Of a stretch of DNA of 37,706 nt, positions 1-37,706 are shown piece by piece. Below the pieces are notes generated by a model that saw only the letters and a program-made list of their open reading frames with translations, did no database searches and was not told where the DNA came from. The position numbers and the translations under genes are program-made. This stretch comes from Octopus bimaculoides (lineage: Eukaryota), in contig NC_068983.1 in the NCBI RefSeq assembly GCF_001194135.2, positions 70,561,030-70,598,735 of the forward strand, given 5' to 3'. Numbering within the stretch: the stretch's first letter is position 1; every line of letters starts with the position of its first letter.

Positions 1-239
1 ACTTGTCGCTTTAAATGAATATTTTACTTCCAGAATAAATAAATAATTAAATAAATAGCACTTCAAAGGGAAATATTGCCAGTCATCATTTTATATTTTC
101 AATTTTTTTTTTTCGCACGAAGAGCTGACTGCTTTTAGTTATACAATCTGTCCTGATGATGATGGAATAAGAAACACTGACACACCTTGTAGTAAAGTTT
201 TAGTGATTCTGTCCGTCTGTATCCCTCTCTCTACCCCTC

Positions 240-314
240 TCATTCTATCTCTTTCCTTTTCTCTCTCTCTCTCTTCCTCTCTCTTTCTATATATATATAT
301 ACATGCACACACGC

Positions 315-347
<33 letters not shown>

Positions 348-464
348 TATATGTTGCATATATATAGCTATCTCTCCTCTCTCAGCCTATACACATACAT
401 ATGTATACATATACATATACATATACACAGCACACACACGTACACACACACTCACATACACACA

Positions 465-502
<38 letters not shown>

Positions 503-567
503 AAACTAATACATCCTTTTGTTGTTTACACCACCTGTCCTCATCTGTTGTTTTTTTTCGTAAATTC

Positions 568-610
<43 letters not shown>

Positions 611-700
611 GATACACACACACACACATATACACACACATATACACACACATGTATATATATACATGCATATATATTTGTGTGTCTGTATGTAAATATC
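240..700. repeat. Compound (CT)/(AT)/(AC) microsatellites
   Basis: Direct reading. Confidence 0.95.
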
Positions 701-870
701 TGTGTTTGTCTTTGTCTCCAACCAATGTTGATAACTAGTGTTAGCTTGTTTATGTCCCAGTAACTTAGCTTTTTGCCAATAGTGACCGATAGAATACGTA
801 CCATACCTAATAAAAAGCAAATACTGGAATCGATTCATTCGACTAAAACCCTTCCAGAACGGTGTGTGTT
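695..870 (+). mobile_element. SINE family B, decayed 3' half
   Basis: Collinear with 14865-15010 (GTAACTTAGC...GACCGATAGAATA...CGACTAAAA). Confidence 0.6.
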
Positions 871-891
871 TTGTGTATGAGTGTTTGTGTT

Positions 892-932
<41 letters not shown>

Positions 933-1326
933 ATGTGTGTCTGTATGTCTGTGTGTTTGTGTGTGAGTTTGTGTGTATACATATATACGCTTTTATCAAA
1001 ATCACTGATATTGTCACCAAAAGATTATTGCTATCAAAATTAATGGGTCTTTACTTAAAACGAATTACACATTATCCGCTTATTAGAATTACAGCGTTCG
1101 ATATTGCTTTCAAAATATTCAAGTAGACCGATGCAGCACCGTTACAACCGCCGGGGACATCAAAAGAAACATTCGAGGCACGGATACGTGATAAATATAA
1201 GACGATGGTGGTGGTAGCCATGAAACTGTATGTTGGAGTTATATGTCGAGTTACTAGTGTGTCATGTGAGGTTGGGGTGGCTGGCGGTATTATTGAGTAT
1301 GTGTATGTAAAATAGACTGTAAAATA

Positions 1327-1327
<1 letters not shown>

Positions 1328-1416
<89 letters not shown>
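1328..1416. repeat. (AC)n microsatellite
   Basis: Direct reading. Confidence 0.98.
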
Positions 1417-1418
<2 letters not shown>

Positions 1419-1950
1419 TATTTTCGTAAAAGTTCTTAGCTATTTCAAAAAAATTCAAAATGGAATGACACGAATCGTATGGAAAGAAGTTTCTGTATTG
1501 TGTGGAAGCGCTTTCCTTTTTAACTTTTTTAAACACTTCAGAGAAATGGTATTGCAAGCTGGTTGTTCTTTATTTAACAGAGACGACAGTTAACAACAAC
1601 ATTTCTCTGAAAATTTTCTGAAGAAGGAATCCTAACACTGAAATATTGAAATATATTGAAATACGAGGTTAAAGTTCAAATTATCAACTCGTATTATTTC
1701 ATAATATTTTTATTGTTTTAACTTGAAAAAAAAATGACTAATAAGAATTTCCATATATACACATGCATATATCATTTAAGTTGGTTCACAGGAAACATTT
1801 TTGTGTATGCTTATAAAAGCTCTTGTTTTATTATGCTGCTACAGTCTTATGATACTAGCAATAGCAGTTTTATAGGGTTGTACTGAGCTGTGTCTATATA
1901 ATGTAGGATAAATATAGTAATAATAATGAGAATAATCTATGTATATATCT

Positions 1951-2371
1951 ACTCGAAACCTATCTTTTTGATCATATCTAGAGAATTGCATGTGGTGCAT
2001 GAAATTCTGAAACATGCACAGAACTTCATGCACTGCTTGCAATTCTCTGGATATGATCAGAAAGATAGGGTTCGAGTATACAGGGGTGTTAGAAAGAAGT
2101 TAAATTATATTATATGCAATGATGCCAGTGGTACCTGCCCTAGATATAGAAACAAAGACTGGAATAAGGTACAAAGAACTTGTGACAAAGCAAACAGGGT
2201 GAACACGTAGTATAAAAACCAACAAATATCAAGGAGTAATGTTTGTAGAGGCCACAGCCCATGGAGAACTAGCCCGTAGATTTAGGAAAGCTCTGAAGGA
2301 GACCAAACTCAACATTAAGATTGTTGAAAAACCAGGGAACTCCGTCAGATCACAAGTATGTAGGACGTACC
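1951..2371 (+). mobile_element. Penelope-like element remnant (RT C-terminus/linker) with 5' inverted duplication
   Basis: Translation LQFSGYDQKDRVRVY...PRYRNKDW...MFVEATAHGELARRFRKALKETKLNIKIVEKPG matches the PLE pattern QYSGY...PLYRPKEW...FVPATPxGEL...IKVVE. It contains a stop and a frameshift and runs into an N gap. Confidence 0.7.
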
Positions 2372-3208
2372 NNNNNNNNNNNNNNNNNNNNNNNNNNNNN
2401 NNNNNNNNNNNNNNNNNNNNNNNNNNNNNNNNNNNNNNNNNNNNNNNNNNNNNNNNNNNNNNNNNNNNNNNNNNNNNNNNNNNNNNNNNNNNNNNNNNNN
2501 NNNNNNNNNNNNNNNNNNNNNNNNNNNNNNNNNNNNNNNNNNNNNNNNNNNNNNNNNNNNNNNNNNNNNNNNNNNNNNNNNNNNNNNNNNNNNNNNNNNN
2601 NNNNNNNNNNNNNNNNNNNNNNNNNNNNNNNNNNNNNNNNNNNNNNNNNNNNNNNNNNNNNNNNNNNNNNNNNNNNNNNNNNNNNNNNNNNNNNNNNNNN
2701 NNNNNNNNNNNNNNNNNNNNNNNNNNNNNNNNNNNNNNNNNNNNNNNNNNNNNNNNNNNNNNNNNNNNNNNNNNNNNNNNNNNNNNNNNNNNNNNNNNNN
2801 NNNNNNNNNNNNNNNNNNNNNNNNNNNNNNNNNNNNNNNNNNNNNNNNNNNNNNNNNNNNNNNNNNNNNNNNNNNNNNNNNNNNNNNNNNNNNNNNNNNN
2901 NNNNNNNNNNNNNNNNNNNNNNNNNNNNNNNNNNNNNNNNNNNNNNNNNNNNNNNNNNNNNNNNNNNNNNNNNNNNNNNNNNNNNNNNNNNNNNNNNNNN
3001 NNNNNNNNNNNNNNNNNNNNNNNNNNNNNNNNNNNNNNNNNNNNNNNNNNNNNNNNNNNNNNNNNNNNNNNNNNNNNNNNNNNNNNNNNNNNNNNNNNNN
3101 NNNNNNNNNNNNNNNNNNNNNNNNNNNNNNNNNNNNNNNNNNNNNNNNNNNNNNNNNNNNNNNNNNNNNNNNNNNNNNNNNNNNNNNNNNNNNNNNNNNN
3201 NNNNNNNN
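2372..3208. other. Assembly gap
   Basis: N run. Confidence 1.
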
Positions 3209-3261
<53 letters not shown>

Positions 3262-3828
3262 GATAAATAATTAGGAAGATAGATAGATAAATAGAGAAAA
3301 AGACAGAGACAGACAGACAGACATACAGAGGGAGGGAGAGGGAGAGGCAGGGGCAGAGACAGGAAGAGAATTACGTATTGTCTCCTTTCACTTGTATTTT
3401 AGTCATTTGAATCATCTGCTAGGGCACAAAAGGATTGCAGGAGCTCCTCCTGACTGATTTTGCACAGCCACCATGTCTTATGATTAAGTAGAATACTAAA
3501 AAGGAAGTAATGAGTTTAGGACGATGAGGCAACCAAGTAAGAAGATTACCAAATAACTGATAATAATATATAGCTGCGTGGAAGTTGATTCTGATGGAAA
3601 TGCAAACGTGTACGATGTCATGGAATTAGACAAATTGAAATTTCTCTAGTGACTATTTTTTATGATACATAGTTATTTTTATTCAGAAGGAATATATAAA
3701 CGTCGTCTTCGAAATTGGTTCAAGTTTTGTCATTCGATGAAGTCTTTCAAGAACCGCGTATCTGCTGTCTGGGCCTCCAAATACGCAAACGCGTTAACAC
3801 CTACGTATATTACGTGCGTGTGTATGTA

Positions 3829-3872
<44 letters not shown>

Positions 3873-3965
3873 TGTGTGCATGTGTGTGTGTTTTGTGCTT
3901 GTGTGTATTCATGTATCTGTGTAGGTGTAAGTATATGTTTCTATCTATCTATCTATCTATCTATC

Positions 3966-4005
<40 letters not shown>

Positions 4006-4591
4006 NNNNNNNNNNNNNNNNNNNNNNNNNNNNNNNNNNNNNNNNNNNNNNNNNNNNNNNNNNNNNNNNNNNNNNNNNNNNNNNNNNNNNNNNNNNNNNN
4101 NNNNNNNNNNNNNNNNNNNNNNNNNNNNNNNNNNNNNNNNNNNNNNNNNNNNNNNNNNNNNNNNNNNNNNNNNNNNNNNNNNNNNNNNNNNNNNNNNNNN
4201 NNNNNNNNNNNNNNNNNNNNNNNNNNNNNNNNNNNNNNNNNNNNNNNNNNNNNNNNNNNNNNNNNNNNNNNNNNNNNNNNNNNNNNNNNNNNNNNNNNNN
4301 NNNNNNNNNNNNNNNNNNNNNNNNNNNNNNNNNNNNNNNNNNNNNNNNNNNNNNNNNNNNNNNNNNNNNNNNNNNNNNNNNNNNNNNNNNNNNNNNNNNN
4401 NNNNNNNNNNNNNNNNNNNNNNNNNNNNNNNNNNNNNNNNNNNNNNNNNNNNNNNNNNNNNNNNNNNNNNNNNNNNNNNNNNNNNNNNNNNNNNNNNNNN
4501 NNNNNNNNNNNNNNNNNNNNNNNNNNNNNNNNNNNNNNNNNNNNNNNNNNNNNNNNNNNNNNNNNNNNNNNNNNNNNNNNNNNNNNNNNNN
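4006..4591. other. Assembly gap
   Basis: N run. Confidence 1.
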
Positions 4592-4603
4592 TATATATAT
4601 ATA

Positions 4604-4690
4604 TGTTCTGGGGTTGATTTGCTCGACTAAAACCGTTAAAAGCGGTACTCCTGCATGGTCGCAGTCAAATGACTGAAACAAGTAAAATAA
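4604..4690 (+). mobile_element. SINE family B 3' end
   Basis: GGGGTTGATTTGCTCGACTAAA...GCAGTCAAATGACTGAAACAAGTAAAA matches 14980-15048. Confidence 0.8.
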
Positions 4691-4703
4691 TATAAATACG
4701 TAT

Positions 4704-4764
<61 letters not shown>

Positions 4765-4768
<4 letters not shown>

Positions 4769-6477
4769 GGGCAAGCGAGTAAGTTCAGGGGTTTAAACTA
4801 CCTGAAATATCACAATAAACATGCGCCGAAATCGGGGCAATAAACGAAAAAAGGTTTTTAATGTGTTCTCAGAGTATATAGAACTTAGGAGGAAATACCG
4901 ATAAGGTATGTATACCAAAATCGTGAAGTACGTTACGTAATAACCGGCTAATCGGATATGAGATAATAACAATCCAAAGTAAATAACTCTGAAAAGGGTT
5001 TTTGTGCATTCCCGGAGAATATAACCTTTAGGAGCGCTAGTGTTGAAATAGATTTACTATGAATGTAGAAACAGACTGACATTTAGTTTTACAGTAGTCA
5101 TACAAATAAATAAAGTATATAGATTTAAAAATAAAATAACATGTGGATTAAAAATACATTTACGACACATGCAAATATTACAGTTAAATAATAAATACCT
5201 GATGATTTGTCTTTCCTTGTGGGGCATAAATAAACAAATGATTAGGATTGCCGACTCTTGAACATCCCGCATAAAGTTGGCCATGGGAGAAAACTGGTTC
5301 CGCAAGGTTCAGACCTACCACATCGAAGGACTGCCCCTGGGCCTTGTTAATGCTCATTGCAAAGCTAAGTTTCAATGGGAATTGCAGGCGCTTGTACTGG
5401 AAAGACATATCCGAGGGAATAAGTGGAATTCTAGGAATGAATACAAGCTCACCGCTTGTTTTACCAGTCAAAATTGTTGTCACTAAGACTGTTAGCACCA
5501 TCTTCTATATTATAAGTCGTGTGCCATTGCAAAGCTTTGGTGGATAGAGGTTTCGAAGCAGCATAACTGGTGCCCCAATCTTGAGGTGTAAGTTGTGAGG
5601 TGGGAGGCCGGGTGGTATTAGATTATTCAAAACATTCAACTGGATAATTCACAGCTTCATCGACGTTGAGTACAGTGTCCATGGAATTGTAAATGTGACA
5701 CTCACCTGGCAACTGTTCCAGAAGTTTGATGTTGAAATCATCAACTGCCACATTCTTTGGAGCTAAAATAGCACGGGTTTTCAGCCAGTTGTGGTTTGTA
5801 AACTGAGTTCTCAGGCTAGGAAACACCTTATTCATTAGTTCCTTTAAGTCAGATACCATATATTTCAGAACTACGTTTCGAGCATTGTATTTTGTGAAAT
5901 ATACACGCTAGCCATTTTCAAGATGTACAGATAGATTCACCACTGTTGGATACCGCTCGTGGATCTCGAAGTCCTCGTTGGAGGAAATATACATGCCCAA
6001 CTTATATTGCTGAATTTTATCTGCCTGCCTGTCCTTCTGTTCAAGTCCCCAAACCGCCATATCTGAGCTCTTATTGATGTATTTATGTACATATTTAATA
6101 CTTTTTATAGAGTTGCATGACACAATATTAACATGGGCCTCCAATGTTTTAGACAGCAATGAGTTGTAGGGCATGATCCACCTGTTGTCAATTTCCATCC
6201 CTTGGCCACTAACTTTCACCTTGGTAGTGTTTAGGGTGATCAAAGGAAAATATATGGGTTATTTCCCTTGGCTGTTAAAGGAAAATATATTGGTTATATA
6301 TGTGAACCCCTTATAGGGGCGCTAGCCATCAAATTATAGATTTTTATTAAACTTCAATCAGCGTAGTAACAAACTTGATGTTACTTTAACATGTTTGCAA
6401 AGTTTCACGAAAATTCGTTAACGGGTGTAGACGGCAGCTTGACACAAACAGACAACTTGCGTTTATATATGTGTAGA
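4765..6477 (-). mobile_element. Internally deleted Helitron
   Basis: 5' end reads A|TCTACACATATATAAACGC at 6477 on the minus strand; Rep-Hel coding remnants lie inside. The left boundary is approximate because no 3' hairpin-CTAG terminus was found. Confidence 0.8.
5190..6243 (-). pseudogene. Helitron Rep-helicase remnant (PIF1-like helicase C-terminal motifs plus Rep-Hel linker)
   Basis: IDNRWIMPYN...KYVHKYINK...HERYPTVVNLSVHLENG, then [31 protein letters not shown]...[26 protein letters not shown] and [13 protein letters not shown]. Two in-frame TAG stops and one frameshift near 5630. Confidence 0.92.
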
Positions 6478-6680
6478 TTATAATCCTGGCTATCGCCTCA
6501 TTAACACACCATGCAGAATCGTGACTAGCGTAGTATTCCAAAATCAAAAGCAGATGAGTAAGACATCGATTGGCACCAAAGAAGCACTGCACAATTCCAA
6601 CGTAAGATCCATTAGGCTTATATCATATAAGCCCCACAGAGTGAATAATAAATGTAATAACTTAAATGAAGAAAGAAGTC

Positions 6681-7032
6681 AAAATGACATTACAATTGTT
6701 TTCGTAAACAGTCAATATCATATATTCCATGTAACATAATATGTTATGCATTCATACAATGGTATGTAACACAACATAATATATGGAAATATGCATTATT
6801 CCTTTAGCCCATTCACTTCTTCGGATGTCATGATTTGAAGGCACGATCGATCTTCGAATCAAGACATCCTTGAAATCAAGACAGCCTTCAAATCAAGACA
6901 TTCGAAGAAGCGAATGAGCTTAAGGAATATTATCACATATTTCCATATATCATGTCATATATTGCATAACATTGTATGATATATGGAATAACTGATATCG
7001 CCCGTTTACAAAAACAACTACAGTGTCATTTT
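6681..7032. repeat. ~350-bp imperfect palindrome (MITE/foldback-like)
   Basis: Arms 6681-6842 and 6884-7032 are reverse complements with scattered mismatches and indels. The spacer carries tandem AATCAAGACA units. Confidence 0.8.
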
Positions 7033-8124
7033 TCTCAGTTAAATTGTGTGTGTGTGTGTGTGTGTATTTATACGCGCGCACTACATGCAAATATTTATAC
7101 CTCCATTATTATAGAGAGCACAAAATTACACTGAGTGATGTTTCTAGTAATAGAAATATATACTGTACATAACTGAATGGAGTGTATGTTGAGATGTTCA
7201 TACCTCTCTGAAAAATGATAGCATCGTAAAGGCTGTCAAATGGTTTAGACATGGAATCGAAAGCTTGTCGTTGATTAGTTGATTAGTTTGATTCTTTGAA
7301 TTCTAAGCATTGACTCAATATATACACACACACACGCACATACACACACACACACACGCACACACACACACACGCACACACACATATGCACACATACAAG
7401 AACATTGACACATAGATATCCACTCCTCACTCATGCACACAGCAAACATATTTTTGTTGACAAACATGTTCACACGCACATAAATACACACACATGTAAT
7501 ACAAGCACGCATTCAAGTCAGAACTACACGTGCGTGTACACACATGCATAGTTATACTCACGTATTACCAAGATCTTTGTTTACTTCTTTGAATTTCTCT
7601 CAGACAATGTTCACTCCACCCACTTTCTCTATAATTTTACTTTCTTTTCTTATCTAGTATTTAATTCCCTTCTGTTTCTTTCTTCCTTACTCTCTCTCTT
7701 TCTCTATTACGAGCTGTGATCTATACTCTTTTCCTTACTCTAGTCATATTTTTTTTATCGATGTCTCTTCATTCAACCTATTTTTCTCTTTACAAATACT
7801 TATTTATAAACTACTAAACTTTACCGACTACAACCTAAGTGAAGCTGGTAACTTGAGAATCAATACAGTCATTTTTCTTTCTTTAGATCTCTCCTTCTCT
7901 CTGTGTATGTCTCTTTCTCTCTCTATCTCCCTCTTTCTTTCCTTTTACTCTCCCTCCTATTTTTTCAACAACTTTCTTTGTGTGTGTTTGTTTCTCACAT
8001 ACAACTGCAGAACCACCCATTTCAGCTGTGAGAGTGTGCATTATCTAATCACGCATACATACATACAGGCAAACGCGCACACACATGTATGAATATGTTT
8101 GTATGTGCGTGTGTGGATGTAGAA

Positions 8125-8182
<58 letters not shown>

Positions 8183-8889
8183 ACGCGCAAAAGTATACAT
8201 ATATTCATTCAATCGTTCACACATAAATGTATTCATACGTACATACATACATACATACAAACATACATAGTTTAATGATGTTCTCATTTCAGTCAGTATG
8301 TTTTCTCAGCAACATATAACACGTAAACTGATAAACTGATCTTAACAGTTTCTATCTAAGTATTTAAGCATTTTCCTTCTGTAAATAGTAAGTGAAATAT
8401 TTATCATCTTACACAAGTTTGTATAATTCAGTATTAACCAGTTAAGTCTGATCATTATCTATCTATCTCAGGAAAACCACCTATAACACATATCTATGTC
8501 AAGAAAACAGTTTGGCGACACTATAGCCTCGTTATACGTGAATCGAAGTAGAAGTTTAATTGTCAAATACGATATAAATACCAGACTAGACCTCATTATT
8601 TCTTATGATCTCTTATTGCACATGCACAAGCACTCCAGTACAACATTAACAAAACATGCATAATAAGGTTCGTAATACCCTAAAAGAGCGCAGGAGATTT
8701 TTTCTTGGAAATCCTAATTTCACTATTGGCTTCCATAAAAGACGTCGTACGTGCCTCTACTTCCATGCCGACTCCAAATCGCGTACATAAAATCTACGTA
8801 TTTTCTGTAAAAGTCGTTTAATCAGGAGGAAAAGAAAACTAAAGAAAAATGAAATGTAGAAGACTATAATGTCCGACCAAAATTCTTTA

Positions 8890-10480
8890 CCCAGAAATAT
8901 TTTTAAAGATTCCCACAGGATGAAGGTAAAGTTTGTCGAGAGAAGGATACACATCTGGTGCGGTACTCACTAAAAATTTCCTTGTGGGATTTCCAAAAGG
9001 GCCTTCATCATAAACAAATTTGTGACCCTCCTGCAGCGAACATGTTTCTTCAAGTCCTTGCTCTCCTTTCAGAGAACTGTGTTGTTGATGAGGCTGCCTG
9101 TAAAACGTTGTGGCTTCGGTTATAGTTTTTTTCCAGCTGTTGCTGTTGTCGTTTCTTTTCTTGTTGCTACTGTTTTTGCTGTATTCCTTGTTACTCTTTT
9201 TGGTCTTGTCATTATTGTCGTATCTATCGCAGCTTCTTTATTCTGATGCTGTCGTTTTTCTTTTGCTCTAGTTGTGGTTGTTGTAGTTCTAGTTGCTGAT
9301 ATTGTGATTTTTTGGATTGTCGAATTGTCGTAACTTTTCCGATGAGTTGTTTGCTTGCCGCTGCCACACGTTAGGACCTGGGGATCGGGCTGTTCTTTCT
9401 TTGTTCTAGACTGCCCTTTCAATGCCTGCCATTTAGGGCCTCGTCCATATTTGAAGTCTCAGGAAATGGGGCGTGAGTTGTTAAAATTGATTTGATTTAC
9501 TGTGATTTATTTGTTGTCAGTGCACCTGGAGGTAGTGATGGTGGTCGTAATAGTGGTGGTTGAGAAACCCTTTTAAGAGCCCTTCTGCGTATGTTACTTG
9601 TTGCCATTGTTGTTACTCCTGCTGGCACTGATGTTGTTTTTGAAATTGCATTTGTCTTAATGTTTGTAGCAGTGGTTGAGAGTAGCGTCAACTTCCTGTT
9701 ATTCATTATAATGTACCAGGATGGTAAATGCGATAAAACGGGCCATTTCTTGCTTCCATAATTATGGCCCTTTTTATCGCATGTACCATCCTGGCCTCGA
9801 CTTTTCCCGTCTACTACTACTCGTATTTCTTCTCAGTAGTCGAAAATAACATACCTAGAGATACCTGCCAGATCTTCATATGGGACCGATAGCTGGAACG
9901 CTTTCAATATCCTGTTTGTTTTGCCAGGAAATTGACTTCAAACTTCTCACCCGTTTTCCTTTATCATTGCAGTCACCCTTGTCTACTTCATGTAGAATGG
10001 AACATTACTAACTTTTATATTTGTTGCTCTATTTTCGTTTCATTCAAGAAGCATATATTCTTGGGATGTACAAGTAGTTATAGCTTCCTTTTGTCACATA
10101 TGTCATTCTGTATCACACCTCGGGCGAACATTTTCAACGTGTGCAGCGCTTGGTAAATTCAACCTCCTCTAGCGTCTGTTGATAAACTTGGAAATAATGG
10201 GGGTTTTTTTTTGTTTCGTGTATCTTTTCAGCTGGAAGCTGGAACTCTGCGTCGAGTTATGTAACGTTTGGATTTTTCAGATACAATATTTTTCCTCTCA
10301 GGAACTATGTTACCAGTTGGCTTTGTGACAGACGTAAACGAAACCACTATTCCTTTTGGTGTCCTCATAGTTATAGTCATCGTTGCTGTTGCTTTGTTAC
10401 TGCTGTTGCTGCTCCTCTTGTTGTTGTTAATTGTTTCACAGCAAACGGCAGCGAAATTTTCTGGAATGGTGAGTGACATT
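8890..10480 (-). pseudogene. Degenerate long coding remnant, possibly a non-LTR retrotransposon ORF1-like protein
   Basis: Serial minus-strand reading-frame pieces with Thr/Lys/Ser-rich tracts and globular-looking segments (EEVEFTK, RATNIKVSNVPF, FLVSTAPDVYPSLDKLYLHP), broken by stops and frameshifts. The family assignment is from recollection only. Confidence 0.35.
9716..9794. repeat. 79-bp hairpin element (31-bp inverted arms)
   Basis: CCAGGATGGTAAATGCGATAAAACGGGCCAT (9716-46) versus the reverse complement of 9764-94: 2 mismatches, 17-nt spacer. Confidence 0.9.
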
Positions 10481-10964
10481 ATTATTACTGCAAGTCATGC
10501 TGCTGTTAAAAGAAATGCGAGCAATATTTATCACCCATTCTTCCTCATTGTTTCTAATGCATTTTCTTTTACTCCTTTTTGGTTCACTCCTCTCAAGTAA
10601 ACATGAATTCTTAATATTTTTAAACGCTGTAATTGAGTAAATACAATATTTAAAAGAGACAATTACTCTGAGTGACCAAATCGATCAAAGCGGGAAAAAG
10701 ATTCACCAAAAAGGAACGTAACAGTTCCTCTGTAGAACTGACTAAAGAATGTTAACAGTAACATAGCTCAATTAAAGTGAAAATAGCGAAATTCTTGAAC
10801 TGTTAAAATGCTACAATTGAGTGTGACTTTTCCTCCAACAGTTACCAGATACCTAACATTTCATAATGAAGATTGATAACTAGCAATCTAATATCGGAAG
10901 GATAACAACGAAATAGTGATTAGACGAGAGGGACAACAAAAGTTGCAGCAGCAACAACAACTAT

Positions 10965-11095
10965 TCTGATTTAGGTACAAGGCAAGTAGTTTTGTGGGAG
11001 AAGATAGTAGTCGATGCCATCGACTCCAGTGCTTGACTAGTACTTAATTTTGTCGTCCCTGAAATAATGAAAGACAACTTTGAATTCACAGCGTA
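10965..11095 (-). mobile_element. SINE family A, 3' fragment
   Basis: TAGTCGATGCCATCGACTCCAGTG...TACTTAATTTT...TGAAAG aligns to the other copies. Confidence 0.55.
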
Positions 11096-11175
11096 GGGTG
11101 TGTGGTAGAAATATTTTCCGTTGGTCAAACGATATTGCCAGCACATCACTATTAATAGTATTTGTTTAATGCAAG

Positions 11176-11375
11176 CACAATCCCCAGTAGTTTTGAGGAA
11201 ACGCGATAAGTCGATATCGTCAACCTCATTACTTGAGAGGTACTTTAGATTTTTGAACTTGAAAGGATGAAAGCAAAGGTAAAGTCGCTGAGATATAAAA
11301 TAAAAATGTAACGAACCGGAGGAAATGCTGCAAAACATATTTCTGACGCTCTAACTCTTTTGACAGCTCACCACC
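11176..11375 (-). mobile_element. SINE family A, decayed
   Basis: TAAGTCGAT...GAAAGGATGAAAG...GAAATGCTGC...CAGCTCACCACC. Confidence 0.55.
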
Positions 11376-11415
11376 CTCATGATGATGATGATGACGATGA
11401 TGATGATATTTTCAT

Positions 11416-11539
11416 AAAACAGTGTTATTAGGGAGAGCTAGAATACATAGGAGTGTTCTTGGCATCTAAGGTTACTTCTTGTAGCCCGATGTTAAGAATT
11501 TTTTCTTTCCCAATAGTTTATTCAATTGTGCGTATACGA

Positions 11540-11600
<61 letters not shown>
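11416..11600 (+). mobile_element. R4/Dong-type non-LTR retrotransposon, extreme 3' end plus (TAA)n tail (copy A)
   Basis: Encodes KTVLLGRARIHRSVLGI*. The 3' UTR TAAGGTTACTTCTTGTAGCCCGATGTTA is shared with copy B. Ends in (TAA)n at about 11540-11600. Confidence 0.8.
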
Positions 11601-11604
<4 letters not shown>

Positions 11605-11975
11605 GAAAGTGCCAGATAATTGACTTTACAGTCCCAAATGATGAAAAAAATCAATATGAGAGATATAGAAAAAGTAGCAAAGTACCAGGACCTAGCCATT
11701 GAATTACAGAGACTATGGAAAATGCGAGTAAAATGTATTTCAGTAGTTATAGGTGCCTTGAGAACTATCCCTAAAGATGTGAACAGATGGATAGAAGAAA
11801 TAGGCATAAAACCCAGTTTAGTGCGGCTCCAGAAAACAGTGTTATTAGGAACAGCTAGGATACTTAGGAGGGTTCTTGACAACTAAGGTTACTTGTTGTA
11901 GCCCGATGTTAGGATTTTTTTTTTCCCATCTGTTATGTGTATATGAAAATAATGATAGCAACAACAGTAATAATA

Positions 11976-12034
<59 letters not shown>

Positions 12035-12036
12035 GA

Positions 12037-12121
<85 letters not shown>
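11601..12121 (+). mobile_element. R4/Dong-type non-LTR retrotransposon, 5'-truncated: restriction-like endonuclease C-terminus, 3' UTR and (TAA)n/(CTA)n tail (copy B)
   Basis: NRKCQIIDFTVPND(fs)INMRDIEKVAKYQDLAIELQRLW...VVIGAL...LQKTVLLGTARILRRVLDN*, which contains the REL D-x-x-x-P...EK-x-x-KY signature. Confidence 0.88.
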
Positions 12122-12135
12122 CGTTTCTGGTAAAT

Positions 12136-12333
12136 GCACAAGGCCTGAAATTCTGGGAGAGGGTATTAGTCGATTACATCGATCCCAGTGTTCAAATGGG
12201 ACTTATTTTACAGACCCTGAAAAAATGAAAGGCAAAGCTGATCTCTGTGGAATTTGAGCTCAGAACTTAAAGACGGACGAAATGCCGGTGAGCATTTTGT
12301 TCGGTGTCGTTACGATTCTGCCAGTTCGCCACC
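12136..12333 (-). mobile_element. SINE family A
   Basis: Reverse-complement match to 14443-14640 over the full length. Confidence 0.85.
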
Positions 12334-12399
12334 TTAAGAACAACAACAACAACAACAACAGCAGCAACAGCAACCACAACAACAACAACAACAACAGGG

Positions 12400-12965
12400 T
12401 TTTTCTGTCTTCAAGGAAGCCAACGAATACAAAGCAGAGCCTGAATGACAGATATTTATGACGGGAAAAGAAAAGCACGAGAAACCGTGAAAAGGTTAAA
12501 TTCTAAGCTAAAAATGTATCTGTATAGAATATTCTGATAAATCGGTGACAAGAAAAGCTATTACACACCCAATATCTCAAAAAAGTTAAATAGGGTGGAT
12601 ATAGACAAAGGAACTCACTACTTGGCTGCGGAATTGCAGGGCTCAAAGCTAAGACTGAAAGCTTCTTCATTGCATAGCGAGATCGGAACCTCTCCCACCA
12701 GAGACATCCTAAAGTATGTAATGAAACGGAATGCAGTAATAGCTACAGAATACAAGGGTACGTGGAAGAAACAATGAACTGCAATATTTGTTTATTCGGT
12801 TTTAGCCGATAAAAACAAAACAATATTCCTCTAGGCATGACAGAGCTGGGGGTCAAACACACACACTAGGAATTATACCTGCATTATGAAATACCAAAAG
12901 AAAAGAGATAGTAAGGGTACACCAACATTAAAACAACACAGAAACAATATTAAGATCCTAAATGT
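12400..12965 (+). mobile_element. R4/Dong-type remnant, post-RT/zinc-knuckle region (copy C)
   Basis: Degenerate translation SVFKEANEYK...QEKLLHTQY...VDIDKGTH...GLKAKTESFFIA*RDRNL...EETM...RHDRAG...H*ELYLHYEIPKEK. Not captured by the ORF track. Confidence 0.75.
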
Positions 12966-12994
12966 TGAGGATGGCAACGTTGATCAAAACACGA

Positions 12995-13053
12995 ACAACA
13001 ACCAGCACCATCATCATCACCACCACCAACACAACCACCACCATCACCACCAT

Positions 13054-13085
<32 letters not shown>

Positions 13086-13422
13086 TCAATAACATAATTC
13101 ACTTTCACCTCATCAATATCATTTTCTTTATTATATTTACAACCAACATGGCTACTTCCACCACAACTATCATCATCATCATCATCATCACCATCACCAT
13201 CACCATCACCATCATCATCATCATGATCATCATCACCATCACCATCACCATCACCATCATCATCATGATGATCATGATGATGATGATCATCATCATCATG
13301 ATCATCATCATCATGATCAGCACAATCACCATCACCATCATCATCATCATCACCATCACCATCACCATCACCATCCTCCTCCTCCTCCTCCTCCTCCTCA
13401 TCATCATCACCACCACCATCAT

Positions 13423-13497
<75 letters not shown>

Positions 13498-13500
13498 AAA
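12995..13500. repeat. ~500-bp compound trinucleotide tract (CAT/CAC/GAT/CCT/CAG)
   Basis: Direct reading; explains the homopolymer-rich ORFs at 12886-13600. Confidence 0.95.
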
Positions 13501-13707
13501 CAATAAGGATAAAATCAACGAGAAAAAAACAATAACAACAACAGCAACAAATCAAAACAACGGCCTCAATATTATGGCTTTCCTTTTCCTTCGATCCTGA
13601 TAAAATAGTTACGATGACAAGATACAGCTCAGTGGTTTAGGCGACTAACATATTGTATAATTGATGTTGTCTTTATTGGCTTATTTTGCCAGGTCTCCGA
13701 TAGCACT

Positions 13708-13738
<31 letters not shown>

Positions 13739-14442
13739 GCAGCAGCAGCAGCAGCAACACTAATAACAACAATATTAATAACTGAACTGAATAACAGAGA
13801 ATTGACCACGGTTCACTAAAAATAGAGACGCGGAAACGTAGGTCTCTGAAATAAACTAAAATGATTTCAATAACATCAACAAATTCCAAGATCAAATAAA
13901 TAAATAAATAAATAAATAAATACATAAATAAATAAATACATAAATAAATAAATCAAGAGAAAGAAAGAAAACCCAAAAACTTTGCTGTAAGGAATCGGTA
14001 AATACAATTCATAGATATAATCTCTCATACATATTAGCACAGAGAAAATATATTATTTAAATAACAGAACGAACAAATAAGCAACGACATAGGAAACAAG
14101 ACGAACCAACTTGAAGCCAACGTTATTGATAAAAAGCAAACAGAAAAAAAAAACAACAAAAGACAGATTAACTATGTTTTGTTTATAAATCAAACTGCCA
14201 CAAATATCTGTCGGGCCATCATGGAAGACATTTATCGTGGCGAGAGTTTAATTCACGCTTGGTACGAAAGTAACACATTAATTTGTACGTGGTTCAGAAG
14301 CAATGTTCTCTGAGAAAAATTAACTCTCAACAAAAAGTTTGCCTCACACTGATAGCAACCGCTAAAATATATAAAATTAAAGAAGAACGATAAACTAATA
14401 AACAATGCGTAGACGTTTTACATTATTCTTACACATCAGTTA

Positions 14443-14640
14443 GGCGGCGAGCTAGCAGAATCGTTACCACGATTAGCAAAATGCTTAGCGGTATTTCTTA
14501 AAGCATTAGCTTCTGAGTTTAAATTTTACCGAGATTGGCTTTGCTTTACATCTTTGCGGAGTCGATGAAGTAAGTACCAGTTGAGCACTGAGGGCGATGT
14601 AATCGACTAGCTCTCCTCTCCCCTAAATTTCAGGCCTTGT
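14443..14640 (+). mobile_element. tRNA-headed SINE, family A (~200 bp)
   Basis: GGCGGCGAGCTAGCAGAATCGTTA head, B-box-like GAGTTTAAATT, central CATCTTTGCGGAGTCGAT...AAGTACCAG; at least 9 other copies in the window. Confidence 0.85.
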
Positions 14641-14647
14641 ATATATA

Positions 14648-15066
14648 GGCGCAGGAGTGGCTGTGTGGTAAGTAGCTTGCTTACCAACCACATGGTTCTG
14701 GGTTCATTCCCACTGCGTGGCACCTTGGGCAAGTGTCTTCTACTATAGTCTCGGGCCGACCAAAGCCTTGTGAGTGGATTTGGTAGACGGAAAACTGAAA
14801 GACGCCCGTCGTATATATTTATATATATATTTATATATGTGTGTGTATATGTTTGTGTGTCTGTTTTTCCCCCCAACATCGCTTGACAACCGATGCTGGT
14901 GTGTTTACGTCCGCGTAACCTAGCGGTTCGGTAAAGGAGACCGATAGAATAAGTACTAGGCTTCCAAAGAATAAGTCCTGGGGTCGATTTGCTCGAGTAA
15001 AGGCGGTGCTCCAGCATGGCCGCAGTCAAATGACTGAAACAAGTAAAAGAGTAGAAGAGTAAGAAT
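14648..15066 (+). mobile_element. tRNA-headed SINE, family B (near full length, internal TA/TG microsatellite)
   Basis: Head has A-box-like TGGCTGTGTGG and B-box-like GGGTTCATTCC, followed by a CORE-like CACCTTGGGCAAGTG segment. The tail GTCAAATGACTGAAACAAGTAAAAGA recurs elsewhere in the window. Confidence 0.85.
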
Positions 15067-15084
15067 ATAGTACATAGAATTTGG

Positions 15085-15258
15085 GGTTTCAAATTTTTAG
15101 AAGGAAGTCAGCAGTTTCGGACAAGTGGGTAAGTCGGTTACATCGACGCCAGTGAATTTATCGACCCAGAACGGAAGGAAAGTAATGTCGACCTCGATGG
15201 AATTCGAACTCAGAACGTAAAGACGGACGAAATGCTGCTAAACATTCTGCAAGCTCGC
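15085..15258 (-). mobile_element. SINE family A (internal deletions)
   Basis: GTCGACCTCGATGGAATTCGAACTCAGAACGTAAAGACGGACGAAATGC. Confidence 0.75.
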
Positions 15259-15399
15259 TATAAATTACTTTAAAACAAATGAATGAGTTATGAGTTTTGG
15301 GAATAAAAGACCAAAAAGTAAAATATACAAAGGTACGATTAAAGAATATTAGGAGATTTGTAACGTCTGTAACAAAATCACCAACATATAACATCTAGA

Positions 15400-18344
15400 A
15401 AATATACATACGGAAACTAGAACAAAGCACAACCACAACACTCAGAGTAGATAAACTAATACAAACCAATGGAAATATATCAGTATGGAATCCATCATAT
15501 ACGAAATACCAAAATTACAAACGGCACAAGAGAAACAACTATACAAAAAAGAATTGATCCCTCTAAATTCATTGAAAATACATTTCTGTACATCCGCTGG
15601 CATGTTTGTATTCGTTTTTGTTTTTACTCTACAGAATTCATCGTATGTGAATCAAGTAAACCATTGGAGCTGAATAAAAACATACAAAAAAAGAAGCGCA
15701 AAGGAAAACGAACTAAAATTTAATATAATGTTGAAGATCATAGAAATCCTTGATGGAAATTTTCAACCAAGTACACAACCACAACAAACATATACCCTCG
15801 ACGACCACATTTAACAAACAATAAAATCACACATCACAACAGATCAAACAATTTTTACATGGCAGATTTTACGGGAAGAATAAAGGCAACAGGAAAGAAA
15901 GATGGATCAATAGAAACTCCTACTCAAGCTTCATACGAACGAGCCATTCCATGAAAGAATTAACAGAGCTCAGCAAAAAATTCTGTCCACTAAAACAAAC
16001 TACAAGAAGAGACTGAATAATTTGACCTATTTATTAGTAGTAATAGTATCGAAGGAAGATAGTCTTTGTCTTAATAGTGTTCCTCCTCAACCAAACCTGA
16101 GAAAAAAATTGACAGAAAATATACTATATAAAACTGAAAAAGGTAAAGATTATTTATTTACTTTGCGAAATCAACAAGAAAGGTTCAAAAATTTTTTTTT
16201 AAATATTATTAAAAGAAGAAGACTTTTTTAGAGTAAGTAAATCATAACCAATTGTTATCAGCAAAAGCTCGCAGGAGAAAACAATTCGAAAAACATGGCG
16301 GTTCTTTTAGCTAAATATTTAAATGTTTCTATTTATGAAGCCATTAAAAAAGTGAAAGGTATTTAGATACAAATGGTTTTACAATACATATTATAAAAAT
16401 ATAAATATTTATATATAAAAAAATATGTACCTCTATATATAAACAAAAATATTTATATAATATAAATATAATATAAAAATTTGTAAGATAAATATAAAGT
16501 AAAGAAAATTATAATGCAGGATGATATGCCAATATTAACGGAAGTTCATCAAATATGTTGCAATGAATATGTCACCAAATATTCAACAAACTCAAACAAC
16601 ACAGTGGATCAAAAAGGAAAAGCATAAAGAAAATGCTGTAACACCTTAAATACACCATAAATTGCAATGAATTAACACTTTAAAACCGAAAGTCAAATGG
16701 GAAGTCCCTGGAAATGAATGTGTATCCAGAGTTTTTCGCAGTAGATTTAATTAAGTGGGGAGCGGATCAGACTTTCAGCATCTAAATGAAGAGGAAAACA
16801 ACAACAACAACAAGAGAAAAACTACGAAAATACCCCTGAAGAACAGGCCTACAGTGTGCTTACTAACACCTTACAAAGCTCGTAAAACTGGCAAATAGGC
16901 TTTTTGCTCACTTGGAAAGCAATAACATTTTACTAGAGAAGCAGAAATGGTGCTGGAAAGGGATTTATGATTAAAAGGAGATGCTACAGATGAGCTTTTA
17001 TAAAAGACAGCAAAACAAGGAAAACAAATGTTAACTTCTAGGATTGTTTTCCGAAAATCGTTTGACATTGTTCTACATTCTTGGATCGTGGAAACATTCC
17101 ATATAAATTAAGCATCTCCGCTACTAATAAAACACATCAAGTATATCATCTCAAAATGGAAAACAATTATATTACTACACAACAAAGGGATGATTAGCAC
17201 CAACTGTATATCTAAAGATGTTGGAAGTGGGGCTTCAAGGGATCTCGTAAGCCATTCTATTCTTTTGCTTGTCTGGACCACGTTACCAAATCTATTGAAT
17301 GAGAACCACTAATAGTTATTCGCGCAAATTATTAATCACATCCTCTAAATGAATGACTTGAAGATTCTATGGGACCAACGAAGTGTGCGAAAGCTATTAT
17401 AGGACGAGGGAAATTAACTAAAACTGTAAACATCAAATTAGATTCACATACTGAAATCAGAAAATTAGAGCAGAATCACAACAGATATGAAAGTTAGATA
17501 CGAGTACTACAGTGGGGTCAGACTAATATTGGTTTCAAATGTTTGGTACAAGGCCAGAAAGTTTGAGGGTGGGGTTAAGTCAGTTAAATCGACTCCAGAG
17601 ATCAACTGGTACTTATTTTATCGAGCCCGAAAGGGTGAAAGGCAAAGTCGACCTTGGTGGAATTTGAACCTAGAACGTAAAGGAGAACGAAATGCTGCTA
17701 AGCATTTTACCCGGCGTGATAACAATTCTGCCAGATCACCGCCTTAAGGGTAAAACTAACATTTACAAAAGTGAAATGAATACTAGAAATAAGATAATAT
17801 ACAATAACCGTGCCAGAAACAACTGTTACAAGAGGTGAATTGAAGAGTTAAGACAGGAAAGAACTTCGAAACTCCTATAGGCGTTCTGAGGTCACTATCT
17901 TAAAACTTATATAACTGGAAAAGCCTATCTACATCAGCTTTAAGATGATAGGTCTTGATATATACAGAGAATTGCAATTACAAAATATCTGCAATGGAAA
18001 TAGAAAAATAAAGAGAAACTGATTAGTGTTATAAGGGAATATATAAAGAAAACAAAAACGTTCTCTATAACGAAACAATAAAATATAGACTACACAGAAG
18101 ATAAGATTTAACTTAGGACAAAAGGTTTTATAAAAATCTAAGACAAAAGAAAACCAGAAATTCTAAATATACTAATGCAAGAAAGAAAAAAAGAAAACGG
18201 AGAGAAAAGTACTACATGGCTAATAACTTGCAGGACTCGATAGAGAAGAAATAAGCCAGTGTGAAAGCCAACAAAGGATCAAAAGCTTTGGCCTAAAAAT
18301 AACTACGAAAGAGCTGATTTTACTTTCGTAGGATCAATGCCTAA

Positions 18345-18346
<2 letters not shown>
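15400..18346 (+). mobile_element. R4/Dong-type remnant with reverse transcriptase domain (copy D), interrupted by a SINE
   Basis: LSAKARRRKQFEK (16255), KWEVPG, NRPTVCL, HLESNNILLEKQK, RKSFDIVLHSWI, GLQG, INHIL*MNDLK (decayed YMDD, 17346-57), KCAK, KSEMNTRNKI, GLK...DQCLT. Well supported from 16255; the 5' limit is uncertain. Confidence 0.82.
17531..17743 (-). mobile_element. SINE family A inserted into R4/Dong copy D
   Basis: Full-length match; RT-related translation continues on both sides. Confidence 0.85.
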
Positions 18347-18395
<49 letters not shown>

Positions 18396-18748
18396 CATCT
18401 GCAAACACGAACACATACATACACGTACACTCTCGCGCGCACTTACATTGATACATACAAATAGGCATGCATACATAGAGAAAGGAAAAAAAAAATTAAA
18501 GACTGACCGAAGGAGAAACCAAAAGCGACTTTGTTGTCATTCTTAATCACGTCTGTTATTTCTAGCAGGTCAAGTGCCAACGAATTTCAAAATACCTCTT
18601 TCTTCCCACTAACATTCATTTTACAACATTCTATAATCATTTCCATCACTTTAGCACTAACGCCTGCCTTTCTCTACATGTGTGTATATGTATGTATCTT
18701 TCTGTCTCTCTATCTCTCTCTTTATCTCTTTTTCTTTCTTTTTCTGTT

Positions 18749-18786
<38 letters not shown>

Positions 18787-19397
18787 GATATATATGTATA
18801 TCTGTTTGTATATATGTGCGTGTGTATATGTATATATACTCGTAGGTAGACACATACGTATTCGAGCACATAGTAAATATACTGTAATGTGAATTTCAAC
18901 CGTTATGGACGCAACCTGCCTCTAAAAATGCGTGCTCTGCATAGTTATTCCACGTGTTAGAAAATAGCCATATTTTCCTCAGATTACAAAGGATGATTTG
19001 AGAATATAACCCTGAATGTGCTATATCTGAAAGAGAGGCAACAAATTATCAGTAGAACGTCTTCGACGATAGATTTTCTCTACTAAGACTGTCCTCAGGC
19101 AGAAAAAGCAGCAATGTACTATGTTTCGAATTCAGGTTGCCTTGACTACAACTCGACAGTATTCTGTTTCATGCAATATATAGAAAATGTATATGGTGAA
19201 AAAATCTATTTAAATTAGGTTCCATAAAGGTCTTGAGACAGCACTTGGCTTAGTACTTTCGTTAAGTGAGTTCAGTTTCGGTTCGAAATGTTATAAAGTT
19301 GCTCTTTCAGCATCGGCGACAGGAAATTCTTCTCTAAAACATCTGTGCACAAATTCTAATAAGTTATTAATCACTAGGAAAAGGAATCTTTGAACTA

Positions 19398-19902
19398 CCG
19401 TATATACTCGGCTATTAAGTCAGACTTTTTTTGCCTGAAATTTTCATCTAAAGTTGAGGGTGTGACTTATAAGCGTATCCTATAAAAAAAAAATCTTCAG
19501 ATATTTTCTAGGTACAAGCCACGTCAGAAGTTCCGACATATGGAATAATCGAAAAAACGGAATCTCTAATTCTGAAGCCGAGGAGTACACGGAAGACGAT
19601 CTTTAGAAATTTCTTTATATATTCCTTTACTTCTTTTAGTATGAAATAAACAATTAATTTTAAAAAAGTGAGTTTGATATTTGTTTGTTTTTGTACTGTA
19701 TCTACCTTTCTTTAATTCGACGCCGTGTTATTTGTTAACATGAAAAGAAAGAGGAATTCGTACGATATCACTTTCAAGCTGAAAGTTGTTGAATACGCGA
19801 AGTCGCATTCGAATCGAGCTGCAAAAAAGTCGCTGCGATTTATAATCGGGTCAATGATAAAATTCCCGATTTGAACCTGATAAATCGGGGGTGCGTTTTC
19901 GG
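19398..19902 (+). mobile_element. Non-autonomous pogo-family DNA transposon with a Brinker-type DNA-binding stub
   Basis: TA|CCGTATATACTCG left end and degenerate right end ...GGGGTGCGTTTTCGG. The stub ORF 19740-19874 (MKRKRNSYDITFKLKVVEYAKSHSNRAA) resembles the pogo N-terminal BrkDBD. Confidence 0.65.
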
Positions 19903-20094
19903 TCACGTTTGAACTTATTGAGTTTCAGCACACTGCTGTCTTATAACACAACAAATTACAAAGTTTACCATTTCCGTTAATGTTTCATAACTTTATCCGA
20001 CGATGAAGTCTTTACGTAGTAGCTTAGCCTGCTAGAAATAGCTGCCAAATTTCTTGCAAATCAAATTCAACAGTATAAAAAGGTAACAAATTAA

Positions 20095-20215
20095 TGGAAT
20101 CGTTAGAACGTCAGACAGAATACTTCACGGTATTTGTATCATCTCTTTGCGTTCTGAATTAAAATATCACGAAGGTCAACTTTGCCTTTCGTCCTTTCGG
20201 GTCGGATAAAAAGGA
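20095..20215 (+). mobile_element. SINE family A fragment
   Basis: GAATCGTTAGAACG...GGTCAACTTTGCCTTTCGTCCTTTCGGGTCGGATAAA. Confidence 0.6.
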
Positions 20216-21399
20216 GCCGATTTAAGTCATTGGATTGCTGAGACTGTAAGACTGTCGAACCGGATACATAGCGATATTCGTTCCGGCTCTTCGCGTTCTA
20301 AGTTCAGATCCCATAGTCTTCTTGGGTGATACACTTAATCCGTCACCTGATTTAATTCCATCAACTGATACCTTAGGTATCTTTCGCGGTGTCCATTCTG
20401 TTGCGAGGACTCCGGCAATGTTTCCAGCTTCAAGATAATCTCCTCCCTCCCTCAAACAAGTCCTGGGTCTTGTACTGCCTTCCTTTTTGACAAGCAGATA
20501 AAGAAAAGGATACATTAGTTATATAGTGGTTGATAAAATGACGGATAGCTTATTATCGGGATAACTTGAGTCTAAATAACAACAGCTTTATACTATTCAT
20601 ATCAAGAAGGCATATTTCATTTCATCTGTCTCTAGGGCTAAATGTCATTATAAACAACCACTCTTTAGACCATCTTTTCTAGGTTTTTGCATGTGATAAT
20701 ACTGAAATGTGCCAGGCCACGATTCATTTGAAATGATTAATGCAATACTTGACAATGACTTTTATTTTACGTCCCTGTAAAAAAAAAGAGTAAAATAAGT
20801 GGGGGGAGGAGGTTATGTGTGACTGAGAGAAGATAGACGATTTAAATAGAATAAAACGTCAGTGAGAGAAAGAGAGTGAGTGTGGGTGAGAAAGAATCGA
20901 GTTAAAACAGATATATAAGATTCTTGTGTTTATAAGAATCGAAGTAAATTCCCCAGCGTTACTGAGAAATCATGGAGTAAAAATGTCAGGAGGAAATATA
21001 ACAGAAAGAAGGAAATATGCTTTTGCAACACTAGATTGAGGTTAGCAGACTAAAGAAGCTATTTCCGATCAATGGCTTACAAACGTTTTGAAGCTCAAAT
21101 AAATAATAGCATATAAACAGAACAAAAGAAAAACACAGAAACATATTTTAAAGCTTAGAGAGGCCTTAAATATTTTATAAAGAGGACATGCACAAAATGT
21201 ATCTACATGTATGGACATATTTATGTATAAATACGAAAATGTAAATACGATTTTTATTTAGAAAATATGCTTTTTATTCAGTTTATATGCTTATTTGTCT
21301 GTTTTTATGATACATACATACAATTACACAGACACACACACGATTGTATATATATATACACATACACATGCATACACACACACACACACACATATATAT

Positions 21400-22151
21400 N
21401 NNNNNNNNNNNNNNNNNNNNNNNNNNNNNNNNNNNNNNNNNNNNNNNNNNNNNNNNNNNNNNNNNNNNNNNNNNNNNNNNNNNNNNNNNNNNNNNNNNNN
21501 NNNNNNNNNNNNNNNNNNNNNNNNNNNNNNNNNNNNNNNNNNNNNNNNNNNNNNNNNNNNNNNNNNNNNNNNNNNNNNNNNNNNNNNNNNNNNNNNNNNN
21601 NNNNNNNNNNNNNNNNNNNNNNNNNNNNNNNNNNNNNNNNNNNNNNNNNNNNNNNNNNNNNNNNNNNNNNNNNNNNNNNNNNNNNNNNNNNNNNNNNNNN
21701 NNNNNNNNNNNNNNNNNNNNNNNNNNNNNNNNNNNNNNNNNNNNNNNNNNNNNNNNNNNNNNNNNNNNNNNNNNNNNNNNNNNNNNNNNNNNNNNNNNNN
21801 NNNNNNNNNNNNNNNNNNNNNNNNNNNNNNNNNNNNNNNNNNNNNNNNNNNNNNNNNNNNNNNNNNNNNNNNNNNNNNNNNNNNNNNNNNNNNNNNNNNN
21901 NNNNNNNNNNNNNNNNNNNNNNNNNNNNNNNNNNNNNNNNNNNNNNNNNNNNNNNNNNNNNNNNNNNNNNNNNNNNNNNNNNNNNNNNNNNNNNNNNNNN
22001 NNNNNNNNNNNNNNNNNNNNNNNNNNNNNNNNNNNNNNNNNNNNNNNNNNNNNNNNNNNNNNNNNNNNNNNNNNNNNNNNNNNNNNNNNNNNNNNNNNNN
22101 NNNNNNNNNNNNNNNNNNNNNNNNNNNNNNNNNNNNNNNNNNNNNNNNNNN
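21400..22151. other. Assembly gap
   Basis: N run. Confidence 1.
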
Positions 22152-24499
22152 TATATATATAGATATAGATATAGATATAGATATATATATATATACACAG
22201 ATATTTATGTAGTATATACATACACATACACATATTTTTAGGCCCACATACATTCTGATACGTAAACGCGTATGTGTGTGTGTGCGTGCGTGATTGCCTG
22301 TGTATAGAAAAAATTACGTCCATGATAGAAAAAGGGAAGTACGTAGAAGAGATGGAAGGTTAAAGAAACAAAAAAAAGCACGTAAATAGATCTTCTAACA
22401 ATGAAATATGTGTGTGTGTGTATGTATGTGCATGTACACGTGTGTGTTTGTGTGTACGTACGTGTGTTTGTGTGCTCGCGTGTGTATTTGTTTGTTTGTG
22501 TGTGTGTTCTGTATTCCTATGTACATTTGTTTACAGAAACATACATAAATGCAGATACTGTTAACCTAGCTTGTTTTCTGAAGTATTTACCATTTCAAAT
22601 CTTTAGCTATGTATGCCTGTTTCCCAGACTACCGAGAAACCTAAAACAATCGATAATGTCCAAGAAGAGATTAGAACGTATAATGTCTGAACTGTGTTAC
22701 TTGAATTGTGTCCTTTAATTAAATCTAATAAAAGCATCTTTGTTGTTATTAAAAACTGCAGATACTGAATACAAAGGGATTTTTTTCAGTAGTAAGTTCC
22801 AGTTGCAGAGAGCTTTTATTGTGATTCTTATTTAATTTTTCTTTTTCAAACCAATGGTACAGTGTCACTGGTTCCTTTTATTTGAGATTCAATATTACTC
22901 TCTGGAAGAGAAATGTAGTCGTGTCAGCCGGAATAAAAGTGATTGGCAATGAACTGGCATGTGATAGAATAATATTCATATATCAAAATCAGTTGGTTTG
23001 AGCATGACTCGACATCTTAGATCTGGATCGTGTTGTTTCCCATTCTACACACTTAGAATCTTTGATATCCAGATCAGTTGCTTGATTCATACTGTCTACT
23101 TTTATTTATCATCTGATGCTCTTATACAACCAGCGAATATCTTCATTATATTGGAAATGACCTTCCTTGTTTTTTTCCTTAATACTTCTGACAATACTTT
23201 CAAAAGCTGCGTTACCTTCTATGTTTTATCAATATATGTTTTGCGACATATTATTAAGATAGTAAGTAAATTAATTCGGTTCAGTGTTTTCCCTACCATT
23301 TGCTATAGATTTGATGTCGTCAAAGAAAACCTGGTTTCTTATGATCGTTTATTAACCTGTTATTCAAACTTACTGAAATTATTTATAAAGTTATTATTGT
23401 AAGCTTTGTCTTGACTTTCATAACACCGGTAGAGCAGAGTTTGCGACAAATTTCACAGCAGTAAAAGTATATATTAAAACAACATGAATCAATAAATGCA
23501 TAATACCTAATCGTCAGAAAAAAAACCTAATATTTTACTATTTTCTAACCGAAAGAACAGATGACAAGAAATTAGCTGAGGAAAACAGCTGACTGGAATT
23601 AAATAAATCCATTGTGTAGACACAGCATTTTCAGACTTTGATGACTGAAAAATGTTTCAATACACTGTGAAAGAAGAGATTAGAGGAGATCTTAATCTTT
23701 ATGTTGAGACTTCACAACAGCGACAGACGTTCATGAGAGAAAAACGATAAAAATTGTAAGTATTCTGATTTGTCTGAGAAGATTGTACACGGAAGAAATA
23801 AAAAAAAAAAAATGACAGATTATGTTCACTAATATTTCATAGCAGGCTAGAAACGTTGCTTTACTCTGATGCTAGGGATACGAAGTCATTCATTTATAGA
23901 GCATTACTTTTGAATAATATCGATAAGTTCTCTCGGTTGTTAACAATTAGCCGCCAATAATATTTTCCTATTTTTGGCCATTATTCTTCATCTCAATTGT
24001 ATTTATTAACTATGAATCAAACAATCTTCAGAACAACAACCATTAACTAAATACTGACTTATTGTTAAGTATAAAGTTTTTATTGAAGGTAAGACTGTTT
24101 GACGTTCATGCATTTCTCGAGGATATAAGTCATAGTAGCTATACGAATAACCTGAACATGGAATCGAAACTGTATTGCAGATTTGGATCACTGAGAAATT
24201 AGAGCAGTTATTTTTGCTTATGACAAAGCTTGCTACATACAAAAAGGTAGCACATTGGCATAATCGTCGTCTACCATAGATTCAGATTAACCAATGCTTG
24301 TGAATGGAATTTGACTGACAGAAATTGTGCGTAAGCACATGATTATATGCACACATACATATGTTATGAGATGATTTCATAATTACACGTGCCGTGATTT
24401 TAATGCTCGATGAAAATGGATGCGCAGCTGATAATCTCTGGTAGCCAGCTTGATAAGTCTTCAAATAGATTTCATGCTATCTACTCCTGTTCATTTATT

Positions 24500-24990
24500 A
24501 TACGGTGTTTTGTAATGATGTCTTCCAACAGCTGAGCAAATTTTACTATGATTGATGACTGCGAATAACATGCATCCATCAAATTCAGCATGATGCTCAG
24601 TAAATCTGTTAGTGCGATTTTTGAAATTTTTACATCAAACTGTTTGTTAAATATTCTTGCGGCCAAACTCCACACAAGATTTTCTGAGGCGTACGCTGTT
24701 GGAGGACGTTCAAGTGTAGGTTTAATAGATAGACGCTTAGAGTAGATAATAAGCGAAATACCAGAACATATAGAAATAGGTTGTAAACACGACCACGATG
24801 ATCTTGTTGTCCATTCCCTCAGCTCTCACATGAATGGAACCACTTTTGGAGATTGAGAGATTTTCATGAAAAATCTGATCAAGCTTCGCACCGCTGCAAA
24901 GTCTATCAAAAGCAGCGTCGTATGACGTCTGCTTTGATCTTCATGAGAAGATTAACGGAAACCCAAATTTTCTTCTTTAAGATAAAATGG
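24500..24990 (-). mobile_element. Highly decayed RTE-type LINE remnant (RT thumb/C-terminus)
   Basis: Collinear fragments DAAFDRL, DNKII..VVFTT, LNVLQQR..QKILCGVW, WMHVIR match the RTE pattern AAFGRL...TK.KVY...LN.FHQRCLRKIL.I.W...W.GHV.R. Confidence 0.55.
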
Positions 24991-25237
24991 AATCGCCAGC
25001 AGGATTGAGTGGTCTTCAGGAAAAAGACTTCCGAGGGGCCTTTGATACATGGAAGTCATTCTGAGATCGCTTTAAACGTCTCCAATGGAACTATTCCAGA
25101 GGTAATGGTGTCCGAATATAAATAATACTTAAGGTACATATGTACGTGCACAAACATTCATGGATGCAGGCATAGATATCATTGCATATGCTGATCTTAT
25201 TACATGCCAAACCACTCGAATACTTCTAATATTTCGA

Positions 25238-25414
25238 CAGTGTGCCGAGCAAGATGCTAAGCGGCATTTCGTCCGTCTTTAAGATCTGATTTCAAATGCC
25301 GCCGAAGTTGACTTTGCTTTTTATCCCTTTCGGAGTTGATAAATACCTGTAATTTACGTAATCGACGTACGTCCTCCTCCGAAATTGCTGGCCTTGTGCC
25401 AAAATTTGAAATCA
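25238..25414 (+). mobile_element. SINE family A
   Basis: GCTAAGCGGCATTTCGTCCGTCTTT...GAAATTGCTGGCCTTGTGCCAAAATTTGAAA. Confidence 0.75.
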
Positions 25415-25589
25415 AAATTTTGACAGTACTTTCGATGGCTTGTCGCTGTTATCGCTTGATTAGGTGTGATCTTCATGCATTATGGATCTGTGTGTGAGTA
25501 CGTCTGCGTTTGCGCTTGTGTATATCAGCATAAATATGTTGCCGTGTTTGTCATAAAAGCGACAAAACTCTCAGAATGGTCTCTAACTC

Positions 25590-25735
25590 GGTGCAATTGA
25601 GTGTCTATTCAATAAGTAAATAAACATCGAAAAAGTGGGCACAAGGATAATTACTAGGCACGATATGATTTACTAAAACCCTTGAAGGTAGTGTCTCAGT
25701 ATGGCCAGTGTCCAATGACGTATCAATGAGAATAG
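25590..25735 (+). mobile_element. SINE family B, strongly decayed 3' part
   Basis: ACTAAAACCCTTGAAGGTAGTGTCTCAGTATGGCC resembles the family B tail. Confidence 0.4.
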
Positions 25736-26411
25736 TATCTTCCTTTCCCTAACTAGGCTCAAACCCCTATATATAAGCAATGGAAGAAACTCGCTTTGGG
25801 AGTGAAATTCAAGCTCCATGTCTTCTCAAAAGCATGAATGCTGAAAATGAACATCCTCCAAGCGAGAATTTGAAACCGAATAAAAGTTTAGCCCACTATG
25901 ATATAATTAATTGCTTTCTGGGATTCACAATAATATTTTAACTGATGTTATTAACACCTGACATACAAAAGCCATCACATTATACATAACTTGATGATTT
26001 ATCCGCAAAAGAATATGGAAATGAGGACTTGCTTTAATATCCATGTTTCGGTAATAATTTAAATATCTTACTAATTAAGCTACTGTAAAATTTCGATTAA
26101 ATGTTAAGTTGCAGAGTTTATTACATTTTATTTGTGTTAAATCTGAAGTAAATATTATTTACGTGAAGGTACTTCACTAATTGCTGTGAAGGTATTTAAC
26201 AAATTCATAGAATGTTGTTGCCAATTAAACTTCTGCCTAATTCTTGCCAGAACCCCACGCTATGCAGATATATGCTGCTTCTCAAAATTCTCAAAACAAG
26301 GTTCCGAATCTGTTTTTCTATAGATCTGACCGAAAAGCATTCAAATTTAGATGATACATTAAAAAAGAATATAACAAATGAAATTATGAACTCTTCAAAT
26401 AGACAAGATGC

Positions 26412-26412
26412 A

Positions 26413-26504
<92 letters not shown>

Positions 26505-26550
26505 GCTTGCCTGCTTGCCTGCTTGCCTGCTTACCTGCCTGTCTGTCTGT
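26412..26550. repeat. Compound tetranucleotide tract (ATCT)>(GTCT)>(GCTT/GCCT)
   Basis: Direct reading. Confidence 0.95.
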
Positions 26551-26714
26551 TCATTCTACTGTTCCGATAAATGATATAAAAATACTATATCAGGACACGA
26601 ATCAAAATTGTTTGTTGTATCATATATATTGGTAGAAATAAGAGAAAAATGGAGCCTGTACTAAATTTACGAGATGTCAATTAATGAAGTCTTACATTGG
26701 CGCTAAACCATAAA

Positions 26715-26875
26715 TTTGTTAGGAATAGTGGTATAGTCGATTGAATCGACCCCGGCTCATGATTATTATTGATGTAATCGATCTCAGAGAAATTCAAAAT
26801 CAGAACATAGAGAGTAGTACTGAATGTTGAAAAGCATATTATCCGACGTTTTACTACTTTGTTCGCTCCACCTTT
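26715..26875 (-). mobile_element. SINE family A, strongly decayed
   Basis: TAGTCGATTGAATCGACCCC...TCAGAAC...AAGCAT...TCGCTCCACC. Confidence 0.45.
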
Positions 26876-28119
26876 CCACTACTTTAATGTATTTCTCTTA
26901 TTAAAAGTGCTAATACTTCTGAGTTAACGTAGATGATATTAATCACGTAGGTGATATTAATGAAATGAAATCCTCAGTCTTATTCCACGTATAATGCCTT
27001 TTAAGCCTTGAAATATTCAAAGGTGTCTTACTATAAACGTTCTGATGCTCATGCGATGTGTCTTGCACACGTCAACCTGATACCACTTATCTCTAAGTAA
27101 ACTATTGAGAACGGCTGAGATTTCAGCCAAAAGATATACAATTCATAATAGAAGGAGGTAGAAAGTTGCGTTTATTGCTTCACAAGGTTATTTTAAATGT
27201 AAAAGAGTGAATTATCTCTAATGTTGAAATCTGTCCGCTAAATTCCTTAAGCCAGTTCTAACCTCTAATATAAAAAACACTTGAATTTTCTCAATTTACC
27301 TCTTCAAACAGTCCCTTTCATAAACTTGAAATCAATAGAATAAATGATTGAGCAACTTTATTACTTATATTTTCCAGCTTGAATGCTTCAAAAAAGAGAG
27401 AGCTTCTGATCATCATAGTGTACAACGATCAAAGAGGAATTTCGAATGAACCATAAAGTTGCCTGGGAAATAATAATATGAAACAACATCAAGGTCAAAC
27501 CACAAGCTTATAAGCTTGAAGGCAACTACAGAAAAGAAATACTATTCGACTTAATAGAAGCTCAGTACCAACTGAAGTGTTCATGTTACATGTACTATGA
27601 TTTTCACTGTTTTTGGTGATTCAATCCAGCTAACAGCAAATGGATACCTGTATATAGATAATACATAACTTTGCAAGCTGTAGGCTTACTTAATGAATAT
27701 TTTTGTTAGTTTAAATTACTAAACAAATGCCTCCCTATAATAATAAGTTATAATTAAAATACTCAGACTTCTGATACCAACTTCTATCAAAATTACACGT
27801 GCTATCAACAAGCTGGTATAAATTTTTAATTCTTATAGAATCCCTCCATTGAGACCCACTTATATCGCGTAAAGAACAGATGTTACGTTTTATTTATCTA
27901 TTTATTATTTAAATGTTTTAAAGTAGTTTAGTACTTCAACAGATCCGAATTTATCATTTAAACTAAAACACATAAATTCCGTATTGTCAATTGTCTTCAT
28001 ATCTGAAGATATTAGATATTAGATATTAAATATTAAATAAATCATCTTAATTCAAGGCACTAGAAATACATGCTCTGACTAGAAATACATGCTCTGGGAG
28101 GAAGTGATCAACAGTCATA

Positions 28120-29410
28120 TTGGGTGGCAACTAAGTTCCCGCCGTCTTTTAAAATTTAAAATTTTTAAAAGGTTTAATAAAAAATAACAACGAATTAATC
28201 AATAATGTATTTACTCTTGTTGTTTACAACTTCTTCCCAACGTTCAACAAGATTTTCAATACCTCGTTGGTAGAAATCACCCGATTTCGAAATTGTTCCA
28301 ACCAAGCTTTCAATTCTGCATCAGTATTGAACGAAACTCTGCACATAGTATTTGAAAGAGATCGAAAGAGGTGTAAATCCATTGGTGCCAAATCAGGAGA
28401 GTACGGTGGGTGTGGCAGCACTTCCCAGCCATGCGTTTGAATGGCTTCCTTGGTCATATTGGCGATATGAGGGCGGGCGTTGTCGTGCAGCAGAAGAATT
28501 CCATGCTGCCGATTAGGTCTTTTCTCTTGAATAGCCGTGTTGAGTCGTTCCATCTGTTGAACATCTGTTGAACCACGTTGACCGTTTGGTTCCGTTCAAG
28601 CAATTCGTAATGGATAATCTCTTTCCAGTCCCGCCATACGCACAACATCGTTTTACGTGGATGAAGATCTTGTTTCACGCGCGGTGTCACTTGTTTACCG
28701 GGGCTAAGCCATTCCTTACGCTGCGTCATATTGATATACAGGCAGCATTTTTAGTCGCCAGTAACGATTCGGTAAAGAAATCGTTACTTGTGTCCACGAG
28801 TTGAGCGGTGACGATCAAGCAAACCAGCGGAGATTGTGGCTCGTTGATTCTTGTTGTTGTCACTTAAAGCATGCGGAACCCATGCTCCATAATTCTGAAC
28901 CTTTCCCATTGAGTGAAAATGCTTCTCTATAGCAGTGTGGGAGCATTCCATTTTCTCTGCCAGTTCTCTTGTCGTTTGACGAGAATTTTCGTGCAAAAGT
29001 TGGTTTAATCACTCTTCATCGAACTCAATTGGACGGCCAGAACGAGGTGCGTCTTTGAGGTCAAAATTTCCATTTTTGAACTTAGCATACCAATCAGGAG
29101 CTGTTGTTTCAGCTATGGCCCCCTCTCGATACTCAGCACAAATGTCGCGAGCAGCTTTTGCGTCCTTAAAACCTTGATTAAAAGCAAAAAGAAGGAGGTG
29201 TCGAAAATGCTCGTTTTTCTTAACTTGACATTCCATTGTAATGATCTGAAAATAAACAAAAATTAACTAAAATTAACTAGAAAAAGAAAATAGATTCCAA
29301 AATGATTCAAAAATAGAATTTTCGAAAAAAATAGATTCCAAAATTTAAAAGCGCAATAAATTCCAAAATAATAATAAAAAAAAATGGCAGGAACTTAGTT
29401 GCCAACCCAA
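28120..29410 (-). mobile_element. Full-length mariner transposon (D,D34D), inactivated
   Basis: TIRs TTGGGT(T)GGCAACTAAGTTCCYGCC at 28120-43 and 29386-410, with TA on both flanks; length 1291 bp. Confidence 0.95.
28224..29236 (-). pseudogene. mariner transposase pseudogene
   Basis: HTH N-terminus, RSGRP, WVPHAL, IVTGD*K, HDNARPH and YSPDLAPMD, with 34 residues between the 2nd and 3rd Asp. Several stops (e.g. 29009, 28784) and frameshifts. Confidence 0.95.
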
Positions 29411-30439
29411 TATTATTCTAGTCAAAATAAACACTTCTCTGGTGCTGTAAAAGATGGTGATGAGACAGCAAATAGCACAGGTACATAGACACGTGCATAT
29501 TTCAATACACTCAGAACTTCTTTCACTGTTTCATGAATTCTTCACTGATAACTCGACATTGCCATTCAAATACACAAATCTGCCTTCAGGTTCAGCAAAT
29601 CTTTCTGCTCACACTTTTCCACACCCATGAACATACACACCAACAGACAGACACAGTATGTACAAACTCACACAGACCTACGTTTACACATACATACATG
29701 CGTGCACACATAAATATACATACACACACTCAGACACACGCACACTAATATGTATGTACAAATATAAACGCAACATAAACACACATACGGACGCTCGTAG
29801 GTACATATATTTATTTATTCACACATATAATCAGATGAATAAATAGTAAATGCGTTATAAATCAGAAGTCTTCATGAGATCAAATAGTTTTTAGTATAGA
29901 TGTTATCATCAAAGAGAAAACTCTTTTCTCCAATACGATACCATTAAACCAGTGAAGAAATGTAAAATACATCCATTATCCTATAATAACATATCATAAC
30001 ATTTTTTTTTTCTATTACCAATTTATTACGTTAGATACGTGTGGGTAGTTTCCGGATTTGTACTTGTAAGGCGTAATGAGTCGCACAGCATCAATTATAT
30101 AGCTAATATGAATTCACCCTATAATTGATGCAGTATGATTTATCATAACTTTAAAGCTTAGGGAATTCTTGGTTAAAACTAGCTTTTGATACTTAAAATG
30201 ATGTTTTTTGTCATTGAAATAGTTCGGGAGAACATGAAATAAAACTAGTCGTCGATTTGACAATCTCCTTATTAATTGGATGCATTAAAAAAATCATTTT
30301 ATTGTTATTGAGTCAGGAGAGGACAGGTAATTCTTGTCTTATTTGGAAATCCCTTGAACTGGTGTGATTCATAGGGTTCAGTACAGATTTGGTTGGTTAA
30401 ACATATTTGAGAAAATGTAAAAGAAAGTTAGGTGATTCT

Positions 30440-30714
30440 CAGTGGGTATGTCTTGCTTGATAATTTCGTAGAGTACATACCTTGTACTAGTGATGAATGT
30501 GGCAGGAAAAATACCAGTGAACAATATGAAAACCCATCTAATCAGTTCGGGAGGTATTAAAAGTCATTTGAACAGCATCGCCATTTTTTAGTTACAGAAG
30601 GAAAATGTATACATTTCGGAAGAAAGCAAGAAACCACTTGTCATACAAGCATTGCTTCTGTACATGCAAGGAAACAATAACAAATGGATGTTTATTTTTG
30701 TGTTCCCCTCTTGC

Positions 30715-30791
<77 letters not shown>

Positions 30792-31140
30792 AACGTCTTT
30801 CGGGCTTAGCTTGAGCTTCTCAGATCGGTGGATATCATCTTTGTTTAACATCCTATCGTCTGGAATCATCTTGTAGCAGAAGTCGGCTTCGTCACTGTTG
30901 TACACAAACCCTTCTCATAGTCACTATATTCTAAGAAGGATTTTAACATAGTCGAATATTCGTTGGAAACGGTACTGTCGTTTGAGCGATTTTCTCCTTG
31001 AACTGATATACTTGCTAAAATGAACTTAAAGAATAGGAATAGAAATCAGGTTTCTGAGCGAGCTTTAGACAATCATTGCGTAACATCGAGGTTGACATTC
31101 TTCAGGTGTTTGAATTTTAGTTTTGCAGTTTTATAAAATA
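30440..31140 (-). mobile_element. pogo/Tigger-type (CENP-B/DDE_1) transposase remnant, interrupted by (GT)n
   Basis: ISVQGE...YNSDEADFCYKMIPD...KLSPKDVIVC matches GE...YNADETGLFYKMLP...K.SKERITV; LVFFLPHSSLVQ matches FLPPNTTSLIQ. Confidence 0.65.
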
Positions 31141-31349
31141 TTATTATGCTTTACGAAGTGACGCTTATAACTTTCCAAATCGAGATTTCTAGCCAGGAAG
31201 CATAAAATCCAGTATACTGTCGATTTCGAGTAAGCTGAGTTTGATCGTTTGTATTCATTGCATTAGAGGAGTAAAGTTTAACTTTCTAAAGAGATTTTTC
31301 ATTGGCTGTTTGTGCCATTTTTATTGCCACCATATATATATATATATAT

Positions 31350-31399
31350 CTGATGCTGAAGAGGAGATAATTACTCCGAAATGTATCTCCTCTTCAGCA
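31350..31399 (+). ncRNA. Second hammerhead ribozyme copy, truncated at the cleavage site and followed by a fold-back
   Basis: 31350-31387 is identical to 32530-32567. After C17 the stem I 3' strand is absent; instead 31384-31399 is the exact reverse complement of 31354-31369. Confidence 0.7.
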
Positions 31400-31415
31400 G
31401 GTCGTATATATATAT

Positions 31416-32194
31416 NNNNNNNNNNNNNNNNNNNNNNNNNNNNNNNNNNNNNNNNNNNNNNNNNNNNNNNNNNNNNNNNNNNNNNNNNNNNNNNNNNNNN
31501 NNNNNNNNNNNNNNNNNNNNNNNNNNNNNNNNNNNNNNNNNNNNNNNNNNNNNNNNNNNNNNNNNNNNNNNNNNNNNNNNNNNNNNNNNNNNNNNNNNNN
31601 NNNNNNNNNNNNNNNNNNNNNNNNNNNNNNNNNNNNNNNNNNNNNNNNNNNNNNNNNNNNNNNNNNNNNNNNNNNNNNNNNNNNNNNNNNNNNNNNNNNN
31701 NNNNNNNNNNNNNNNNNNNNNNNNNNNNNNNNNNNNNNNNNNNNNNNNNNNNNNNNNNNNNNNNNNNNNNNNNNNNNNNNNNNNNNNNNNNNNNNNNNNN
31801 NNNNNNNNNNNNNNNNNNNNNNNNNNNNNNNNNNNNNNNNNNNNNNNNNNNNNNNNNNNNNNNNNNNNNNNNNNNNNNNNNNNNNNNNNNNNNNNNNNNN
31901 NNNNNNNNNNNNNNNNNNNNNNNNNNNNNNNNNNNNNNNNNNNNNNNNNNNNNNNNNNNNNNNNNNNNNNNNNNNNNNNNNNNNNNNNNNNNNNNNNNNN
32001 NNNNNNNNNNNNNNNNNNNNNNNNNNNNNNNNNNNNNNNNNNNNNNNNNNNNNNNNNNNNNNNNNNNNNNNNNNNNNNNNNNNNNNNNNNNNNNNNNNNN
32101 NNNNNNNNNNNNNNNNNNNNNNNNNNNNNNNNNNNNNNNNNNNNNNNNNNNNNNNNNNNNNNNNNNNNNNNNNNNNNNNNNNNNNNNNNNNNNN
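31416..32194. other. Assembly gap (between the two hammerhead copies)
   Basis: N run. Confidence 1.
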
Positions 32195-32215
32195 TATATA
32201 TATATATATAATTTT

Positions 32216-32742
32216 GTAACCTGTTCAAATATACTAGAGGCATATTCGAACCCGTAAGAAGGTCAATCACTGTATTATGTCATGATTTGGTGTATTTACA
32301 CCATTTGTCTACAATGAGAAATTTTTCCCCATGGCAAAATACAGCGAATAGCTTTCTTACAGGTTCGACTATGCCTCAAGCATATTTGAACTGGTAAGAG
32401 GTTTATTCTATAAACACCACAGCCTAGCGCTTCTATTCCGCCGATTAGCGCAGCCAGTCGCAGTACGCTGACTAGAATATAAGAGAGATCTGTCTCAAGT
32501 CAGCCGATAGCGCTTTCTCCTTCCAGTGTCTGATGCTGAAGAGGAGATAATTACTCCGAAATGTATCCATCCGCTAGCCTTGGTAGGGGACATGTCTACA
32601 ACTATTTGTCCACCGCTAAACATTTTCGTCATGACAAAATATAGTTAATGGTTTTCTTACGAATTCGAATATGCCTCAAGTATATTTGAACTGGTAACAA
32701 GTTTATATTTATACACATCACTGCATAGCGCTTCCATTCCGC
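32216..32742 (+). mobile_element. Hammerhead-containing ~300-bp tandem repeat with 5' inverted arm (retrozyme-like or Penelope pseudo-LTR-like)
   Basis: 32303-32441 recurs at 32604-32742 (offset 300-301). 32216-32285 is an inverted copy of the same unit. The ribozyme lies inside the full unit. Confidence 0.6.
32530..32573 (+). ncRNA. Minimal type-I hammerhead ribozyme motif (complete copy)
   Basis: Stem I 5' strand CTGATG (32530-35); core CTGAAGA (32536-42); stem II GGAG-ataatta-CTCC (32543-57); GAAA (32558-61); minimal stem III AT-gt-AT; cleavage triplet ATC with C17 at 32567; stem I 3' strand CATCcG (32568-73), pairing 5 of 6 positions. Confidence 0.8.
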
Positions 32743-33087
32743 GTATATATATACATGTTTGTATGTACATACCTGCACCTACAAAATTTTTTTAGTACAT
32801 CTAAGTGATCTATTTAACACTGACCAGGATCAGGATGAATCAGCTAGTCACTGCATCGCTTTAAACCTTCCTATATTCACAATTGAGACGTTACACTACA
32901 AATGTATTGTATTCTGATTGCTTTGAAATTGACATGCCATTAGTACACCTTTACATTTCCCCGCAGCTCACGCGCACTCTCACGGGCTCGTTGCTGATTA
33001 ATTTTACAGCTTTCCTATTGCCTACAGCAATATTATACTCTAGAATGTGGTACATAACCACAGCTAAAAGGCATATATTATTTGCTT

Positions 33088-33147
33088 GCTTACCATTTTG
33101 GCCAAAGATGAAACTCCGTGCCGGAGACGGTTGCTCGGTATTTTATA
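33088..33147 (-). promoter_or_regulatory. Candidate TATA promoter and ATG-only first exon
   Basis: Minus strand: TATAAAAT (33147-40), AGTTTC start about 32 nt downstream (33115), then CCAAAATG (ATG at 33096-94) followed immediately by donor GTAAGC. No downstream exon identified. Confidence 0.35.
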
Positions 33148-34134
33148 GACTTATCTTGTTTAAAATTCACAATGGTTGATGAGTGATAGATTTCATAATT
33201 TTATCTGCCTTCATATAATCCAATTTAGTTGAAAGAACCTGGAATATTTCATCCTATCCACCAGAAGAGTCGAGCATAGTAAGATAGCGAAATATTTCAC
33301 GAAATTTTTAATGCGGCTGCTAATTAGAACAAGTAATTGCATTCCAACTTTTGATGACGATATATAAAAGGTGATTTACATTATTCGAATATTAAGAGTC
33401 TTGGCTACAGATGCAACACAGCGTTGCTGATATAAAACACGCAGCATGAAGGAATCTCTTCGTGGTCTTTCGATCTGTAAGAAACAGTACCACATTTCTC
33501 TCAGTTCAAAAAATTATGATCACAGGTCTGCTCGGTCAGCGCCGACTTGGGGCTAAACATCAGTATCACCACAGATATTTCGGTTGGTTCTCCACTACCG
33601 CTATCTCGTTTTTTTTTCGGTTATCAGGACTCCTTAGAAACTAATATTAGACATCTCATAATGCGAAGAATCCACTATGACGCTGTACAGATGACCTCAG
33701 TCGTGTATTTCTATATAAAGAAGAAGAAAAAAAAAACTTGGACACATCAATAGAAAAAAGAACAATATAAGAATAGTAAATGTGAAATAGAATTTAATAT
33801 AATTTTTAAGGAAAATAAATTACTTTAATGAATTCTGAAAACGAACGTGTCCTTTTTTAATTTCGATCTTTATTGAAAATGAAAACTATATAATTTCTTT
33901 TTAATTTTAGCATAGCAAAAATAATTATCACAAGAAATTTTTAAAGAAAAATTTATGTCACTGAAATTATTTTGCAAGGAGTTTTTTCTGATAAAAGTGC
34001 AGGACTAAGGGAACTATTTGAGTGCCAGATAAAATAACTTGCTCTATTTAGTTACATCTCTTTAAATCCTCATTTCTAGCCTTGCAAACAAAGTACCAGA
34101 TTAAACTTAAAAACTGCTTGATGTTCTGACTAAC

Positions 34135-34285
34135 ATTCTGGCAGAATCGTTAGCATGCCGGACAAAATGCTTAGTAGCGTTTCATTTGTCTTCAAGTTCT
34201 GAGTCCAAATTGCGCTGAGGTCAACTTTACCTTTCATGATTTCGAGGTGGATAAAATAAGTACCAGCTGAGCACTGGAGTCGACA
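34135..34285 (+). mobile_element. SINE family A, 3'-truncated
   Basis: CTGGCAGAATCGTTAGCATGCCGGACAAAATGCTTAG...GATAAAATAAGTACCAGCTGAGCACTGGAGTCGA. Confidence 0.78.
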
Positions 34286-34309
34286 CAGTTCCAGTTTTAT
34301 CGTTACATA

Positions 34310-34522
34310 CACGAGAGGGTACTGAAAAGTTCTGAGCTGCGAGTAAAAGAAAATACAGGAGGAACAATTAATTATAATTTTATTCAACATATTCCGCTCT
34401 CAGATTCACACTTATTGCAGTGGGCCTTCAGTTTTTCTAAGCTCCGTAAAATAACCTGGAAGTTTGGGCCTCCAACCAGGCCTTTCGTATACCGTAAAGC
34501 CAGGAAATTTTCAGACCCCTTC

Positions 34523-34525
<3 letters not shown>
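34310..34525. mobile_element. 216-bp mariner-type MITE
   Basis: Left TA|CACGAGAGGGTACTGAAAAGTTC versus reverse complement of the right end CACGAAGGGGTCTGAAAATTTC; no coding capacity. Confidence 0.7.
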
Positions 34526-34591
<66 letters not shown>

Positions 34592-34718
34592 AAGAGAGAG
34601 AGAGCGGGGGGGAGATGTTAATACATAAAATATGATATAATATTAATACAAGGTATATGTAAATATACAAATACGTATATGAGCACCCACATATGCATGG
34701 ATGTGTATATATTATCGT

Positions 34719-34771
<53 letters not shown>

Positions 34772-34879
34772 CAAGGGTTGAACAGAGAGAATGCAACAAG
34801 AAGAAAAGTTAGACGAAAGCAGAGTAAACGGGAAAGCAGACGAAAACTTCCTTCTTCCAACGAAAGTTGATTAGCATGT

Positions 34880-35553
34880 GAGGGATGGTGGTGGAGAGCA
34901 TTATCTCTTTGTATAGCTCGGTATAAAAACTGATTTCATTGTACTCTTATAATGTTTATGTTGCGTTCAAGATTAGGGTCGTTATCAGCAGAACACATTA
35001 GCAATAATCTTTGCGTTCAATTTAAATGGAGTGGCTGGAATTTACATATTGTCATCTGTATTTTCAACTTGCTTTTGTTCTGTCAGTATCAGTTTCTCGC
35101 CAGATGAACTCTCTCCATGGGACCCCTGCAACTTATCCACATCATTCTCTTTGACTTCTTCAAAACCTTCTTCATTTTCACGTTTCAAAATACTTTTTCG
35201 AATTTGATGCCGACTTTTCTAATTCTGGAAATCTTGTAAAGTCACGGATATAGTCTGGCCATATATTTTCCAAGCAGCATTCAAAGTTCAGGGCTTCAAT
35301 CCATCCCATGATTCAGGTATGTTAGCCACAACATTTAGTATGTCAAACTCTTTTCAGAAATCCCTAAATGTGAATTGCTTTCATAAAATGTTTGGAAGTT
35401 CTCAGATAATACACCTGGAAGTTAGCTACTACATCTTGATCCATGAGTAGAGGAAAGGAATTGTATTCTTGGGAGTATGTTCTCTTCCCATATTATCGTT
35501 TAAGTTCACTGGATGGCTTGATGCTTTGTCTAAAAGGAGAAATGCTTTGTTGG
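34880..35553 (-). mobile_element. Tigger1-like (pogo family) transposase C-terminal remnant
   Basis: KAFLLLDKASSHP...PKNT...MDQDVVANFQVYYLR...KEFDILN...SWDGLKP*TLNAAWK.IWPD...GFEEVKENDVDKL..SHGE, collinear with the Tigger DDE_1 C-terminus. Confidence 0.82.
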
Positions 35554-35589
35554 AAATGTATGCGTGTGTGTATATGTGTGTGTGATTGT

Positions 35590-35795
35590 ACTTGTTCACT
35601 CACCATCGCTTGAAAGCCGGTGTTGATTTACATCTCTATAAATTTGTGGTTCAGCAAAAGAGACCGATAGATTAAGTATTAGATTTAAAGAATAAACACT
35701 AGTGTCAATTTGTTCGACTACACCCTTCAAGACAGCGATCCTGCTTGACCGTTGTCTAATGACTGAAACAAGGCAAAGATAAAAGTAAAAGGGAG
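35590..35795 (+). mobile_element. SINE family B, 3' half
   Basis: CATCGCTTGA...GCAAAAGAGACCGATAGATTAAGTA...AATGACTGAAACAAG, collinear with 14877-15050. Confidence 0.7.
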
Positions 35796-35823
35796 ATACG
35801 AAGGCGAAGAACACAAAATGTGT

Positions 35824-35825
<2 letters not shown>

Positions 35826-35896
<71 letters not shown>

Positions 35897-36052
35897 AAGA
35901 AGAAGAAGAAGAAGAAGAAGAAGAAGAAGAAGAAGAAGAAGAAGAAGAAGAAGAAAAAGAAGAAGAAGAAGAAGAAGAAGAAGAAGAAGAAGAAGAAGAA
36001 GAAGAAGAAGAAGAAGAAGAAGAAGAAGAAGAAGAAGAAGAAGAAGAAGAAG
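35826..36052. repeat. (GTA)n-(GAA)n compound microsatellite
   Basis: Direct reading; explains the poly-F/Y/V/E ORFs. Confidence 0.97.
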
Positions 36053-36338
36053 AGAGTTAAGAAATCAAAATAGAAAGTGGATGTGAAGAGAACAAGAGTT
36101 ATAGCAGTCAATTCATATGCGAAAGGCCCGAAAATGACTGAATATAAATTGAATGAAACCCGTCAGTGTATTCAATTAGCTACTCCTGATATCATTATAA
36201 TTTACGTATTTATATACATACACATTCGTATGTATATACTACATGTGTATATAGTTATGCATGTGTGTTGGTGTATTTGTGTAACAATGTGAGTATATAC
36301 ATACATAGATACATATATATTTATATATATTTTTTGTG

Positions 36339-36373
<35 letters not shown>

Positions 36374-36546
36374 GTTTGTGTGTGTATGTGTGTGTGTGAG
36401 GGCACGGGAGAGGAAGAATTGATTATTTTTCTGAAGAAAACATTTTTGCGTTAATAACAGCTTTCTACAATAAAGCTTTTAGCCCTAATCAATCCTATAA
36501 CGAAAAAATTAAAGACAAATATGCCGCCCGCCCTACGACATACGTT

Positions 36547-36912
36547 NNNNNNNNNNNNNNNNNNNNNNNNNNNNNNNNNNNNNNNNNNNNNNNNNNNNNN
36601 NNNNNNNNNNNNNNNNNNNNNNNNNNNNNNNNNNNNNNNNNNNNNNNNNNNNNNNNNNNNNNNNNNNNNNNNNNNNNNNNNNNNNNNNNNNNNNNNNNNN
36701 NNNNNNNNNNNNNNNNNNNNNNNNNNNNNNNNNNNNNNNNNNNNNNNNNNNNNNNNNNNNNNNNNNNNNNNNNNNNNNNNNNNNNNNNNNNNNNNNNNNN
36801 NNNNNNNNNNNNNNNNNNNNNNNNNNNNNNNNNNNNNNNNNNNNNNNNNNNNNNNNNNNNNNNNNNNNNNNNNNNNNNNNNNNNNNNNNNNNNNNNNNNN
36901 NNNNNNNNNNNN
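36547..36912. other. Assembly gap
   Basis: N run. Confidence 1.
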
Positions 36913-36943
<31 letters not shown>

Positions 36944-37647
36944 TATATATAGATAGATAGATAGATAGATACACACACACACAAACGCACAAACATACCG
37001 GCGCACATACTTACACGCACTCACACACATATGAAGGTTTCATAATAGTATTTAAGTAGGGTTAGTAGAAATATATTAGTTAATAGCTTCATATCCTCTA
37101 ATGTTTATTATATGAATTTTATCCAAGGAATATTGTAGTGCACTAATACATACAGAAATGCGCATGCATGAAGGTGTGGCTACAGCTTGTCCTTGACCAG
37201 TATAGCTAAAATGAAATAAAGAACTACAAAAAGAACATATAATCCGATGTTGGTGACCATGGGTAGTACAGATGTATTTCACGAATAAGTTTGAAGAAGA
37301 CGTGTTTGCTTACTGCTTCTATGGATTATATTGCACGTTTGTTATCAGTCGATAAAAGATATTATATTGTGGCAAAAGAAAAAAAGAAAACATTTTCAAG
37401 CAATACTTTATGTGATATTTAAGTACAATCGTTTGCTGTTATTTGAAGTTCAACTCCAACTCTGTCACTTATTTTTCATACGTCAAGCGGTACGATTGAA
37501 TTGACTGCCATTCGTGTCCTTGCTTGTTTGTACATTTGTGTGTGCGTGCAAGCATATACGAGCACACACATACACACACACACATATATACATTTATATA
37601 CATATATATACATATATATGCACACACACACACACGTGTACGCGTGT

Positions 37648-37706
<59 letters not shown>
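37648..37706. repeat. (TA)n running to the window end
   Basis: Direct reading. Confidence 0.97.

What the first reader, a model, noticed from the sequence alone, without database searches (positions are those of the whole stretch)
32530..32573. Intact-looking minimal type-I hammerhead ribozyme in intergenic DNA
Seen: ctgatg-CTGAAGA-ggag(ataatta)ctcc-GAAA-t-gt-a-TC-catccg. All conserved core nucleotides are present (C3-U4-G5-A6-N7-G8-A9, G10.1:C11.1, G12-A13-A14-A15.1, U16.1-C17), and stem I pairs 5 of 6. Established: minimal type-I hammerheads with a near-absent stem III occur in Penelope-like element pseudo-LTRs and metazoan retrozymes, and cleave efficiently as dimers through a self-complementary stem III. 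Here ATGTAT can self-pair in a dimer using two G-U wobbles. Inference: a self-cleaving RNA is or was made from this locus, with cleavage after 32567 (AUC). I cannot tell whether this family has already been described in cephalopods.
Basis: partly seen in the sequence, partly recalled or inferred. Interest (0 to 1): 0.85.

Follow-up and report, generated by a model that had tools for sequence, protein, structure and literature searches.

The report
Hammerhead ribozyme motif in octopus retroelement
The hammerhead ribozyme motif is really there with a complete catalytic core, but it sits in an old, decayed copy of a short Penelope-like/retrozyme-type repeat in what is very probably the Octopus bimaculoides genome, so it is an ordinary new example of a well-known class and probably a weak or dead ribozyme.

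Summary
The motif at 32530-32573 (+) is exactly as described. It has the full hammerhead core, a 4-bp helix II with G10.1:C11.1, helix I pairing 5 of 6, a 1-2 bp helix III, and a predicted cut between 32567 and 32568. A descriptor of that stringency is expected 9e-5 times per window, or about 7 times per 2.7-Gb genome.

Context argues for descent from a real ribozyme family:
- The motif lies in a ~300-bp unit present as a 1.5-unit partial tandem (A-B-A').
- An inverted truncated copy precedes the tandem.
- The whole insertion is embedded in a (TA)n microsatellite.
- GC is 42%, and the ribozyme is on the strand I infer to be the sense strand.
This is the published architecture of Penelope-like-element and non-LTR retrozyme insertions.

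A second, 39-nt identical copy at 31349-31387 folds back on itself and abuts an assembly gap.

Evidence against present activity:
- Rfam gives no match, even at E<=10.
- The repeat arms are only 78% identical, so the insertion is old.
- The AUGUAU helix-III self-duplex is predicted unstable (+0.6 kcal/mol).
- A misfold that buries C3 and C17 is 5 kcal/mol more stable than the active fold.

I could reach no paralogues, so covariation is untested.

Verdict: a new member of a known kind, of modest interest.

The parts
32530..32573 (+). Type-I hammerhead motif: helix I 5' strand 32530-32535, core CUGAAGA 32536-32542, helix II 32543-32546/32554-32557 with loop 32547-32553, GAAA 32558-32561, helix III/loop 32561-32566, C17 32567, helix I 3' strand 32568-32573. 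Predicted cut between 32567 and 32568.
32442..32599 (+). Part B of the ~300-bp unit. It is present once and carries the hammerhead.
32300..32441 (+). Part A of the unit, first direct copy. It runs straight into B.
   Evidence: (D2, D6), (78% identical to A')
32600..32742 (+). Part A', second direct copy 300 bp downstream. It ends the insertion at 32742, directly before a TA-rich run.
32211..32299 (-). Inverted, 5'-truncated copy of part A, head-to-head with the direct copy. Its outer end runs into (TA)n and then the assembly gap, so the left boundary is unresolved.
   Evidence: (I5, I6)
32655..32700 (+). Hairpin conserved in all three copies of A (also 32354-32399 on + and about 32214-32258 on -). 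It starts 88 nt downstream of the cut site. I infer it is a candidate reverse-transcriptase recognition or start structure.
   Evidence: 24 pairs, no compensatory change with n=3; analogy to PMC11167929
31349..31387 (+). Second copy of the hammerhead from position 2.7 to C17, 39/39 identical to 32529-32567. It lacks the helix I 3' strand.
   Evidence: (D4)
31384..31405 (+). Fold-back arm TATCTCCTCTTCAGCAGGTCG. Its first 16 nt are the exact reverse complement of 31354-31369. It shares a 4-nt microhomology (TATC) with the end of copy 2.
   Evidence: (I7), (16-bp hairpin, -36.3 kcal/mol, z -8.2)
31417..32194 (.). Assembly gap (778 N) between the two copies. It may hide further units.
31333..31348 (.). 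(TA)n run flanking the insertions. Further runs lie at 31406-31416, 32195-32210 and 32743-32754.

Best explanation
The motif is a hammerhead ribozyme by descent. It belongs to an old, decayed insertion of a short (~300-nt unit) non-autonomous retroelement of the Penelope-like-element / non-LTR retrozyme kind in the Octopus bimaculoides genome. I infer the following for active family members. A multimeric or longer-than-unit transcript is cut by the type-I hammerhead after AUC (here 32567/32568). With so short a helix III the ribozyme probably acts as a double hammerhead between neighbouring units. The unit-length RNA, linear or circularised, is then copied into (TA)n microsatellites by a Penelope-type RT/GIY-YIG enzyme supplied in trans. 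Such insertion gives partial tandems with an upstream inverted truncated copy. This particular copy has one complete ribozyme, a wobble-weakened helix III and a competing misfold, so it is most likely weakly active or inactive. Shown: the motif, the repeat architecture, the age of the copy and the energies. Inferred: transcription, cleavage, the mobilising enzyme and circular RNA.
For: The full core and all three helices are present, and this is the only such site in the window. Its chance expectation is 8.7e-5 per window. The motif sits in a 300-bp-period partial tandem A-B-A', preceded by an inverted truncated copy of A (D2/D6/I5/I6). TA runs flank the insertion on the resolved sides. The reconstituted unit has 42% GC. 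This matches PMC8557442, which describes partial tandems, an inverted 5'-truncated copy upstream, microsatellite targets and short-read assembly problems. It also matches PMC7229834, which describes ~300-bp tandem units with GC below 45% carrying type-I hammerheads, about 5000 of them in a mussel. The ribozyme is on the strand expected to be sense if the inverted copy is the upstream one. The helix dimensions (6/4/1-2 bp) are those of classical metazoan type-I motifs. A conserved hairpin begins 88 nt downstream of the cut site. In the anole element the RT start sites lie about 85-92 nt downstream of the cut site, in a stem-loop. The ribozyme segment recurs at 100% identity 1.18 kb upstream. 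The host is O. bimaculoides: a 100% protein match and 82-86% nucleotide identity of a shared Helitron to GCA_001194135.2. Penelope elements are abundant in octopus genomes, with an expansion at JC distance about 0.2. That distance fits the 78% identity of A and A'.
Against: No Rfam hammerhead model matches, even at E<=10 on 81 nt. No paralogue or orthologue could be retrieved, so core conservation and compensatory changes are untested. Only one complete ribozyme is present in resolved sequence. The active fold is disfavoured thermodynamically: -4.1 against -9.1 kcal/mol for the monomer, -6.2 against -26.2 for the dimer, and +0.6 for the AUGUAU duplex. The 301-nt unit is not unusually structured (z -0.83). 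At ~10% divergence per copy, an intact 13-nt core is expected about 25% of the time without selection, so intactness proves little. No RT or GIY-YIG coding sequence lies in the window. The left boundary and any 'tail' asymmetry are hidden by the gap. (TA)n is very common in this window, so that flank is weak evidence.
Confidence: 0.7

Rival explanations
1. Chance look-alike: an unrelated interspersed or tandem repeat that happens to spell a hammerhead core with pairable flanks. No ribozyme was ever involved.
For: About 7 such sites are expected by chance in a 2.7-Gb genome, and the first stage may have screened many windows. Rfam models do not recognise the motif. The active fold is not the predicted fold. 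No family evidence is available.
Against: The expectation for this window is 8.7e-5. The motif lies in the repeat architecture, unit size, GC content and strand that are published for hammerhead-bearing elements. The ribozyme segment is the only part of the unit that recurs nearby.
Confidence: 0.15
2. Currently active locus: this very copy is transcribed and self-cleaves, possibly with copy 2 acting in trans as the enzyme half of a double hammerhead. It would yield RNAs with a 5'-OH at 32568.
For: Every core position and G10.1:C11.1 are intact. Four contiguous helix I pairs adjoin the core. In a double hammerhead, copy 2 could supply the helix I 5' strand, the core, helix II and half of helix III (inference).
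Against: The insertion is old. Helix III dimerisation is predicted unstable and the misfold dominates. Copy 2 is locked in a 16-bp hairpin that sequesters its own core. There is no evidence of transcription. Even PLE min-HHRs with intact cores cleave poorly in vitro.
Confidence: 0.1
3. Copy 2 (31349-31405) is not a real genomic feature. It would be a short-read assembly or gap-closing artefact built from reads of the 32530 locus or of other family members.
For: It is 100% identical over 39 nt while the repeat arms around copy 1 are only 78% identical. It sits 11 nt from a 778-N gap, between TA runs. PMC8557442 notes that such insertions often break short-read assemblies.
Against: It is a coherent structure with a 4-nt microhomology junction (GATA/TATC) typical of a real fold-back or template switch. 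Its right arm differs from copy 1 beyond the 16-bp stem (CGACC against TCTGA), which suggests another source copy. This question does not affect the main finding.
Confidence: 0.35

Closest known systems
Non-LTR retrozymes of animals (Cervera & de la Pena 2020, PMC7229834), e.g. Mytilus galloprovincialis 350-390-bp repeats and axolotl Rtz_331 with HHR_Amex1
   Same: A type-I hammerhead inside a ~300-bp low-GC unit arranged in tandem. Helix III is a single base pair capped by a tetraloop, as in HHR_Amex1 and newt satellite 2. As in the mussel motifs, I recognised no canonical loop1-loop2 contact nucleotides.
   Different: Only 1.5 units and one complete ribozyme are resolved here. The tetraloop UGUA is self-complementary only through two G-U wobbles. 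No circular RNA or expression data exist. An inverted truncated copy is attached.
Penelope-like element insertions and their pLTR hammerheads (Cervera & de la Pena 2014, PMC4209133; Craig et al. 2021, PMC8557442; Frangieh et al. 2024, PMC11167929)
   Same: A partial tandem with an upstream inverted 5'-truncated copy and a microsatellite (TA)n target. The ribozyme is on the sense strand, roughly 90-170 nt upstream of the element's 3' end, with a stem-loop near that end.
   Different: There is no RT/GIY-YIG ORF, so the element is non-autonomous. The ribozyme does not have the PLE 'min-HHR' layout of a 7-8 bp helix II, a bulged base after A9 and no helix III. The 30-40-bp 'tail' cannot be scored because of the gap. 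Naiads, the clade reported to favour (TA)n, lack canonical hammerheads.
Schistosoma Sm-alpha and newt satellite-2 hammerheads (classical metazoan type I; Rfam Hammerhead_1)
   Same: A 6-bp helix I followed by an internal loop and a possible closing helix (CCAG 32522-32525 with UUGG 32580-32583, by eye). A 4-bp helix II with a 6-7-nt loop. A short helix III. Action as double hammerheads in tandem transcripts.
   Different: No Rfam match, even at E<=10. N7 is A. The cleavage triplet is AUC rather than GUC. The loop sequences differ.
Animal retrozymes as non-autonomous PLE derivatives (Li, Clavereau & Pollet 2026, bioRxiv 10.64898/2026.07.22.740005)
   Same: A retrozyme-sized unit that shows PLE-type insertion features is what that hypothesis predicts.
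   Different: That study covers vertebrates only. Sequence similarity between this unit and an octopus Penelope pLTR was not testable here.

Membership tests
Hammerhead ribozyme, type I | Conserved core C3 U4 G5 A6 N7 G8 A9, G12 A13 A14, A15.1:U16.1, H17 | tested here: met
   All positions are present at 32536-32542, 32558-32561 and 32566-32567.
Hammerhead ribozyme, type I | Three helices around the core, with helix I open-ended and G10.1:C11.1 closing helix II | tested here: met
   Helix I pairs 5/6, with four contiguous pairs at the core. Helix II is 4 bp (GGAG/CUCC). Helix III is 1 bp plus a tetraloop, or 2 bp plus a 2-nt loop, within the range stated for metazoan type I in PMC4209133.
Hammerhead ribozyme, type I | Match to the curated covariance models (Rfam Hammerhead_1 and clan) | tested here: not met
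   No match at gathering score, nor at E<=10 on 301 nt and on 81 nt.
Hammerhead ribozyme, type I | The active fold is thermodynamically accessible, as a monomer or a double hammerhead | tested here: inconclusive
   Monomer: -4.1 for the active fold against an MFE of -9.1. Dimer: -6.2 against -26.2. AUGUAU self-duplex: +0.6 kcal/mol. Nearest-neighbour models ignore tertiary contacts and co-transcriptional folding.
Hammerhead ribozyme, type I | Core conservation and compensatory changes among family members | not testable with these tools
   No cephalopod DNA collection can be searched by sequence. The only other copy is 39/39 identical. All external searches were empty.
Hammerhead ribozyme, type I | Site-specific self-cleavage giving 2',3'-cyclic phosphate and 5'-OH ends | not testable with these tools
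   This needs in vitro transcription or RNA end mapping.
Non-LTR retrozyme (animal) | Tandem repeats of a 150-450-bp unit, each unit with a type-I hammerhead | tested here: inconclusive
   The period is 300 bp, but only 1.5 units and one complete ribozyme are resolved. A second, partial ribozyme lies 1180 bp upstream, across a 778-N gap.
Non-LTR retrozyme (animal) | Low GC content (below 45-50%) | tested here: met
   The reconstituted unit has 41.9% GC.
Non-LTR retrozyme (animal) | Expression as unit-length circular RNA | not testable with these tools
   No transcriptome access. The predicted unit fold is not unusually stable (z -0.83).
Penelope-like element insertion (non-autonomous derivative) | Partial tandem (pseudo-LTR) with an inverted 5'-truncated copy upstream | tested here: met
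   A-B-A' is direct. The inverted copy of A at 32211-32299 lies head-to-head with it (I5/I6).
Penelope-like element insertion (non-autonomous derivative) | Insertion into a microsatellite, and a 30-40-bp tail at one end only | tested here: inconclusive
   TA runs flank both insertions, but (TA)n is frequent in this window. The left end runs into the gap, so the tail cannot be scored.
Penelope-like element insertion (non-autonomous derivative) | Sequence relationship to the pLTR of an autonomous PLE of the same genome | not testable with these tools
   There is no RT/GIY-YIG in the window, and octopus PLE loci could not be fetched. The literature shows that Penelope is abundant in octopus.
PLE 'min-HHR' (Cervera & de la Pena 2014) | Helix II of 7-8 bp, an unpaired base between A9 and 10.1, helix I of 4-5 bp, and no helix III/loop 3 | tested here: not met
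   Helix II is 4 bp, there is no bulged base, and a 4-nt loop 3 is present.

The most novel reading that the evidence does not exclude
Copy 2 would be a genomic fossil of ribozyme action. Its identity to the ribozyme starts at the 5' end of helix I and stops at C17, the predicted scissile bond. There the sequence folds back on itself through a GAUA/UAUC microhomology. That would be a retro-copied, snapped-back 3' end of a self-cleaved RNA. It would be in-genome evidence that the hammerhead cuts in vivo and that cleaved RNA enters reverse transcription, a step not seen for the anole Penelope element in vitro or in RNA-seq (PMC11167929).
Probability: 0.1. Interest if true: 0.55.

Novelty: new member of a known kind. 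Interest (0 to 1): 0.3.

Why it matters
Hammerhead ribozymes in Penelope-like elements and retrozymes are already known from cnidarians to amphibians, including a bivalve mollusc, so one in an octopus is expected rather than surprising. It still has some value. No paper in the searchable library describes hammerheads or retrozymes in cephalopods. This locus also combines a retrozyme-sized unit with Penelope-type insertion hallmarks, which fits the recent proposal that animal retrozymes are non-autonomous Penelope derivatives. A genome-wide follow-up would show whether octopus genomes carry an expressed circular-RNA-producing family.

Tried and rejected
1. Rfam: whole window at gathering score, then 301 nt and 81 nt at E<=10. 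No match.
2. Exact look-ups of three window ORFs in the assembly index: not on record.
3. Exact-pattern scans for the family-specific ribozyme in metagenome and viral contigs: no hits.
4. A degenerate ribozyme pattern gave three metagenome loci, about the chance number. None is related: L003 has no helix I, and L004 and L005 are identical compost contigs. Viral contigs gave none.
5. A protein search with a 475-aa concatenation of six-frame pieces of the element, hoping for spurious ORFs called on paralogues: no hit at E<=1.
6. Random same-species DNA fetched through neighbouring transposon proteins. The mariner hits (L001, L002, L006, L007) share only the mariner with the window. The Pif1/Helitron hit gave L008 from O. 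bimaculoides. None contains the element or a hammerhead.
7. tRNA/SINE origin of the unit: no tRNA found.
8. A Penelope ORF in the window: no RT or GIY-YIG motif, and Pfam finds only a mariner and a weak helicase hit.
9. A rod-like or unusually stable unit RNA: z -0.83.
10. I first read the 40 nt at 32703-32742 as a one-sided PLE 'tail'. I withdrew this because the inverted arm runs into TA-rich sequence and then the gap.
11. I first read the end of copy 2 at C17 as exact. It actually lies within a 4-nt microhomology (TATC), so a fold-back template switch explains it without RNA cleavage. A 2',3'-cyclic phosphate would also block self-priming.

Full report
**Observation**

The sequence at 32530-32573 (+) reads ctgatg CTGAAGA ggag ataatta ctcc GAAA tgta TC catccg. 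In hammerhead numbering:
- C3-A9 is 32536-32542.
- G10.1:C11.1 is 32543:32557, closing a 4-bp helix II (GGAG/CUCC) with a 7-nt loop.
- G12-A14 is 32558-32560.
- A15.1:U16.1 is 32561:32566, enclosing UGUA.
- C17 is 32567, and helix I pairs 5 of 6 (U2.5/C1.5 mismatch).

The predicted cut lies between 32567 and 32568.

**Is it more than chance?**

I wrote a descriptor at the quality of the observed motif. It finds this single site on both strands of the window. A relaxed version adds only artefactual readings of the same two loci. Importance sampling under a first-order Markov model of the window gives 1.26e-9 matches per base-strand. That is 8.7e-5 per window and about 7 per 2.7-Gb genome. The motif alone is therefore highly unusual for one window. 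It is not decisive if a whole genome was screened, so context has to carry the argument.

**Negative database evidence**

No Rfam family matches, at gathering score on the whole window or at E<=10 on 301 nt and on 81 nt around the motif. This is real evidence that the motif is not close in sequence to curated hammerheads. However, short-helix-III animal variants were originally found with structure descriptors rather than with such models.

**Context: repeat structure**

- Unit. The motif lies in part B (32442-32599) of a unit. Part A occurs twice in direct orientation 300 bp apart: A at 32300-32441 and A' at 32600-32742, 78% identical, with many CpG-to-TpG differences.
- Inverted copy. Part A also occurs once inverted and truncated at 32211-32299, head-to-head with A (D2/D6/I5/I6).
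- Right boundary. The insertion ends at 32742, directly before a TA-rich run.
- Left boundary. On the left it runs into (TA)n at 32195-32210 and then a 778-N assembly gap.
- Composition. The reconstituted 301-nt unit has 42% GC.
- Other content. There is no tRNA-like part, no RT or GIY-YIG coding sequence in the window, and no further copy of the unit in the window.

**Context: fit with published elements**

This is the published picture of Penelope-like-element insertions: partial tandems forming pseudo-LTRs, an inverted 5'-truncated copy next to the upstream repeat, a microsatellite target, and trouble for short-read assemblies (PMC8557442). It is also the picture of animal non-LTR retrozymes: ~300-bp low-GC tandem units carrying type-I hammerheads, with about 5000 copies in a mussel (PMC7229834). 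A 2026 preprint argues that the two are the same thing.

If the inverted copy marks the upstream side, the sense strand is +, and the ribozyme is on +.

A hairpin conserved in all three copies of A begins 88 nt downstream of the cut site. In the anole Penelope element the reverse-transcription start sites lie in a stem-loop about 85-92 nt downstream of the hammerhead cut site (PMC11167929). I offer that parallel as inference only. With three sequences there is no compensatory change.

**Host**

A Pif1/Helitron-like ORF of the window has a 100% identical database protein. Its next relatives are Octopus bimaculoides proteins. A 20-kb piece of O. bimaculoides chromosome CM046609.1 shares that Helitron at 82-86% nucleotide identity and has the same GC content and gap style. 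Penelope elements are abundant in octopus genomes, with an expansion at Jukes-Cantor distance about 0.2. That distance is compatible with the divergence of A and A'.

**Second copy**

Positions 31349-31387 are 39/39 identical to 32529-32567 (D4). This segment runs from one base before helix I through C17. The sequence then continues TCCTCTTCAGCAGGTCG, which is the reverse complement of the motif's own 5' half. The result is a perfect 16-bp hairpin between TA runs, 11 nt from the gap (-36.3 kcal/mol, z -8.2).

The switch lies within a 4-nt microhomology (TATC, complementary to GATA in helix II/loop 2). A fold-back template switch therefore explains its position without invoking RNA cleavage. 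A cleaved RNA end would also carry a 2',3'-cyclic phosphate that blocks self-priming.

Beyond the 16-bp stem the right arm differs from copy 1 (CGACC against TCTGA), which hints at another source copy. The 100% identity contrasts with the 78% identity of A and A'. That points to a recent event, gene conversion or an assembly artefact, and I cannot decide among these. Copy 2 cannot cleave in cis, because it lacks the helix I 3' strand and its core is locked in the hairpin.

**Is this copy likely to work?**

The architecture (helix I 6 bp, helix II 4 bp, helix III 1-2 bp with a small loop) is the classical metazoan type-I layout. It is not the PLE 'min-HHR' layout. Such ribozymes act as double hammerheads through a palindromic helix III.

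Here the hexamer AUGUAU self-pairs only through two G-U wobbles:

| Structure | Predicted energy (kcal/mol) |
|---|---|
| AUGUAU self-duplex | +0.6 |
| AUGCAU self-duplex (one transition away) | -4.7 |
| Double hammerhead | -6.2 |
| Dimer MFE | -26.2 |
| Monomer, active fold | -4.1 |
| Monomer, misfold GAUGC(32532-32536):GUAUC(32563-32567), burying C3 and C17 | -9.1 |

These models ignore tertiary contacts and co-transcriptional folding, so they lower the odds of activity without excluding it. At roughly 10% divergence per copy, an intact 13-nt core would survive about a quarter of the time by luck. Intactness is therefore not evidence of selection.

**Search for relatives**

All of the following were empty or uninformative:
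- exact ORF look-ups;
- family-specific and degenerate DNA patterns in metagenome and viral collections;
- a protein search with concatenated six-frame pieces of the element;
- about 90 kb of eukaryotic DNA fetched through neighbouring transposon proteins, including 20 kb of O. bimaculoides.

The decisive test, conservation of the core and covariation of the helices across paralogues, could therefore not be run.

**Literature**

Full-text searches for hammerhead or retrozyme together with octopus, cephalopod, squid and related terms found no description of such ribozymes in cephalopods. The only paper joining the terms is Craig et al. 2021. It reports that cephalopod Naiad elements are ancient remnants and that Naiads lack canonical hammerheads.

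**Verdict**

The motif is most likely a genuine hammerhead by descent (about 0.7), carried by an old, non-autonomous Penelope-type/retrozyme-type insertion in a (TA)n microsatellite of O. bimaculoides. It is more likely a weak or dead copy than a working ribozyme gene. A chance look-alike remains possible (about 0.15). It is a new member of a known kind, of modest interest. The most novel reading not excluded is that copy 2 records an in vivo cleaved RNA end (about 0.1).

Noticed in passing
window 28117-29412 (-): Frameshifted mariner/Mos1 transposase remnant (Pfam Transposase_1 and DDE_3). It is 91% identical in DNA over 451 bp to a TARA Oceans metagenome scaffold (L001), and 76-77% identical to Mb-scale eukaryotic contigs in ENA 'metagenome' assemblies (L002, L006, L007).
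   Followed up: partly
window 4882-6475 (-): Helitron-type Pif1-like helicase remnant. The ORF at 5184-5501 has a 100% identical database protein, and its closest named relatives are from Octopus bimaculoides. It is 82-86% identical in DNA to O. bimaculoides chromosome CM046609.1 (L008). This identifies the host species.
   Followed up: yes
window 32543-32557: Helix II plus loop 2 (GGAGAUAAUUACUCC) is nearly self-complementary, with UAAUUA a perfect palindrome. Cofolding therefore predicts an intermolecular helix II duplex between two copies, a second possible dimer contact or misfold.
   Followed up: partly
window 32424-32441, 32507-32525, 32725-32742: A short sub-repeat, TAGCGCTT(C/T)..TTCC, occurs three times in the unit: at the end of A, at the end of A', and immediately upstream of the hammerhead. 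CCGAT(T)AGCGC occurs at 32441 and 32503. Its meaning is unknown.
   Followed up: no
window 2370-3210, 4005-4590, 21400-22150, 31417-32194, 36545-36910 (approximate): Five runs of N, each bordered by di- or tetranucleotide microsatellites. The assembly breaks at microsatellites, so sequence next to gaps, including hammerhead copy 2, deserves caution.
   Followed up: no
window 11540-13760: A 2-kb block of long trinucleotide microsatellites (AAT, TAA, AAC, ACC, ATC about 91 copies, CAG, AGC) produces long spurious low-complexity ORFs on both strands.
   Followed up: no
L004 4619-4672 (+) and L005 2358-2411 (-): Two contigs, one labelled as a compost metagenome, carry an identical hammerhead-like core (CTGAAGA GGAG gggcgg CTCC GAAA tagt TC). 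They also have an 8-bp distal pairing CCGGTTTC/GAAACTGG, offset from the core by 1 and 4 nt. This could be an unrelated microbial hammerhead variant or chance.
   Followed up: no
window 30588-30905 (-): A 105-aa ORF just upstream of hammerhead copy 2 contains NSDEADFCYKMIPDDRML, which resembles a DDE transposase (pogo/Tigger-like) motif from memory. It has no Pfam match at E<=0.01.
   Followed up: partly
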